64,000 nt of DNA. It comes from an uncultured Thermoleophilaceae bacterium. Its GTDB lineage: Bacteria; Actinomycetota; Thermoleophilia; Solirubrobacterales; Thermoleophilaceae. The stretch covers positions 182,066-246,065 of the forward strand of contig CAWGZM010000007.1 of NCBI GenBank assembly GCA_963827065.1, in the 5' to 3' direction. Position numbers and translations under genes: made by a program. This document shows positions 1-64,000 of the stretch, one piece after another; position 1 is the stretch's first letter, and each line of letters opens with the position of its first letter. The notes below the pieces were generated by a model, which was not told where the DNA came from, did not search any database, and was given only the letters and a program-made list of their open reading frames with translations.

Positions 1-584
1 TCGAGACTCCGAAAGGCACACTCGACCTGCGGCTCCCCCTCCCCGGCCTCTACAACGTCTACAACGCCGTCGCCGCCGCGGCCACGCTCCTGCGCCTGAA
101 CGTCCCGCTCACGGCCGTAGGCGAGGCCCTGGAGGGCTTTGGCGGCGCCTTCGGGCGGGTGGAGACGATCCCGATCGACGGCCGCCAGGTCTCGATCCTG
201 CTGATCAAGAACCCGGCCGGCGCAAACGAGGTGCTGCGCACGCTCACGCTCGAGGAGGGCGAGCTCGACCTCTGGTTCGCGCTCAACGACCGCATCGCCG
301 ACGGGCGCGACATCTCCTGGATCTGGGACGCCGACTTCGAGGTGCTCGCCGGCCGGGTGCGACGCGCGACCTGCTCGGGCACGCGCGCGGAGGAGTTGGC
401 GCTGCGCCTCAAGTACGCGGGCATCGACGCGCCGATCGAGGTCAACCGGGACCTCGGCGGATCGCTCGACAGCGCGGTCGCCGTGGCCGGCGAGCGCCTC
501 TTTGCGCTCCCCACCTACACGGCGCTGCTCGAGCTGCGCGACCTACTCGCGAGGCGCGGGCTGGCGAAGAGGTGGTCCGAGTGA
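1..584 (+). CDS. murT: MurT (lipid II isoglutaminyl synthase, Mur-ligase-like subunit), 3' part. The 5' end lies upstream of the window.
   Basis: Frame 3 is open from the window edge. The translation ...GLYNVYNAVAAAATLL...FGRVETIPIDGRQVSILLIKNPAGANEVLRTL...WIWDADFE... matches the MurT C-terminal (DUF1727) region. Its partner GatD lies 0.7 kb downstream. Confidence 0.8.
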   Translation, partial: ETPKGTLDLRLPLPGLYNVYNAVAAAATLLRLNVPLTAVGEALEGFGGAFGRVETIPIDGRQVSILLIKNPAGANEVLRTLTLEEGELDLWFALNDRIADGRDISWIWDADFEVLAGRVRRATCSGTRAEELALRLKYAGIDAPIEVNRDLGGSLDSAVAVAGERLFALPTYTALLELRDLLARRGLAKRWSE

Positions 585-1294
585 TCTCCAGGGAGGTCAT
601 CTGGCACGACGTCGAGAACGGCTCCTACGCGGCCGATCTCGAGCTGTGGCGCGCACTCGCGGCCGAGGGGAGCGGGCCGATCCTGGATCTCGGGGCGGGC
701 ACCGGCAGGGTCGCTCGCGACCTCCATGCCGCGGGACACGAGGTCCACGCGCTCGACTCGGACGCCGAGCTGCTCGCCGCGCTCGAGGAGCGGGCGCCCG
801 GCGTGACCACACTCAGGGCCGACGCGCGCACTTTCTCGTCCAGTGAGCGCTTCGCACTGATCCTCGCCCCCATGCAGCTGGTTCAGATCCTCGGCGGGCC
901 GGCCGCGCGGCTTGCCATGCTCGAAAGCGTGCACCGGCACCTCCAGCCCGCAGGGCGCTTCGCCGCCGCGCTCGCCGACCCGTACGACGCGGTGGCAGAG
1001 GAGGACCGCTCGCCGCCCTATCCCGACATGATCGAGAATGACGGCTGGGTTTTCTCGAGCCAGCCCGTGTGGGTCCGCGAGGAGGCGGGCCAGGTGATAG
1101 TCGAGCGCCACCGCCAGGCGGTCTCGCCCAACGGGGGTCTGGAGGAGGAGATCGCGCCCTTCGCGCTCGACGTGATCAGCCCGGCCGAGCTCGAGGACGA
1201 GGCGCGCGCGGCGGGGCTCGTGCCGGTCGCTCGTCACACCATTCCGGAGACGCCCGATCACATCGGGAGCGTGGTGGTCGAGTGCCGGCGCTGA
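572..1294 (+). CDS. Class I SAM-dependent methyltransferase
   Basis: Motif I ILDLGAGTGRVARDL followed by the acidic loop HALDSD. The GTG start overlaps the murT stop (alternative GTGA at 581-584). The 3' end overlaps the gatD start by 13 nt. Confidence 0.75.
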   Translation: MVRVISREVIWHDVENGSYAADLELWRALAAEGSGPILDLGAGTGRVARDLHAAGHEVHALDSDAELLAALEERAPGVTTLRADARTFSSSERFALILAPMQLVQILGGPAARLAMLESVHRHLQPAGRFAAALADPYDAVAEEDRSPPYPDMIENDGWVFSSQPVWVREEAGQVIVERHRQAVSPNGGLEEEIAPFALDVISPAELEDEARAAGLVPVARHTIPETPDHIGSVVVECRR

Positions 1295-2004
1295 GGGTCT
1301 GCTCGCTCTACCCCGAGCTGATGAACATCTACGCCGATCGCGGCAACATCGCGATTCTGCGCGCGCGCTGCGAGTGGCGCGGCCTCGGCTTCGAGCACGT
1401 GGCGTCCGGCCCGGGCGAGCCGCTGGACCCGGACGTCCATGACCTCTTCTACATGGGTGGCGGCCAGGACCGTGACCAGATCGCGATCGCGCCCGACATG
1501 GCCGAGACCAAGCGGGCGGGCCTGCACGAGGCCGCCGAGCGCGGTGCCGTCGTGCTCGCCGTGTGCGGGGGCTACCAGCTGCTCGGCCACTCCTACGAGC
1601 TCGGCGGCGAGGAGCTGCCTGGCGTCGGCCTCGTCGACCTGAGGACGGTCCGCGAGCCCGGTCCACGGCTGATCGGCAACTGCGCGATCGAGGCCGACCT
1701 CGGCACGGGCCAGCGCGTGATCGCGGGCTTCGAGAACCACGGCGGGCGCACGTACCTCGGAAGCGGCGAGCGCCCGCTCGGGCGGGTGCTCAAGGGCCAC
1801 GGCAACAACGGCCGCGACGGCTTCGAGGGGGTGCACTCGCGCAACGTGATCGGGACCTACCTGCACGGCCCGCTTCTGCCGAAGAACGTCTGGCTCGCGG
1901 ACCGGCTCATCGAGCTGGCGCTAGGCATCGAGCTGGAGCCGCTGGCCGACGACCGGCTCGAGGCCGCCGCACACGGCTCGGCGCGCCGCGCGGCGGGCGT
2001 CTAG
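1282..2004 (+). CDS. gatD: GatD (glutamine amidotransferase subunit of lipid II isoglutaminyl synthase, CobQ/CobB-type GATase)
   Basis: LYPELMNIYADRGNI, nucleophile motif CGGYQLLG, GFENHGGRT and GTYLHGPLLPKN all align with S. aureus GatD as remembered. The start was moved to GTG 1282. The upstream part of ORF 1069-2004 is Arg/Gly-rich and looks non-coding. Confidence 0.8.
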   Translation: MPALRVCSLYPELMNIYADRGNIAILRARCEWRGLGFEHVASGPGEPLDPDVHDLFYMGGGQDRDQIAIAPDMAETKRAGLHEAAERGAVVLAVCGGYQLLGHSYELGGEELPGVGLVDLRTVREPGPRLIGNCAIEADLGTGQRVIAGFENHGGRTYLGSGERPLGRVLKGHGNNGRDGFEGVHSRNVIGTYLHGPLLPKNVWLADRLIELALGIELEPLADDRLEAAAHGSARRAAGV

Positions 2005-3731
2005 GCGAGCCCGGCGACGCGCAGCACCTCGGCCACCGAGGTGATCCCGCGCCTGATCTTCTCGAGCCCGTCCTCGCGCAGCGTGCGCATCCCCTCTGCT
2101 CGGGCGGCGGCGCGCAGCTCGTCGGCTGCGCGCTGCTCGAGGATGAGCCGGCGCAGATGGTCCGTCATCGGCATCACCTCGTAGAGGCCGATGCGGCCCC
2201 GGTAGCCCGTCTGCGCGCAGCGCACGCAGCCGCCGGGCTCGAAGCCGCCGAAGCCGCGCTCGACCGCGAAGCCGTTTCGGACGAGGACCGCCTTCGCGAG
2301 CTTGACCGGCTGCTTGCAGTCGCACAGGCGGCGCACGAGCCGCTGCGCAACCACGCACTCGATGCCGGCGGCGACCAGGAAGGGCTCGATGCCCATATCG
2401 ACCAGGCGAGCGGCCGCGAGCGGGGCGTCATTTGTGTGCAGCGTGGTCAGCACGAGGTGCCCCGTGAGCGCCGACTCGATCGCGAGGGCGGCGGTCTCCG
2501 CGTCACGCACCTCGCCGACCATGATCACGTCCGGGTCGGCGCGCACCAGCGAGCGCAGACCGGAGGCGAAGGTCAGCCCGCCCTTTGGGTGCACCTGCAC
2601 CTGCTTGACCCCATCGAGCTCGTACTCGACCGGGTCCTCCACGGTGATCAGCGTCTTCTCCGGCGAGTTGACCTCGTTCATTGCGGCGTAGAGCGTCGTC
2701 GTCTTGCCGGAGCCGGTCGGCCCCGTCACCAGCACGGCGCCGTGCGTCCCGCGGATCGCGTGCCGGAAGCGCTCTCGCTCCGGCGCGTCCATGCCGAGCC
2801 GGTCGAGCTCGACGACCACCTGCGTCTTGTCGAGGATCCGCATCACGACCGACTCGCCGCGCACGACCGGCAGCGTCGCGACGCGCAGATCCACGTAGTG
2901 GCCGTCCACCGACAGGCCGATGCGGCCGTCCTGTGGGAGGCGCTTCTCGGAGATGTCGAGCTCGGCCATGATCTTGATGCGCGAAACGAGCCCGGACACG
3001 AGGTGCCGCGGCACGGTGGTCGAGTCGAACACCACGCCGTCGACGCGGAAGCGCACGCGCATGTTTGATGCGCGCGGCTCGAAGTGCACGTCCGAGGCGC
3101 CGCGCCGGACGGCGTCGGCGATCACCGAGTGGACGAGCTTGACGACCGGGGCATCGTCGGCCGACTCGCGCAGCTCGATCACCTGGGCCGCGTCGTCCTC
3201 CGTCTCTTCGTGAATCTTCTTGACGGACTCCTCGAGCGTCGACAGCCCGGCGATCAGCGCCTCGATGTCCTCCAGCGACGCGACCGCGCGCCGGACCTCG
3301 TACCCGGTCGCCATCGTGATGTCGTCGAGCGCGAGCAGGTTGGCCGGGTCCGCGGTCGCCACCAGCAGCGCGCCCTCGCCGAGGAACGCGATCGGGACCG
3401 TCCGGTAGCGCTTGGCCTTGGCGGCGTCGATGAGCGCCGCGGCGCCCTTGTCGACGTCGAAGACGTTCAGGTCGACGTAGTGCAGCCCGTTGCGCTCGGC
3501 AAGCGCCTGGGCGAGCTGCTTCGAGTCGACGAGGCCGGCATCTATGAGGCTCTGGCCGAGCGCGATGCCGCGTGCCCTCCCCTCCGCCACGACGCGCTCG
3601 ACGACGCCGCGCTCGGCGAACCCCAGCTGCACGATCACGTCGCCGATTCGCCGCATGGCGCCGGTCCGCGTGGTGGGCGGCATGAGTCCGGGCACGGGGA
3701 ACGGCCCCGCCGAGGCAGCCTGGGCTTCCAT
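2001..3731 (-). CDS. GspE/PilB-family type II/IV secretion ATPase with N-terminal T2SSE_N (MshEN) domain
   Basis: Walker A GPTGSGKTTT, the TVEDPVEY Asp box, a Walker B/His box (VIMVGEVRD ... LTGHLVLTTLHTN) and a C-terminal Cys cluster (CDC...CVRC). The N-domain reads RRIGDVIVQLGF...ALGQSLIDAGLVDSKQLAQALAE. The start could be the internal Met at 3683 or 3656. Confidence 0.85.
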   Translation of the reverse strand: MEAQAASAGPFPVPGLMPPTTRTGAMRRIGDVIVQLGFAERGVVERVVAEGRARGIALGQSLIDAGLVDSKQLAQALAERNGLHYVDLNVFDVDKGAAALIDAAKAKRYRTVPIAFLGEGALLVATADPANLLALDDITMATGYEVRRAVASLEDIEALIAGLSTLEESVKKIHEETEDDAAQVIELRESADDAPVVKLVHSVIADAVRRGASDVHFEPRASNMRVRFRVDGVVFDSTTVPRHLVSGLVSRIKIMAELDISEKRLPQDGRIGLSVDGHYVDLRVATLPVVRGESVVMRILDKTQVVVELDRLGMDAPERERFRHAIRGTHGAVLVTGPTGSGKTTTLYAAMNEVNSPEKTLITVEDPVEYELDGVKQVQVHPKGGLTFASGLRSLVRADPDVIMVGEVRDAETAALAIESALTGHLVLTTLHTNDAPLAAARLVDMGIEPFLVAAGIECVVAQRLVRRLCDCKQPVKLAKAVLVRNGFAVERGFGGFEPGGCVRCAQTGYRGRIGLYEVMPMTDHLRRLILEQRAADELRAAARAEGMRTLREDGLEKIRRGITSVAEVLRVAGLA

Positions 3732-3768
3732 ACCTACCGAATATCGGCACGAGCCGGTTGGGGTTGAG

Positions 3769-4134
3769 ATGGCGAGGTCCGGCGCAGCGGGTAGCGTCTG
3801 GACGGTGAACCTCTCCGACTACCAGCGCCGCTCGCGCGCCACCGCGGTCTACCCGGACGCGGGCGCGAACCTCACCTACCCCGCCCTCGGGCTCTGCGGA
3901 GAGGCAGGCGAGGCCGCCGAGAAGGTCAAGAAGACGATCCGCGACGACGGCGGCGTGCTTACGGACGAGCGCCGCGACGCGCTGGCGGCTGAGCTCGGGG
4001 ACGTGCTCTGGTACGTGGCTCAGCTGGCGACGGAGGCCGGGCTCGATCTCGACGAGGTCGCCGAGAGCAACCTCGAGAAGCTGCTCTCGCGCCGCGAGCG
4101 CGCCGTCCTGCACGGCAGCGGCGACTTCCGCTAG
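3769..4134 (+). CDS. MazG-like nucleotide pyrophosphohydrolase (small all-alpha NTP-PPase)
   Basis: LSDYQRRSRATAVYP...LGLCGEAGEAAEKVKK...ELGDVLWYVAQLA...NLEKLLSRRERG-like layout. The ATG at 3769 is chosen because the longer ORF from 3490 would overlap the divergent ATPase gene. Confidence 0.65.
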   Translation: MARSGAAGSVWTVNLSDYQRRSRATAVYPDAGANLTYPALGLCGEAGEAAEKVKKTIRDDGGVLTDERRDALAAELGDVLWYVAQLATEAGLDLDEVAESNLEKLLSRRERAVLHGSGDFR

Positions 4135-5444
4135 CTCAGCGCGCCGTTTCCGTTCTCGAAGCGCTCGAAGCGCGAAGCGACGGACACCGGCACACGTGCG
4201 CGTACACGGACGCCCTCGGCGGTGTCCTCGCGCTCGAGCTCGCCGGCCAGGTCGTGGAGCTCGGACAGGCTCGTGCCCTCGTTGTAAGGGACGAGGAGCT
4301 CCATCGGGCGCAGCGATGCAAGGAAGCGCGCCTCGATCGCCTCGCGCAGGTCGGCGAGGCCCTCGCCGGTGGTCGCCGACACCTGCACGGCCTGCGGGAA
4401 GCGGAATGACAGCTCGCGGCGGCGCTCGGCCGTGCGCTGGCCCGCGCCGGAGCCATCACCTTCGACCAGATCGACCTTGTTGAGCGCGAGCAGGCGCGGG
4501 CGCTCGCCGGCGCCCGTCTCCGCCAGCACCTCGTCGACCGCGGACAGCATCTCGTGCAGCTCATCCTCGGGCACCGAGGCGTCGGCGACGTGCACGATCA
4601 GGTCGGCGCCGAGTGCCTCCTCGAGCGTCGCTGAGAAAGCGTCGACGAGCGCGTGCGGCAGCTTGCGGATGAAGCCGACCGTGTCGGTCACGAGGTAGGT
4701 GCGGCCGCTGATCTCGAGGGAGCGGGTGGTCGGATCGAGCGTGTGGAAGAGCCGGTCGCGAACGCTGACTTCGGCGCCGGTCAGCGCGTTCAGGAGCGTC
4801 GACTTGCCGGCGTTCGTGTATCCGGCGAGTGCGACCGTCGGCAGCCCGGCGCGTTCGCGCTCGGCGCGCATCGTCGAGCGGGTCGCCTTGGTGTGCGTGA
4901 GGCGCCGCCGCAGCGCGGCGATCCGGTCGCGCGCCAGCCGGCGGTCGGTCTCGATCTGGGTCTCGCCCGGCCCCCTCGTCCCGATGCCGCCGTCCATACG
5001 GCCGGCGCCGAGGCGCTCGAGGTGGGTCCAGAGCCCCCGCATGCGCGCGAGGTTGTACTCGAGCTGGGCCAGCTCGACCTGGAGCTTGCCCTCTGCCGAG
5101 TGGGCGTGGTCGGCGAAGATGTCGAGGATGATCGCCGTGCGGTCGATCACGGGCACGCCGAGCGCCTCCTCGAGGTTGCGCTCTTGGCGCGGCAGCAACT
5201 CGTCGTCGCAGGCGACCAGGTTCGCGTCGGCGTCCTTTACGGCCCGCTTCAGCTCGTCGAGCTTGCCGCGCCCGAAGTAACGGTCGGGATCGGGCTGTTC
5301 ACGGCGCTGGACGAGCTCGCCGACGGCCGCGACGCCCGCGGTTCGGAGTAGCTCGCGCAGCTCAGAGAGGTCCGGCTCCGTCGGGCTGACCCCGATGCAG
5401 AGCGCACGCTGTCGCGCCCTGGGCTGGGAGGTCAGTTCTTGCAT
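4131..5444 (-). CDS. hflX: GTPase HflX
   Basis: HflX N-domain (AIILDIFADHAHSAEGKLQVELAQLEY), G1 GYTNAGKSTLLNALTG, G3 DTVGF and G4 NKVD. Confidence 0.9.
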   Translation of the reverse strand: MQELTSQPRARQRALCIGVSPTEPDLSELRELLRTAGVAAVGELVQRREQPDPDRYFGRGKLDELKRAVKDADANLVACDDELLPRQERNLEEALGVPVIDRTAIILDIFADHAHSAEGKLQVELAQLEYNLARMRGLWTHLERLGAGRMDGGIGTRGPGETQIETDRRLARDRIAALRRRLTHTKATRSTMRAERERAGLPTVALAGYTNAGKSTLLNALTGAEVSVRDRLFHTLDPTTRSLEISGRTYLVTDTVGFIRKLPHALVDAFSATLEEALGADLIVHVADASVPEDELHEMLSAVDEVLAETGAGERPRLLALNKVDLVEGDGSGAGQRTAERRRELSFRFPQAVQVSATTGEGLADLREAIEARFLASLRPMELLVPYNEGTSLSELHDLAGELEREDTAEGVRVRARVPVSVASRFERFENGNGALS

Positions 5445-5474
5445 CCCAACTAGGTTAGCCCGCTTCGGCGCGAC

Positions 5475-6179
5475 TCAGGGGAGCTGGAGGCGCTCTACGG
5501 GCGGGATGACGCCGCGCGTCTCGAACTCGGCCGGGATAGAGCTCCCGGGCAGGACGACGACGGCCTCGCCGGCGTTCCCGAGCCAGGACGCATGCCCCAC
5601 GGCGTAGCGATGCGCCGCGAGGGCGCAGGCGGCCGCATCGATCTCCTCGATGCGCCTGTGCCAGAGGTCGCCGCCCTCATCGATCACGTGATCGCCGCGC
5701 AACTCCTCGATGCGCAGCTGAATGCCGAACGGGTGGCGCTTCGCCGGCAGGCGCCGGCCCTGCAGCGCACAGAAGACGGCGTCCGCGTTCGTCTCGAAGA
5801 GCGGGAAGTCGTTGTACGAGCCCTCGGCGACGGCGCCGTCGTGGTCATCGCGGCCGTCGCGAGGCGCGTAGCGCGGCATGTCGCGGAGCGCGTCCACGAG
5901 CTTGCCGGCCTCCGGGTCGGGCGGCTGCGGGCTGACGCCGAGCTTCTGGAGGAAGTCGTCGACGTCGCGCATCGGCCGTCCCTGGCGCGGACCGCTGAGC
6001 GGCGCCCCGAGCGCAAAGACGACCTCGCCGAGCGAGCGCAGCTCCGCTGCGATCTGGTCGGAGGAGCCTGGCTCGAAGAAGATCGCGCTCAGCCGGATCG
6101 GCGGCTCGGGCGTGCGGACCTCCTCCAGCATCGCGAGCTGGAGCCTGCCTCGCATGGGAACGGCGCCGCAGTAGTGCAT
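5475..6179 (-). CDS. Hypothetical protein, DUF429-like (predicted RNase H-fold protein)
   Basis: ALGAPLSGPRQGRPMRDVDDFL and the C-terminal EIDAAACALAAHRY resemble the DUF429 signature (xDAPL...R.cD ... DAlvcAltA). The start shares one nt with the dapL stop (TGATG). Confidence 0.4.
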   Translation of the reverse strand: MHYCGAVPMRGRLQLAMLEEVRTPEPPIRLSAIFFEPGSSDQIAAELRSLGEVVFALGAPLSGPRQGRPMRDVDDFLQKLGVSPQPPDPEAGKLVDALRDMPRYAPRDGRDDHDGAVAEGSYNDFPLFETNADAVFCALQGRRLPAKRHPFGIQLRIEELRGDHVIDEGGDLWHRRIEEIDAAACALAAHRYAVGHASWLGNAGEAVVVLPGSSIPAEFETRGVIPPVERLQLP

Positions 6180-7360
6180 CAGCCGCCGAGGCTACCCCTG
6201 ATCCGCTCGACGGCCTCGCTCAGCCGCTCGTCGTCGATCGTGAGCGAGATCCTGAAGAAGCCCTCGCCGTTGGGCCCGTAGGCGCCCCCGGGCGACACGA
6301 CGACGCCGGACTCCTCGAGCACGAGCTCGCAGTAGGAGGCCGAGGTGTGCCCCGCCGGCACCGGCGCCCACACGTAGATCGTGCCCTTAGGCGGCGTCAC
6401 GTCGACGCCGATCTCACGCAGCGCGTCGCAGACGAGGTCGCGGCGGCGCTCATAGAGCGCGGGCATCTCGGCGGGTGGCCCGTCGTCGAGCGCGCGCGCC
6501 GCGGCGAGCTGGACGGCCTCGAACACGCCCGAGTCGATGTTCGTCTTGAGCTTCCAGTAGGTCGCCACGGCGTCCGGGTTGCCGACGATCGCCGCCGTAC
6601 GCCAGCCGGTCATGTTCCAGCCCTTCGAGAGCGAGAAGACCTCCACGCCCACGTCCTTCGCGCCCGGGGTCGCGAGAAAGCTCGGCGCGACGTAGCCGTC
6701 GAAGGTCGTCTCCGTGTAGGAGGCGTCGTGGACGATCAGGACGTCGTGCTCGCGCCCGAACTCGACAGCGCGCTCGAACAGCCCGTCGGGCGCGACGGCG
6801 CCGGTTGGGTTGTTCGGGTAGTTGATGAAGAGGAGACGCGCCCGCGCCGCCACGTCGCCCTCGATCGCGTCGAGGTCGGGCGCGAAGCCGAGCTCCGGCA
6901 GCAGCGGCATCAACACCGGCTCGGCCCCGGCAAGCAGCGGGCCGCCGGTGTAGACGGGGTAGCCGGGATCGGCCGCCAGCGCCACGGAGTCCGGATCGAG
7001 GAAGGCGAGATTCAGGTTGAAGATGCACTCCTTGGCGCCGAGCGCGGGGATGATCTCGTTGTCGGGATCGAGCTCGACGCCGAAGCGACGCGCGTAGAAG
7101 CGGGCGAACGCCTCGCGCAGCTCGGGACGGCCGCGGTTCGACGGGTACCGGTGCGTGCCCGGATCGGCGGCGGCCTGCCCGAGCGCCTCCACGACGGGCG
7201 CCGGGGTCGGCGTATCGGGATCGCCGATGCCGAGGCTGATCACGTCGACGCCCGCCGCCTTCTTCTCGGCGATCTTGCGCTCGAGCTCGGCGAACAGGTA
7301 GGGAGGCAGGCGGTCGAGACGGCTACTGGGTTTCATCGAGCTCCTTGACGAATTCATCAC
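6179..7360 (-). CDS. dapL: LL-diaminopimelate aminotransferase (class I/II PLP aminotransferase, DapL type)
   Basis: RLDRLPPYLFAELERKIAEKKAAGVDVISLGIGDPDTPTP, the NYPNNPTG motif and the PLP-lysine context SLSKGWNMTGWR. It is adjacent to dapF. An alternative start (MKPSS) is at 7336. Confidence 0.75.
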   Translation of the reverse strand: MMNSSRSSMKPSSRLDRLPPYLFAELERKIAEKKAAGVDVISLGIGDPDTPTPAPVVEALGQAAADPGTHRYPSNRGRPELREAFARFYARRFGVELDPDNEIIPALGAKECIFNLNLAFLDPDSVALAADPGYPVYTGGPLLAGAEPVLMPLLPELGFAPDLDAIEGDVAARARLLFINYPNNPTGAVAPDGLFERAVEFGREHDVLIVHDASYTETTFDGYVAPSFLATPGAKDVGVEVFSLSKGWNMTGWRTAAIVGNPDAVATYWKLKTNIDSGVFEAVQLAAARALDDGPPAEMPALYERRRDLVCDALREIGVDVTPPKGTIYVWAPVPAGHTSASYCELVLEESGVVVSPGGAYGPNGEGFFRISLTIDDERLSEAVERIRGSLGG

Positions 7361-8168
7361 TCAGGACGCCGGCGTAGACGGGCCTCGCCCAGCCGGTCAG
7401 GTCGACGTGCATGTCCTCCCCCACGTCCACGACGAGCTCACCTCCGTCGAGCTCGACCGTCACGGGGCTGTCGACGCCACGCAGCACCGCGGCCACCGCG
7501 GCTCCGCTCGCGCCGGTCCCGGACGACATCGTCTCCCCCACCCCGCGCTCGAAGATTCGCACGCGTATCGACGCGTCGCCGTTGCGGCGCCAGAACGAGA
7601 CGTTCGTGCGCCGCGGGAACAGCTCGTGGCGCTCGATCTCGGGGCCGTGAAGGGCCAGATCGAGCTCCTCCAGGCCCTCGCCGAGCTCGATTGAGCACTG
7701 CGGGTTGCCGACCTGCACGAACTGGAAGTCGAACTCGCGGCCGCCCGCGCTCAGCCTGCCGGTGCCGTCGTCGGCGCCGCTCGGGAAGTCCTCGGGGGAG
7801 CGCAGCCGGGCGCGCCCTATGTCGAGCGTGCAGAGCTCCCCGTCGATGCGCGGGCGCACCTCGCCGGCCACGGTGCGGACGGAGAAGCTGTCCTGCTCCG
7901 TCCAGCCGCTGCGACGCAGATACATCACCGCCTGGCGGACGCCGTTGCCGGACAGCTCCGCCTCGGAGCCATCCGGGTTGTAGATGCGGATCTCGGCGAC
8001 GAAGCCGCGCTCCTCGGTCTCTCGGATGAGCAGGATCCCGTCCGAGCCGACACCTGTGTGGGGAGCGCAGAAGCGGCGGATGCGCCCAGGCGTCAGCTCG
8101 AACGGGAGCTCTCTCTCCTCGACGATCGCGTAGTCGTTGCCCAGGGCCTGCCACTTCTCGAAGCGCAC
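7323..8168 (-). CDS. dapF: Diaminopimelate epimerase
   Basis: VRFEKWQALGNDYAIVE N-terminus, catalytic Cys contexts (VGNPQC ... ERGVGETMSSGTGA). The start is set to GTG 8168. The ORF is open to 8237, but that extension is Arg-rich. Confidence 0.85.
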   Translation of the reverse strand: MRFEKWQALGNDYAIVEERELPFELTPGRIRRFCAPHTGVGSDGILLIRETEERGFVAEIRIYNPDGSEAELSGNGVRQAVMYLRRSGWTEQDSFSVRTVAGEVRPRIDGELCTLDIGRARLRSPEDFPSGADDGTGRLSAGGREFDFQFVQVGNPQCSIELGEGLEELDLALHGPEIERHELFPRRTNVSFWRRNGDASIRVRIFERGVGETMSSGTGASGAAVAAVLRGVDSPVTVELDGGELVVDVGEDMHVDLTGWARPVYAGVLSDEFVKELDETQ

Positions 8169-8241
8169 GCGGCGCAGGCTATCCAGCCACCGGCCAATGC
8201 ACCGGCGGGGGGCGCGGGGGGCGCGAGCCCCCCGCATGGTC

Positions 8242-10701
8242 TCAGCGGTGGCCTGAGAACTCCATCAGCTGCTGGAAGGTCGGCCGGTTGGTCCAGCGCA
8301 TCGTCTGGCCGAGGACGCCGGGCGGGAACGTGATCCGCTCCTCGTTCGCATCGGAGCGCCAGACTGCGGGATCGATGCCTTGGGTCAGGGCGAGCGCGTC
8401 CGCGCCCTGCTGGATCACGGCCCACAGCGAGCTCCTGCACGCCGCCAGGTCGCCGGCGCCGCAGTAGCCCCGGCTGTAGCGTCCGCGCACCGGCTTGCCG
8501 AGCAGCGAGCGCAGGTCCTTCTGGACGTAGCCGTACCAACCGCCGCCGTAGGCGCTTCCGTTCGACGTGCGCGGGCTGTTGTCGCGCCCGACGAGCTGGC
8601 CGAGCAGTCCGCCCGGCGCGCCAAGATCACCGACGACCGGCCGCAGGACGGCTTCCGAGAGCGCGTCCCAGGTCTGATCGAGGACGGCTGCGCCCGGGTC
8701 GTCGATCTTGCCGTCGAGTTCGCGGTCGAGCCTGCTCGCCCCTCTCGCCCGCCAGGCGTCCACGAGCGCCGCGGCCTGCTCGCTGCGAGCGTCCGGCGCG
8801 GGACCGCTCGATAGCACCTCGCGGATCAGCGGCCACACCTCGAGCGCGCGCAGGTCCTGGGTTGCGGCCCGATTCACAACGCTGAGCACGTCATGCAGCC
8901 GGCTCTTGCGCTTGAAGCCGTTGAACAGGTCGTTGCGGTGCACGGACTGGTAAGACCAGTTGTTGTCCGCGGCTCCGAAACCGGCCGCGGGCTTGTTGTT
9001 CCAGTTGAGGATCAACCCGCTCTCCGGATTGATGTCCTGCGGGTGGTCCTTCGTCTTCAGGAAGCCGCGCCACTCGTACTTGCCGGTGCCGAGGGTCGGA
9101 AGGCTCGGGTTCGTGCCCGGCGCGCGGATCGGGAGCCGTCCGGCCGAGAAGAAGCCGATGTCCTTGTGGTCGACGTAGAACAGGTTGAAGGTGAAACCGA
9201 AGCGGCTTGCCACCTTCGGCAGGTCCTTCGCGGAGCGAATCGCGCCTTCGTTCAGGCCTGAGCCGATGTATGCGCCGGTGACCTCGCGGCCGCGCGTCGA
9301 GCGCATCGTGGATACGGCGTACGGCCGGCCGCCGACGGTCACGGTGCCGCTCACCGGACCGTGCACCGTCTCGCGGAAGCTGACCTGCTCGTCCGGCTCC
9401 CCTCCGGCGCCCTTGAGCACGCCGGCATTGAACGTCTTCATCGGCCGGCAGCGGCCCTTGAACCGGTAGTGGACCGACTCGCGCGTGGCGGGGCTGCCGT
9501 CGGGGTTGCACAGCTGCTCGAGGAACTGGTCGGTGTTGTCGTTCGAGGCCGAGGTCGCGCTCCACGCGTAGTCGCGCGTGCGGCCGATCAGCACGTACGG
9601 GATCCCAGGCAGGACCCCGCCCCGGACGTGGATGCCGCCGCCGTGCGCGTCGACCTCCATGAAGATCTCCGGATAGAAGTAGCCGAGCTGCGGTCCCATC
9701 ACGGCGAGCGGGTGGCCGGTGGCGGAGCGCTTACGGCCCACGAGCACGGCGTTCGACGCGCGTGCGCGGGCGCCCATGGCGACCTTCGCGGCATTGGCGG
9801 CCGACGGGCTGAGCGAGCCCGGGTCCACCACGAGCGAGCCCGGCGCCCCGCCCCTGCGCTGCGTCACGTACGGGAAGCGGCGCCGCGTGGTCACGGACGT
9901 CTCGGGATCCTGTGCGGAGCGTAGGTCGCTCCACACGTCTGTGCCGGCCGGCCCGAGCCTGTTCCGAAGCTCAGCAAGCAGCTGGGAGCTGCGCACCTCG
10001 TCACCGCCGCCCGCGCCGAACACCTGCCCGAGTAGACCGACGACGGAGATGACGTCCACATAGGTCCAGGGCTTGATGCCGTTGTCCTGGCTGCGGTTGT
10101 ATGCGTTGATGCCGGCGACGTAGGCCTCCACGTCCTTCAGCAGCCTGCGCCCGCGGCGCCCGTCGCGGGCGATCAATCCGCGCTGACTGGCGATGAAGCG
10201 CTCCGTCTGACGGCTGGGCGTGAACTGGCGCAGGCCGGTGGCGAGGCTGAGCGCGTCTTTGCCGGGCGCGTCGAGGATGGTGAAGCGCGACGGATAGCGA
10301 ATCGTTTCCATGAACAGGCCGCGATCCTGCGCCGTCGCCCAGCCGATCGCCCAGTAGACGTCCGAGCGCGTGCGCGCCTCGATGTGCGGAACGCCCCACT
10401 TGCCGTCGCGGCGGATCTTCACGCCGCGCTTCGGTCGCGTGACGGTGCCGCCCTTCGGGGCGAAGAACCGCGCTGACTTGAAGTAGCTCGTGATGCTGTT
10501 CCGTGTGACGTCCCCGGACAGCGGCGTGAGCGCGTCGTAGATCCTGAGCTGGTCGACGCTGTGCTCGTCGGGCGGCAGGCTGCCCGACTGACCCGAGGGC
10601 AGCACGTTCCACGTCTGCTTGCCGAAGTCGAGCGGAGCCGCGCTCGCCGTCGGGACCAGCATCAGGAACGCCAAGACTGACGACAGGACGACGCGCTTCA
10701 C
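8242..10701 (-). CDS. Penicillin acylase family protein (S45 Ntn-hydrolase), secreted
   Basis: Signal peptide MKRVVLSSVLAFLMLVPTASA. The Ntn-nucleophile context is ASNAVLVGRKRSATGHPLAVMGPQLGYFYPEIFMEV..G.LPGIPYVLIGRT.DYAWSAT. The size (819 aa) is typical. Confidence 0.85.
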   Translation of the reverse strand: MKRVVLSSVLAFLMLVPTASAAPLDFGKQTWNVLPSGQSGSLPPDEHSVDQLRIYDALTPLSGDVTRNSITSYFKSARFFAPKGGTVTRPKRGVKIRRDGKWGVPHIEARTRSDVYWAIGWATAQDRGLFMETIRYPSRFTILDAPGKDALSLATGLRQFTPSRQTERFIASQRGLIARDGRRGRRLLKDVEAYVAGINAYNRSQDNGIKPWTYVDVISVVGLLGQVFGAGGGDEVRSSQLLAELRNRLGPAGTDVWSDLRSAQDPETSVTTRRRFPYVTQRRGGAPGSLVVDPGSLSPSAANAAKVAMGARARASNAVLVGRKRSATGHPLAVMGPQLGYFYPEIFMEVDAHGGGIHVRGGVLPGIPYVLIGRTRDYAWSATSASNDNTDQFLEQLCNPDGSPATRESVHYRFKGRCRPMKTFNAGVLKGAGGEPDEQVSFRETVHGPVSGTVTVGGRPYAVSTMRSTRGREVTGAYIGSGLNEGAIRSAKDLPKVASRFGFTFNLFYVDHKDIGFFSAGRLPIRAPGTNPSLPTLGTGKYEWRGFLKTKDHPQDINPESGLILNWNNKPAAGFGAADNNWSYQSVHRNDLFNGFKRKSRLHDVLSVVNRAATQDLRALEVWPLIREVLSSGPAPDARSEQAAALVDAWRARGASRLDRELDGKIDDPGAAVLDQTWDALSEAVLRPVVGDLGAPGGLLGQLVGRDNSPRTSNGSAYGGGWYGYVQKDLRSLLGKPVRGRYSRGYCGAGDLAACRSSLWAVIQQGADALALTQGIDPAVWRSDANEERITFPPGVLGQTMRWTNRPTFQQLMEFSGHR

Positions 10702-10716
10702 TGCTCCTCCTCCTCG

Positions 10717-11628
10717 CTAAGGGCGCGAGGAGACTAGCTGCTCAGCCAGCTCTGCCGGCGCAGCTCGTCCCGCGTCGAGAATGCGCACGTGCTCGAGCCG
10801 GCGCATCCAGGTGAGCTGGCGGCGCGCGTAATTGCGGGTTCTGCGCTTCATCGCCTCGACGTCGCCGCGCAACAGCTCCTCGAAGCCGAGCGCCTTGCGT
10901 GCCGTCGCCGAGGCGCCCGCCGCATCGGCGCGCCGCACCTCCTCCACGGCGCCGGCGGCGACCATCGCATCCACGCGCGCGTCTATGCGGCGGTAGAGCT
11001 CGTGGCGGTCCATGACGAGGCCTCCGAGGAGCGTCGGGTGGCGGAGGTTCGCCGTCCACAGGCGCGACTCCGCGCCCGCCGGCGCTGGACTCTCCCCCAT
11101 CTCGAGCAGCTCGAGCGCCCTGATTATGCGCGTGCGGTCGCCGGGCTCGATCGCGGCCGCCGCGGCCGGCTCCCGCTCCGCCAGCTCCGCGTGGAGGGCT
11201 GCCGGGCCGCGCGCGTCGAGCTCCGCGGTGATGCGCTCGCGCAGGTCTGGAGGCGGCGGCGGGCGCAGCTCCAGGTCCGTCAGCGCGGCCTGCAGGTAGA
11301 GCCCGGTGCCGCCGACGACAATGGGACTCCTCCCCTCGTCGCGCGCCGCGTCGATCTCGGCGCGGGCGAGCGCCGCGAAGCGTCCCGCCGAGAACGTCTC
11401 CGTCACCGGCACGAACGAGAGCAGCCGGTGCTCGAGCGGCCCGCGCTCGGCGGCCGTGGCCGCCCCGCTCAGGATCTCGAGGCCGGCGTACACCTGAAGC
11501 GCGTCGGCCGAAATCGCGACCGGGTGCTCGCCCTGTCCGCGCAGCCGCTCCGCCAAGGCGATGGCCACGGCCGTCTTGCCGATGCCGGTCGGGCCGAACA
11601 GGGCGATCACGTGGTGATCGGCGGGCAC
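10717..11628 (-). CDS. miaA: tRNA dimethylallyltransferase
   Basis: P-loop GPTGIGKTAVAIALAERL, then GGTGLYLQA and RNYARRQLTWMRR. Confidence 0.9.
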   Translation of the reverse strand: MPADHHVIALFGPTGIGKTAVAIALAERLRGQGEHPVAISADALQVYAGLEILSGAATAAERGPLEHRLLSFVPVTETFSAGRFAALARAEIDAARDEGRSPIVVGGTGLYLQAALTDLELRPPPPPDLRERITAELDARGPAALHAELAEREPAAAAAIEPGDRTRIIRALELLEMGESPAPAGAESRLWTANLRHPTLLGGLVMDRHELYRRIDARVDAMVAAGAVEEVRRADAAGASATARKALGFEELLRGDVEAMKRRTRNYARRQLTWMRRLEHVRILDAGRAAPAELAEQLVSSRP

Positions 11629-12021
11629 GATCGCTAGTAGTACATCGGTCGTGACGGCCTGTGACGTGCCGTCTCGGAAAGCGGCGTGCTTGCAGGCATA
11701 AACGTCATTCGGCAGGACGACGGTATCGGGGCGTGATGTCCCGGGAGGAGTTCATCTGTCGGCCGCCGCTTCTAGCGCGGCTCCGTTGCGTCGGTGAAGT
11801 GACGCTAGAACGGTTTGGCCACGCGACGGCCGAATGCCGTGTGAGCCGTCCGGTCGTACGCCGCGCGGTCGTCCGCGGCGGCGCACTCGCAGAAGAATTG
11901 CGTATACGCGCACATGCCGGACCGCAAGTCACGCAATTTGCGGGAATCCACGATATGCGCCTTTCGCCATCCTGATGCTTCGAACTTAGCCTGGAAACCG
12001 GCGGTATCTAGGACAGTGGAG

Positions 12022-12954
12022 ATGGCGCAGGTGAGTGAAGGCAGTGGTACGGGCGGCGCGGCGACCGGTCGCCGAAGCCGCATGCCTCTGGTTGCGCTGA
12101 CCCTTGCTATTGCCTTTGCTTTGCTGGTTCCGCCCGCATCTGCGCAGGTAAGCGGTGGCGGGACGGAACCAGGGGTTGACTCGGCAACTCCCGTAGGGGG
12201 CTCAGCACCGGATACAAACCCGGAGCCGCCCGCTCTCGAGGTGCCCACCCCTACGCCTGAACCCTCCGCCACGCAGCCGGCGTCGGGTCCCGACACGCAG
12301 GCCCCGACACTCGAACCCACGCCTGTGCCGACCCAGGAGACAGCTCCCCAGCCGCCCGCCCCGTCACCTGAGACAACCGAGGTCGTCCAACCGCCGACCG
12401 AGCCATCCGCCCCGTCCAGCGGTCCTCAGCTCCCCGCCGCGAGCGAGCCACCGCCCGCCGAGGCCCCCGCGCCGCCGTCAGAGACCGCACCGGATTCGTC
12501 CGTGCTCGAGCACGCTGGTCCGACCGCGGACGCGCCGGCCGAGGCGCTCCCCGAGCCGGTTGTCGACTCCCCACCCCGGGCTGAGAGGGCAGCGGAGGCC
12601 ATACTCCCCGAGGCGCTCAAGCTGATGGACGATCTTGCCGGGGTGAGAGGCACGATGACCATGTTGGCGGCGGAGGATCAGGCCCCGGCTGTTGGCGTGT
12701 CGCCGTCGCGGCCGGATTCCGGCCCGGCCCCCGAAGATTCGTCACCGGTGCCGTCTCCCGACCCATCTCCGCTGACCGGGGGTGCGGCGTCCGGAGCAGC
12801 GGGAGGCGTTCCCTCCGGTGGCGGATCCGCCGCCCTCTATGCGCTCCTGATTACCGTTGCCGCGTTCGCCCGCGGACTCTGGGGCCGGTTGCAATTGGTT
12901 CCCGTTCGCTGGCGTTCAGTGACGATCGTCGCTCTGAACGAACGGCCCGGCTAA
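12022..12954 (+). CDS. Pro/Thr/Glu-rich exported protein with N-terminal signal/TM and C-terminal hydrophobic anchor
   Basis: GGAG precedes the ATG at 12022. The N-terminus RRSRMPLVALTLAIAFALLVPPASAQ is followed by about 200 aa of PxP/PT low complexity. The C-terminal ALYALLITVAAFARGLWGR is a hydrophobic segment plus basic residues. Confidence 0.55.
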   Translation: MAQVSEGSGTGGAATGRRSRMPLVALTLAIAFALLVPPASAQVSGGGTEPGVDSATPVGGSAPDTNPEPPALEVPTPTPEPSATQPASGPDTQAPTLEPTPVPTQETAPQPPAPSPETTEVVQPPTEPSAPSSGPQLPAASEPPPAEAPAPPSETAPDSSVLEHAGPTADAPAEALPEPVVDSPPRAERAAEAILPEALKLMDDLAGVRGTMTMLAAEDQAPAVGVSPSRPDSGPAPEDSSPVPSPDPSPLTGGAASGAAGGVPSGGGSAALYALLITVAAFARGLWGRLQLVPVRWRSVTIVALNERPG

Positions 12955-13139
12955 GGCCTCCAGGCCAGCCAGTCCGAGCCCGGTGCGCAGGCGCCCGGGT
13001 GCACCGTTCGATTCAGGAGTAGGACCGTGAAAAGGAGATATTGCGTGGGGGGCACGAAGTGGCAACCCTCCTGGGCTGCAGCGCTGGCGCCGGTGCCACC
13101 CCCGCCCAGACGACTGCGCCATCGCTCGGGAGGTGCGGC

Positions 13140-13577
13140 GTGAAGCGGGAGAGATGGCTGCCGGCCACGCCCGCCAGCGCCCAGGGTGCGCGTTCCATTG
13201 TGCGTGAGGCGGCCGCCGAGGCCGGTCTCGAGAGCGACTCCGCGTGGGAACTGATGGTGGCCTCGACCGAGGCGGTCACGAACGCCGTGCAGCACGGCAA
13301 GGCCTGGCCAAACGACTGCGTCCTGTTCGCAACCGAGCCGTGCCCGCGTGGTCTGCGAGTGGAGGTCTGCGACCTCGGCACGTTCGACAGCGCGCTCGAG
13401 CCGGCCCCGCTTGAGGCGACGTCTGGCCGCGGCATGCAGATCATCGCGGCGCTCGTCGACCGCCTCGAGGTGAGACACGGAGACGGGCGCACGCTCGTAC
13501 GGTTCGAGAAGCACAGAGACACGGCTCCCCGGCAGGCGACCGCAAGCGCGAGTAGGAGACGCGTGCGAGCAGCGTGA
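13140..13577 (+). CDS. ATP-binding anti-sigma factor / RsbW-SpoIIAB-like serine kinase (HATPase_c_2)
   Basis: ARSIVREAAAEAGL....WELMVASTEAVTNAVQHG (N-box) ... GRGMQIIAALVDRLEV (G-box). GGGAGG precedes the GTG at 13140. Confidence 0.6.
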   Translation: MKRERWLPATPASAQGARSIVREAAAEAGLESDSAWELMVASTEAVTNAVQHGKAWPNDCVLFATEPCPRGLRVEVCDLGTFDSALEPAPLEATSGRGMQIIAALVDRLEVRHGDGRTLVRFEKHRDTAPRQATASASRRRVRAA

Positions 13578-13717
13578 ACCGGTGCCGCAGTTCACCCCGC
13601 GATCCACGAACACGCGGCCGGTCGGAGAGCGTCGAGGAGATTTGAGCACTGGCGCTCATCCCCGCCTCACAAGTCGCTACAAGCCCCCAGACAGCTGCCG
13701 CCCGGCTGACGATGGGC

Positions 13718-14560
13718 TCACACCTTGCGGTAGCGAGCGTCCACCATCGAATAGGCGGCGAACCCCATCAGGCCCGCGGCGACGATGCCGAGTAGGAGCG
13801 GCCCGTAGGACGCCTGGCCGAGCGCGGTCAACGCGCCGTCGAGGCTCACCGCCTCGTCGGGGTCGAAGTCGATCGCGGCCCTGATGAAGAACCAGCCGAT
13901 AAGCACGAACACGACCATGCGCGCGAAGTGCCCGAAGACTCCGAGGGCGGTGAAGCCGCGCCGCATAAGCTCGCTCATCTGCTCCGTCTTCGAGCTCTCG
14001 AGGAAGCTCCGCGTCAGTCCCTTCCAGCCCTGCTGGAGCCCGGCGCCGATCACCACCACGCCGATGGCGCCCACGATGAGCTGCCCGGCCGGCCAGCCGA
14101 GCACCCCGCCGGTCTGCTCCTTCGGGCTGCCCGAGTCGGCGCCCGACCCCACCAGGATCGAGATGGCCGTGATGCAGAGGATCAGGTAGCCGACTCCGCT
14201 CGCGAGCGCGTCGATCCGCTCCTTGAAGTCGTCCGAGTCCTCACGGCCGTGGCCGAGTGCGGCCCGTGCCAGGCGCCAGAGGCCGTAGCCCGCGAGCCCC
14301 ACCGCTGTGAGAATCAGCAGGACCTTGCCGAACGGCTGCTCGGCGATCGTCTTGAGCGCGCCGTTCTGGTTCGTGGTCTCGCCGCCGTCGCCGAGGGCGA
14401 GCTTGATCGCGAGCAGCCCGATGATCGCGTAGATCACCCCGCGCACGAAGATGCCGGCGCGCGCGAGCATCTCGAAAGCGCGCGTGCGCGTGATGTCCTC
14501 GCCCGTCGAGCGAGCCTGCTTGATCGGGGCCGCCGCCGCGGCGGCCGGGTCGTGTTCCAT
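13718..14560 (-). CDS. DUF1206 domain-containing membrane protein
   Basis: Repeated ARAGxxxRGVIYxxIGxLAxxLA / LxxxAxGLxxYGxWRL modules, typical of DUF1206. The start abuts the stop of the lipid-kinase gene with 0-nt spacing. Confidence 0.7.
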   Translation of the reverse strand: MEHDPAAAAAAPIKQARSTGEDITRTRAFEMLARAGIFVRGVIYAIIGLLAIKLALGDGGETTNQNGALKTIAEQPFGKVLLILTAVGLAGYGLWRLARAALGHGREDSDDFKERIDALASGVGYLILCITAISILVGSGADSGSPKEQTGGVLGWPAGQLIVGAIGVVVIGAGLQQGWKGLTRSFLESSKTEQMSELMRRGFTALGVFGHFARMVVFVLIGWFFIRAAIDFDPDEAVSLDGALTALGQASYGPLLLGIVAAGLMGFAAYSMVDARYRKV

Positions 14561-15448
14561 CTAGAGCTCCCTTCCGTTGGCCCGCGGTACGCACACCGTC
14601 AGCGCCCCCGGCTCGATCTCCGCCTTGAACTTCCTGACCTTGCTGCGGTCGCCGCCGTCGAGCTCGTAGCGGACCTTTCGGTCGAGCTTGACCGCCACCT
14701 GCTTCGCCTTCGTCGTGCGCACGAAGGGCGAGCGGCTCGGGTCGCCGACCGCGGTGCGGGCGAGCGTCCGGCCCCACTGGAGGAGGCCGTCGGCCGTGAC
14801 GATCCCGAGCTCGAGCACGCCGTCGTCCGGGCGGGCGTCGGGGAACACCTCGACGCCCCCGAAGACCTCGCCCAGGTTGCCGAGCAGGATGCAGCTCGCC
14901 GGGCCCTCGTACCAGTCCACTGCGTCGACGGTGATCTCGGCGTCGAATGACTCGCGGCGCAGGTGGCGCGAGCCGCTCAGCACGTAAGCGGCGCGGCCGA
15001 GCCGCTCCTTGAGAGCGTCGGCGTCGCGGATCATGGCCGCGTCGAAGCCCGCGCCAGCCATGACGGCGAAGCGCTCGTCGCGAAAGCGGCCGACGTCGAG
15101 GCTGCGGCGCTCGCCGCGCAGCCCGATTGCGACCGCTCGCTCGATCTCCTGCGGGATGCCCAGGTTCGAGGCGAACAGGTTGGCGGTGCCCGCGGGGAGC
15201 ACGGCGAGCGCGGCGTCCCTGCCCGCGAGCGCGCCAATGGCACGGCGCACCGTCCCGTCGCCGCCCCAGACGAAGAACAGCTCGGCGCCCTCGTCGAGCG
15301 CCCGCTCGATCTGCTCGGCGGTGGGCTTGGCCTTCGGCACCTCGTACCAGAGCGGCTCGTCGATGCCGGCTCGCTCGAGGACGCGCCGCAGCTCCGGCAA
15401 GCCCCTGCCGAACGTCTTGGATGCGTTGGCCACCACCGCGACCTTCAT
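14561..15448 (-). CDS. Diacylglycerol/lipid kinase family protein (DAGK_cat)
   Basis: VWGGDGTVRRAIGAL...LAVLPAGTANLFASNLGIP catalytic-domain motifs. The junction with the upstream PAP2 gene is an ATGA overlap. Confidence 0.8.
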   Translation of the reverse strand: MKVAVVANASKTFGRGLPELRRVLERAGIDEPLWYEVPKAKPTAEQIERALDEGAELFFVWGGDGTVRRAIGALAGRDAALAVLPAGTANLFASNLGIPQEIERAVAIGLRGERRSLDVGRFRDERFAVMAGAGFDAAMIRDADALKERLGRAAYVLSGSRHLRRESFDAEITVDAVDWYEGPASCILLGNLGEVFGGVEVFPDARPDDGVLELGIVTADGLLQWGRTLARTAVGDPSRSPFVRTTKAKQVAVKLDRKVRYELDGGDRSKVRKFKAEIEPGALTVCVPRANGREL

Positions 15449-16245
15449 GCCACGACGCGCTCCTTGGGCGGGGACCGGGTGGCGCCGCCAGTGTGCGTGG
15501 CGCGTGCGGCGTCCGCCGCGCGGCAGGCGAACAGCAGCACGATCACGGCGCCGGCGCCCACGAGCAGACCGCCGCCCTCGTCGAGCGGATGGTGCATGCC
15601 GCGGTACATGCGGGAGAGCCCCACGAACAGCGGGACGAGGATCGCCACGAGCCAGGCGGCGATCTTGGTGCCGCGGCTGGGGAAGCGCGATGTGAGCAGG
15701 ATCATGAGGCCCGCGTAGACCGCGAACGAGGCGGCCACGTGGCCGGAGGGGTAGCTCGCGTCAGCCTCGAGGTCCTCGAGCCGGTTGACGTCAGGACGCT
15801 CGCGCGGCACCACGATCGTCGTGATCCGGTAGGTCGCCGACTCCACCGCCAGCACGAAGGCCGCGAAGCCCACGATCAGCCACTTGCGCATGAAGGCGGC
15901 AGCGATCGCCACGAGGCCGACGAGGATCGGGAGCACCGGCGCGCCGCCGACGGTCGAGCCGACCTCCGAGACGTCGGTCAGGAACGGCGTGCGCTCGGCC
16001 ACGATCGTGTCGACGACGTCCTGGTCCTCGCCCCCGAGACCGAGCTCACCCACGAGCAGCTCCATGGTGAGGAGCGCGAGCAGGATGGAGGCGAGCACAA
16101 GCACGGCGAGGCCCGTGAACAGAGCGGCGAAGAAGACCGCTGCCGGGTGGCGCCCGCGCATGCGGTGGGCGAACCGCTCCGCAGCGCCGCCGCTTGCGGC
16201 GGTCAAGACCGGCAGATGTGCCTTCGAGCGGGCGCGCGCCTCCAT
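15445..16245 (-). CDS. PAP2-superfamily lipid phosphate phosphatase (membrane)
   Basis: The three PAP2 motifs are present: ...VVPRERP, SYPSGHV and SRMYRGMHHPLDE, with several TM segments. The start is set to ATG 16245 (GAAAGGA upstream). An alternative is 16320. Confidence 0.75.
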   Translation of the reverse strand: MEARARSKAHLPVLTAASGGAAERFAHRMRGRHPAAVFFAALFTGLAVLVLASILLALLTMELLVGELGLGGEDQDVVDTIVAERTPFLTDVSEVGSTVGGAPVLPILVGLVAIAAAFMRKWLIVGFAAFVLAVESATYRITTIVVPRERPDVNRLEDLEADASYPSGHVAASFAVYAGLMILLTSRFPSRGTKIAAWLVAILVPLFVGLSRMYRGMHHPLDEGGGLLVGAGAVIVLLFACRAADAARATHTGGATRSPPKERVVA

Positions 16246-16492
16246 GCGCTTTTTCCTTTCGGATCGGCGGGTACGGATTCCCCGACGCCAGCTCTCATAC
16301 CTTGACTGCGCTCCTTTCATTCCTCCTTGCATCCTCAGTCGGCGCCGCCATTGCCGCGATCGTCTGGCGCCGCCGCGGTCGGGTCGCGCCGAGCCGCGAG
16401 CTCCCATGGCGTGCCGGCCGGGCCCTCCGGCGCCGTTCAGGGCACGCCGGGAGGCCCGGTTCCCGCTGGGCCTCCGGCCGTCCTGCCGGTTG

Positions 16493-17047
16493 TTACGGCT
16501 TCGGGCCCTTGGCGTGCACCGGGTGTGGCTTCTTGGTCTTGCTCTTGCCGCCGGCCTTGCTCGCAGTCAGGTCACCGCAGGCGATGATGGTGCCGGCCGG
16601 CAGGCCGTTGGTAGGCGTTGCCACGTGGACGTTCACGGAGTAGCGCTTGGAGGGATCGGCGTTGAACGTCGCCGACTTGCCTCTCGTGTTCGCGTTCCCC
16701 GACTCGTTTGCGGTCAGCGTCCCGTTTGCGCCGACCTGCGTGCGGTAGGTCCAGCCCGGGACCGGCGCGCCCGTCGCCGCGCACGTGCCTTCGTGAACGT
16801 GCCACAGATACATGGTGCCGGCAGCGAGGTTGCGCATGTGCAGGCTCGCCTTGTTGTTCTTCTTGCCGTCGACAAGCCGGGCGCTGCCCCTGACGCTGGC
16901 GAGGCCGGCGGTGGTGGCGGCCGGATTGACGGCAGTCAGCGAAGCCTTGTACGGCTTCGCGGAGTGGCCGCCGCCGGCCGTCGCCGGGCCGGCGACCCCG
17001 ATCGCGAAAATCGAGGCCACGGCGGCCACACTGACACGGCGGATCAT
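16493..17047 (-). CDS. Exported Cu,Zn-superoxide-dismutase-like protein (SodC-like, Zn-loop ligands absent)
   Basis: Signal peptide MIRRVSVAAVASIFAIGVAGPATA. WHVHEGTC (compare GFHxHExGxC), SVNVHV and IIACGDL (compare RxACGVI). There is no His in the region that would form the Zn site. The tail is lysine-rich. Confidence 0.5.
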   Translation of the reverse strand: MIRRVSVAAVASIFAIGVAGPATAGGGHSAKPYKASLTAVNPAATTAGLASVRGSARLVDGKKNNKASLHMRNLAAGTMYLWHVHEGTCAATGAPVPGWTYRTQVGANGTLTANESGNANTRGKSATFNADPSKRYSVNVHVATPTNGLPAGTIIACGDLTASKAGGKSKTKKPHPVHAKGPKP

Positions 17048-17487
17048 TGCAATTCCTCCTCGGGTACGGACAGGCGCGACGTGCGCGAATTCCGATACCT
17101 AAAACGCGCCGCAGCGGTCAGGGTTGCAGAGTTCGCGAAAAGCAGCGGACCACCGAGCCCCAGCGCCACCTCCCTCTCCACGCCCGTGCGCGCGGCATCG
17201 GCTCTGGACCGCGCCACGCTGGTCGTCGAGTGCAACAGCACGCCAGGCGGGGCCGCTGCTGTTGCCTCAAGCGGTGGTGCAGCGTGTCGTCAAGCTGCGG
17301 CTCGTCGGCCGCAACGGACAGAGGCCGGTTTGGAGCTACCGGCCACGTCGTGCCGGCCATGCAGGAGGACGCGGCCGCTACCGTTTCCCGCCTTGTCGGG
17401 CTCGACTGACACCCCGCGTTTGCAATCCGTTTGCACTCCGGCCCGAGAATCGGCCGCAAACCCGCTGCTAGAGCCGGCGAGCGTAAG

Positions 17488-18456
17488 ATGCAGGCACGAT
17501 CGCTAGTAATACCTGGCGTGCCGGGACGAATGATGCTGTCCGCCGCGGCCTGCCTTGCGGCGGCCACGCTCGCGCTCGGCTGCCAGGAGTCCGGGTTCGA
17601 CGAGTCGAAGGAGACCGCGCGGCCCCTCAAGGTCCAGCACATCGACGCCGACCTCGCCGGAACGAAGGTCCCCGGGCAGGCCGAGCGTCCGTTCACGCTG
17701 ACGGCCGATGCGCTCGGTGACTCGCTTGCACTGGGCGTGCGGCCTGTGGGCGCCGCGCTGCCGGGCGGCGAGGTTCCCGCCTACATGCGATCGGAGGCGT
17801 CCGGCATCGAGGTGGTCCCGCCCGTGAGACGCGGCGAGCTGGGCGCCGTAGCGGCCGCCGATCCGGACCTGATCCTCGGCAGCCACGAGCTCCAGGGCCC
17901 GCTCTATCCGTCCCTCAACAAGATCGCTCCGACGGTGATGAGCGACGGCGGCGGCGCGTCGTGGGAGCTGACGGTGCGGCTCCACGGAGAGGCGCTCGGC
18001 CGAACGAACGACGCCGAGCGGCTTCTGATCGACTGGGACCGCCGCGTGGCCGCGCTGCGCTCTCGCCTCGGGGACAACGCGCCGGACACCGAGGTGTCGG
18101 TGGTGCTCGTCGGGCGGAACGGGACCCTGATGGCCGGCGCTGACTCCTTTCCCGGGCGCGTGCTGAGCGACGTCGGGCTCGCACGCCCGCCGTCCCAGGA
18201 CGGGGTGCGCGAGTCCGAGACCGTGTCGCCCGATCAGATTCCCGCGCTCGACGGCCGCGTGGTCCTGCTCTCGGTCGCGCCCGGCGCGCAAGAACGCCTC
18301 TCGGAGCTCGAGTCGAACCCGCTTTGGAAGCGGCTGCGCGCGGTGCGCTCGGGCGCGGTCGAGCGGGTCGACGCGGGCACGTGGTGGTCCGGCGGCGGCA
18401 TCCTGGCCGCGCGGGCCGCACTCGGCGATCTAGAGCGCATCCTCGTCGGCAGCTGA
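17488..18456 (+). CDS. Lipoprotein, periplasmic-binding-protein type 2 (FecB/BtuF-like ABC substrate-binding protein)
   Basis: Lipobox LALGC. DPDLILGS...YPSLNKIAPTV...W...RLHGEALGR..DAERLI, with C-terminal WWSGGGILAARAALGDL, is typical of PF01497-type binding proteins. No permease or ATPase gene is adjacent. Confidence 0.6.
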   Translation: MQARSLVIPGVPGRMMLSAAACLAAATLALGCQESGFDESKETARPLKVQHIDADLAGTKVPGQAERPFTLTADALGDSLALGVRPVGAALPGGEVPAYMRSEASGIEVVPPVRRGELGAVAAADPDLILGSHELQGPLYPSLNKIAPTVMSDGGGASWELTVRLHGEALGRTNDAERLLIDWDRRVAALRSRLGDNAPDTEVSVVLVGRNGTLMAGADSFPGRVLSDVGLARPPSQDGVRESETVSPDQIPALDGRVVLLSVAPGAQERLSELESNPLWKRLRAVRSGAVERVDAGTWWSGGGILAARAALGDLERILVGS

Positions 18457-18503
18457 CCCAGGTCTACTGAACCCCCCTCGATCTGCCGATCAGGAGGGGA
18501 AGG

Positions 18504-19457
18504 ATGACCCTCGAACCCCTCGACGCCCTGTCGCGGCTGGCCGCCCGGCGCTTTGCGAGCTTTGCCGACGCCGCCAACGCCGTGCTCGATCTGCTCGCCG
18601 GAGCCGTGCCCGGCGGCTGTGTCCTGCTCGGCCAGGTGGACTGGGACGCAGGCGAGTGCCGTGTCCTCGACGCCCGCGGCGGCGTGGTGGAGCGCGGCTC
18701 CTCACTGCCCCTGTCCGGCGGCGGCGACGGCTCCGGCCTGATCTGGCCCGAGGCCCTCGCATCGGTCTGCCCCGGCGCGTGGGTCACCGCCCCGCTCGAC
18801 GCCGCCGACGGCAGCGTCGTGGCGCTCCTGATCGCGAGCCCGGGCGCCGAAGTGGCGCCGCCGCGCTACCTCGCCCAGCTGCTGCTCGTGGCGTCGCGCA
18901 TCCTCTCCTACGAGTGGGAGAGCATCTCGACGAGGGCCGAGCTGCACCGGCTCACCGAGGCGGTCCGCGACCGCGAGCACACCGAACCGGTGACGGGGCT
19001 CCCCAACCGCGGAGCCCTGCTCGGAGCGCTCGAGCGCGAGTGGGAGCTGGCCCGGCGCGGCAGCGTCGAGACCTTCGTGGTCGTCGCTCACCTGGATGAG
19101 CGCTCCACAGTCGCCGAGCGGCACGGCCAGGCAGTCGCCGACCTGATCCTGAGGGACGTGGCCGATGTCCTCACCGGAGCGGTCCGGCGCGCCGACCACC
19201 TTGGCCAGATCGCCGACGACGCGCTCGCAATCGCCCTGGTCGGCTGCAAGGGCGAGGAGGGCGCTCGAGCGTTCGTCGCCAGGGTCGCACGGGGGCTCGA
19301 CCGCGTGGCGGCGGCGAGACCCGCCCCGGCCCGGCTGTCATACGGAATTCAAGGGCTGGCTGACACCGGCTCGGCTGCCGAGGCGGTCGAGCTCGCCGAG
19401 GTGTCCGCTCGCGCCGCCAATCCGGTCACGAGCGACTCGATCGAGGAGCTTGCGTGA
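18504..19457 (+). CDS. GAF-like domain + degenerate GGDEF domain protein (active site ADDAL, RxxD I-site retained)
   Basis: TGLPNRGALL...HGQAVADLILRDVADVLTGAVRRADHLGQIADDALAIAL aligns without gaps to GGDEF cores (GHxxGDxxL...RxxDxxxRxGGEEF). The N-terminal half reads as GAF-like (..VTAPLDAADGSVVALLIA..). Confidence 0.7.
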   Translation: MTLEPLDALSRLAARRFASFADAANAVLDLLAGAVPGGCVLLGQVDWDAGECRVLDARGGVVERGSSLPLSGGGDGSGLIWPEALASVCPGAWVTAPLDAADGSVVALLIASPGAEVAPPRYLAQLLLVASRILSYEWESISTRAELHRLTEAVRDREHTEPVTGLPNRGALLGALEREWELARRGSVETFVVVAHLDERSTVAERHGQAVADLILRDVADVLTGAVRRADHLGQIADDALAIALVGCKGEEGARAFVARVARGLDRVAAARPAPARLSYGIQGLADTGSAAEAVELAEVSARAANPVTSDSIEELA

Positions 19458-22400
19458 GCGCGGAGCCCGTTGCAGGCGCCGTGGTCACAGGAGGCCTCTC
19501 CGGCCCAGGCGTCAGCCCGCCGTCGCTGAGCGGCGCCGGGCGCCGCTTTCTGAGCGACATCCTCGTCGAGCTCGGCTTCGTCGACGAGGCCGTGGCCGCC
19601 CAGGCCGTCGACGCGGCGCGCCGGCCCGGCATGACGCCCGAGAAGGTGCTTCTCGAGAAGGGCGCCATCAGCGAGGACCAGCTCGCGCGTGCGCTCGCGG
19701 AGCGCTACGCAATCGCTCACATCGACCTCGACGAGTACGCCGTCGACCCCGCGGCCGCCGGCGTCCTGCGCGAGACCGCCGCCCGCCGCTACCTCTCCGC
19801 CCCAATCGGCTTCACCGACGAGGGCGCCCTGATCGTCGCGATCGCCGACCCGACCGACTCGCTCGGCCTCAGCGACATCGCAGTCATGACGAAGCTGGCC
19901 GTACGGCCGGCCGTCGCCGCCCGGACCCAGATCGCCAGGCTCCTCGACGAGCTCAACTTCATGGACGAGCCCGAGCCCGCGCTCACCCAGGTCGCGGGGA
20001 CGCTCATCGTGCCGCGCGAGGAGGAGAACGGCACGGCGCCGGTCGCACTGGTGGACGAGTCGGCCGGGCGCGCCGAGGAGCTCGAGCGCGAGCTCGCCGC
20101 CCGCCAGAAGGCACACCAGACCGAACTGGCCGAGCTTCGCGACTCGGGCGAGCAGAACGTCGCTGCGGCGCACGTCCAGCGCGAGCGTGCGCTCGCGACC
20201 GCTCAGGCCGAGCTCGAGAAGGCGCTCGCAATCGCCGCCGCCGAGCGCGAGAAGGCGCTCGCCGAGGCCCAGGCAGAGTACGAGCGCACGCTGCGAGCCG
20301 AGCGCGCCGCGCTCGCCAAGGCCGAGCAGCTGGTCGACGCGGAGCGCGCCCGCGCCGCGAAGGCGGTGAAGGAGGCGCGCGAGGCGGAGGCCGCCCAGGC
20401 CGCCAAGCTTCTCGAGAAGACCCTGGAGGACGAGCGGGCGCAGGCGGCGCAGGCCCGGCAGAAGGCCGTCGAGGCGGAGCGCGCGCAGGCTGCCGACGCG
20501 GTGGCCGCCGCCGAGAAGGCGCTCGAGCGCGAGCGCTCCCAGGCCGGCGAGGCCGTCGCCGAGGCGGAGAGGGTGGCCGAGCGGGAACGGGCCAGGACGG
20601 CGGAGGCGCTGGCCGAGGCCGAGCGGACGATGGATTCGAAGCGTGCCCAGGCCGTCGAGAAGGCACTGGCAGCCGAGCGCGCGAAGGTCGGCGAGGCGCT
20701 CGCCGCCGCCGAGAAGGCGCTCGAGCATGAGCGCGCGAAGGCGGCCGAGGAGCAGGCCGCTACGGAGAAGGCTCTCAAGCGTGAGCGCGTCCAGGCAGCG
20801 GAGGCGCTGGCCGGCGCGCAGCGGGCCCTCGCGGCGGAGCGCGCAAAGGCCGTCGAGGCGCTGGCTGCCGCGGAGGAGGCACGTGACGCGGCGGCCGCGA
20901 AGATCGCAGACGCGCTGGCCAACGCCGAGAAGGCACGCGAAGCCGACCGGACGAAGGCCGCCGAGGCCGTCGCCGCCGCCGAGAGGGCACGCGAGGCCGA
21001 CCGGACCAAGGCCGCCGAGGCCGTCGCCGCCGCCGAGAGGGCACGCGAGGCCGACCGCGCGAAGGCCGCCGAGGCCACAGCGGCCGCCGAAAAGGCCCGC
21101 GACGCCGCCGCCACCAAGGCCGCCGCCGCGATCGAGGCCGCCGAGAGGGCACGCGAGGCCGACCGGACCAAGGCCGCGGAGGCCATAGCGGCCGCCGAAA
21201 AGGCCCGCGACGCCGCCGCCACCAAGGCCGCCGCGGCGATCGAGGCCGCCGAGAGGGCACGGGACGCCGACCGCGCGAAGGCCGCCGAGGCCGTCGCTGC
21301 AGCCGAGAAAGCCGCCGACAAGGCACGGGCGAAGGCTGCCGACGCTGTCGCCGCAGCCGAGAACACCGCCGAGCAGGCCCGGGCAAAGGCCGCGGAGGCC
21401 GTCGCCGCGGGCGAGAAGGCACTGGCACGCGAGCGCGCCAAGAGCGCCGAGTCGCTCGCCGCGGAGCGCGCCCAGGCCGCGGAGACGCTTGCCGCCGCCG
21501 AGCAGGCATTGCAGGAGGAGCGCGACAAGGCCGAGGTCGGGGCGGCGGCCGCGGCCGAGGCTCTCGACGCGCTGCGGGCGAAGCTCGAGCAGGACCTCGA
21601 GGCCGAGCGTGCGCGCAGGGCCGAGGAGCTCGACGCCGAGCGCGCCCGCACCGGCAGCGCCATCGACGCCGAGCGCAGCCGTCATCAGAAGGAGCTCGAC
21701 GCGCACCTGGCTCGCTCGGAGGAGGCGGTCGAGGCGGAACGCGCAACCGCAGCTGAGGGGCTCGAGCGCGAGAAGGAGCGCCACGAGGAGCTGCTCGCCG
21801 CGGAGCGCGCCCGCAGCGAGGCGAAGCTGCGTATGCAGGTGGAGCGCCAGGAGAGCGAGCTCGAGGCGATCCATGCCAAGCATGCCGCCGAGCTCGAGGC
21901 CGAGCGCGCGCGGCACGAGCTGCAGGTCGCCGCCGAGCGCACCCAGCACCTCCAGGAGCTCGAGGAGGCGCGTGCAGCCGGCATCGACGCCAGCAAGCTC
22001 GCCGCGATCGAGAAGCAGCATGCCGAGCGGCTCGAGTCCGAGCGGAGGCGCCACAAGGAGGAGGCCGACGCCCTGCGCTCCGAGGTCGACACCCAGCGCG
22101 AGCAGAGCGAGGAGTCATTCGCCGAGGCGGCCGCGCGGCATCGTGAGGAGCTCGAGGAGGAGCGCGCCGCCCACTCCGAGCGGCTCGGCGAGCTGCGCGA
22201 CCAGCTCGCCGCCGAGCAGGCCAGGCGCGAGGAGCTCGAGGCCGGCGCCAGCGGGTCCGAGCAGGATCGCGAGCAGCTCGAGAAGCTCGAGAAGCGGCTC
22301 GGCAAGGTACAGGCGAAGCTCGAGGACGAGCGTGCCGCGAGCGAGGCCGAGATCGACCGCCTGCGCGAGCAGATCGACCTTCTCACCGACGCCGACCGCC

Positions 22401-22675
22401 GTGCCGAGCAGGCCCGCACCGAGTGTGCCCACCTGCGTGACGAGAACGAGCGCCAGGCCGAGATCAACGCCATGACCGAGCGCGACCTGCAGAGCGAGCT
22501 CGCGGCTTCCCGCGATGAGTCCGAGGAGCTGCGCCGCAAGCTCGACGACCTGCAGATCAAGGTGGCCGACGCCACCAAGGCGTTCGAGGCGATGGGCTCA
22601 GCCGAGCGGCGGCTCAGCGAGATCGCCGAGGCGTTCGTTCAGCCAGAGGCCGAGCAGGCCGACGCGGCCGCCTAG
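19454..22675 (+). CDS. T2SSE_N (MshEN)-domain protein fused to about 880 aa of Ala/Glu/Arg-rich coiled coil
   Basis: The GTG start lies in a GTGA overlap with the previous stop. Residues ~30-170 are paralogous to the N-domain of the ATPase at 2001-3731. The remainder is continuous helical low complexity with 18-residue repeats. There is no Walker A motif. Confidence 0.75.
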   Translation: MSAEPVAGAVVTGGLSGPGVSPPSLSGAGRRFLSDILVELGFVDEAVAAQAVDAARRPGMTPEKVLLEKGAISEDQLARALAERYAIAHIDLDEYAVDPAAAGVLRETAARRYLSAPIGFTDEGALIVAIADPTDSLGLSDIAVMTKLAVRPAVAARTQIARLLDELNFMDEPEPALTQVAGTLIVPREEENGTAPVALVDESAGRAEELERELAARQKAHQTELAELRDSGEQNVAAAHVQRERALATAQAELEKALAIAAAEREKALAEAQAEYERTLRAERAALAKAEQLVDAERARAAKAVKEAREAEAAQAAKLLEKTLEDERAQAAQARQKAVEAERAQAADAVAAAEKALERERSQAGEAVAEAERVAERERARTAEALAEAERTMDSKRAQAVEKALAAERAKVGEALAAAEKALEHERAKAAEEQAATEKALKRERVQAAEALAGAQRALAAERAKAVEALAAAEEARDAAAAKIADALANAEKAREADRTKAAEAVAAAERAREADRTKAAEAVAAAERAREADRAKAAEATAAAEKARDAAATKAAAAIEAAERAREADRTKAAEAIAAAEKARDAAATKAAAAIEAAERARDADRAKAAEAVAAAEKAADKARAKAADAVAAAENTAEQARAKAAEAVAAGEKALARERAKSAESLAAERAQAAETLAAAEQALQEERDKAEVGAAAAAEALDALRAKLEQDLEAERARRAEELDAERARTGSAIDAERSRHQKELDAHLARSEEAVEAERATAAEGLEREKERHEELLAAERARSEAKLRMQVERQESELEAIHAKHAAELEAERARHELQVAAERTQHLQELEEARAAGIDASKLAAIEKQHAERLESERRRHKEEADALRSEVDTQREQSEESFAEAAARHREELEEERAAHSERLGELRDQLAAEQARREELEAGASGSEQDREQLEKLEKRLGKVQAKLEDERAASEAEIDRLREQIDLLTDADRRAEQARTECAHLRDENERQAEINAMTERDLQSELAASRDESEELRRKLDDLQIKVADATKAFEAMGSAERRLSEIAEAFVQPEAEQADAAA
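20924..21301 (+). repeat. In-frame tandem repeat, 7 x 54 bp (18 aa), with a 108-bp higher-order unit
   Basis: GCCGAG(A/G)(A/G)GGCACGCGA(A/G)GCCGACCG... recurs at 20924, 20978, 21032, 21140 and 21248. The alternate unit GCCGAAAAGGCCCGCGACGCCGCCGCCACCAAGGCC... recurs at 21086 and 21194, and those two copies differ at one base. The encoded unit is AE(R/K)AREADRTKAAEAVAA. Confidence 0.9.
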
Positions 22676-23991
22676 GCGAGCCGAGCCAAGAGCGCCTCCT
22701 CGCCGGCGAGCGTGGTGCTCGTGGCGGAGGCGATCTCGACCTCCGTCAGCTCTCCCGGCGCGGCGAGGCCGCTGAAGTTCACCGTCTTGTTGTGGCGGAC
22801 CCGCCCGCGCAGCCTCGAGGCGTCGGTCCGCGACGGCCCCTCGGCGAGCACCTCCATCGTGCGCCCGACGAACCGTTGCGCGCGCTCCGTCGCGTGGCGC
22901 TGGACGAGATCCACGAGCCTCCCCATGCGCTCGCTCGCGACCTCGTGCGGGATCTGGCCCGGCAGGAGCGCGGCCTCCGTCTCACGCCGCGGCGAGTAGA
23001 TGAACGTGAACGCCGAGTCGTAGCGGACCTCGTCGACCACCTCCATCGTCTCCTCGAAGTCGGCCTCGGTCTCGCCCGGGAAGCCCACGATGATGTCGGT
23101 CGTGAGCGCGCAATCGGGCACCAGCTCGCGGATCATCGCCACGCGGTCGAGGTAGCGCTCGCGGTTGTAGGTGCGCCGCATCGCCTTGAGGATGCGGCTC
23201 GAGCCCGACTGGAGCGGCAGGTGGATGTGCTCGCAGACGCTCGGCAGCTCCGCGTGCGCCGAGATCACGTCGGCGCGGATGTCCTTCGGATGCGGGCTCG
23301 TGTAGCGAATCCGCTCGATCCCGTCGATCGCGTCGACCCTCGCGAGCAGCTCGGCGAAGCTCGTCTTCGCGCCCTTGGGAAGGTCGCGCCCGTAGGAGCA
23401 GACGTTCTGGCCGAGCAGCGTGACCTCGCGGACGCCGTCGGCCGCCACGCGCTCCACCTCACCCACGATCTCATCCGCCGGCCGCGAGACCTCGCGGCCG
23501 CGCGTCGACGGAACGATGCAATACGAGCAGGCGCAGTTGCAGCCGACCGAGATCTGCACCCAGGCCTGGAACTCGCGGGCGCGCTTCATCGGCAGGTGCC
23601 CGGTGAAGCCCTCGAACTCGAAGAAGCCCTGAGCCGTGATGCTGTCGCTCGTCAGGAACTCGGCGAGCTTGTGCACCTGTCCGGGCCCGAACGCGACGTC
23701 GACGAACGGGAACATCTCGAAGACGCGCTGCTTCATCGACTGCGACCAGCAGCCGCCGATCCCGATCACGCGCTCGGGGTCGCCGGCCTTCAGCCGCTTC
23801 GCCTCGCCGAGGTGGCCTACCAGACGGTTGTCCGCCTTCTCGCGGATCGAGCAGGTGTTGAAGAGGATCAGATCCGCCTGCTCACGCGTCCCGACCTCGC
23901 TGTAGCCGAGCGAATCGAGCATGCCCTTCATGCGCTCCGAGTCGTGCTCGTTCATCTGGCAGCCGAACGTTGTGAGGTGGTACGACTTCAC
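22672..23991 (-). CDS. miaB: tRNA (N6-isopentenyladenosine-37-C2)-methylthiotransferase
   Basis: MKSYHLTTFGCQMNEHDSERM (UPF0004 Cys), radical-SAM CNCACSYCIVP and a C-terminal TRAM domain. Confidence 0.9.
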   Translation of the reverse strand: MKSYHLTTFGCQMNEHDSERMKGMLDSLGYSEVGTREQADLILFNTCSIREKADNRLVGHLGEAKRLKAGDPERVIGIGGCWSQSMKQRVFEMFPFVDVAFGPGQVHKLAEFLTSDSITAQGFFEFEGFTGHLPMKRAREFQAWVQISVGCNCACSYCIVPSTRGREVSRPADEIVGEVERVAADGVREVTLLGQNVCSYGRDLPKGAKTSFAELLARVDAIDGIERIRYTSPHPKDIRADVISAHAELPSVCEHIHLPLQSGSSRILKAMRRTYNRERYLDRVAMIRELVPDCALTTDIIVGFPGETEADFEETMEVVDEVRYDSAFTFIYSPRRETEAALLPGQIPHEVASERMGRLVDLVQRHATERAQRFVGRTMEVLAEGPSRTDASRLRGRVRHNKTVNFSGLAAPGELTEVEIASATSTTLAGEEALLARLA

Positions 23992-24017
23992 GCCCGGCCG
24001 AGGATAGCCTTGGGCCC

Positions 24018-24377
24018 GTGGCGACGGTGGGCGAGCGGCTGACCCGGCTCTGCACGAGCCTGCCGGAGGTCGAGGTGGAGACGAGCGGCGCGCCGCACCT
24101 CGGCTTCGACGTGCGCGGGCGCCGTTTCGCCTGGTACCTCGAGGACCACCACGGCGACGGCCGCCTCGCGCTCAATTGCAAGGGGGCGCCGGGTGAGTCG
24201 GCACGGCTCGCGGAGGAGCACCCCGAGCGCTTCTTCGTGCCGGCCTACCTCGGCTCGCGCGGCTGGGTCGGCCTTTGGCTCGACGACCCGAAGCCAGATT
24301 GGGATGAGGTCGAGCGGCTCGTCGTCGAGGCCTACCGGCTCGTCGCCCCGAAGCGGCTGCAGGCGCAGCTCGCCTAG
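24018..24377 (+). CDS. MmcQ/YjbR family DNA-binding protein
   Basis: GFDVRGRRFAWYLEDHH...LNCKG...FFVPAYLGSRGWVGLWLD...VERLVVEAYRLVAPKRL fits the YjbR-fold family pattern. Confidence 0.6.
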   Translation: MATVGERLTRLCTSLPEVEVETSGAPHLGFDVRGRRFAWYLEDHHGDGRLALNCKGAPGESARLAEEHPERFFVPAYLGSRGWVGLWLDDPKPDWDEVERLVVEAYRLVAPKRLQAQLA

Positions 24378-24378
24378 C

Positions 24379-25863
24379 TCACTTCGCGTAGTCGGTCGCG
24401 CGGCTCTCGCGGATGACCGTGACCTTGATCTGGCCCGGGTACTCGAGCTCCTTCTCGACCTCGCGGGCGATCTCGTGCGAGAGCAGGGCGGCGGCGTCGT
24501 CGTCGATCTCGTTGGGATGGACGATGACGCGCACCTCACGGCCGGCGTGCATCGCGTAGACCTTGTCGACGCCCTCGTGACGGGTCGCGATCGCCTCCAG
24601 CTCGTGCAGCCGCTTGACGTACTGCTCGAGCGATTCGCCGCGCGCGCCAGGGCGCGCGCCGGACAGCGCATCGACGATCTGGACGATCACGGCCTCGACC
24701 GTCTGCAGCTCGACCTCGTTGTGGTGGGCCTCCATCGCGTGCGCGACCGCCTCGGACTCCTTGTAGCGGCGCGCCAGCTCGCCGCCGACGAGCGCGTGCG
24801 GCCCCTCGGTCTCGTGCGACACGCCCTTGCCGATGTCGTGTAGAAGAGCCGCGCGGGCGGCCACGCGCGGGTCGGCGCCGAGCTCGTCGGCCAGCATCCA
24901 CGCGAGCCGGGCGCACTCGATCGAGTGATGCAGGACGTTCTGGCCGTAGCTCGTCCGGAAGCGGAGCTTGCCGAGCAGCTTGACGAGCTCGGGGTGGATC
25001 GAGCCGACGTTCGCCTCGAACACCGCCTGCTCCCCCACCTCGACGATGTGCTGGTCGATCTCCGACTTGGCCTGATGGAAGGCCTCCTCGATCCGCGCCG
25101 GGTGGATGCGGCCGTCCTGGAGCAGCTTCTCGAGCGTGAGCCGAGCGATCTCGCGGCGCACGCCGTCGAAGCCGGACAGCAGCACCGCCCCGGGAGTGTC
25201 GTCGATGATGAAGTCGATGCCGGTGAGCGTCTCGAGCGTCCGGATGTTGCGGCCCTCACGGCCGATGATGCGTCCCTTCAGCTCATCTGACTTGAGCTCG
25301 ACCACCGACACGGTCGTCTCGACGGCATGGCTCGAGGCCACGCGCTGCATCACGGCGGCGAGAATGCTGCGGGCGCGCCGGTCTGCGTCGCGGCGGGTCT
25401 CCTCCTCGACCTGGCGGATCAGGCGCGCGCTCTCGTGGCGCAGCTCGTCCTCGAGCTCGTGCATCAGCATCTGCTTGGCCTGGCCTGCGCTCAGACCTGC
25501 GACGCGCTCGAGCTCGCGCACCTGACGGCTCTTCGCGTCCTTCAGCTCCTGGCGGGCGTGGTCGATGTTGCGGGCGCGGTCCTCGAGCGAGCGCTCCCGC
25601 TCGGCTAGCTGCTGCGCCTTGACGTCGACCGAGCTCTCCTTCGCATGCAGACGCTCCTCGACGCGGGCGATCTCGGTGCGCCTCGCGACGAGCTCCTCCT
25701 CGAGCCCGTCGCTGCGCGGCCTCGCGTCCGCGTCCGCGACCGCGCCAGGCTCGGGCGTGGCAACCGCGCCCGCGCCGGCCTGCACCGCGCGCGGCCGATG
25801 CACCAGCAGCACAACCGCCACCGCGACTGCCGCCGCGACCAGCGCCGCCAACACGATCTCCAT
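24379..25863 (-). CDS. rny: Ribonuclease Y
   Basis: N-terminal TM helix, a coiled coil, a KH domain (GRIIGREGRNIRTLE) and an HD domain (LLHDIGK...HH). Confidence 0.9.
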   Translation of the reverse strand: MEIVLAALVAAAVAVAVVLLVHRPRAVQAGAGAVATPEPGAVADADARPRSDGLEEELVARRTEIARVEERLHAKESSVDVKAQQLAERERSLEDRARNIDHARQELKDAKSRQVRELERVAGLSAGQAKQMLMHELEDELRHESARLIRQVEEETRRDADRRARSILAAVMQRVASSHAVETTVSVVELKSDELKGRIIGREGRNIRTLETLTGIDFIIDDTPGAVLLSGFDGVRREIARLTLEKLLQDGRIHPARIEEAFHQAKSEIDQHIVEVGEQAVFEANVGSIHPELVKLLGKLRFRTSYGQNVLHHSIECARLAWMLADELGADPRVAARAALLHDIGKGVSHETEGPHALVGGELARRYKESEAVAHAMEAHHNEVELQTVEAVIVQIVDALSGARPGARGESLEQYVKRLHELEAIATRHEGVDKVYAMHAGREVRVIVHPNEIDDDAAALLSHEIAREVEKELEYPGQIKVTVIRESRATDYAK

Positions 25864-26191
25864 TCCGGTCTCCTATTCCGGCGCAGCGCGCCGGTCTCAT
25901 CCAAGTTCGGTGAGCGGTGCGGCTTACCGCCGCAAGACACCAGACGTCGCCAGGAGCGGCGCGCGCGCCCGGCGGGCGCGCGCAGACTGCCTCTTATGGA
26001 CCCTCTCGGACGCTCCTTCCGAGGGGCTCACGTTCGTTTGTCCGTACAACGGTCACAGAAGAATCAGGCGATTTGCTCGTCTTTTGCCTCGAGACGGCCG
26101 TGCCGGCCGCGTTCACAGGAGGGTAACCCTCAGGGGGGTGACTCGCAACCATCGGGCCGCGGCTATCAGCGGCAGGGGGACCCGGCTGCGC

Positions 26192-26725
26192 TCAGGCCGC
26201 CCGCGGGCGCCGCTCGAGCTCGCGCACGGCCTCGTAGGCCAGCTCGGGCGCGAAGCCGCGGCGCACCAGCAGCCCCCAGGCGCGGTCGCGCTCGCGGTCG
26301 TCGGCGGGCGGTGAAGGGAAGCGCTGCTCGAGGAGTATCAGCGCCGTCCCGAGCTCCGCCTGCCGGGTGCGATCGCAGAGCGCAGCATCGATCAGATCCG
26401 CCGCGACGCCGCGCCTGGTCAGATCGCGCGCGATCCGCTCGGAGCCCCACTGGGCGAGCTCACGCTTGTCCTCCGCGAAGCGAATCGCGTAGCGCGCGTC
26501 GTCGAGGAAGCCAGCAGCGGTCAGCTCCTCGACCGCCGCCTCGATCGCATCCGGCTCGACGCGCCTGCGCTCGAGCGCCGTTCGCAGCTCGGCGACGGTC
26601 CGCTCGCGCCGTGCGACGGCCTTGTAGGCGAGGTCGATCGCCCGCTCCCTCTCGGACCGGCGCGGCGGTGCGGCAGGCTCCGGCTCCCCGTCCTCGGGTC
26701 CGAGATCGAGATCGAGGTCGCCCAT
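26192..26725 (-). CDS. recX: Recombination regulator RecX
   Basis: AIDLAYKAVARRERTVAELRTALERR...FLDDARYAIRFAEDK... are three-helix RecX repeats, directly downstream of recA. The start was moved to ATG 26725 because the longer ORF overlaps recA in an Arg-rich frame. Confidence 0.85.
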   Translation of the reverse strand: MGDLDLDLGPEDGEPEPAAPPRRSERERAIDLAYKAVARRERTVAELRTALERRRVEPDAIEAAVEELTAAGFLDDARYAIRFAEDKRELAQWGSERIARDLTRRGVAADLIDAALCDRTRQAELGTALILLEQRFPSPPADDRERDRAWGLLVRRGFAPELAYEAVRELERRPRAA

Positions 26726-26750
26726 GGCCCTCGCTCGCCCCAGGCTCGGC

Positions 26751-27863
26751 TCAGGCCGCCTCGCGGCCCTCCGTCGCCTGCTCCGCCTCCGGATCGCCCT
26801 CGGGGCCGCCCTCCGCGTCGGCCTCAACCGCCGCGAGCGGCGCCGCCGCCGGCTCGACGCCGAGCGCGTCATAGATCTTGCGCTCGATCTCGCTCGTGAC
26901 GGCGGGGTTCTCGCGCAGATAGCCCTTGACGTTGTTGCGGCCCTGGCCGAGCCGCTCGTCTCCGTAGGAGAAGAACGAGCCCGACTTCTGGACGATGCCG
27001 TGCTCGATCCCGAGGTCGAGGATGCAGCCCTCCGAGCTGATCCCCTGCCCGTACTCGATGTCGAACTCGGCCTGCCGGAACGGCGCCGCGACCTTGTTCT
27101 TGACCACCTTGACGCGCACGCGGTTGCCGACCGCCTCGGTGCCCTCCTTGAGGGTCTCGATGCGCCGGATGTCGAGGCGCTGCGACGAGTAGAACTTGAG
27201 CGCGCGCCCGCCCGGCTGCGTCTCCGGCGAGCCGAACATCACGCCGACCTTCTCGCGGATCTGGTTGGTGAAGACGCACAGCGTGTTGGCGCGGTTCAGG
27301 TTGCCGGCGAGCTTGCGCATCGCCTGGGACATCATCCGCGCCTGCAGGCCGACGGTCTGATCGCCCATCTGCCCCTCGAGCTCCGCCTTCGGTGTGAGCG
27401 CCGCCACCGAGTCGATCGCCACGATGTCGACGGCGCCCGAGCGGATCAGCAGGTCCGCGATCTCGAGCGCCTGCTCGCCGTGGTCCGGCTGCGAGACGAG
27501 CAGCTCGTCGACGTCGACCCCGATGCGCTTGGCGTACACCGGGTCCATGGCGTGCTCGGCGTCGATGAACGCACAGATGCCGCCCATCTTCTGGGCGCTG
27601 GCGAGCACGTGGTAGAGCAGCGTCGTCTTTCCGGAGGACTCGGGGCCGAATATCTCAACGATCCGCCCGCGCGGCAACCCGCCGACCCCGAGCGCCAGGT
27701 CGAGCGACAGCGCGCCCGTCGGGACGGCGGCCACCCGCACCTGGTAGGCGTCGTCCCCCATCTTCATGATCGATCCCTGGCCGAACTGGCGCTCGATCTG
27801 CGTGAGTGCGCCCTTCAGCGCAGCTTCGCGCGCCTGCGCGGCCTTCTGCTGCTCCTTGTCCAT
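26751..27863 (-). CDS. recA: Recombinase RecA
   Basis: [16 protein letters not shown], Walker [19 protein letters not shown]-like IDAEHAMD and VVVDSVAAL-like [18 protein letters not shown] precedes the ATG at 27863. Confidence 0.95.
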
Positions 27864-27935
27864 GCCTGTTCTCCTCGAAGTCTTGAGATCCACAACGTAG
27901 GAGGGCTATCGGACAGATGTTCGCCCCGGCCCGCA

Positions 27936-28676
27936 TCAGCCGAGCCGTTCGCAGACCTGCACCTCCGTCCGGTAGGTCATCGTGACCGGCCCGGCGGCGG
28001 CGAGCTCACGGGCGGCGGCGATCAGGCGCTCGCGCTCGACGGTCGGCAGCGTGGGCACAAAGCTGATCGAGCCGACCCGGTCGGCCATGCCGTCCGCGTC
28101 GAGGGTGTGCTCGTTCGGGAAGCGGCGCTCCTCGATTGGCCCGAACAGCGTGGTCCGCTCGAAGGCGGCCCGCCAGTCGCCGCGCCCGTGCGAGGGCACC
28201 AGGTTCAGATGCGGGCGGAGCAGCTCCTCGATCGCCCGGTTGACGGGGTCGCCCGCCACGCGGCGATTCCAGATGAGCGCCAGCGAGCCGCCGGGTCGCA
28301 GCACGCGGTGAATCTCGGCGAGCGCGGCGACGCCGTCGAACCAGTGGAAGGCCTGGCCGACGCTGACCGCGTCGGCGCGGCCCGGCTCGAGCGGAATGTG
28401 CTCCGCCGTGCCGTCGAGCGCGGCGGCGCCCTCGGGCAGCTCGGCACGCATCTCCGCGACCGGCTCCACGGCGACCACCTCGGCGCCCTTCGAGAGCAGC
28501 GGCCGTGTCAGCGCCCCGGTGCCCGCCGCCAGGTCGACGACCGTGCGCCCCGGTCCGAGCTCGAGCCGCCGCGCCAGGTACTCGAGCGCTTCCGGCGGAT
28601 AGCTCGGCCGGCCGCGCCGGTACTCGCCCGCGGCACGCGCGAATCCCTGCTCCGCCGCTGGATGCAGGCGGCTCAC
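27936..28676 (-). CDS. Class I SAM-dependent methyltransferase
   Basis: VVDLAAGTGALTRPL motif I, VGQAFHWFD and LRPGGSLALIWN. The GTG at 28676 lies in a GTGA overlap with the upstream GNAT stop. Confidence 0.75.
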   Translation of the reverse strand: MSRLHPAAEQGFARAAGEYRRGRPSYPPEALEYLARRLELGPGRTVVDLAAGTGALTRPLLSKGAEVVAVEPVAEMRAELPEGAAALDGTAEHIPLEPGRADAVSVGQAFHWFDGVAALAEIHRVLRPGGSLALIWNRRVAGDPVNRAIEELLRPHLNLVPSHGRGDWRAAFERTTLFGPIEERRFPNEHTLDADGMADRVGSISFVPTLPTVERERLIAAARELAAAGPVTMTYRTEVQVCERLG

Positions 28677-29221
28677 AGGTCCTCCGGCAGCAGTGAGAAC
28701 ATGATCAGGTCCTCGCGCTCGCCGTGGCGGGTGCGGTAGCGGCGCAGCGTTCCCTCGCGCGTGAAGCCGGCGCTCTCGGCGAGCCGCTGGGACGCCTCGT
28801 TGGCCGGGTTCGCCATCAGCTCGAGGCGCTCGAGCCCGAGAAACTCGAGCGCCCAGCGCGACAGCAGCCGCAGGGCGCGCGTCCCGAGGCCGCGTCCGCG
28901 TGCCTCGCGGGCCATCCAGTAGCCGATCTCGCCCTTGCGGTCGGCCCAGTCGAAGTTCGACATGCCGATCGCCCCCAGCAGCGCATCCTCGTGATCGACC
29001 ACCGCGAGCGCCAGGTCCCTGCCGGCGGCGCGATCCGTGTCGCGGGTCGCGATGAACTCGGTGGCGTGGAGCTCCGTGTACTCGCGCGGGACGACCGTCC
29101 AACGTGAGATCTCGGGGTCCTGGCAGGCGGCCGTGACGGCGGGCACGTCGCCGAGCGTCCACGGCCTCAGCAGCACCTGGGTGTCGGCCAGCGGCGGTTC
29201 TGGCAGCGGGATCGCGGGCAC
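28673..29221 (-). CDS. GNAT family N-acetyltransferase (RimJ/RimL-like)
   Basis: LLRPWTLGDV..., the acetyl-CoA motif ARGRGLGTRALRLL, and NEASQRLAESAGFTREGTLR. Confidence 0.8.
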   Translation of the reverse strand: MPAIPLPEPPLADTQVLLRPWTLGDVPAVTAACQDPEISRWTVVPREYTELHATEFIATRDTDRAAGRDLALAVVDHEDALLGAIGMSNFDWADRKGEIGYWMAREARGRGLGTRALRLLSRWALEFLGLERLELMANPANEASQRLAESAGFTREGTLRRYRTRHGEREDLIMFSLLPEDL

Positions 29222-30330
29222 TACCCGGCGTCCGCCCCGACCACGTCGGCGACCCGCCTCGCGCCGTCGCGATCGAGCAGCGCGCCGAGCCCGGCGAGGA
29301 TCTCCTTGACGAGGCCCGGCCCGCGATAGACGAGCGCGGTGTAGAGCTGTACGAGCGAAGCGCCGAGGCGGATCTTGCGGTACGCGTCCTCGGCCGTAAA
29401 GACTCCCCCGGCGGCGATCAGGCCGTAGCGGCCGCCCTCGCCCGTGATGCCGTAGAGCAGCCGCAGGACCTCGTTGACGAAGTTCTCGACGGGCCGCCCG
29501 CCCACTGCGCCCGGCATCCGATCGAGCCGCTCCGCGGAGGCGCTCAGCCGCAGCACGCCCGGCTTGCCGGCCGGCAGGTTGATCGCAAAGCCCGCGACGA
29601 AGGAGAAGCCGTCCGCAATCGCCACGATCTCGCGGAGCACGCCCGCGTCCGTCGTCGGCTTGAGCTTGAGGATCACGGGGACGCGCGGCCCCGCCTCGCC
29701 GAGCCGCGCGAGCAGCCGCTCGACGCGAGACAGCTCGTCGAAGAAGTCGCGGTCGCCGGGCGAGTTCGGGCAGCTCATGTTGAGCGCCACGTAGTCCGCC
29801 TGGCGCTGCAGCAGCTCGAAGGAGCGGGCGTAGTCCTCGTAGACGTCGGGCTCGACCGCCGGCCGGGCCGGGTCGTTCGTCTTGACGAGGTTCACGCCCA
29901 ACGGCACCGGCAGCCGCAGTTGGGCGAGCCGCCGCGCGACGACCTCGGCGCCGTCGTTCGGCACTCCGTAGCTGACGACGATCGCGTCGTCCTCCGGCAG
30001 CCGGAAGAGCCGAGGCCGCGGGTTGCCGTTCGACGGGTGTGCGGAGACCGACCCCATCTCGAGATGGCCGAAGCCGAGCTCGGCGAGCAGCCGCAGCGCG
30101 CGGCCGTTCTTGTCGAAGCCGGCGGCGAGCCCGAGCGGGTTTGCGAACGACAGGCCGCCGAGCTCGACACCGAGGCCGCGCACGCCGCCCGCGAACGCCA
30201 TTCGCGCGAGCCCGCGGACCGGGGCCGCCCGCCCGGCAAGCGCCGAGGTCCGGAGCGCGAGCTCGTGCGCCCGCTCGGGCTCGAGCCGGAAGAGCAGGGG
30301 CCGCACGGCCGTCTCGTACAGCGCGCTCAC
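29221..30330 (-). CDS. pyrD: Dihydroorotate dehydrogenase (quinone), class 2
   Basis: The N-terminal helix region LLFRLEPERAHEL, NPLGLAAGFDKNG, GFGHLEMGSVS, NMSCPN and GGVFTAEDAYRKIRLGASLVQLYTALVY. Confidence 0.85.
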   Translation of the reverse strand: MSALYETAVRPLLFRLEPERAHELALRTSALAGRAAPVRGLARMAFAGGVRGLGVELGGLSFANPLGLAAGFDKNGRALRLLAELGFGHLEMGSVSAHPSNGNPRPRLFRLPEDDAIVVSYGVPNDGAEVVARRLAQLRLPVPLGVNLVKTNDPARPAVEPDVYEDYARSFELLQRQADYVALNMSCPNSPGDRDFFDELSRVERLLARLGEAGPRVPVILKLKPTTDAGVLREIVAIADGFSFVAGFAINLPAGKPGVLRLSASAERLDRMPGAVGGRPVENFVNEVLRLLYGITGEGGRYGLIAAGGVFTAEDAYRKIRLGASLVQLYTALVYRGPGLVKEILAGLGALLDRDGARRVADVVGADAG

Positions 30331-30888
30331 TGGCCCTGGACGCTAGCGGCCGGGGCCTGCGCGAGCGGCTCGTAGAGGGCGCCCTGCGGGCGCAGCGTCG
30401 AGCGGTAGAGCGTCAGCTGCTCGCCCGCGAATGGCTCGGCGGGCGCGAGGCGGATCGTCGGGCAGCGGCGGCACGCGGCGCTCTCCCCGCTTGACGCGCG
30501 CCAGCGTGATGTGCGGCCAGAAGGGACGCTTCTCGGGCCGGTACCAGCGGCCGGCCTCGAGCGCGTCCGAGACGGCCGCCTGGAGCGCCCCCGCACGGCC
30601 TCCCTCGTCCTCGAGGTCGAGCGCGAACAGGCGCGGGTCGCGCGGCGGCAGCGAGCGGACCGAGGAGGGCGTGAGGAGCGGCGCCGCGCCGCCCTCCGGC
30701 CGGGCCGCGAGGGTCGCGGCCGCGATCGCGTCGGCGGCCGCCTCGTCCTGCCAGCCGAGGAACACGAGCGTCACGTGCAGGGCCTCGGCCCGTACCGGGC
30801 GCAGGTCGCGGCGGCCCTCCACCAGCGTGTCGCGCCACGCCGCGAGCCCCGCCCGCGCCTCGGCGGGTAGGTCGAGCGCCACGAACAT
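30327..30888 (-). pseudogene. thpR: RNA 2',3'-cyclic phosphodiesterase / 2'-5' RNA ligase (ThpR/LigT), reading frame broken by an apparent 1-nt frameshift
   Basis: Both HxT motifs (LHVTLVFLG, WPHITLARV) lie in the frame of ORF 30343-31053. The family C-terminus (EPFAGEQLTLYRSTLRPQGALYEPL) lies in the frame of ORF 30327-30596. That second frame ends in a GTGA overlap with the pyrD start. Confidence 0.6.
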
Positions 30889-30905
30889 GCGCGCACGCGG
30901 ACCGC

Positions 30906-32186
30906 TCAGGGGAAGCCGTCCTCCATGCCCGCCAGCGCCCGCCGCAGCAGGTGCATCGCCACCGTGGTCGCGCGCTCGCGGATGTCGGTGCGGTCTCCGG
31001 GCAGGAGCGCCCGCCTGGTGAGCGTCTCGCCGTCGCCAAGCCCGACGCTCCATACGACCGTCCCCACGGGCTTCTCGTCAGTCCCCCCGTCCGGCCCCGC
31101 GATGCCTGTGATCGCCACGGCGGTGTCCGCGCCGAAGCGCTCGAGCGCCCCCAACGCCATCGCCTCCGCCACCTCCTCGGAGACAGCGCCGTGAGCCTCG
31201 ATCAGCGCGGGATCCACCCCGAGCAGATCCGTCTTCGCCTCGTTCGCGTACGCGACGACCCCGCCTTCCACATACGCGGACGAGCCGGGCCTGTCGGTGA
31301 GTCGCGCCGCGAGCAGCCCTGCGGTGCAGGACTCCGCCGTCGCGACCCGGCGCCCCTCGAGCAGGCCTGCCACGAGGTCGTCGATGCGCGAGCCGTCCTC
31401 CGAGAAGATCTCGCGCGGGTGGCGCTCGCGCACGAGCGCCAGCAGGCTCTTGTAGGCCGCCGCCGCGTCGGGCTCGTAGCGGGTGACCATCTCGATCTCG
31501 CCGCGCCGCAGACAGGTGGTGATCTCGAGCCGCTCGAAGCCCTCCACGGCCCGCTCCGCGTCACGCAGGGTCTCCGCGAGCCCGGACTCGGGAAGCCCGA
31601 ACATCCTCACCGTCGCCTGCTCGTAGTCGGTGCGAGCGGCGATGGCCTCGCGTACGGGCTCGCTCTCGACCGCCACGCGCCACATCGGCTGCAGCTCACG
31701 CGGCGGACCGGGCAGCACCACCACGACCGGCTTGCCCGGCACGATCACGCCGGGCGCCGTCCCGACGGGGTCGATCACCGTCGCGCCCTCCGGTATCAGC
31801 GCCTGCTTGCGGTTCGCGGCTCGCATCGCGTCGGGGTCCCAGTGCCGGAAGCGCTTCATGAGCGGCTCGAGGATGCGGTAGATGCGCTGCTCGAGCTGCT
31901 CGTCGAGCACCAGCTCGCGCCCGCTGAAGCGCGCGACGACCTCGACCGTCATGTCGTCGGCGGTCGGCCCTAGGCCGCCGCTCGTGAGGATCAGGTCGAC
32001 GCCCTGGTCGGCAAGGAAGCGCAGCTGGGCCTCTATGTCCTGCGGCCGGTCGCCGCAGATCGTTATGTGGGCGAGCTCGACGCCCAGCTCGAGCAGCCGG
32101 TCGGACAGCCAGGGGCCGTTGCGGTCCTGCACGCGGCCGCTCAGCACCTCGGTGCCGGTCACGACAATGCCCGCGCGGGCGCTCAC
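30906..32186 (-). CDS. cinA: CinA family protein (MoCF-biosynthesis-like domain + nicotinamide-nucleotide amidohydrolase PncC domain)
   Basis: [24 protein letters not shown]...[15 protein letters not shown], and the C-terminal [31 protein letters not shown]. The GTG at 32186 lies in a GTGA overlap with the upstream gene. Confidence 0.85.
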
Positions 32187-32932
32187 GCGCAGGGCCGTTC
32201 GCCGAGCGGCAGGGGCCGGCGCCCGCGGACCGTGAACTCGAAGCCGACGGGGTCCGGGCCGCTCGCGACCGTCACCCGGCGCCCGTTCTTCTGGATCTGC
32301 ACGTCCGTCTTGCCGAGGTTCACGCGCACCGTCTTGCCGCGGAAGGTCTGGGGCGAATCGATCGTGTTCTCGAACAGCACCGGGGTGCCGCTGCCGCGGT
32401 CGACGCACACGTACGTCGGGGTAAGCGGGGTGATCCTCAGGACGACGCGTGTGGGCCGCCGCCGCTCCGGCTCCTGGCGGCGCTCGGTCGTCTCCTGGCG
32501 CGGGGTCGTCTCACCCGCCACCTCGCCGTCGTCGTCGCCGCCGCCGTCCGCGAGCAGGCCGATTGCCACGAGCGCCCCCACCACCGCAACCACGACCAGC
32601 AGCAGCAGCGAGCCCGGCCCGAAACGCGGCCCGCGCCGACGCATGTCGCGCGCGAGGTTCGGGGGCCCGAGCGACTGGATGTGTTCGACGTCGTCGCCCG
32701 CCTCGTAGCGGGCCCGGTACTCCTCGACGAGGAGGTGCGGGTCAAGGCCCAGGGCCTCGGCGTAGGTGCGCAGGAAGGTCTTGACGAACGTGGGCCCGGG
32801 CAGCATCCCGAACTCCTCGTTCTCGAGCGCACGCAGGTACTTTGCGCGGATCTTGGTGCTCGCCTCGACGTCGGCGATGTCGAGGTGCTGGCGCATCCGC
32901 GCCTCCCGCAACGTGTCGCCGATCGTCGCCAT
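32183..32932 (-). CDS. RodZ-like helix-turn-helix membrane protein (HTH_25 + TM + DUF4115-like C-terminus)
   Basis: [58 protein letters not shown], one TM helix ([19 protein letters not shown]) and a C-terminal beta-rich domain. Confidence 0.7.
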
Positions 32933-32965
32933 GAGGCGCGTAGTGTGATGGATCGGCCGGGGTCG

Positions 32966-35380
32966 CTACTCCTCGGCGGACGCCGCCACGGCGGCCTCGC
33001 CGAGATTCTCGAGCACCCGGGGCAGATCGGCCTCTGTGATCAGTACCTGGCGCGCCTTGGAGCCCTCGTAGCCTGAGATGACCCCGCGCCGCTCCATCAT
33101 GTCGATCAGCCTCCCCGCCCGCGTGTAGCCGACCCGCAGCCGCCGCTGCAGCATCGAGGTCGACGCGCTCCCCATCTGCACCACGGTCGCGATCGCATCG
33201 CCCAGGAGGTCGTCCTGGTCGGGGTCGAAGTCGCCCTCAGCGGCGCCCTCCTCCTCCGCGGGCTCGACCGCCTCGAGCAGCTCCTCCTGCAGCTCGGGCT
33301 CGCCCTGCCGGCGCCAGTGCTCGGTCAGCTTCTCGATCTCCTCCTCGGCGATGAAGGCGCCCTGTATGCGCGCCGAGCGCGACTCGCCGGACGGCCGGAA
33401 GAGCATGTCCCCCTGACCGAGGAGCGACTCGGCGCCGTTCTGGTCGAGAATCACGCGCGAGTCCGTCTGCGAGGAGACAGCGAACGCGATCCGCGCCGGC
33501 ACGTTCGCCTTGATCATGCCGGTGATCACGTCCGCGCTCGGCCGCTGGGTCGCGAGCACGAGATGGATGCCGACCGCGCGCGACTTCTGCGCCAGGCGGA
33601 TGATCGAGTCCTCGACGTCGGCCGGGGCGACCATCATCAGGTCGGCGAGCTCGTCGATCACGCAGAGGATGTACGGGAGCGGCGCCTCGCCCTGCTTCAC
33701 GCGCACGCGGTTCAGCTCGACGAGGTTGCGCGTCTTGGAGCGGCTCATCACGCCGTAGCGCTCCTCCATCTCCTTGATCAGGTTGCCGAGCACGTTGGCC
33801 GCGAGCCGCGGGCTCGTCACGACCGGCGTCAGCAGGTGCGGGATGCCCTCGTAGTGGTTGAGCTCGACTCGCTTGGGGTCGACGAGCACCATGCGGACCT
33901 CGTTCGGCGAGGAGCGCAGCAGCACGCTGGACAGCATCGCGTTCACGCAGCCGGACTTACCGGATCCGGTGGTGCCGGCGATCAGGATGTGCGGCTGCTT
34001 GGCGAGGTCGGTGCCGATCGCCTTGCCCGCGATGTCCTTGCCGAGCCAGACCGACAGCGGCGACCAGCCGCGCGGTGAATCCTGGAAGACGTCGCCGAGG
34101 TGCACCATCTTGCGAACCCGGTTCGGCACCTCGACGCCGACGGCGGTCTTGCCGGGGATCGGGGCAAGGATGCGCACCTGCTCGGCGGCGAGCGCGTAGG
34201 CGATGTCGTCCTTGAGCTGGGCGACCTTCGACATCTTGATGCCGGGCGCCAGCCGCAGCTCGTAGCGCGTGACGTGCGGCCCGGTCACGGTGCCGATCAC
34301 GCGCGCGTCGACGTTGAAGTGACCGAGCGCCTCGGTGAGCATCCCGCCCGTCCGCTCGATGCCCTTGGTGTCGACCTTCTGCGCGCCGTTCGAGCGCTTC
34401 AGGAAGCCGAGCTTCGGCATCCGGTAGTCGAGGTCCTCGGACTCCGTGACCGGGGAGCGGCGGTTGCCCATCGGGGTGAGCTCGGCCTCGGGCTCCGGCT
34501 CCTCGGACGCGATCTCCTCGGGCTCGGCCGCGACCGGCGCCTCGAGCACGGCTTCGGGCTCCGGCGCCACGATCGTGTCCTCGTCGGGCTCCTCGTCCTC
34601 GTACAGGTCCGGGTAGCGGTCTGCCGCGTCGAGCGCCGGCGCCTCCACGTGCGTGGCGCGCACCACCGGCTCGCGATCCTCTGGCTCCGGTGGCTCGAGC
34701 GGCTCGGACTCGCTGTCGCGCGCGCGCCTCACCGTGATCGCGGGCAGCGGGTCCGTGGGCAGGTTGAGGGTGTTGGCCGTACGCCGCATCCGCTCGCCGG
34801 TCCCGGCGGCGAATACGCGCGTGCCGCCCACGAGGCCGGCGATCGACGCGCCCGTGAGGAGCAGGATCCCGGCGATCAGGAGGAACACGAACAGGATGTG
34901 CGAGCCGGCGACCGAGAAGAGCTTGCTCGAGGCCCAGTAGAGCGACTCGCCGGACAGGCCGCCGTGGCGCTCGAGGTAGGCGCTGTCGAGGAAGCCGTCG
35001 CGCGGCGTGTCGCCCGGCCCGAGCCCGAGCGAGCCTGCGGCGAAGCCGAGCGTCAGCGCCGCGCCCAGGCAGAGTGCCCCCGTCTTGAACGGATGCGTGC
35101 TCGGCAGCGCGGGGCGCATGATGAGGAGGATCCCGGCCGCGAGCAGCGTGATGGGCGCGGCGTACGCCACGGCGCCGAAGACGAAGCGGAGCGCGTCCGC
35201 GAGCGCCTCCCCCACCTGGCCGCCTGCCCAGTCGAGGTAGAAGATGCACGCGAAGAAGGCCGCGAAGGCGACGAGCCCGAGGCCCAGCAGGTCCCAGTGA
35301 CGCTGTTCGAGCTGCGGCAGGGCGAACGGCGGCCACCAGGCCCCGCGGGCACGGCGTCGCTTGCTGCGGCGGCTCGCCAT
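32966..35380 (-). CDS. ftsK: DNA translocase FtsK/SpoIIIE
   Basis: N-terminal polytopic membrane domain, an acidic linker, Walker A GTTGSGKSGC, VIDELADLMM and a C-terminal gamma wHTH (MLQRRLRVGYTRAGRLIDMME). Confidence 0.9.
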   Translation of the reverse strand: MASRRSKRRRARGAWWPPFALPQLEQRHWDLLGLGLVAFAAFFACIFYLDWAGGQVGEALADALRFVFGAVAYAAPITLLAAGILLIMRPALPSTHPFKTGALCLGAALTLGFAAGSLGLGPGDTPRDGFLDSAYLERHGGLSGESLYWASSKLFSVAGSHILFVFLLIAGILLLTGASIAGLVGGTRVFAAGTGERMRRTANTLNLPTDPLPAITVRRARDSESEPLEPPEPEDREPVVRATHVEAPALDAADRYPDLYEDEEPDEDTIVAPEPEAVLEAPVAAEPEEIASEEPEPEAELTPMGNRRSPVTESEDLDYRMPKLGFLKRSNGAQKVDTKGIERTGGMLTEALGHFNVDARVIGTVTGPHVTRYELRLAPGIKMSKVAQLKDDIAYALAAEQVRILAPIPGKTAVGVEVPNRVRKMVHLGDVFQDSPRGWSPLSVWLGKDIAGKAIGTDLAKQPHILIAGTTGSGKSGCVNAMLSSVLLRSSPNEVRMVLVDPKRVELNHYEGIPHLLTPVVTSPRLAANVLGNLIKEMEERYGVMSRSKTRNLVELNRVRVKQGEAPLPYILCVIDELADLMMVAPADVEDSIIRLAQKSRAVGIHLVLATQRPSADVITGMIKANVPARIAFAVSSQTDSRVILDQNGAESLLGQGDMLFRPSGESRSARIQGAFIAEEEIEKLTEHWRRQGEPELQEELLEAVEPAEEEGAAEGDFDPDQDDLLGDAIATVVQMGSASTSMLQRRLRVGYTRAGRLIDMMERRGVISGYEGSKARQVLITEADLPRVLENLGEAAVAASAEE

Positions 35381-35421
35381 CCACGATGGATTCGACGGAG
35401 GCGGCCCTCACCCTCCCTACC

Positions 35422-36114
35422 ATGAGGCTGATGAGCGGACGCCCGAGGGTCCTGGTGGTCGAGGACGACGTGGATATCGCGGGCGTCCTGCGTCGCTCGC
35501 TGGACAAGGAGGGCTACGAGGTCCGCATCGCGGCCGATGGCGAGGCCGCGCTCGACGAGGCCGGCCTGTTCGAGCCCGACGCGGTCGTCCTCGACCTCGG
35601 CCTGCCCAAGCTGGACGGGGTCGAGGTGTGCCGGCGGCTGCGCCAGGACGGCGACGTCCCGATCCTGATCCTGACGGCCCGCGACGCCGTCGACGCTCGC
35701 GTCGAGGGCCTCGACTCCGGCGCCGACGACTATCTCGTCAAGCCGTTCGAGCGCGACGAGCTGCTGGCGCGGATGCGCGCCCTGCTCCGGCGCCGGCCGC
35801 CGCGCGGCAGCGCCTACGTCGTGGTCGGGGACCTGCGCCTCAACCCGGACACGCGCGAGGTCTTCCGCGGCGAGCGCCAGCTCGACCTGACCGCGCGCGA
35901 GTTCGAGCTGCTCGAGTACCTGATGCGCAACGCACGCATCGTCGTGTCGCGCCAGACGCTGCTCGACGAGGTCTGGGGCTACCACCCCTTCGCCGAGACC
36001 AACACGGTCGACGTCTTCATCTCGAACCTGCGCCGCAAGCTCGAGGACGGCGGCGAGCCGCGCGTGCTCCACACGATGCGCGGCGCCGGCTACGTGCTGA
36101 GGGAAGAGCAGTGA
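35422..36114 (+). CDS. OmpR-family response regulator
   Basis: Receiver domain VLVVEDD...VVLDLGLPKLDG...ILILTA, then winged helix LTAREFELLEYLMRN...VDVFISNLRRKL...TMRGAGY. Confidence 0.85.
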   Translation: MRLMSGRPRVLVVEDDVDIAGVLRRSLDKEGYEVRIAADGEAALDEAGLFEPDAVVLDLGLPKLDGVEVCRRLRQDGDVPILILTARDAVDARVEGLDSGADDYLVKPFERDELLARMRALLRRRPPRGSAYVVVGDLRLNPDTREVFRGERQLDLTAREFELLEYLMRNARIVVSRQTLLDEVWGYHPFAETNTVDVFISNLRRKLEDGGEPRVLHTMRGAGYVLREEQ

Positions 36115-37592
36115 GGACGCGACTGCCGATCAAGGTGAAGGTCGCCGTCGTGACCGCGGCCCTCACCTTCGTGATCCTGAGCCTGTTCGCGACAGTGATC
36201 GGCGCGCTCGCGGAAAGCCGGATCACCGATGGCTTCGAGGACGAGCTCCGCGCCACCGCCGCGGATCTGCAGGATCGGCTCAGCGTCTCGCGCAACGACG
36301 ACGGCCTCTTCAGCATCGACCAGTCGGACCGAGATCTGCTCCGCGGCTTCGCCTCTGGCGGCGCCGTTGCGCGTGTGATCGACCTGAACAACAGGCTCGT
36401 CTACGCAACCAGCTCCCGTGAGCTGGGTCCACCGATCGAGGGCGTGACCGACGCCGGCGACTTCCGCGTCATCTCCCGCCAGATCGTGGTCCCGGATGTC
36501 GCACGCGAGGGCACCTTCGACCCGCTGCCGCTGCCGGTCGCGCGCGAGATCGGCTGGGTTCAGTACGCGGAAACCGAGGCGAGCGTGCAGACGACCATCA
36601 ACCGCGTGCGCCTGTTCCTCGCCTTCGGCGTCCTCGGAGGCACCGCGCTTGCCTTCCTCGGCGGCCTGGTCGTCGCGCGGCGCGCGATGCGGCCCGTCTC
36701 CGGACTCACCCGGGCCGCCCGCCAGGTGGCGCGCACGCGGGACCCCGATGTCCGTCTCCCGAAGCCGCTCGCCAACGACGAGGTCTCCGAGCTGGCCTAC
36801 ACGCTCGAGGACATGCTGCGCGAGCTGAGCGCCGCCCGCGGCGAGACCGAGGCGACGCTCGACCGCCAGCGCGCCTTCGTCGCCGACGCGTCGCACGAGC
36901 TGCGCACGCCGCTCACGAGCATCCTCGCGAACCTGGAGCTGCTCGAGTCCGACCTCGACGGCGAACAGCAGGAGATGGCCGCCTCCGCGCTGCGCTCCTC
37001 GCGCCGCATGCGCCGTCTGGTGGCCGACCTGCTGCTGCTCGCCCGCGCGGACGCCGGCCGCGAGGCGCCCAAGGCGCCCGTCGACCTCGCCGCCGTGGCA
37101 CGTGAGGCGGCGCGCGAGGCGGGTGCGCTCTCCGAGCACCACATCGTGTCGGTCGACGCGCCCGAGCCGGTCGTGATCGAGGGCGTGGCCGACGATCTCC
37201 ACCGCCTCGCCGCCAACCTCGTCGAGAACGCCCTGATCCATACCCCGGGCGGCACACCCGTGACCGTCTCCGTGCGCCGGGAGGGCGATTCAGCGGTGCT
37301 CGAGGTGTCCGATAGAGGCCCCGGCGTGTCACCTGCGATGCGCGAGCGGGTCTTCGAGCGCTTCGCCCGCGGCGGCGGCGACGCGGCCCCGAGCGGCGGC
37401 AGCGGGCTCGGCCTCGCGATCGTCCGCGCGGTCGCCGAGGCGCACGACGGCAGCGTCGAGCTCGATGACGCCGAGAGCGGTGGCGCCCGCTTCACCGTCA
37501 GGCTGCCGGCCACGGCCCGCTCCGATGGCCGCGCTAGCGTGTTGACGCCTGGAGAACCCGATCCCGGATTCCTGAAGGAGCCTCAGTCGTGA
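36111..37592 (+). CDS. Sensor histidine kinase (2 TM, HAMP, HisKA, HATPase_c)
   Basis: H-box FVADASHELRTPLTSI, N-box LVENALIHTP, and G-boxes DRGPGV and GGSGLGLAIV. The GTG at 36111 lies in a GTGA overlap with the regulator stop. Confidence 0.85.
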   Translation: MRTRLPIKVKVAVVTAALTFVILSLFATVIGALAESRITDGFEDELRATAADLQDRLSVSRNDDGLFSIDQSDRDLLRGFASGGAVARVIDLNNRLVYATSSRELGPPIEGVTDAGDFRVISRQIVVPDVAREGTFDPLPLPVAREIGWVQYAETEASVQTTINRVRLFLAFGVLGGTALAFLGGLVVARRAMRPVSGLTRAARQVARTRDPDVRLPKPLANDEVSELAYTLEDMLRELSAARGETEATLDRQRAFVADASHELRTPLTSILANLELLESDLDGEQQEMAASALRSSRRMRRLVADLLLLARADAGREAPKAPVDLAAVAREAAREAGALSEHHIVSVDAPEPVVIEGVADDLHRLAANLVENALIHTPGGTPVTVSVRREGDSAVLEVSDRGPGVSPAMRERVFERFARGGGDAAPSGGSGLGLAIVRAVAEAHDGSVELDDAESGGARFTVRLPATARSDGRASVLTPGEPDPGFLKEPQS

Positions 37593-38329
37593 AGTCGTTC
37601 CGGCGCCCGTCGCCCGCTCTTGTCATCTCGCTGATTGCCCTGTTCGTATCCCTCTCCGGCGTCTCATACGGCGTCGCCACCGGCTTCATCGACAGCCGTG
37701 AGCTGAAGAACAACCAGGTCCGCAGCGTCGACCTGCGCAACAACGACGTCCGCACGCGCGACCTCCGCAACAACGAGGTGCGCGGGATCGATGTCCGCAA
37801 CAGCACAGTCCAGGGCCGCGACGTCGCGCTGAACACGCTCACCGGCGACGACGTCAACGAGTCGCGCCTCGGCAAGGTGCCGAGCGCGACGGCGGCGGAC
37901 AGCGCCACCAGCGCCACGACGGCTCAGGCGCTGCCGGGCGTGCGAGTGGTGCCGATCAAGCACCGCAGCGGCGACGTCACGAACCAGACCGTGCTCGACG
38001 CGGGTGGGCTGCAGCTTGTTGTGAGCTGTGCCGCCGGTGACGAGGATGTGGTGGCGCGGACAACCGTCGCCGGCGGCGAGATCGCGGTGATCTCGAACGA
38101 TGCCGACCAAGTTGACCAGACGGCCGACGGGCTGTTCCGCAACTTCAGCGACAGCTTCAACCCGGGCGCGGACTTCGACATCCGCGAGACCCCCACGGCG
38201 GCGGACGACCGCATCTACGAGCTTCACTACCTGGGCGGAGACGGTACGAGCGTCACCGCCCATCTCATCACGGACGACAACGCCGGCGCGAGCAACTGCG
38301 TCGTCAGCGGCTACGCGGTCGTCACCTAG
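37589..38329 (+). CDS. Membrane-anchored protein with about 12 pentapeptide repeats and an unassigned C-terminal domain
   Basis: The GTG at 37589 lies in a GTGA overlap with the kinase stop. TM helix PSPALVISLIALFVSLSGVSYGV. Then SRELK NNQVR SVDLR NNDVR TRDLR NNEVR GIDVR NSTVQ GRDVA LNTLT GDDVN ESRLG. Confidence 0.55.
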   Translation: MKSFRRPSPALVISLIALFVSLSGVSYGVATGFIDSRELKNNQVRSVDLRNNDVRTRDLRNNEVRGIDVRNSTVQGRDVALNTLTGDDVNESRLGKVPSATAADSATSATTAQALPGVRVVPIKHRSGDVTNQTVLDAGGLQLVVSCAAGDEDVVARTTVAGGEIAVISNDADQVDQTADGLFRNFSDSFNPGADFDIRETPTAADDRIYELHYLGGDGTSVTAHLITDDNAGASNCVVSGYAVVT

Positions 38330-39994
38330 CTAGACCTCAACCACAACCGGCAGGACCATCGGCCGCCTGCGGAGGCGCTCGTAGACGAACTCCGCGATGT
38401 CGTCGTGGAGGTGGTCCTGGAGCAGGTCGATCTCCCGGACCTCCTCCTCGGCGCTGCGCACGAGCGACTGGTCGACCGCCTCGCGGAGCTCGCCGACGAA
38501 GCCGTCGTCGTCCTCGATGAACGGGACGCCCCGGAAGATCACCTCGGGCGGCACCACCGAGCGGCCGTCCTGCTCTGAGATCGTCGCCACCACGATGAAG
38601 ATGCCGTCCGCCGACAGCATGCGCCGGTCGCGCAGCGCGACGTCCTCGATGTCCCCCACGTCGACACCGTCGACGAAGATCATGCCGGCCTGGACCCGCT
38701 CTCCGAAGCGCGCCCCCGAGCGGCTGATCTCGAGCGGCAGGCCGTTCTCGCCGCGGAAGATCGACTTGGGCGGCACCCCGACCGCCTCGGCCAGCTCGCC
38801 GTGCAGCCGCAGGCGCTTGTGGTCGCCGTGCACGGGCATCACATACTCGGGCTTCGTCAGGTTGAGCATCAGCTTCAGCTCCTCGGCATAGCCGTGGCCG
38901 GAAGCGTGTACCGGCACGTCCGCAGCCGTGAAGACCGTCGCGCCCAGGCGGTAGATGCGGTCGATCGTCTCGTTGACGGCACGCTCGTTGCCGGGGATCG
39001 GCGTGGCCGAGAAGACCACGGTGTCGCCCTCGTGCAAATCGACCTGCGGGTGGTCGCCGTGGGCCATGCGCCGCAGCGCGGACAGCGGCTCGCCCTGGCT
39101 TCCCGTGGAGATCACCACGAGCTTGTGGTCCGGGAAGTCCTCGATCTCCCTCGGGCCCACCAATATGCCCTCCGGGACATCGATATGGCCGAGCATGCGG
39201 CCGATGTTCACGTTCTTGCGCATCGACCGGCCTACGAGCGAGACCTTTCGGCCGAGCTGGCCCGCCGCGTCCACCACCTGCTGCACGCGGTGGATGTTGG
39301 AGGCGAAGCAGGTGACGACGATGCGACCCTGGCAGCGGGCGAAGACCTCCACGAGCCGCGGCCCGACCGCGGACTCGGAGAGCGACACGCCGGGCCGGTC
39401 CGCGTTCGTCGAGTCGCCGCAGAGGAGCAGCAGGCCCTCGCGCCCGAGCTCGGCGAGCCGTGACACGTCGGCGGGCACCCCGTCGACCGGCGTCTGGTCG
39501 AACTTGTAGTCACCGGTCACGAGCATTGTGCCGAGCTCGCAGGTGAGAGCCACCGCGAACGCGTCCGGGATCGAGTGCGCCATCTTGACCATCTCGATCG
39601 AGAACGGCCCCGCCTCGAACGACTGGGTCGCGAGCACGTCCTCGACGTCGACGTCCCTCAGGCGATGCTCGTCGAGCTTGGAGCGCACCATGGCGGCTGT
39701 GAGCGGGCCGCCGTAGACGGTCGGAGTCCGATCGAGCTCGCGCAGCACGAACGGCAGCGCCCCCACGTGGTCCTCATGGCCGTGGGTGAGCACGATCGCC
39801 TCGATGTCCTCCGCCCGCTCGCGCAGATAGGTGAAGTCCGGCAGCACCAGGTCGATGCCGAGCTGGTCGGGGGCCGGGAACATCAGGCCGGTGTCGACGA
39901 CCACGATGCGGCCGTCGTACTCGACGACCATCATGTTCTTCCCGATCTCCCCGAGCCCGCCGAGGGGCAGGACCCGGAGCGCCGCTGGGCTCAA
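38330..39994 (-). CDS. rnj: Ribonuclease J
   Basis: LGGLGEIGKNMMVVEY, the metallo-beta-lactamase motif THGHEDHVGALP, the beta-CASP region and ASGHG. The TTG start lies in a TTGA overlap with the dapA stop. Confidence 0.9.
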   Translation of the reverse strand: MSPAALRVLPLGGLGEIGKNMMVVEYDGRIVVVDTGLMFPAPDQLGIDLVLPDFTYLRERAEDIEAIVLTHGHEDHVGALPFVLRELDRTPTVYGGPLTAAMVRSKLDEHRLRDVDVEDVLATQSFEAGPFSIEMVKMAHSIPDAFAVALTCELGTMLVTGDYKFDQTPVDGVPADVSRLAELGREGLLLLCGDSTNADRPGVSLSESAVGPRLVEVFARCQGRIVVTCFASNIHRVQQVVDAAGQLGRKVSLVGRSMRKNVNIGRMLGHIDVPEGILVGPREIEDFPDHKLVVISTGSQGEPLSALRRMAHGDHPQVDLHEGDTVVFSATPIPGNERAVNETIDRIYRLGATVFTAADVPVHASGHGYAEELKLMLNLTKPEYVMPVHGDHKRLRLHGELAEAVGVPPKSIFRGENGLPLEISRSGARFGERVQAGMIFVDGVDVGDIEDVALRDRRMLSADGIFIVVATISEQDGRSVVPPEVIFRGVPFIEDDDGFVGELREAVDQSLVRSAEEEVREIDLLQDHLHDDIAEFVYERLRRRPMVLPVVVEV

Positions 39995-40842
39995 ACTGCC
40001 GCCAGCAGGTTGTGGCGCTCGAGGGCGCCGCGGATGGCCGCCGTCTCCTGCTCGTCCGCCTCGACGAGCGGCAACCGCAGCCCGCCGACCGCGTGCCCGG
40101 CGAGACCCAGCGCCGCCTTGATCGGAATCGGGTTGGTGGTGATCGTCAGCGCCTTGTAGAGGTCGGTGAGCGACTCGTGGATCTCGGCGCGCGCGTCGGG
40201 CTCGTCGATCATGCGACGCATCTCACGCCCCACCAGGTGCGAGGCGACCAGGATGCCGCCGGTCCCCCCCAGGTCGAGCACGCGCGCGAGGACGTCGTCG
40301 TTGCCGGCGAGCAGGTCGAGGCCGTCGATGGGCGCGAGGTCCTCGTAGCGGGCCTGCTTCACCGCCTGGACGTTGTCGATCTCGGCGAGCTCGGCGAGTA
40401 CGTCATTCGGCATGTCGAGTGCCGTACGGCCCGGGATGTTGTAGAGGATGACCGGCCGGTCCGTGGCCGCGGCCACCGCCTCGTAGTGAGCGCGCAGGCC
40501 GCGCCGGTTCGGCTTCACGTAGTAGGGCGTGACGACGAGCATCGCGTCCACGCCGGCTTCGTCCGCCCGCTCGGTGAGCTCGACGGTGTGGCGCGTGTCG
40601 TAGGTGCCGGTTCCGGCGACGATCAGCGCGTCCTCCGGTGTCTCGCTCACAGCGAGCTCCCAGAGCCGCACCTTCTCCTCGTCGGTCAGCGTGGCGGCCT
40701 CACCGGTGCTGCCGGCCACGACGAGCCCGTCGGACCCGTTCTCGAGCAGGAAGCGCATGAGCCGGACGGTCGCGTCCTCGTCGAGGTCGCCGTTCGCGTC
40801 GAACGGCGTGACCATCGCCGTGAGGATGCCGCCGATGACCAT
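39991..40842 (-). CDS. dapA: 4-hydroxy-tetrahydrodipicolinate synthase
   Basis: GILTAMVTPF..., VVAGSTGEAATLT, TPYYVKP, ILYNIPGRT and the active-site Lys context AVKQA. Confidence 0.9.
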   Translation of the reverse strand: MVIGGILTAMVTPFDANGDLDEDATVRLMRFLLENGSDGLVVAGSTGEAATLTDEEKVRLWELAVSETPEDALIVAGTGTYDTRHTVELTERADEAGVDAMLVVTPYYVKPNRRGLRAHYEAVAAATDRPVILYNIPGRTALDMPNDVLAELAEIDNVQAVKQARYEDLAPIDGLDLLAGNDDVLARVLDLGGTGGILVASHLVGREMRRMIDEPDARAEIHESLTDLYKALTITTNPIPIKAALGLAGHAVGGLRLPLVEADEQETAAIRGALERHNLLAAV

Positions 40843-40857
40843 GCTGCCCCGCCCCGA

Positions 40858-41139
40858 CTACTGGAGCGGCTTGAAGGGGTCGGGGTTCTGGTTCGTGTCC
40901 CCCGTAGGGGTGGGCCGAGGCGGCTCCGTGGCCTCGGGCTCGGCTGGCTCGGCCGCGGGCGGCGGGGTGGCGGCGGCCGGCGTCTCATCGCGGATCGGGC
41001 GACCGTGCTCGTCGTAGCGGACGCCGCCGGGATCCGGCGTGTGCTGGGGAGAAGCGCCCTGGTTGAAGCTGTCCTGCGCCTCGTCGAGCTTCTGCTGCGC
41101 CTGCTCGGCGAGCTTCTTAGCCTTGTCCATGAAACCCAT
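40858..41139 (-). CDS. Small hypothetical protein (N-terminal amphipathic helix, Pro-rich tail)
   Basis: MGFMDKAKKLAEQAQQKLDEAQ..., then PxP-rich low complexity. No family could be assigned. It is kept because it is the only non-overlapping ORF in a 0.39-kb gap. Confidence 0.4.
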   Translation of the reverse strand: MGFMDKAKKLAEQAQQKLDEAQDSFNQGASPQHTPDPGGVRYDEHGRPIRDETPAAATPPPAAEPAEPEATEPPRPTPTGDTNQNPDPFKPLQ

Positions 41140-41230
41140 TCGTACCTCCGCGATTCGCGTCGAAGCACCTTAGCGCTCCCGCAGGCCTTCCGAAACCTCC
41201 GCTGCAAATGGCAGAATTCCCCCTGCTCAG

Positions 41231-41656
41231 ATGCCCGACGAACGCGATTACACCCACCGGACCACGGTCCAGAAGCTCGGCGTACAGCCCGATCAGCGGG
41301 TCGAGGTGACCGGTGACGTCGGCGTCGGCCTGCGTCGCGACGTCAAGGACGCCATCGGACGCGGGCTGGTTCGGTCGGGCGAGCTGGACGGTGCGATCGT
41401 GCTCGTCGAGAGCGAGGAGGACGCCAAGGAGGCGCTTGTCCACTACCGGGCCAGGTTGCGTGACACCGGATACATCTGGTTCATCACCCGTAAACGGGGA
41501 CACGACAGCTACCTCAACCAGATGACACTCGTGCCCCACGCCAAGCGCTTGGGGTTGATCGACAACAAGACCTGCTCGATCGACGAGGAGCGCTCGGGCA
41601 TCCGCTTCGTCGTCCCCCGCGCGCTGCGGCGCAGCGGCGGCCAGACGGCGGCCTGA
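41231..41656 (+). CDS. DUF3052 domain-containing protein
   Basis: VQKLGVQPDQRVEV.G...DGAIVLVESEEDAKEAL......L.DTGYIWFITRKRG...YLNQ......AK.LGLIDNKTCSIDEERSGIRF matches the DUF3052 pattern as remembered. Confidence 0.6.
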   Translation: MPDERDYTHRTTVQKLGVQPDQRVEVTGDVGVGLRRDVKDAIGRGLVRSGELDGAIVLVESEEDAKEALVHYRARLRDTGYIWFITRKRGHDSYLNQMTLVPHAKRLGLIDNKTCSIDEERSGIRFVVPRALRRSGGQTAA

Positions 41657-41662
41657 GCGCTG

Positions 41663-42073
41663 TCAGGCGGGGCGGACGAGCCGCCAGCTCGTCGCCACGG
41701 CCAGGATCGTCATCAGCACGGCGCTCGCCACGCACCACTGGCAGATCGCGTCGATCTCGAACAGCTCGAGCCAAGTGAGGTAGGCGCTGAAGCCGAAGCC
41801 GACGAGCGCGAGCAGCGCGCCGGCAATCCTGCCGTTGTCGCCGGGCAGCCACAGCGAGGCGAGAATCAGGGCGTAGCCGCCGAGCCCGAGCACCGCAACA
41901 GGGACGCCGGCGAGCTCGGCGTAGCTGGAGTTCTGGACCTCCTCGCAGCCGCCGCCCCCGCCGGCGCAGATCGGCTCGAGCTCGGCGTAGTGGACGTAGG
42001 TCAGGTAGGCCGCCACCGCGAGGCCGATCAGCGCGGTCAGGCCGATCAGCCGCCGCAGGCGGCGTTCGCTCAC
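41663..42073 (-). CDS. Vitamin K epoxide reductase (VKOR) family protein, DsbB-analogue
   Basis: Four TM helices, the loop Cys pair (CAGGGGGC) and the active-site CQWC in the last helix. The GTG at 42073 lies in a GTGA overlap with the DsbA-like gene. Confidence 0.75.
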   Translation of the reverse strand: MSERRLRRLIGLTALIGLAVAAYLTYVHYAELEPICAGGGGGCEEVQNSSYAELAGVPVAVLGLGGYALILASLWLPGDNGRIAGALLALVGFGFSAYLTWLELFEIDAICQWCVASAVLMTILAVATSWRLVRPA

Positions 42074-42801
42074 GGCTCCCCGAGGGCGGACTCGATCGCG
42101 TCGGTGACGCTGCCCGCGTCGAGCGAGCTGAGCTCGAGCGGCTGCGGCGCGGCGTTCCCCCTCTGCACGAAGAAGGAGGGCGTGCCGCTCACCCCGAGCC
42201 GGTTGGCCTGGCGCTCCGCCTGCCGGATCAGCGCCTGCGCCTGCGGTGTGTCGAGGTCGGATTCGAGCTGGCCGACATCGAGCCCCGGCGTGGCGCGCGC
42301 GAGCCGCTGCAGGAACTGGTCGGTGGCGTAGCCCGAGTTCTCCTGCCCCTGGTTGCGAAAGAAGAGGTCGCTGAACTCCCAGCCCTTGTCCTGCAGCGTC
42401 GCCGCGGCCGCGACCTCGGCGCCGCGCTCCGAGTCCGGGCCGATGAAGCGCAGCAGCCGCAGTTGCAGCTTGAGCCGTCCGGTCCGTACGTAGTCCTCGA
42501 TGACGGAGGGCAGCGCGCCGGTCGTGTACTGGGCGCAGAAGGGGCACTGGAGGTCCGCGAACTCGATCAGGGTCGCGGGCGCGTCGGGCTCGCCGAGCGT
42601 GACGCCTTGCTGCGGAATGCCGCCGAAGAGCTCCTCGACCTCGGCGGACTGGCTCGGCTGGGCCCGGCCACCGGAGGCAGACGGCTGTTCCTCGTCATCC
42701 GACCCGCCCTGGCTGATCACGATCGCCACCACCACGACGACCACGGCTGCCAGCAGGGCGCCACCCAGCAGCATCAGCCGCCTGTTTCGATCCGCGCTCA
42801 C
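42070..42801 (-). CDS. Membrane-anchored DsbA-family thiol:disulfide oxidoreductase
   Basis: N-terminal TM helix (LMLLGGALLAAVVVVVVAIVI), LIEFADLQCPFCAQY (CxxC) and C-terminal GVSGTPSFFV (cis-Pro loop). Confidence 0.75.
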   Translation of the reverse strand: MSADRNRRLMLLGGALLAAVVVVVVAIVISQGGSDDEEQPSASGGRAQPSQSAEVEELFGGIPQQGVTLGEPDAPATLIEFADLQCPFCAQYTTGALPSVIEDYVRTGRLKLQLRLLRFIGPDSERGAEVAAAATLQDKGWEFSDLFFRNQGQENSGYATDQFLQRLARATPGLDVGQLESDLDTPQAQALIRQAERQANRLGVSGTPSFFVQRGNAAPQPLELSSLDAGSVTDAIESALGEP

Positions 42802-42812
42802 CCGGCTGCAGG

Positions 42813-43469
42813 CTAGAGAAGATGCTCGAGCCCGACGGTGGGCGAGCGCTCGAGCGACCCGACCCTGCGCACCGCGAGCAGCACGCCCGGCATGAACGAC
42901 TCGCGCGCGATCGAGTCGTGGCGGATCGAGAGCGTCTGGCCGAGCCCGCCGAAGAGGACCTCCTGGTGCGCGACGAGGCCAGGCAGGCGCACCGAGTGAA
43001 TCGGCTCGTGGACGTTGCCCCCGGCCGCGCGGACCAGCTCGGCGGTCCGCGCCGCGGTGCCGGAGGGCGCGTCGACCTTGCGGTCGTGATGGAGCTCGAC
43101 GATCTCGCACTCGGGCAGGTGCTGCGCGGCCTGCTCGGCGAAGCGCATCATGAGCACCGCGCCGATGGCGAAGTTGGGCGCAACGAAGAGGTTCGCGTCG
43201 CCGACGCCCTCGAGGTCCGAGAAGTCGGCGCCGGTCGTGCCCATCACGCAGTGGACGCCCGCCTCGAGGCACGTGCGGGCGTTGTGAAGCGCGCTGTCGG
43301 GCGTCGAGAAGTCGACAATCACGTCGGCGTCGCCGAGCACGTCCGGCAGCCCGACCTGGAGCAACGGGTCGGCTCGGCCCACGAGCGCCATGTCTTCGGC
43401 GCCCTCGACGGCTGCGCAGACCGTCTCCCCCATGCGCCCCGCGGCGCCGGAGACGGCTACGTTGATCAC
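42813..43469 (-). CDS. dapB: 4-hydroxy-tetrahydrodipicolinate reductase
   Basis: INVAVSGAAGRMG (NAD(P) fold), DFSTP, APNFAIGAVL and ELHHDRKVDAPSGTA. Confidence 0.85.
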   Translation of the reverse strand: MINVAVSGAAGRMGETVCAAVEGAEDMALVGRADPLLQVGLPDVLGDADVIVDFSTPDSALHNARTCLEAGVHCVMGTTGADFSDLEGVGDANLFVAPNFAIGAVLMMRFAEQAAQHLPECEIVELHHDRKVDAPSGTAARTAELVRAAGGNVHEPIHSVRLPGLVAHQEVLFGGLGQTLSIRHDSIARESFMPGVLLAVRRVGSLERSPTVGLEHLL

Positions 43470-44746
43470 GCCGCCTGCGCGAGCGCGGGGCTCACGGACT
43501 CGAGCGCGGCGCGGAACCGCTCCTCGCTGCCGCCCACGCCGGCTGCCGAGAGGCGGCCGGGTGCCCAGAGGTCTCGGGCAAGCGAGTTCACGTCCTCGAG
43601 CGTCACCGCGTCGAGAGCGGCCAGCAGCTCGTCCACGGTCAGTATCGGGACGTCCATCAGGAGCGAGCTGCCGAGCCGGTTCATGCGTGTCAGCGTCGAT
43701 TCCATCGACAGCACCGTGCGGCCCTTCACGTTCTCGCGGGCGCGCTCGAGCTCCTCCTCGCTCACTCCCTCGCCCTGGACGCGGGCGAGCTCGGCCCCGA
43801 TCACCTCGACCGCCTGGGTCACGTTGTCGGGCCGTGTGCCCACGTAGACGGCCACCTGGCCGCTGTCGCGATAGTGGCTCGCGTAGGAGTAGACGGCATA
43901 CGCGAGCCCGCGCTTCTCGCGCACCTCCTGGAACAGGCGCGACGAGGTCGAGCCGCCCAGGATCGTGTCGAGGATGCGCAGCGCGAAGCGGCGCTCGTCG
44001 TCACGCGGGATCCCCGGACCGCCCAGGCAGAGGTGGTATTGCTCGGTTTCCTTCTGGTGGAAGCGCAGCACCGGCTCCTGGAGCTCCGGCGAGGCCGGCG
44101 CCACCGGCAGCGGCGCCGCGCCGCCGACGGCTCCCTCGACGAGCGACACGATCCGCTCGTGCTCGAGGTTGCCGGCGGCCGCGACCACGATGTTGCCGGG
44201 CACATAGCGCCCGTCGTGCCAGGCCGCGATCGTCGGCACCGGCACCGAGCCCACGACGTCGGCGGTGCCGATGATCGGCCGGCCGAGCGGGTGGTCGCCG
44301 AACACGGCGCCGGCGAGCACGTCGTGGACCTTGTCCGACGGCTCGTCCTCGTACATCGCGATCTCCTCGATCACGACCTGGCGCTCCGAGTCGATGTCCG
44401 GATACGCCGGCCTCAGGATCATGTCCTGGAGCGCGTCGAAGGCGCGCTCGAGATGGCCGTCGAGGAAGCGCGAGTAGACGGAGGTCGTCTCCTTGCCGGT
44501 GCCGGCGTTGACCTCCGCCCCCATCGCGTCGAACAGCTCGTCGATCTCGCGGGACGAGAAGCGCTCCGTGCCCTTGAAGAGCAGGTGCTCCAGGAAGTGC
44601 GAGATCCCGGCCTGGTCGGTGCCCTCGTCACGGGAGCCGGCCCGGACCCAGAACCCGAGCGCGATCGACCGGACCGAGGGCATCGCCTCGGTCACGACCC
44701 GGACGCCCGAGTCGAGGGTGCTGAGCTGGGCCGACTCCGGGCTCAA
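43466..44746 (-). CDS. M16-family (pitrilysin/insulinase) zinc peptidase
   Basis: HxxEH motif ISHFLEHLLFKGT plus a downstream E (..NAGTGKETT..). The start is set to TTG 44746, 5 nt after the pnp stop. The ORF extension to 44974 overlaps pnp. Confidence 0.8.
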   Translation of the reverse strand: MSPESAQLSTLDSGVRVVTEAMPSVRSIALGFWVRAGSRDEGTDQAGISHFLEHLLFKGTERFSSREIDELFDAMGAEVNAGTGKETTSVYSRFLDGHLERAFDALQDMILRPAYPDIDSERQVVIEEIAMYEDEPSDKVHDVLAGAVFGDHPLGRPIIGTADVVGSVPVPTIAAWHDGRYVPGNIVVAAAGNLEHERIVSLVEGAVGGAAPLPVAPASPELQEPVLRFHQKETEQYHLCLGGPGIPRDDERRFALRILDTILGGSTSSRLFQEVREKRGLAYAVYSYASHYRDSGQVAVYVGTRPDNVTQAVEVIGAELARVQGEGVSEEELERARENVKGRTVLSMESTLTRMNRLGSSLLMDVPILTVDELLAALDAVTLEDVNSLARDLWAPGRLSAAGVGGSEERFRAALESVSPALAQAA

Positions 44747-44750
44747 GCGG

Positions 44751-47042
44751 CTACTCGGAGCGCTCGGAGCGGTCCCGGTCGCGGTAGCGCGAACCGCCAC
44801 GGTCCCGGTCGCGGTCGCGCCCGCCGCGGCCGCCGCCGTTCTCACGGTCGCGCCGGCCACGGCCGCCGCGGTCGCCGCGGCCGCCCTTGTCGCCGGTGCC
44901 CATCGACGCCAGCTCCTCGGGCGACTTGTCGGCAATCTCCGGGTCGTCGGCGAGGCGTAGGCCGATACGGCCACGCTCGCGGTCGACCTCGACCACCTTG
45001 ACCGCCAGCTCGTCGCCCCGGTTCACGACCTCCTCGACCGTGCTGGGGCGCTGGCCGGGCGCGATGTTCGAGATGTGCAGCAGGCCGTCGGTGCCCTTGG
45101 CGAGCTCGATGAAGGCGCCGAACGTGGTCGTCTTCACGACCTTGCCGGTGAACTCGTCGCCGACCTCGACCTCCTTGGTCATCGAGCGGATGCGGTCGGT
45201 CAGGGCGTCGCCCTGGTCGCCGCTCTGCGCGTAGATGCGCACCGTGCCGTCGTCGTCGATGTCGATCTGCGCGTCGAACTCCTCCGACAGCGCGCGGATC
45301 GTCTCGCCGCCCTTGCCGATGACCGCGCCGATCTTCTCGGTGTCGATCTGGATCTGCGAGATCCGCGGGGCGTACTGGGACAGCTCCGGGCGCGGCTCGG
45401 CGATGGCGTCGGCCATCTTGCCCAGGATCGACATGCGAGCGTCCTTCGCCTGCGAGAGCGCGTCGCGCAAGATGTCGAACGTCACTCCGGTGATCTTGAT
45501 GTCCATCTGCAGGGCCGTGATGCCCTCGGAGGTACCGGCGACCTTGAAGTCCATGTCGCCCAGGTGGTCCTCCACGCCCGCGATGTCCGTGAGGACGACG
45601 TAGTCGTCGCCCTCCTTGATCAGGCCCATTGCCACGCCGGCCACGGGCGCCTTGATCGGCACGCCCGCGTCCATCAGCGACAGCGTCGAGCCGCAGACCG
45701 AGGCCATCGAGCTCGAGCCGTTCGACTCGAGGATGTCCGAAACCACGCGGATCGTGTACGGGAACTCGTCGATCTTCGGCACCACGGGCACCAGTGCGCG
45801 CTCGGCGAGGGCGCCGTGACCGATGTCGCGTCGCTTGGGGCCGCGCATGAAGCCGGCCTCGCCCACCGAGAACGGCGGGAAGTTGTAGTGGTGGAAGTAG
45901 TGCTTGGCCTCCTGCAGGCCGAGCGTGTCGAGGCGCATCTCGTCACGGGTCGTGCCGAGCGCGGCGACCGAGAACGCCTGCGTCTGGCCGCGGGTGAAGA
46001 TCGCGGAGCCGTGCAGGCGCGGGGCCGCCGGCACCTCGATCCAGATCTCGCGGATCTCCTCGGCGGCGCGGCCGTCGGGGCGCTTCTTGTCCACCGCGAT
46101 GCGGCGGCGGATGATGTCCTTCTCGAGCTTGTCGAAGGCGCGCTGGACCTCGGCCCGGCGGGCGATCACGCCGTCCTCGTCGAGCTCGACCTCAGTGCCG
46201 AGAGCCTCGAGCACCTCCTCCTCGACGGCCTTGGTCGCGTCCTGGCGCTCGAGCTTGTCGGGCACCTGGGTCGCGGCGTCGAGGGCGTCGCCGAAGCGGG
46301 AGCTGATCTCGCTCAGGATCGACTCGTCGACCTGCGGCGGGGTCAGCTCGATCTTGTCCTTGCCGGCCTTGCGGCGCAGCTCATGCTGGGCCTCGCAGAG
46401 GCGCTTGATCTCGGCGTGCGCGATGTCGAGCGCGTCGAGGATCTCGGCCTCGGTGATCTCGTTGGCGCCGGCCTCGACCATCAGGATGGCCTCCTCGGTA
46501 CCCGCGACCACGAGGTCGAGCGGGGACTCGAGCAGCCACTCCTCATCGGGGTTGACGAGGAAGTTGCCCTCGCCGTCCTGGCCGATGCGAACGGCGCCCA
46601 CGGGCGCCGGGAAGGGGATGTCGGAGACCATCAGCGCCGCGCTCGCGCCGTTCATGGCGAGCACGTCATAGGGATGCATGTGGTCGATCGACATCGGAAT
46701 CGAGACCAGCTGGGTCTCGCGGTTCCAGCCCTTCGGGAAGAGCGGGCGCAGCGGCCGGTCGATCATGCGGGCGGTAAGAGTGGCCTTCTCGCCGGCGCGG
46801 CCCTCGCGGCGGAAGAAGCTGCCGGGGATCTTGCCCGCGGCGTACATGCGCTCCTCCACGTCGACGGTCAGCGGGAGGAAGTCGACGTCGCGGGGATTAC
46901 CAGCGGTCGCCGTGCAGAGAACCTTGGTCTCGCCGGCGGTAACGACGACGGAGCCGCTCGCCTGCCTGGCGAGCTTGCCGGTCTCGAACTCGATCGAGCT
47001 CCCGCCCATCTCGAGCGAGACCTGGCTCACATCAACAGTCAT
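44751..47042 (-). CDS. pnp: Polyribonucleotide nucleotidyltransferase (PNPase) with a C-terminal Arg/Gly/Asp-rich tail
   Basis: Two RNase PH domains, KH (IGKGGETIRAL) and S1 (GKVVKTTTFGAFIEL). There is an extra 47-aa tail, GDKGGRGDRGGRGRRDRENGGGRGGRDRDRDRGGSRYRDRDRSERSE. Confidence 0.95.
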   Translation of the reverse strand: MTVDVSQVSLEMGGSSIEFETGKLARQASGSVVVTAGETKVLCTATAGNPRDVDFLPLTVDVEERMYAAGKIPGSFFRREGRAGEKATLTARMIDRPLRPLFPKGWNRETQLVSIPMSIDHMHPYDVLAMNGASAALMVSDIPFPAPVGAVRIGQDGEGNFLVNPDEEWLLESPLDLVVAGTEEAILMVEAGANEITEAEILDALDIAHAEIKRLCEAQHELRRKAGKDKIELTPPQVDESILSEISSRFGDALDAATQVPDKLERQDATKAVEEEVLEALGTEVELDEDGVIARRAEVQRAFDKLEKDIIRRRIAVDKKRPDGRAAEEIREIWIEVPAAPRLHGSAIFTRGQTQAFSVAALGTTRDEMRLDTLGLQEAKHYFHHYNFPPFSVGEAGFMRGPKRRDIGHGALAERALVPVVPKIDEFPYTIRVVSDILESNGSSSMASVCGSTLSLMDAGVPIKAPVAGVAMGLIKEGDDYVVLTDIAGVEDHLGDMDFKVAGTSEGITALQMDIKITGVTFDILRDALSQAKDARMSILGKMADAIAEPRPELSQYAPRISQIQIDTEKIGAVIGKGGETIRALSEEFDAQIDIDDDGTVRIYAQSGDQGDALTDRIRSMTKEVEVGDEFTGKVVKTTTFGAFIELAKGTDGLLHISNIAPGQRPSTVEEVVNRGDELAVKVVEVDRERGRIGLRLADDPEIADKSPEELASMGTGDKGGRGDRGGRGRRDRENGGGRGGRDRDRDRGGSRYRDRDRSERSE

Positions 47043-47165
47043 TCCTGTCCTTTCAGCCGCCTCCGGTTGGCGGCATGGCTTTCTTCATACGTCCGTTGCG
47101 AACCCGGGCAAGGCTAGCAACGCCACGACCGTGCAGCGGATCCGGAGGCGCTGAAAGAGCGCTTT

Positions 47166-47579
47166 CTAGGCGGGATTCTCGGCGGGCACGGACTGGTCCG
47201 CACCCTCCTCGCCACGCTCGAAGCGGCCGCCCCGCGAGGCCTCCCCGTCCGGGGTCGGCATGCGCTGGGCGAGCTCGATCACCGCGGTCGAGCCGGCGAC
47301 CCCGGCCGTGAGCGCCGCGAGCGCCCAGCCGCTTCCCTTGAGCTCGAGTCCGAGCGCCTCGTCGACAGAAGGTCTCCCCGGCCCCGAGTCGGTCAGCGCG
47401 ATCGCCGCCGCGACCAGGGCGAGGTTGAACTCGTAGCCGCCGCCCGTGTTCCAGAGGCCCTTGTCGAAGTGGACCTTGCGGATGGCCGTCCTCATCGTCC
47501 CGGTCAGGTGGGTCCGTGGCCCATGAACAGGCCGCCGATCGTGGCTCGTGCCAGCACTCTTCCGCTGTCCATTGGGCAC
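47166..47579 (-). CDS. DoxX-family C-terminal fragment (possibly an N-terminally truncated remnant)
   Basis: VHFDKGLWNTGGGYEFNLALVAAAIALTDSGPGRPSVDEAL matches only the last third of DoxX proteins. The N-terminal 30 aa are hydrophilic, and no frame upstream encodes the missing TM helices. Confidence 0.4.
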   Translation of the reverse strand: MPNGQRKSAGTSHDRRPVHGPRTHLTGTMRTAIRKVHFDKGLWNTGGGYEFNLALVAAAIALTDSGPGRPSVDEALGLELKGSGWALAALTAGVAGSTAVIELAQRMPTPDGEASRGGRFERGEEGADQSVPAENPA

Positions 47580-47603
47580 TTATTCCCAGTAAGTATGAGC
47601 GAA

Positions 47604-48119
47604 TCAAGGGGCGCCCAGGGCGGCGCGAAATGCATCGCCCGGCACCCCCGGATGGGCCTGGCCCGCGACGAACTGCGTGGGCGTCGTCGTCACCCCCGCC
47701 CGGATGCCGCCGCGGAAGTCGAGCTCGACGTGCTCGCGCGCAGTTTCGGAGCGCCGGTCGGCCTCGAAGCGGTCCAGGTCGAGTCCGATCCGCTCCGCGC
47801 GCTCCCACAGGTGGGGGTCGTCGAGATGACCCTGGTCCTCGAGCAGCGAGTCGTGCATCTCCCAGAAGCGCCCCTGCAGGCCGGCCGCGTGCGCGGCCGC
47901 GGCGAGCACGCGGGCCCGCGGGTGCTTCGAGGTCACGGGGAAGTGCCGGAACACCCTCGTGACGGGCAGCTCCTTGAGGATGAGGTGCGCCGCGGCGCAG
48001 TAGGGGCACTCGAGGTCTGCGTACTCGATCACCACCGGGCCGCTGCCGCGGACGTGGTCGCCCGGGCCCGGCTCAGGCGGTGGCGCGCTGCTCCAGGGCG
48101 TCGAAGATGAGGTTGGCAC
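47604..48119 (-). CDS. DsbA/thioredoxin-fold oxidoreductase (CPYC), no signal peptide
   Basis: VVIEYADLECPYCAAA...FWEMHDSLL...LDLDRF......GIRAGVTTTPTQFV is a DSBA-like layout. The 5' end overlaps the peroxiredoxin 3' end by 47 nt, and there is no later plausible start before the CxxC. Confidence 0.6.
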   Translation of the reverse strand: MPTSSSTPWSSAPPPEPGPGDHVRGSGPVVIEYADLECPYCAAAHLILKELPVTRVFRHFPVTSKHPRARVLAAAAHAAGLQGRFWEMHDSLLEDQGHLDDPHLWERAERIGLDLDRFEADRRSETAREHVELDFRGGIRAGVTTTPTQFVAGQAHPGVPGDAFRAALGAP

Positions 48120-48534
48120 CGGGGATCTCGAGCGGCGGGGACTGATAAGCCCACGTGACGATGCCCTCGGGGTCGACCATCACGAGCGCGCGGCCGGCCA
48201 CGCCGAAGTCCTCGACGAAGACGCCGTAGGCCTTCGCAACCTCGCCCTTCGGGTGGAAGTCGGAGAGCAGCGGCATCGAGACGCCGAGGTGCTGCTGGAA
48301 GGCCTTGTGGGAGAAGGCCCCGTCGACCGAGATGCCGACGAGCGTCGCGCCCTGCTCCTCGATCTGCGGCAGTACCTCCTGGTAGAGGTTCAGCTGATCT
48401 GTGCAGGTCGGGCTGAAGTCGGCCGGGTAGAAGACGAGCACGACGGTGCGCCCGCGGAAGTCCGCCAGCGACACCTTCTTCCCATCCTGGTCCGGCAGCG
48501 TGAAGTCCGGCGCCACGGAGCCGGGCTCGATCAT
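48073..48534 (-). CDS. Peroxiredoxin (AhpC/TSA, Bcp-like 1-Cys/atypical 2-Cys)
   Basis: [38 protein letters not shown] carries the peroxidatic Cys motif. The junction with the rpsO stop is an ATGA overlap. Confidence 0.85.
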
Positions 48535-48800
48535 CGGCGGAGGCCGAGCTCCTGGATGAGCGACCGGTAGCGGTCGATGTCCGACTTCTGCAGGTACTTG
48601 AGCAGCCGGCGGCGCTTGCCGACGAGCATGAGCAGCCCGCGACGCGAGTGATGGTCCTTCTTGTGCTCGCGCAGGTGCTCGGTGAGCTCGTTGATGCGCG
48701 CGGTGAGCAGCGCCACCTGGACCTCGGTGGAGCCGGTGTCGGCATCCCCGCGCCCATGCTTGGCGACGATCTCGCGCTTTGCCTCTGCCGTCAGTGACAT
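48531..48800 (-). CDS. rpsO: 30S ribosomal protein S15
   Basis: [51 protein letters not shown]. The start is at ATG 48800 (89 aa). Confidence 0.95.
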
Positions 48801-48823
48801 TCGGCGGAAAACCGTAGCAGCCG

Positions 48824-49345
48824 TCAGTGGCTGTCGATCAGGTGGGAGAGCTCGGTCTCCCACTTGGACCAATCCGGCTCACGGGAGGCGTCGGTCAGGT
48901 AGCGCTCGAGGCTGGCGTGGAACGCGGTGCCGCGGGCCGTCGCAGAGCTCTCGAGCGTGATCCCCTCGCGCTCGGCCCAGGCGGCCAGGCGGGAGCGGGC
49001 GTCGCTCAGGTCGTCGACCTCGGCGTGGCTGTAGGGCCCGACGTGGAGGAAGATGGCGTAGCGGCCGCCCGGCAGCGTGCCGGCGTGCACGGGCCCGTCG
49101 GCGTCCGGCGCGGCGGCGGTGGGCACGCCGAGCTCGAAGCGCAGTGGCTGCCCGCCCGGCGACAGCTCGAGGTAGCGGATGAACGGCGCGCCCGCGGGCG
49201 CGATGCCGCGGCTCCCGAGCCAGCCGAAGAGCTCGGGGAACGAGCGGTCGATGAAGCTCCGGAACTCCCCCTCATCCGACGCCTCGCCGGCGATCCCGGC
49301 ATAGGGCTCCTCTGCGCGCTGTTCGATTCTGGGCTCGTGGTTCAT
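48824..49345 (-). CDS. GyrI-like small-molecule-binding domain protein
   Basis: The fold pattern ...PYAGIAGE.......F....F.EL..WL...G....G.PF.RY......... plus the repeat half ...[14 protein letters not shown]...L..WA...G is consistent with the GyrI/AraC effector-binding family. Confidence 0.5.
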
Positions 49346-49373
49346 ATGCCTGTGACCGGCGCCCGGCGGCCGG

Positions 49374-50285
49374 TTAATCGGCGCGCTCGGCGATCGCCGC
49401 CGCCTGCTCGACGTCTGCGTTCATCTGACGAACCAGCGCGTCGACCGAGTCGAAGCGCTTCTCGCCGCGCAGGCGCTCGAGGAAGGCGAGCCGCAGCGTC
49501 TCGCCGTAGATGTCGCCGTCGAAGCCGATCAGGTGCGCTTCGACGAGCAGGCCGCGACCGGTCGCGAAGGTCGGGCGCACGCCGACGTTGACTGCGGCCG
49601 GAATGCCCTCGGCGGGCTGTTCGGGCAAGGAGGTCAGGTAGGCGGTCGCGGCGTAGACGCCGTGGCCGGGACAGACGTAGGCGTCGTCGGGCACCAGGTT
49701 GGCGGTCGGCATGCCGAGCTCGCGACCGCGCTTGTCGCCGTGCACCACCTCGCCCTCGAAGAGGAACGGAGCGCCCAGGAACTCGGCCGCCTCGCTCACC
49801 TCACCGGCGGCCACCAGGCCGCGGATGTGGCTCGAGGAGATCGTCTCGCCCTCTGCCTCGACAAGCGAGACGATGCGCGTCTCGAACTCTTCGTGGCCCG
49901 CGAGGAACTCCGCCGTGCCCTTGGCGCTCTTGCCGAAGCGGAAGTTCTCTCCCACCGAGACCGTCTGCGCGCCGAGCCGGGTCACCAGCACGTCCTGCAC
50001 GAACGCCTCCGCGCTCTGCTCCGAGAAGCCGCGGTCGAAGGGGATGATCACGAGCTCCTCGACGCCCAGCCCGGCGATCAGGTCGCGCTTGACCGGAAAG
50101 GGGCTGATCAGCTTGGGCGTCGCCTCCGGATGGATCACCGACAGCGGGTGCGGGTCGAACGTGAGCACGGTGCTCGAGCCGCGGATCACCTCGCGATGGC
50201 CGAGATGGACGCCGTCGAACGTGCCGATCGCGAGGCTGCGCGGGCCGGACCCGGGCTCCACCTTGGTTAGCTCGACCACCTTCAT
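49374..50285 (-). CDS. ribF: Bifunctional riboflavin kinase / FAD synthetase
   Basis: AIGTFDGVHLGHREV, and the kinase domain G.VVHGDKRGRELGMPTANL...GVRPTF. The junction with truB is an ATGA overlap. Confidence 0.9.
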   Translation of the reverse strand: MKVVELTKVEPGSGPRSLAIGTFDGVHLGHREVIRGSSTVLTFDPHPLSVIHPEATPKLISPFPVKRDLIAGLGVEELVIIPFDRGFSEQSAEAFVQDVLVTRLGAQTVSVGENFRFGKSAKGTAEFLAGHEEFETRIVSLVEAEGETISSSHIRGLVAAGEVSEAAEFLGAPFLFEGEVVHGDKRGRELGMPTANLVPDDAYVCPGHGVYAATAYLTSLPEQPAEGIPAAVNVGVRPTFATGRGLLVEAHLIGFDGDIYGETLRLAFLERLRGEKRFDSVDALVRQMNADVEQAAAIAERAD

Positions 50286-51091
50286 GCGGGCGCGAACACT
50301 ATGACGGGCCGCAGCTCCCCCGCGTGCGGCTCGCCGATCGCGATCAGCTCCCCCTCGTGGGTGAGCCGCAGCTGCGCCGGTGCATCCGGCCCGGCGGCCA
50401 GTCGGCGGCCGTGGCGGACCGCCTGCGCCTCCTCCCCGGAGAGCGGGCGCTCCGGCAGGAAGGCGAGTGCCTCCGCGAGCGGCAGCAGGCGCTCACCCGC
50501 ATCGGCGAGCCGGAACGGGCCGACCGCGGTGCGCTCGAGCTCATCGCAGTACGCGTCGCCGAGGTCGGAGACGAGCACGCGCACGTAGGTTCCCGACGAG
50601 CACTCGATCTCGAAGGCCGCACGCTCGCCCTCGTGCCAGAGGAGCTCAGCCCGGTGCACCCGGATCGGCCGCGGCTCGAGCTCGACCCGCTCGCCGCTCC
50701 TGGCCAGCTCGTAGGCGCGCCTCCCTCCCACCCGCACAGCCGAGTGCGCCGGCGGGCGCTGGAGCTGCTCCCCGACCGGGATCTCGAGCCGGTCGGGAAC
50801 CCGACCGGTGCGGGTGAGCCGGCCGTCGCGGTCGCCGGTGTCGGAGGTCCAGCCGAGCCGCGCGACGGCCCGGTAGGTCTTCGGCAGCGCCATCAGGAAG
50901 CGCTGCGCGCGCGTGGCGCGGCCGACGAGCACGAGCAGCAGGCCCGTCGCGAACGGGTCGAGCGTGCCGGCGTGGCCGACCTTCGTGCCGCGCGGAAGCT
51001 CCCGCCGCACGCGCGCGACGACGTCGTGCGAGGTCACCCCCGCGGGCTTGTCGACCAGCAGGACGCCGTCAGCGGGCGGCGGCGCGGTCAA
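50282..51091 (-). CDS. truB: tRNA pseudouridine(55) synthase
   Basis: LLVDKPAGVTSHDVV...GHAGTLDPFATGLL (catalytic Asp) ... SSGTYVR. The TTG start lies in a TTGA overlap with nrnA. Confidence 0.9.
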   Translation of the reverse strand: MTAPPPADGVLLVDKPAGVTSHDVVARVRRELPRGTKVGHAGTLDPFATGLLLVLVGRATRAQRFLMALPKTYRAVARLGWTSDTGDRDGRLTRTGRVPDRLEIPVGEQLQRPPAHSAVRVGGRRAYELARSGERVELEPRPIRVHRAELLWHEGERAAFEIECSSGTYVRVLVSDLGDAYCDELERTAVGPFRLADAGERLLPLAEALAFLPERPLSGEEAQAVRHGRRLAAGPDAPAQLRLTHEGELIAIGEPHAGELRPVIVFAPA

Positions 51092-52089
51092 GCATTCAGG
51101 GCCGCGAGCTGCTCACGGACCTGCTCGCGCAGCCGCTCGACGAGCTCCGGGTACGGCACGGCGGTGGAGAATCCGGCGGCCTGCGGGTGGCCGCCGCCGC
51201 CGAAGCCGCGGGCGACCCGCGACACGTCGACGCTGCCGTCGGTGGCGCGCAGGCTCACCTTGCGCAAGCCCTCACGGTCCTCGGCCAAGAGCTCGCGCAC
51301 CAGCACCGCCACGCGCGTGCCCTCGACGGCGCGCATGTGGTCGACGACGCCCTCCGAGTCGGTCTCGAGCGCCCCGGTGGCCTCGTAGTCCTGTTTCGTC
51401 AGGTGGGCGATCGTGATCACGCCGTCGTCGTGGCGCTCGACGCTCGCGAGCGCGCGCTGCAGCAGCTGCAGGCGCCGGAACGGAAGGTCCTCCCACAGCC
51501 GCCGGTAGACCTGGTGCGGCTGCACGCCGGCCTCGATCAGCTCGGCGGCCATGCGGTGGGCGTCGGGCGAGGTGTTCTCGTACATGAAGCGGCCGGTGTC
51601 GGTGACGAGCCCTACGTAGAGCGCGTCGGCGATGCCGGGCGTGATCACGACGTCGAGTTCCTTCGACAGCCGCCAGACGATCTCCGCGGTGCAGGAGGCC
51701 TGCGGGCACACCAGGTTCACCGTGCCGAAGCGGGTGTTGTCGTGGTGGTGGTCGATGTTGAGGATGTGGAGCCCGTCCTCCTGCAGGAAGTCGACCGGCA
51801 TGCGGTCGATGTTTCCGCAGTCGAGGAAGACGATCGTCCGCTCAGCGACGTCCGCGGGCGACGCGCCGACGAGCCCCTCGAACGAGAAGCCGCGGTACTC
51901 CCAGGGCAGCGGGAACTCGTCGGGCGACATGTACATGAGCGAGTCCTTGCCGAGCTGCTCGAGCAGCCGGTGCATGGCGAGCAACGAGCCGAGGGCGTCG
52001 CCGTCGGGGTTCTCGTGGGTGGTGAGGAGGAGCTTGTCGGCCTGGCGCAGCTCTTGGAGCACCTGTTCCTGCTCGGTGACGACCGTCAT
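51088..52089 (-). CDS. nrnA: DHH-family phosphoesterase (NrnA-like bifunctional oligoribonuclease / pAp phosphatase)
   Basis: HENPDGDALGS, DCG, IDHH and the DHHA1 GGGHPQAAG. The ATG at 52089 lies in an ATGA overlap with rbfA. Confidence 0.8.
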   Translation of the reverse strand: MTVVTEQEQVLQELRQADKLLLTTHENPDGDALGSLLAMHRLLEQLGKDSLMYMSPDEFPLPWEYRGFSFEGLVGASPADVAERTIVFLDCGNIDRMPVDFLQEDGLHILNIDHHHDNTRFGTVNLVCPQASCTAEIVWRLSKELDVVITPGIADALYVGLVTDTGRFMYENTSPDAHRMAAELIEAGVQPHQVYRRLWEDLPFRRLQLLQRALASVERHDDGVITIAHLTKQDYEATGALETDSEGVVDHMRAVEGTRVAVLVRELLAEDREGLRKVSLRATDGSVDVSRVARGFGGGGHPQAAGFSTAVPYPELVERLREQVREQLAALNA

Positions 52090-52421
52090 GCGTCGTCGTC
52101 CAGCAGCTCGGTGATGCGCATACCTCTGTCTATCGACTCGTCGAAGACGAACTGAAGCGTGGGCGTCCACTTCATCCGCAGCTCACCGGCGACCGCTTGC
52201 TGCAGCACCCCGTGTGCCGACTCGAGCCCCTCCAGCGTGGCGGCGCGCTCCTCCTCGGAGCCGAGCACGCTCACGTATACGCGCGCGTGGCGCAGGTCGG
52301 GGCTTGTCTCAACGCCGGTCACGGTGACGAATCCTATGCGTGGGTCCCGAAGGCCTTCGGCGATCCTTGCCGAGACGACCTCACGGACCGCCTCATTGAC
52401 CCGGCGCATGCGGTCGGCCAT
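52086..52421 (-). CDS. rbfA: Ribosome-binding factor A
   Basis: RMRRVNEAVREVVS..I....DPRIGFVTVTGVETSPDLRHARVYVSV. Confidence 0.9.
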   Translation of the reverse strand: MADRMRRVNEAVREVVSARIAEGLRDPRIGFVTVTGVETSPDLRHARVYVSVLGSEEERAATLEGLESAHGVLQQAVAGELRMKWTPTLQFVFDESIDRGMRITELLDDDA

Positions 52422-52426
52422 GGTGG

Positions 52427-52732
52427 CTACCGCTCCCTCAGGTCTTGGGCGGACACAACAAGGCTTTCCACTGCGGCCTGTTCAGGAAACATGGAATCAA
52501 CAAATCGGGTGATTCCGTCCGCGCGCTCGCGTGCGCCACGAGCGTCGCGCGCTACGACGGCGGCGGTCAGCGTCGCCCGCTGCCAGAGGTCGTGGTGGTC
52601 GGTCTCGGCCACCGTGGCGCCGAAACGGCGCTGCAGCTGGCCCTTCAGCGAGCTCAGTTCCCTGCGCTTGCCCTTGAGGCTTGCGTTGTCTGGGAAGTGG
52701 AGGTCGATCTCGATCAGGCAGACGAAGCTCAA
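52427..52732 (-). CDS. DUF503 domain-containing protein (YlxP-like)
   Basis: IEIDLHFPDNASLKGKRRELSSLKGQLQRRF...AETDHHDLWQRATL, in the conserved position between infB and rbfA. Confidence 0.75.
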   Translation of the reverse strand: MSFVCLIEIDLHFPDNASLKGKRRELSSLKGQLQRRFGATVAETDHHDLWQRATLTAAVVARDARGARERADGITRFVDSMFPEQAAVESLVVSAQDLRER

Positions 52733-52736
52733 AGGC

Positions 52737-55385
52737 TCATGACAGCGTCTGCTCGACCCGCCTTGTTTCGAAGACCTCGATCACATCCCCCTCCTTGGGG
52801 TCGGGGTAGTTCTCGAGGACGATGCCGCACTCCATCCCCGCCGTGACCTCGCGGACGTCGTCCTTGAAGCGCCGCAGCGATCCGATGCGGCCGGTGTAGA
52901 CCACCGTGCCGTCGCGCACGAGCCTGCACTGAGCGCCACGGCGCACCGTCCCGTCGGTCACGTAGCAGCCGGCGATCGTGCCGACGCGCGAGGCCTTGAA
53001 GGTCGCGCGAACCTCGACGGTCGCCACCTGCTCCTCGACCTCGACGGCCTCGAGCAGGCCCTCCATGGCGTCGCGCAGGTCCTCGACGATCTTGTAGATC
53101 ACCGAGTAGGTGCGGATCTCGACGCCCTCCTGGTCGGCGACCTGCGCGGCGTTGCCGACCGGCCTCACGTTGAAGCCGATGATCACGCCGTCGGACGCCG
53201 AGGCGAGCATCACGTCCGACTCGGCGATGCCGCCGACGCCCTCGCGGATGATGTTCACCTGCACCTGCTCCTGGGGCAGCCGCACGATCTCGTCGGCGAG
53301 CGCCTCGAGCGAGCCCGCGACGTCAGCCTTCAAGACCAGGTTGAGCTCCTGCTCGCCGCGCTCGGCGCGGGCAAGCACGTCCTCGAGCGAAACCCGCCGG
53401 CGCGCCTGACGCGCGAGCGCCTGCTGCTTCATGCGGATCGCGCGCTCGTTTGCGACCCGCTTTGCCTCGCGGTCGTTCTCGACGACCCGGAACTGCTCGC
53501 CGGCGTCGGGAACCCCGTCGAAGCCGAGGATCTCGACCGGCATGCCGGGAGTCGCCTCCTCGAGCCGCTGGCCGCGGAAGTCCTGCATGGCTCGCACACG
53601 GCCCCAGGTCTCGCCGGCGACGACGGAATCGCCGACCTTCATGCGTCCGCGGTGGATGAGGAGCGTGACGACGGCGCCGCGGCCCGGGTCGAGGCGCGAC
53701 TCGATGACGAAGCCCGATGCCGCGGTGTCCGGGTTGGCCTTCAGCTCCTGGATATCGGCGAGCGTGACGAGCGTCTCGAGCAGCTCGTCGAGGTTCTGGT
53801 GCGTCTTTGCAGAGACGTCCACGAACTCGGTGTCGCCGCCCCAGTCGGCGGGCGTGAGGCCCTGCTGGGCGAGCTCGCCGCGCACGCGGTTCGGGTCCGC
53901 CCCCTCCTTGTCGATCTTGTTGACCGCGACCATCACGGGCACGCCGGCGGCCTTCGCGTGATCGATCGCCTCGACCGTCTGCGGCATCACGCCGTCGTCC
54001 GCGGCGACGACGATCACGGCGATGTCGGTGACCTTCGCACCGCGGGCGCGCATGGCGGTGAACGCCTCATGGCCCGGGGTGTCCAGGAAGGTGATCGTGT
54101 GGTCGTCATGGTGGACCTGGTACGCGCCGATGTGCTGGGTGATGCCGCCGGCCTCGCCCGCGGCGACCTCGGTCTCGCGGATCGCGTCGAGCAGCGAAGT
54201 CTTCCCGTGGTCGACGTGGCCCATGATCGTGATCACCGGCGGACGGTCGATCAGATCGTCGGCGGAGTCGGTGTACTCGGGCTCGGGCTCGACTTCCTCC
54301 TCCGCGGAGATGATGTCGACCTTCTTGTCGAAGCCCTCCCCGAGCACCTCGATGGCCTCGTCGGAGAGCGTCTGCGTCAGCGTCGCCATCTCGCCGAGCT
54401 CCATCAGCTTCTTGATCACCTCGGGGGCCGTCAGCTGGAGCGACTCGGCGACCTCCTTGACCGTCGAGCCGGAGCGGACCTGGACGGCCGGATCCTCCTG
54501 CTGCTCGGCCTCGAGCTTCGCCTGCGCCTCCGCCTCGAGGTCCGGCTCGACCCACTGCGGCCGGCGCCGGCGCCCGCGCCCCCGGCGCGGCGGCTGCGAC
54601 TGCTGCGGCGGGCCTGGACGGTCACGCCGGGAAGCCTGCGAGTCGATGACGACGCGCCTGCGCCGGCCGCCGCCACCTCCGGCCGAGCCGCCGCCCTCGC
54701 CTGCCCGGCCGCCGCGGGTCGGCCTGCCGGTGCGGCCGCCGGCACCCTGACGGTCGCCGTCGGCGGGGCCACTGGGGGCACGGCCGCCTCCGGGCGCACC
54801 GCCCGGGGCGCGGCCAGCCCCCTGGCCACGGGTACTGGGGCGCTCGCCGCCGCGGCCTCCGCCGCGCGGGCCGCCCTGGGATGAACGCTGCTCGGGCGGA
54901 GGAGCGTCCTGAAGGATTCTGGGTCCCCGTCCCTCGGGGCCGGCGCGGCGCACCTCGCCTTGAGGGGTCGGTGGGCGCTGGATCGCCGGGCGCTGCGGAC
55001 CGCTGGGCTGGCGGCCGCCACCCTGGGGCCGCTGGCCGCCTCCGCGGCGCTGCTCGCCGTCGCGGGGCGGCCGTCCGCCGGCGTCGGGCCTGCCGGCCGG
55101 GGCCTCGCCGTCCGTGGCGGGGCGCTGCTCGGCCGCCGGCGGCGTGGGCTCGGCGGCGGGCGGCGCTGTTGCCTGAGCCGCGGCGGCCTCGGCGGGGGCG
55201 CTCGGGGCGGCCTCGGCAGGTGCCGCGGCCTGCGCGCCGTTGGCGAAAGCGCGAGCGGCGTCGGATTCCTCGACGCTCGATGAGTGGGACTTCACCTCGA
55301 GGCCCGCCTTCTGCAGGATGGCGACAGCCTCCTTCGAGGTGATCCCTCTCTCCTTCGCTATCTCGTGGACGCGCTTCTTTGCCAT
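52737..55385 (-). CDS. infB: Translation initiation factor IF-2
   Basis: [13 protein letters not shown]-domain, a Pro/Gly/Arg-rich linker, and G domain [20 protein letters not shown] and NKIDK. Confidence 0.95.
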
Positions 55386-55561
55386 TCGTGAAGTAAGTCT
55401 ATGGTCTCCGGTTCGACGGTTACGGGCGCCCGCAGCGAGCGTGCGAGCGTGCGCCCTTGGGCGAGACTAGCGGCGCACGCCGGGTTCGAGCAGACGTAGG
55501 CGCCGCGGCCCGGCGCTCGCGCGGCGAGGTCCGGCAGGATCCTTCCGTCCGCAGCACGCAC
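55358..55561 (-). CDS. ylxR: YlxR/RnpM family (DUF448) RNA-binding protein. The minimal ORF starts at the first canonical start codon, but family homology continues upstream to about 55621.
   Basis: DGRILPDL...PGRGAYVC core. The in-frame upstream codons read PQRSCVACRRSFPKRELLRL (the family CxxC/KxELxR motif), but contain no ATG, GTG or TTG. Confidence 0.7.
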   Translation of the reverse strand: MRAADGRILPDLAARAPGRGAYVCSNPACAASLAQGRTLARSLRAPVTVEPETIDLLHEWQRSASTR

Positions 55562-55623
55562 GAGCCTCAGGAGCTCTCGCTTGGGAAACGAGCGCCTGCA
55601 GGCGACGCAGCTGCGCTGCGGCT

Positions 55624-57182
<1,559 letters not shown>

Positions 57183-57186
<4 letters not shown>

Positions 57187-57650
57187 CGCTCCCCCTTACT
57201 CGTCCCTACGCGGCCGGCCGAGCCGGCCGCTTCGGGCAACAGGTTGCTGCGGTTGATGTCCGAGTACGGAATCGACACGACCCCGTCGCCGGCCGCGACG
57301 GTCACCTCGGCGTCGCTCGCGCCGACGAGCTCCCCGGTGAAGCTCTTGTGGCCGTCCCTGGGCTCGCGCAGGCGCACACGCGCGCGTCGGCCGAGGAAGC
57401 GGCGGAAGTGGTCCGGCTTCGTGAGCGGCCGCTCCGGGCCCGGCGAGGAGACCTCGAGGCCGTAGTCGGCAAGCAGCTCACGCAGGTGGTGCGTCACGCG
57501 CTCGCACAGGTCGAGCGACACGCCATCCGGGTGATCTATGAAGAGACGCAGGCGCTCCGACCCGACCTGCTCGCACGCGAGCACCTCGACGTCCGGCTCG
57601 AGGCCGGCGAGGCGCTTCTCGATGTCGATGGTGAGGGGGTCGGTATGCAT
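57183..57650 (-). CDS. rimP: Ribosome maturation factor RimP
   Basis: LRLFIDHPDGVSLDLCERVTHHL...LEVSSPGPERPL....F.RF.G. The junction with nusA is an ATGA overlap. Confidence 0.9.
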
Positions 57651-57671
57651 CTCTGTTCCGTGTTTCGGGCG

Positions 57672-57699
57672 AAAAAAAGGTGGGCTGCGAAGCCCACCT
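57672..57699 (-). terminator. Rho-independent terminator after the aldehyde dehydrogenase gene, just upstream of rimP
   Basis: The minus strand reads AGGTGGGCT-TCGC-AGCCCACCT followed by TTTTTTTC. This is a perfect 9-bp GC-rich stem, a 4-nt loop and a 7-T run, about 80 nt after the stop at 57780. Confidence 0.7.
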
Positions 57700-57779
57700 C
57701 CAGGCGCTGCGCCCGGCGGGCGCGGCGTACGACTGAAAGTCCTAACGGCCGACGAGTATAGCTCGGGGCGGCCGACCTT

Positions 57780-59216
57780 TTAGAGCTGCAGCGACTTCGC
57801 CACGAGGTACTCCTCGAGGCCGTAGCGGCCCATCTCGCGGCCATGGCCCGACTGCTTGTAGCCGCCGAAGGGCGCCAGCGGGTTGAAGGCGCCGCCGTTG
57901 ATCTCGACCTGGCCGGTGCGCATGCGCGCGGCCACCGCCTTCGCGCGCTCCTCGTCGGCCGACCAGACCCCGCCCGCGAGGCCGTAGATCGAGTCGTTCG
58001 CGATCCGCACCGCGTCGTCCTCGTCCTCGTAGGGCATGATCGCGAGCACCGGGCCGAAGATCTCCTCCTGGGCGATCGTCATGTCGCTCGTCACGTCGGA
58101 GAAGACGGTCGGCCGCACGAAGTAGCCCTGCTGGAGGCCCTCCGGCGGCTCGGCACCGCCCGTCACGAGCCGCGCGCCCTCCGCGCGGCCCTTCTCGATG
58201 TAGCCGCGCACGCGCTCGAGCTGCGCGTCCGAGACGAGCGGGCCGAGCATCGTCCCTTCCGTGAAGGGATCGCCCGGAGCGAACGACTCGGCCACGGCCG
58301 CGGCGATCCGCTCGGCCTGCTCCACCTTCTCGCGCGGTACGAGCATGCGCGTGAGCGCGCTGCAGGTCTGGCCCGAGTTCAGGTAGCACTTCGCGACGCC
58401 GTCGGTCACGGCCCGCTCGAGATCGGCGTCGTCGAGGATCACGTTGGCCGACTTGCCGCCGAGCTCGACGGCGACCGGCTTGACGCGCTGGGCGGCCAGC
58501 TCGGAGACGCGCCGACCCGCACGGGTCGAGCCGGTGAACGAGATGAGGTCAGTCTCCGGGTGCGAGACGATCGCCTCTCCAACCACCGGCCCGTAGCCGG
58601 TGACCAGGTTGAAGACGCCGGCGGGCAGCCCCACCTCCTCGCAGATCTCGGCGAGCACGAAGGTGTTGAGCGGCACGACCTCGCTCGGCTTCAGCACCAC
58701 CGTGCAGCCCGCCGTGATAGCGGGCGCGACCTTGTTGGCGATCTGGCTGAGCGGATAGTTCCAGGGCGTTATGGCGGCCACGACGCCCGCGGGCTCGCGC
58801 ACGATCAGCGAGTTGCCGACCTCCTCCTCCCACTCGATCTCCTCGACGAGCTCCGGCTGCGAGGAGAAGGTCGCCGCGGGCAGGCCCACCTGGATCATCC
58901 GCGACAGCGTCAGCGGCATGCCGAGCTCGGCCGTGAACAGCACGGCGAGCTCGTCGGCGCGCTCGTCGAGCTTCGCGCCGATGGCTGCGCTGTAGCGGGC
59001 GCGCTCGTACGGTGAGACGCGCGACCACTCGTCGAAGGCCGCGCGAGCGGCGCGCACCGCGCGGTCGGCGTCCTCGGCGGTCCCCTCGGGGATGGTGCCG
59101 AGCACCTCCTCGGTCGAGGGGTTGAACACGTCGATCGTGCCCTCGCCGGCGGGCTCGACCCACTCGCCTCCGATGTAGAGCCTGTCGCGGACGATTGGTT
59201 CGGTGGCGGTGGCCAT
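57780..59216 (-). CDS. NAD(P)-dependent aldehyde dehydrogenase
   Basis: [14 protein letters not shown], catalytic Glu VELGGKSA and catalytic Cys NSGQTCSA, and the C-terminal [13 protein letters not shown]. Confidence 0.9.
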
Positions 59217-59225
59217 GCGGGTCTC

Positions 59226-61196
59226 CTAGACGGTCGCGGTGGCGGCGGCGGGGCTCGCCGCCAGAATCGCCTCGCTCGTGCGTTGGGCGAGGGCCATGAT
59301 CGTGATCATCGGGTTGGTGCCGGAGGAGGTCGGGAAGGCGCTCGCGTCGCCGATCCAGACCCCCGGCGTGTCGTGCAGCTCTCCCCACGGCCCGGCAACG
59401 CTCGTGCGCGGGTCGCTGCCCATACGGCAGGTTCCCATCTGGTGCGCGGCGAACAGCTTGAAGCCGCCCGCCCGCAACGGCACCCGCTCCAGCCGCTCGA
59501 GGTAGCGGTCGACGTCGTCGCCGACGCGCCACTGGGGCAGGCCGGCCGCGAGCGCCGCGATCTCGCGCGCGCCCGCGGCGACATGCAGGTGCACCTGCGC
59601 CGCCAGCGCGCGGTGGGTGTTCGTCACGTCGACGGGATCGTCGAGCGAGTACCAGGGCACGGCCTGGCCGTCCGCGTCGACCGTCACGCGGCCGCTGCCG
59701 TGGTCGCGCACGAGGCCGATGAAGGTCGCCCCGTAGCGCATCCGCTCCATGAGGCTCTTGTGCGTCTCGCCACCAGCGAACGGCGTGGCCGAGGCGGCCG
59801 TGCCGGGCGCGTACTGAGTCGCCTCGATCAGGAAGCCGTGGCCATCGCCGAGGTTCGCGAACTCGTCGACGAGCCCCGCATGCGGAGCGCCCCACCAGGC
59901 ACGCTGGTCCTCGAGGTGGCTGCCGGTGGTGGCCGTGCAGGGATGGAGTCGCAGGTTCTCTCCGACCGCGGGCCCGCCGATCCCCGAGCGCAGCAGCAGC
60001 GCCGGCGACTCGAGCGCCCCGCCGGCGACGACGACGCGCGGCGCGCGCACTGTGACCCGCGCGCTGCGCCCCGTCTGCGGGTCGCTGTAGACCGCCTCCA
60101 CCCCGGCGGCGCGGCCGCCCTCGACGAGCACGCGCTCGGCGAAACAGCGCACGATCACCTCGGCGCCGGCCGCGAGCGCGTCGGCGAGATAGGTCCTGGC
60201 GGTCGACTGCTTGGCGCCGGTCTGGTCGCCGAAGCCGATGTAGCCGGCCGTCTCGGGCGTGTAGCGCGACTCGTCGACGTTGCGGGTGACCGTCTTGAAG
60301 GACCAGCCGAGGGCCTCGGCGCCGCGCTTCATCGACTCCTGCGTGCCGTTCAGGTGCGAGCAGCGATCGTTCACGCCTAGCCGCTCCCAGACGACGTCCA
60401 GGTGCCGGTCGAACTCCGCCGTGTCGAGTCCCTCGAGGCCGTGCTCGCGCGCCCACTGCTCGCGCACCCATGGCTTCGTGCGCAGGCAGTTCGTCCAGTT
60501 GATCGTCGTGCCGCCGCCGAAGCTCGTGCCGGCGTACAGCGAGACGTTCATGTCCGCGGTCGGATTGGGGCCGCCGCGCCAGTAGAGGTTCTGGTAGGCC
60601 CAGAGCTCGTACTGATTGAAGTCCGACTCGTCGAAGAGGCCGCCCATGTCGAGCAGCAGCACGCGCTGGCCCGCCCGCGCGAGTGCGGCGGCGATCACGC
60701 CGCCGCCGGCCCCGGTTCCGACGATCACCGCGTCCGCCTCGTACGCGGCCTCCTCGCCCTCCGGGACGAGCGGAGTGACCGCCCGTGGGCCGGCCTCCGG
60801 AACGCCGCTCGGTCCCGGATAGCCGAACGTCTGCCAGAAGGCGTTGTGACCGGTCTGGGGATCGGGCAGGCCATAGGAGAGGAAGAGCCCAAGCCCCATC
60901 AGCGCCTGCCCGCCGGCCACGGCCGCCGGCCCAAGCGTGGTCAGGTTGCGCAGCAGCTGCTCACGCGAGCGCCGCGAGGCACCGACGAAGCCCATGCGGG
61001 CGAGGCCGTCGAGCAGCTGCTCGAGGCCCTCGCGCTGCTGCGGCGGCATTCCCGCGATCACCTCGCCGAGCGCCTCGGGCGCACCGACGTCGCTCCCGGA
61101 GCGTGCCCAGAAGCCGTCCGGGTCGTCCGCACGCTCGAGCGCGGGGCAGACCGTGTCGCAGATCGCGCGCATCACCTCGCGCCGGACGTCGCTCAT
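59226..61196 (-). CDS. GMC-family FAD oxidoreductase (long-chain alcohol oxidase-like, with N-terminal extension)
   Basis: ADP-binding VIVGTGAGGGVIAAALARAG, GGGTTINW, the C-terminal active-site region HQMGTCRMG and NPMITIMALA. GGGAGGAG precedes the ATG at 61196. Confidence 0.8.
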   Translation of the reverse strand: MSDVRREVMRAICDTVCPALERADDPDGFWARSGSDVGAPEALGEVIAGMPPQQREGLEQLLDGLARMGFVGASRRSREQLLRNLTTLGPAAVAGGQALMGLGLFLSYGLPDPQTGHNAFWQTFGYPGPSGVPEAGPRAVTPLVPEGEEAAYEADAVIVGTGAGGGVIAAALARAGQRVLLLDMGGLFDESDFNQYELWAYQNLYWRGGPNPTADMNVSLYAGTSFGGGTTINWTNCLRTKPWVREQWAREHGLEGLDTAEFDRHLDVVWERLGVNDRCSHLNGTQESMKRGAEALGWSFKTVTRNVDESRYTPETAGYIGFGDQTGAKQSTARTYLADALAAGAEVIVRCFAERVLVEGGRAAGVEAVYSDPQTGRSARVTVRAPRVVVAGGALESPALLLRSGIGGPAVGENLRLHPCTATTGSHLEDQRAWWGAPHAGLVDEFANLGDGHGFLIEATQYAPGTAASATPFAGGETHKSLMERMRYGATFIGLVRDHGSGRVTVDADGQAVPWYSLDDPVDVTNTHRALAAQVHLHVAAGAREIAALAAGLPQWRVGDDVDRYLERLERVPLRAGGFKLFAAHQMGTCRMGSDPRTSVAGPWGELHDTPGVWIGDASAFPTSSGTNPMITIMALAQRTSEAILAASPAAATATV

Positions 61197-61259
61197 GTGG
61201 GTCGCTCCTCCCTCACCAGCTGGCTTCGGGTCGAGCCTATTGTCGTCCCCAGGCGCGGT

Positions 61260-61272
61260 CAACGTTCCGTTG
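61260..61272. promoter_or_regulatory. Candidate operator in the divergent GMC-oxidase / TetR intergenic region
   Basis: CAACG-TTC-CGTTG inverted repeat (5-bp arms, containing AACGTT) in the 148-bp divergent spacer. This rests on sequence symmetry only. Confidence 0.3.
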
Positions 61273-61344
61273 ATTTTTCTCGTCGCCGCGTCTAGGTTGG
61301 CCACAGATGGACGGCGCGCTCGGCATGACGTCGCTGGGGGGTGT

Positions 61345-61998
61345 GTGACTGTCGAGCGCGTCGCTCCGTCCTCGCCGCGCCGGCGCGGCCCCACGAAGGG
61401 CGATCTCAAGGAGCAGGCGATTCTCGAGACCTGCGAGCGGCTGCTCGGCGAACGGCAGTTGCGCGACATCACGGTCGACGAGCTCGCCGCCGGCGCCGGC
61501 CTCTCGCGGCCGTCCTTCTACTTCTACTTCGAGTCGAAGGACGCCGTCCTGCGCGCGCTCGTCGAGCGCATCGCCGACGAGATGTACAGGGAGTCGGAGC
61601 GCTGGCTCGAGCGCAGCGACGACCGGCCCGCCGAGATCGCCATGCGCTCGTTCGAGGCGAGCGCCAGGCTCTGGCGCGAGCACGGTCCCGTGCTGCGGGC
61701 CGCGAACGAGGCGTGGGGCGACGATCCGGAGATGCGCGCCTTCTGGGAGAACACGATCGGCAGGTTCGTGCGCCAGTCGGCTCGCACCATTCAGGGGGAG
61801 CGCAGCGCCGGCGACGCTCCCGGCGGTCCTGACCCGGAGGCGCTCGCCAAGGCCCTCATCTGGATGAACGAGCGCTGTTTCTACACGACCTCGCTGGGCT
61901 TGGGCCCGGCCCTCTCGGAGGAAGAGCTCGTCCCAACGCTTGCGGCGGTATGGCTGCGGGCGATCTACGGCGACGTCACGCTTCCAGGAGGAGCGTGA
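61345..61998 (+). CDS. TetR/AcrR family transcriptional regulator
   Basis: HTH ITVDELAAGAGLSRPSFYFYFESKDAVL. The start is set to GTG 61345. It is divergent from the oxidase/aldehyde dehydrogenase pair. Confidence 0.8.
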   Translation: MTVERVAPSSPRRRGPTKGDLKEQAILETCERLLGERQLRDITVDELAAGAGLSRPSFYFYFESKDAVLRALVERIADEMYRESERWLERSDDRPAEIAMRSFEASARLWREHGPVLRAANEAWGDDPEMRAFWENTIGRFVRQSARTIQGERSAGDAPGGPDPEALAKALIWMNERCFYTTSLGLGPALSEEELVPTLAAVWLRAIYGDVTLPGGA

Positions 61999-62398
61999 CC
62001 GGCCCTTGGCCTACCAATGAGACCTGCATGCTCGCGCCGAACACGCCACCCGCGGCTCCCAGCGCCGCGCGCACGCGCTCGTAGAGCGGCTCCGCCTCCT
62101 GGGGCGGGGCAGCGTCGACGAAGCTCGGGCGGTTGCCCCTGCGCGCATCGCCGTAGAGCGTGAACTGACTGACGCACAGGATCTCGCCGCCGGCCTGGCC
62201 GACGTCGAGGTTCATCTTCCCCTCCGCGTCCTCGAAGATCCGCAATGCGAGCAGCTTGCGCGCGATCCGATCGGCCTCGTCCGGGCCGTCGCCGCGACGC
62301 ACGCCGAGCAGCACGAGCAGCCCCGGGCCGATGCGAGCGTGCTCCTCGCCGTTTACGTGGACTGCCGCCTCGCTCACGCGCTGGACGAGCGCGCGCAC
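61976..62398 (-). CDS. dtd: D-aminoacyl-tRNA deacylase
   Basis: MRALVQRV....V.V.GE....IG.GLLVLLGV...D, SQFTLYGD..RGNRPSF. The 3' end overlaps the convergent TetR 3' end by 23 nt. Confidence 0.9.
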   Translation of the reverse strand: MRALVQRVSEAAVHVNGEEHARIGPGLLVLLGVRRGDGPDEADRIARKLLALRIFEDAEGKMNLDVGQAGGEILCVSQFTLYGDARRGNRPSFVDAAPPQEAEPLYERVRAALGAAGGVFGASMQVSLVGQGPVTLLLEA

Positions 62399-62776
62399 TC
62401 AGGCGAGTTGCTCGGCGAGCACGCGGGCGTGTGTGGGCGCCGCCTCAGCGTGGCGCTCGCGGCCCGCATCCGTGAGGCACGCGAAGATGCCGCGACGGTC
62501 ATCGGAGCAGATCGCGCGCGTGACCAGCCCCTCCGATTCGAGCCGCCCGATCAGGCGCGAGAGCGCGCTCTGGCTCAGGTGGACGGAGTCCGCCAGCTCC
62601 TGCATGCGGCGCTGGTCCTTGTCTCCGTTCGCCAGCCGATCGAGCACCTCGAACTCGCTGACGCCGAGGCCGTGCTCCGCCTCCAGTGCCTTCTCGAGCG
62701 CGCCGCTGACGCGCGCGTGACTGTCGAGCAGATCGCGCCAGCGCTCAGATACGGAGGCGGCAGTGGTGGCGTTCAC
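62399..62776 (-). CDS. MarR family transcriptional regulator
   Basis: LGVSEFEVLDRLA.....RMQELADSVHLSQSALSRLIGRLESEGLV.R....DDRRG is a winged HTH. The start is set to GTG 62776. The stop abuts the dtd start. Confidence 0.8.
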   Translation of the reverse strand: MNATTAASVSERWRDLLDSHARVSGALEKALEAEHGLGVSEFEVLDRLANGDKDQRRMQELADSVHLSQSALSRLIGRLESEGLVTRAICSDDRRGIFACLTDAGRERHAEAAPTHARVLAEQLA

Positions 62777-62863
62777 GCGATGCCAGAGTAGCGCATGCAG
62801 GCAAAATTTGCGCTTAACAAAAGATGTACAAACATTAGATGCACATGCATGTACTCTTCGGCG
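62777..62863. promoter_or_regulatory. AT-rich divergent MarR / MFS promoter-operator region
   Basis: This is the lowest-GC stretch in the window. It contains a perfect 10-bp palindrome ACATGCATGT (62843-62852), direct ATGTAC copies 26 bp apart (62823, 62849), and GCGCA-N13-TGCGC just upstream. Confidence 0.45.
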
Positions 62864-64000
62864 ATGTCTTCCCAGCACTCAAGTGACAAGGGGGCCGCCG
62901 CGGTCGTCTCACCCCCCGCCGCGGCCGGCCCGCAGCCAGGCCAGCAGTGGGACGCGCGTCTCTGGGGCGCGCTCATCGTGCTCTGCGGCGTGCTCTTCCT
63001 CGACGGCCTCGACGTGTCGATGGTCGGCGTGGCGCTCCCCTCGATCGGCGCTGATCTCGACCTCTCGACGTCGTCACTGCAGTGGGTCGTCTCCGGCTAC
63101 GTGCTCGGCTACGGCGGGCTGCTGCTGCTCGGCGGCCGCTTCGCCGACCTGCTCGGGCGCCGGCGCGTGCTGCTCGCCGCGCTGGCCGTGTTCACGGCCG
63201 CGTCGATCGTCGGCGGTCTCGTGAACGACGGCACGCTGCTCGTCATCACCCGCTTCCTCAAGGGCGCGGCGGCCGCCTTCACGGCGCCGGCCAGCCTCTC
63301 GATAATCACCACGACCTTCGCTGAGGGGCCGGCCCGCAACCGGGCCCTCGCGATCTACACCGCCTGCGGCGCCAGCGGCTTCTCGCTCGGCCTCGTCTTC
63401 GGCGGGCTCCTGACCGAGCTCGGCTGGCGCTGGACGTTCCTGCTGCCCGTCCCGATCGCGATCGCGCTGCTGATCGCGGCACCGCGCGTCCTCGCCAAGG
63501 ACGAGCCGGCGGAGGGCCCTCGGCGCGGCTTCGACTTCGCCGGCGCGGCGACGATCACGGCAGCGATGCTGCTCTTGGTCCGCACCGTCGTCGAGGCTCC
63601 GGAGGCCGGCTGGAGCTCGCCCGAAACGCTGGGCGGGCTGGTCCTGGCGGCACTGCTGCTCGCGGCGTTCGTCGCGATCGAGCAGCGCTCGGCCCACCCG
63701 CTCGTGCGCCTCGGCATCCTGCGCTCGGGCACGCTCGTCCGAGCCAACCTCGGGATGGCGGCGGTGTTCGGCGCCTACGTCGCCTTCCAGTTCGTGGGCA
63801 CGCTCTACCTGCAGCAGATGCTCGGCTGGTCGCCTGTCGAGACGGCACTCGCGTTCCTCCCCGGCGGCCTGCTGGTCGCGTTCGGAGCGCCGCGCATAGG
63901 CCCGCTCGTCGATCGCTACGGCACCGCCAGGATCATTCTCGTGGGCGCGATCTCGTTCGTGATCGGCTACGCGCTGTTCCTGCGAATCGGCGAGACGCTG
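62864..64000 (+). CDS. MFS transporter, DHA2 (EmrB/QacA-like) drug:H+ antiporter family. The 3' end lies beyond the window.
   Basis: The frame is open from ATG 62864 to the window end. LDGLDVSMVGVALPSIGADL..S....QWVVSGYVLGYGGLLLLGGRFADLLGRRRV (motif A), and further TM helices. Confidence 0.85.
   Translation, partial: MSSQHSSDKGAAAVVSPPAAAGPQPGQQWDARLWGALIVLCGVLFLDGLDVSMVGVALPSIGADLDLSTSSLQWVVSGYVLGYGGLLLLGGRFADLLGRRRVLLAALAVFTAASIVGGLVNDGTLLVITRFLKGAAAAFTAPASLSIITTTFAEGPARNRALAIYTACGASGFSLGLVFGGLLTELGWRWTFLLPVPIAIALLIAAPRVLAKDEPAEGPRRGFDFAGAATITAAMLLLVRTVVEAPEAGWSSPETLGGLVLAALLLAAFVAIEQRSAHPLVRLGILRSGTLVRANLGMAAVFGAYVAFQFVGTLYLQQMLGWSPVETALAFLPGGLLVAFGAPRIGPLVDRYGTARIILVGAISFVIGYALFLRIGETL

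Follow-up and report, generated by a model that had tools for sequence, protein, structure and literature searches.

What do two overlapping genes do when the first encodes a GGDEF protein with a lost catalytic site and the second a long helical rod headed by a domain of a type IV pilus motor? We followed up such a pair in the window, a 64,000-nt stretch of DNA from an uncultured Thermoleophilaceae bacterium. An earlier note, made from the sequence alone, could match the pair to no characterised system, and our comparisons likewise found no match. Both reading frames and their overlap lie where they had been placed:

18504 to 19457, plus strand: gene for the degenerate GGDEF protein (317 aa; PF00990 match, AlphaFold models, Foldseek matches and more than 239 homologues)
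19454 to 19457, plus strand: GTGA, in which the stop codon of the degenerate GGDEF gene overlaps the start codon of the rod gene
19454 to 22675, plus strand: gene for the MshEN-headed rod protein (1,073 aa; orthologues in 36 species-representative MAGs)

The pair is real, conserved and uncharacterised. In a survey of gene neighbourhoods, the degenerate GGDEF gene lay directly 5′ of the rod gene in all 36 species-representative loci, the 4-nt NTGA overlap was present in 37 of the 41 loci examined, and in the window an SD-like GAGGAG (19442-19447) stands 7 nt 5′ of the GTGA, in line with the translational coupling that had been proposed. The pair is carried by 36 species-level Thermoleophilaceae/Solirubrobacterales MAGs, and the pairing is kept in the distant L169/L170; L002 and L003 have the rod gene without the GGDEF gene. 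It was duplicated as a unit into two locus types, and at least four genomes hold both copies: type-1 copies sit convergent to miaB-rny, and type-2 copies always adjoin ftsI-ftsL-rsmH-mraZ, again convergently. Every family member comes from an uncultured organism, and the pair is a self-contained two-gene module whose range is limited to Thermoleophilaceae and related Solirubrobacterales, uncultured and from soil.

The first gene has three sites that bear on a role in c-di-GMP signalling:

19185 to 19196, plus strand: I-site RRAD (R228-D231), five residues upstream of the A-site
19212 to 19226, plus strand: degenerate A-site ADDAL (residues 237-241) in place of GG(D/E)EF; never GGDEF in the family
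19281 to 19283, plus strand: R260, an invariant Arg aligned with 3IGN

Its product consists of a GAF-like half (residues 1-119), a signalling helix (121-158) with an invariant SYEWES (18906-18923), and a degenerate GGDEF domain (160-293) that a Pfam profile search recognised as PF00990 over the same residues (53 bits; cut-off 23.8). AlphaFold models of the protein reached pLDDT 85 and 89 (pLDDT 89 and pTM 0.85 for residues 1-153). Foldseek matched the N-terminal half to GAF domains at TM 0.6-0.7, with PelD among the matches, Foldseek matches of the protein also include sensor-helix-GGDEF cyclases, and one distant family member scores the Pfam GAF model directly, so that both the GAF-like half and the GGDEF fold read from the letters hold up. 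The motifs quoted at the time were also accurate, including HLD / ER / AE at the metal- and GTP-binding positions. The A-site drifts freely across the family (ADDAL, SPDGL, ACDAL, DEDAL, SGNSL, GEDLY), next to an invariant LVGCKG 3′ of it (19236-19253), while RxxD and R260 stay invariant across three clades: R228 and D231 are unchanged in 43 type-1 sequences and across the type-1, type-2 and L169 clades (37-42% identity), and R260 aligns with the Arg of the post-A-site-strand helix in the c-di-GMP-bound GGDEF domain 3IGN. The expectation of an inactive cyclase with a kept RxxD thus extends to the whole family, in which the cyclase is predicted to be dead throughout. There is also an active homologue that shares this N-domain, and it stands alone; the dead form is therefore the one paired with the rod. 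With its full I-site pocket (R228, D231, R260), the protein is most likely a c-di-GMP receptor, as judged from sequence, and another ligand or a structural contact could account for the RxxD conservation instead.

The second gene product opens with a domain that has a paralogue elsewhere in the window:

2001 to 3731, minus strand: orphan PilB/GspE-family ATPase (576 aa; PF00437 at 446 bits, and PF05157; TIGR02538 at 599 bits)
19502 to 19963, plus strand: head of the rod protein, GPGVSPPS followed by a PilB-N1D/MshEN domain (residues about 17-170), conserved in the family
19547 to 19705, plus strand: degenerate c-di-GMP motif of the head (residues 32-84; FLSD...A, a 5-residue spacer, TPEK...R)

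As had been recognised, the head is a paralogue of the PilB N-domain without the ATPase. It aligns gaplessly with the N-domain of the PilB in the window over 155 residues (38% identity, E=1e-28), it is similar to the MshE N-domain 5HTL and the PilF GSPII domains (E=4e-11), it matches PF05157 at residues 85-167 (47.6 bits; cut-off 23.1) and the PilB model TIGR02538 at residues 33-168 only, and the Pfam profile search found no ATPase domain in this reading frame. As a reader of c-di-GMP the head fared worse. The earlier note had seen a well-kept second half-motif without its RLG; the leucine-rich part is kept and the RLG is gone, but so is the terminal Gln, and both triads (now FLS and TPE) and both terminal Gln (now A and R) are lost. 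The hG elements and terminal Gln of both halves are absent in every close relative. Neither half of the head fits the relaxed 24-residue motif (Wang et al. 2016), each matching 6 of 11 key positions, and the head scores 25.4 on the NCBIfam c-di-GMP motif model NF053729, below the cut-off of 38. PilF GSPII-A, in which only one half-motif is degenerate, does not bind c-di-GMP, a precedent implying that degeneracy of this kind abolishes binding. Recognition of c-di-GMP by the head in the manner known for MshEN domains is therefore unlikely, although a non-canonical mode through the conserved RR that precedes FLSD may exist; most likely the GGDEF I-site is the only c-di-GMP sensor of the pair.

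This bears on the proposal that the I-site and the head both read c-di-GMP and control a scaffold (cytoskeletal, polar or nucleoid) that has nothing to do with pili. The MshEN fold and the intact I-site agree with it, as do the retained leucine-rich segment, the absence of pilus genes beside the pair, and two distant family members (P0064 and P0098) whose second half is still a canonical RMG/RLG. The losses in every close relative, the sub-threshold NF053729 score, the PilF precedent and the promoter motif common to pilus genes (below) argue against it, and a nucleoid or general cytoskeletal role found no specific support; we regard this reading as improbable.

Behind the head and a short conserved linker, TLIVPPEE, the rod makes up most of the protein:

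20066 to 22633, plus strand: proline-free Ala/Glu/Arg/Lys rod, residues 205-1060 (composition, periodicity)
20651 to 21462, plus strand: tandem array of about 15 units of 54 nt (18 aa), found with TRF
22385 to 22636, plus strand: conserved C-terminal heptad module, TDADRRAEQAR...MTERDL...MGSAERRLSEIAEAF

The long unbroken helix described earlier is borne out (A 31%, E 19%, R 12%, L 8%, K 6%; no proline in 856 residues). Its hydrophobic period is 3.67 at residues 205-480 and 3.60 across the repeats, and a period of 3.50 is confined to residues 940-1060. The C-terminal module is conserved in type-1 proteins and present in a variant form in type-2 proteins; a search of 1.84 billion representatives matched only 19 proteins, none beyond the family itself. 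Size is not a family trait, as lengths run from 263 to 1,130 aa, a variation owed to the 18-aa tandem repeats, which are built into 108-nt super-units. The window holds one such super-unit more than the 99%-identical contig L006, and the exact repeat number in 20651-21462 is uncertain.

That difference in copy number, the frameshifts in many MAG orthologues and an antisense ORF of 901 aa (19349-22054) would fit an artefact, with the long frame either a shadow ORF of the GC-rich repeats or the product of misassembly of the array. The head and the C-terminal module stay in frame across at least 36 genomes, other genomes carry intact orthologues of 1,130 and 927 aa, the plus strand has a GC3 of 0.91 and the antisense strand one of 0.83, and the start overlap is conserved. 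An artefact is thus largely refuted already and very improbable: the concern about collapsed or expanded repeats holds for the copy number, not for the frame as a whole.

The rod and its neighbours also suggest a division or envelope coiled-coil scaffold of the DivIVA/Scy/FilP kind, in which the GAF domain would sense a metabolite and c-di-GMP and pili would be irrelevant. Type-2 copies adjoin division genes without exception, the GAF domain is strongly conserved, and the non-heptad 3.6-3.67 periodicity recalls that of some bacterial cytoskeletal coiled coils, such as Scy. The pair is convergent to the dcw genes, however, and so is not co-transcribed with them, type-1 copies have miaB as their neighbour, the head is the docking domain of a pilus ATPase, and the I-site is invariant although the A-site is dead. 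Together with the distribution of the upstream box described next, this makes such a scaffold rather unlikely.

A link to pili comes from the upstream regions:

18464 to 18492, plus strand: promoter-like element CTACTGAA-N13-GCCGATCA ahead of the degenerate GGDEF gene
3741 to 3768, minus strand: promoter-like element CTCAA-N15-GCCGATAT, ending 9 nt before the pilB ATG

The -10-like box of the pair (18485-18492) ends 11 nt before the ATG and matches the sigma-28/WhiG -10 consensus GCCGATAA; its conserved form, GCCGATNN, lies 7-14 nt before the start codon. Within it, [G/A]CCGAT is invariant before the GGDEF start in 41 of 41 loci of both paralogous types, with a CT[ACT]N element 21 nt 5′. The orphan pilB is preceded by tGCCGATA[TC] (invariant in 30 of 31 metagenomic orthologues), the same box precedes PilT, PilB and pilin-like genes of relatives, and in L002 and L003 it sits directly before the rod gene; none was seen before neighbouring housekeeping genes. 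In 1.45 Mb of loci chosen for carrying pilB or the pair, and hence not an unbiased sample, 91 of 103 motif-plus-ORF hits were degenerate GGDEF, PilB-type, PilT-type or MshEN-rod genes, and most of the others prepilin-like genes. The -35 region of the pair, CTACTGAA, is a poor match to TAAA, and the pilB orthologues can be read just as well as sigma-70-like (TTGACC-N17-GATACC). SD-like sequences follow the box or overlap it, which sits awkwardly with the implied transcription start, a mere 5 nt or so ahead of the ATG. The earlier remark that the pair lacks a pilus partner is right for adjacency (pilus genes were never seen to adjoin it, and the window holds none besides pilB) but not for the box, common to pilB, PilT and pilin-like genes. 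The orphan pilB is likely co-regulated with the pair, and the common promoter signature suggests that the pair is probably an undescribed pilus accessory module.

Several known systems resemble the pair in part. In the RsiG-WhiG switch of Actinomycetota the same -10 box is used: in the sister class, WhiG, RsiG and c-di-GMP act at TAAA-N15-GCCGATAA promoters to control dgc/pde genes and those of the type IV pilus (in Rubrobacter, type IV pilus genes), and RsiG occurs in Thermoleophilia. That switch is transcriptional and has no structural homology to the pair, and the rod lacks the ExxxSxxRxxxQxxxD motif. In PilB(N1D)-PilZ-FimX of Xanthomonas/Pseudomonas, a degenerate-GGDEF c-di-GMP receptor likewise works via the MshEN-type N-domain of the pilus ATPase. 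In the pair, by contrast, the N1 domain is mounted on a rod without an ATPase, there is neither a PilZ adaptor nor an EAL domain, the putative c-di-GMP site is a GGDEF I-site rather than an EAL domain, and the genes form an obligate overlapping pair. PelD, the Pseudomonas Pel receptor, also combines GAF with a degenerate GGDEF and uses an RxxD I-site as receptor, a use that is putative here; the protein described here is non-orthologous, without transmembrane segments or a pel operon, and its partner is a PilB-headed rod instead of a glycosyltransferase complex. With the MshEN domains of MshE, PilF GSPII and NfrB the head shares the fold, the two-helix-pair N-subdomain and the 5-residue spacer, whereas it has lost RLG and Q in both halves, resembles the non-binding PilF GSPII-A and bears no enzymatic domain. 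A dedicated GGDEF protein, DgcJ, exerts local control over NfrB. FrzS and AglZ of Myxococcus and HmpF of Nostoc, which steer pilus polarity, share the plan of a small, sensor-like N-terminal signalling domain on a long helical coiled coil, but instead of MshEN they have a receiver domain at the head or no head domain at all; a search with the C-terminal module showed no sequence relationship to them, its hits all belonging to the family.

We tentatively favour, at a little under an even chance, an accessory scaffold that belongs to the type IV pilus regulon and responds to c-di-GMP. An unlikely variant keeps the pilus-regulon scaffold and makes the degenerate GGDEF protein purely structural or GAF-ligand-sensing, with RxxD serving protein contacts and c-di-GMP unbound. 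The pairing and the promoter evidence apply to it equally, nucleotide binding by the GGDEF domain is a prediction from sequence only, and the degenerate GGDEF of FimX itself does not bind c-di-GMP; invariant R228, D231 and R260 beside a drifting A-site are, against this, the pattern of I-site receptors, for which PelD and PopA are precedents. In the c-di-GMP-responsive scaffold, the first gene would yield a soluble PelD-like receptor (GAF, signalling helix, dead GGDEF) that binds c-di-GMP in the pocket of R228, D231 and R260. The translationally coupled second gene would supply the head, the TLIVPPEE linker, an evolvable helical rod of 100-900 residues and a heptad coiled-coil tail. The PilB N1 domain offers a surface on which PilZ/FimX and, by homology, PilM dock, and the head would keep this protein-docking role, with c-di-GMP input delegated to its GGDEF partner in a putative complex, since the head itself lost the MshEN c-di-GMP motif. 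Transcription from a sigma-28/WhiG-type promoter common to pilB, pilT and pilin-like genes would mean that the cell makes the pair along with its type IV pilus machinery, on which the pair probably acts as a c-di-GMP-responsive tether or decoy that may position or gate the PilB motor or its platform.

The two genes, one for a GAF-like protein with a degenerate GGDEF domain (GGDEF*) and one for a rod protein, and the features to which they were compared are arranged in the window as follows.

18504-19457, plus strand: GGDEF* gene (ORF1), 317 aa, ATG start with AGGAGG before it
19454-22675, plus strand: rod gene (ORF2), 1,073 aa, GTG start
20651-21462, plus strand: tandem array of ~15 units of 54 nt (18 aa) within the rod
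2001-3731, minus strand: orphan pilB, located between gatD and hflX, the sole pilus-type gene of the window

The stop codon of ORF1 and the start codon of ORF2 overlap in GTGA, as the earlier note had read them, and the GTG has a GAGGAG 7 nt before it. Pfam detected a GGDEF domain (PF00990) at residues 160-293 of GGDEF* (53 bits, cut-off 23.8), TIGR00254 scored 41.6 (cut-off 37.4), and Foldseek matched the protein to GGDEF structures with an rmsd of 2.2-3.3 Å. In an alignment with the c-di-GMP-bound GGDEF domain 3IGN, the catalytic GG(D/E)EF position (A-site) reads ADDAL, the degeneration that had been expected, and the metal- and GTP-binding positions are changed as well (D to H, FK to RS, ND to AE); we take these residues to be D327, K332, N335 and D344 in PleD numbering. 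The last Asp of this set varies between D and N among family sequences. More than 239 homologues were gathered, nearly all of them ~320-328 aa long, with soil metagenomes and Thermoleophilaceae MAGs as their sources. When 17 and 43 of these sequences were aligned, the A-site read ADDAL, SPDGL, ACDAL, DEDAL and other variants, and GG(D/E)EF was absent from all 43 plus 8 family sequences. With the A-site and the metal/GTP residues lost, GGDEF* is, judged from its sequence, not an active diguanylate cyclase but dead as an enzyme.

The RxxD motif of the I-site (R228, D231) is invariant in the same two alignments at the five-residue spacing upstream of the A-site that had been noticed before, and R260 and a family-specific LVGCKG are likewise invariant. 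When two other clades (37-42% identical to each other) were added, the I-site triad was still invariant and the A-site variable. The residue opposite R260 in c-di-GMP-bound 3IGN is the Arg of its ERIR helix, and the counterpart of R260 is presumably R390 in PleD or R402 in PelD. As far as the alignments can tell, a frozen I-site beside a drifting A-site is the pattern of I-site receptors of the PelD/PopA kind. A search of both proteins of the pair for RsiG-, PilZ-, EAL- and BldD-type c-di-GMP motifs found none besides RxxD, and the RsiG motif ExxxSxxRxxxQxxxD had no match in either of them, even with relaxed residues.

The AlphaFold model of full-length GGDEF* (pLDDT 85; 89 for residues 1-153) has an alpha/beta domain at its N-terminus, followed by a helix of 38 residues and then the GGDEF fold. 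The N-domain resembles GAF domains (PtsP, phytochromes, IclR-type) with TM scores of 0.6-0.7, and PelD was also matched; Pfam itself called a GAF domain in a distant family member, so that the previous description of this half as GAF-like holds. PelD is the closest known protein by architecture, but GGDEF*, whose N-terminus is a soluble GAF domain and whose gene neighbourhood comprises a periplasmic binding protein, miaB and rny, has neither transmembrane segments nor pel genes and is not an orthologue. One homologous protein, P0364 (L171:988-2163), combines the same type of N-domain with an intact GGDEF motif, intact GTP residues and RxxD; its gene stands alone, and no MshEN neighbour was found at that locus. 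An active GAF-cyclase therefore seems to be the ancestral form of the dead GGDEF*, and P0364 is a likely model for it.

In the rod protein, Pfam found nothing beyond an MshEN domain (PF05157, residues 85-167, 47.6 bits, cut-off 23.1), and the NCBIfam PilB model covered residues 33-168 only, in agreement with the expected restriction of this module to residues ~30-170. The T2SSE ATPase domain (PF00437) gave no match in the 1,073-aa protein, and the ATPase query matched the orphan pilB alone in the window (at 2004-3731). On this evidence the rod protein is not a PilB/GspE secretion ATPase, although it carries an N1-type head. The head (residues 17-170) matches MshE (5HTL, E=4e-11), PilF GSPII domains and PilB N-domains, and its alignment with the N-domain of the window's own 576-aa PilB is gap-free at 38% identity, which upholds the paralogy claimed for the two. 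MshEN is preceded by a brief conserved stretch, G-V-x-P-P-S in this head and G-(V/L/I)-x-P-P-(S/T) more generally (19502-19525, with G19 and P23 invariant in rod proteins); this motif also occurs in the PilB proteins of the lineage (residues 14-21 in the window's PilB).

The head has the fold of c-di-GMP-binding MshEN domains but fails their defining motif. Relative to MshE, R9-L10-G11 of the first half-motif is replaced by F-L-S and Q32 by A, and in the second half R38-L39-G40 is T-P-E and Q61 is R; the 5-residue spacer between the halves is kept. Each half matches 6 of 11 key positions, compared with 7 and 9 in the window's PilB, both halves fail a relaxed c-di-GMP motif, and NF053729 scored 25.4, below its cut-off of 38. 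The loss of RLG stated in the earlier note holds, but the second half, described there as well kept, is degenerate too; a canonical second half was retained only in the distant family members P0064 and P0098. PilF GSPII-A, with a single degenerate half-motif, does not bind c-di-GMP. Because both half-motifs are degenerate, and given this precedent, canonical c-di-GMP binding by the head is unlikely as judged from its residues, contrary to the role initially assigned to it.

Behind the head follow a linker with a conserved FMDEP...TLIVPPEE and a proline-free rod of 856 residues (A 31%, E 19%, R 12%, L 8%, K 6%). The hydrophobic period is 3.67 in residues 205-480 and 3.60 in the 18-residue tandem repeats; a period of 3.50 is confined to the last ~120 residues (940-1060), and elsewhere there is also a repeat harmonic of 3.0. 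Given this varying period, the rod does not appear to be a regular heptad coiled coil throughout; the tail probably is one. Of the filament-length coiled coil proposed earlier, the proline-free, helix-type rod stands, but heptads seem limited to the tail, and giant size is not a family trait: the shortest rod proteins have 263 and 356 aa and the longest 1,130 aa, with 900-1,130 aa in the window's relatives of locus type 1 (see below) and 430-600 aa in many others. The tail motif ADxRAExAR...LR-E-ER...TER-L is common to the family. When 1.84 billion representatives were searched exhaustively with HMMER for the tail module, 19 matches were returned, all apparently fragments of family members, and none of them led to a known scaffold; the module is therefore family-specific. 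Pfam and NCBIfam assigned no family to rod or tail.

Compared with the 99%-identical metagenomic contig L006, the window contains exactly one extra unit of 108 nt (36 aa; 20954-21309 versus L006:8344-8807), which is either a copy-number polymorphism or an assembly difference. The suspicion that the long ORF is a repeat artefact is rejected for the long form, although its exact length is labile. A 901-aa antisense ORF (19349-22054, minus strand) was dismissed as a shadow ORF of the GC-rich repeats: its GC3 is 0.83, compared with 0.91 in the plus-strand rod frame, and the conserved ends are seen in the plus-strand product only. Similar spurious minus-strand gene calls occur in related MAGs, e.g. 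L004:6926-8293.

Using one genome per GTDB species, we surveyed head-containing loci and kept 36 without an ATPase, all from Thermoleophilaceae, Solirubrobacterales or unclassified Actinomycetota MAGs, and 44 true PilB loci. The family HMM recognised a dead GGDEF in the same-strand gene directly preceding the rod gene in 36/36 of the ATPase-less loci, so the co-occurrence of the pair in relatives is borne out. The loci fall into two paralogous classes:

type 1, to which the window belongs: miaA, periplasmic binding protein, GGDEF*, rod, followed by miaB-rny in convergent orientation
type 2: GGDEF*, rod, followed by ftsI-ftsL-rsmH-mraZ in convergent orientation

Both types occur together in four MAGs (L011/L038, L013/L040, L018/L064 and L027/L083). 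The window holds the miaB-rny kind only, and its genome may have a second copy of the pair elsewhere. A distant pair (L169/L170) has the same arrangement in another context, with a head 42% identical and a rod protein of 263 aa. The stop/start overlap (NTGA) is present in 37/41 loci, the exceptions being two frameshifted assemblies and two read-throughs in long-read MAGs. The pair was duplicated as a unit, and its adjacency is obligate with overlapping stop and start. In the read-throughs (L025:5014-8259 and L040:4918-7086) GGDEF* and rod form one ORF, which could be taken for Rosetta-stone fusions; however, a single indel at NTGA suffices and L040 has four sister loci, in all of which the two genes are separate, so these are probably indel errors. 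The long gene calls P0321 and P0377 were likewise discarded as fusions, being mis-started or frameshifted. Two type-2 rod genes (L002:626-1696 and L003:598-1668) encode 356 aa directly behind a GCCGATAG box, with no GGDEF* detected in the ~600 nt upstream, and in some lineages the rod protein may work without its partner.

The 64-kb surroundings are housekeeping in nature (murT/gatD, hflX, dapF, miaA, miaB, rny, recA, ftsK, rnj, pnp, truB, infB). Four ORFs of 171, 232, 184 and 192 aa without a Pfam match (11805-13650 and 16493-17696) separate miaA from the periplasmic binding protein gene, and by comparison with the direct adjacency of these two genes in L007 and L008 they represent an insertion in the window. 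The periplasmic binding protein is not a member of the unit, as it is missing from type-2 and L169 loci and a promoter box lies between its gene and GGDEF*. The dcw-cluster neighbourhood of type 2 was set aside as a functional clue in view of its convergent orientation and its restriction to one paralogue.

Two promoter-like elements of the window resemble each other.

18485-18492, plus strand: -10-like box GCCGATCA before GGDEF*, one mismatch to the sigma-28/FliA/WhiG -10 GCCGATAA
3741-3768, minus strand: CTCAA-N15-GCCGATAT, 9 nt before the ATG of the orphan pilB

[G/A]CCGAT is invariant 7-14 nt before the start codon in 41/41 GGDEF* loci (36 distinct sequences of both types), in an upstream region that is otherwise unconserved apart from a CT[ACT]N element 21 nt upstream of the box. 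At L169 the box follows a terminator hairpin and therefore probably marks an independent promoter. Among metagenomic orthologues of the orphan pilB, tGCCGATA[TC] is invariant in 30/31. In the 1.45 Mb of sequence fetched, we looked for copies of the composite motif that had a start codon and a plausible ORF behind them; the 103 matches, in loci chosen for holding pilB or the pair, preceded 37 GGDEF* genes, 28 PilB-type and 24 PilT-type ATPases, the two rod genes without GGDEF*, and 12 others, mostly encoding prepilin-like or pilin-like proteins. The remaining GCCGATAA-like sites of the window are located inside coding sequence and were rejected. The absence of a pilus partner, stated earlier, is accordingly correct for adjacency, as no further pilus genes were found near the orphan pilB within the window, but does not hold for the box, which is shared with pilus genes.

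The -35 regions can be read as CTACTGAA for GGDEF* of the window, a weak match to TAAA, and as CTCAA for pilB, for whose orthologues a sigma-70-like reading (TTGACC-N17-GATACC) fits as well. Upstream of the relatives' pilT and pilin-like genes, CTAAGGA, CTTAAGGAAT or CTAAAGG occupies this position, and by sequence these promoters are of the classical sigma-28 TAAA-N15-GCCGATAA type. Textbook examples in Solirubrobacterales pil clusters (L039-L088; for instance L042:7780-7806, L039:655-683 and L043:3680-3705; CTAAGGA or CTTAAGGAAT, ~N15, GCCGAT[AC][CT]) directly precede two classes of PilT-type ATPases and prepilin-like DUF7305 genes. Canonical, operon-internal pilB genes of Solirubrobacterales have no box directly upstream; the pilT and pilin-like genes have it instead. 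The promoter motifs suggest a WhiG/FliA-type pilus regulon in this order. In Rubrobacter, the c-di-GMP-controlled sigma factor WhiG drives type IV pilus and dgc/pde genes from promoters of the TAAA-N15-GCCGATAA type, and RsiG is present in Thermoleophilia.

The closest working analogue of the pair is PilB(N1)-PilZ-FimX: in Xanthomonas, PilB N1 binds PilZ/FimX and, by GspE-GspL homology, PilM. A model that we hold tentatively, at a little below an even chance, combines these observations. GGDEF* and the rod protein would be produced at a constant ratio and associate in a complex; R228, D231 and R260 of GGDEF* would form its c-di-GMP site, after the manner of PelD and PopA; the head would keep the protein-docking role of PilB N1; and the complex, a tether or decoy that responds to c-di-GMP, would act on PilB or on the base of the pilus. 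Transcription is predicted to be WhiG-dependent and to start 5-9 nt past GCCGATNN. If the promoter is of the WhiG type, the module would be expressed together with pili at low c-di-GMP and could then respond to rising levels at the post-translational stage. This model is weakest in its pilus target and in the nucleotide binding itself. A more explicit version, which we consider rather improbable, makes the rod protein an ATPase-less PilB decoy or tether whose head docks on the PilM/PilC platform or enters the PilB N1 ring, with c-di-GMP binding at the I-site of GGDEF* switching docking on and off and the rod, expandable through its repeats, setting the physical distance to the target of the tail.

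MshEN is regarded as one of just two c-di-GMP receptor modules that are truly widespread. [quoted passage not shown] A keyword search of 8 million papers (MshEN with coiled coil; Thermoleophilia with c-di-GMP) returned no MshEN head on a rod and no such gene pair, in line with the initial impression that no characterised system matches. The family represents a third use of MshEN, namely as a PilB docking-type head that has lost the nucleotide motif, has no enzyme attached and has an obligate dead-cyclase partner with a kept, putative receptor pocket. All hosts carrying the pair are uncultured; since both N-terminal modules are small and soluble, the key claims are testable with recombinant protein nonetheless. 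If the composite model is true, the pair would add a new type of pilus accessory factor, from a lineage of soil actinobacteria that is deep-branching and abundant but uncultured, the WhiG/c-di-GMP/pilus circuit of Rubrobacter would extend to Thermoleophilia, and the family would provide a clean natural example of receptor function migrating between degenerating signalling domains. Should the explicit decoy or tether version hold, it would define a new class of post-translational pilus regulator, in which sensing has moved from a degenerating MshEN to a degenerating cyclase and comes on top of the control that this messenger exerts on transcription through WhiG/RsiG.
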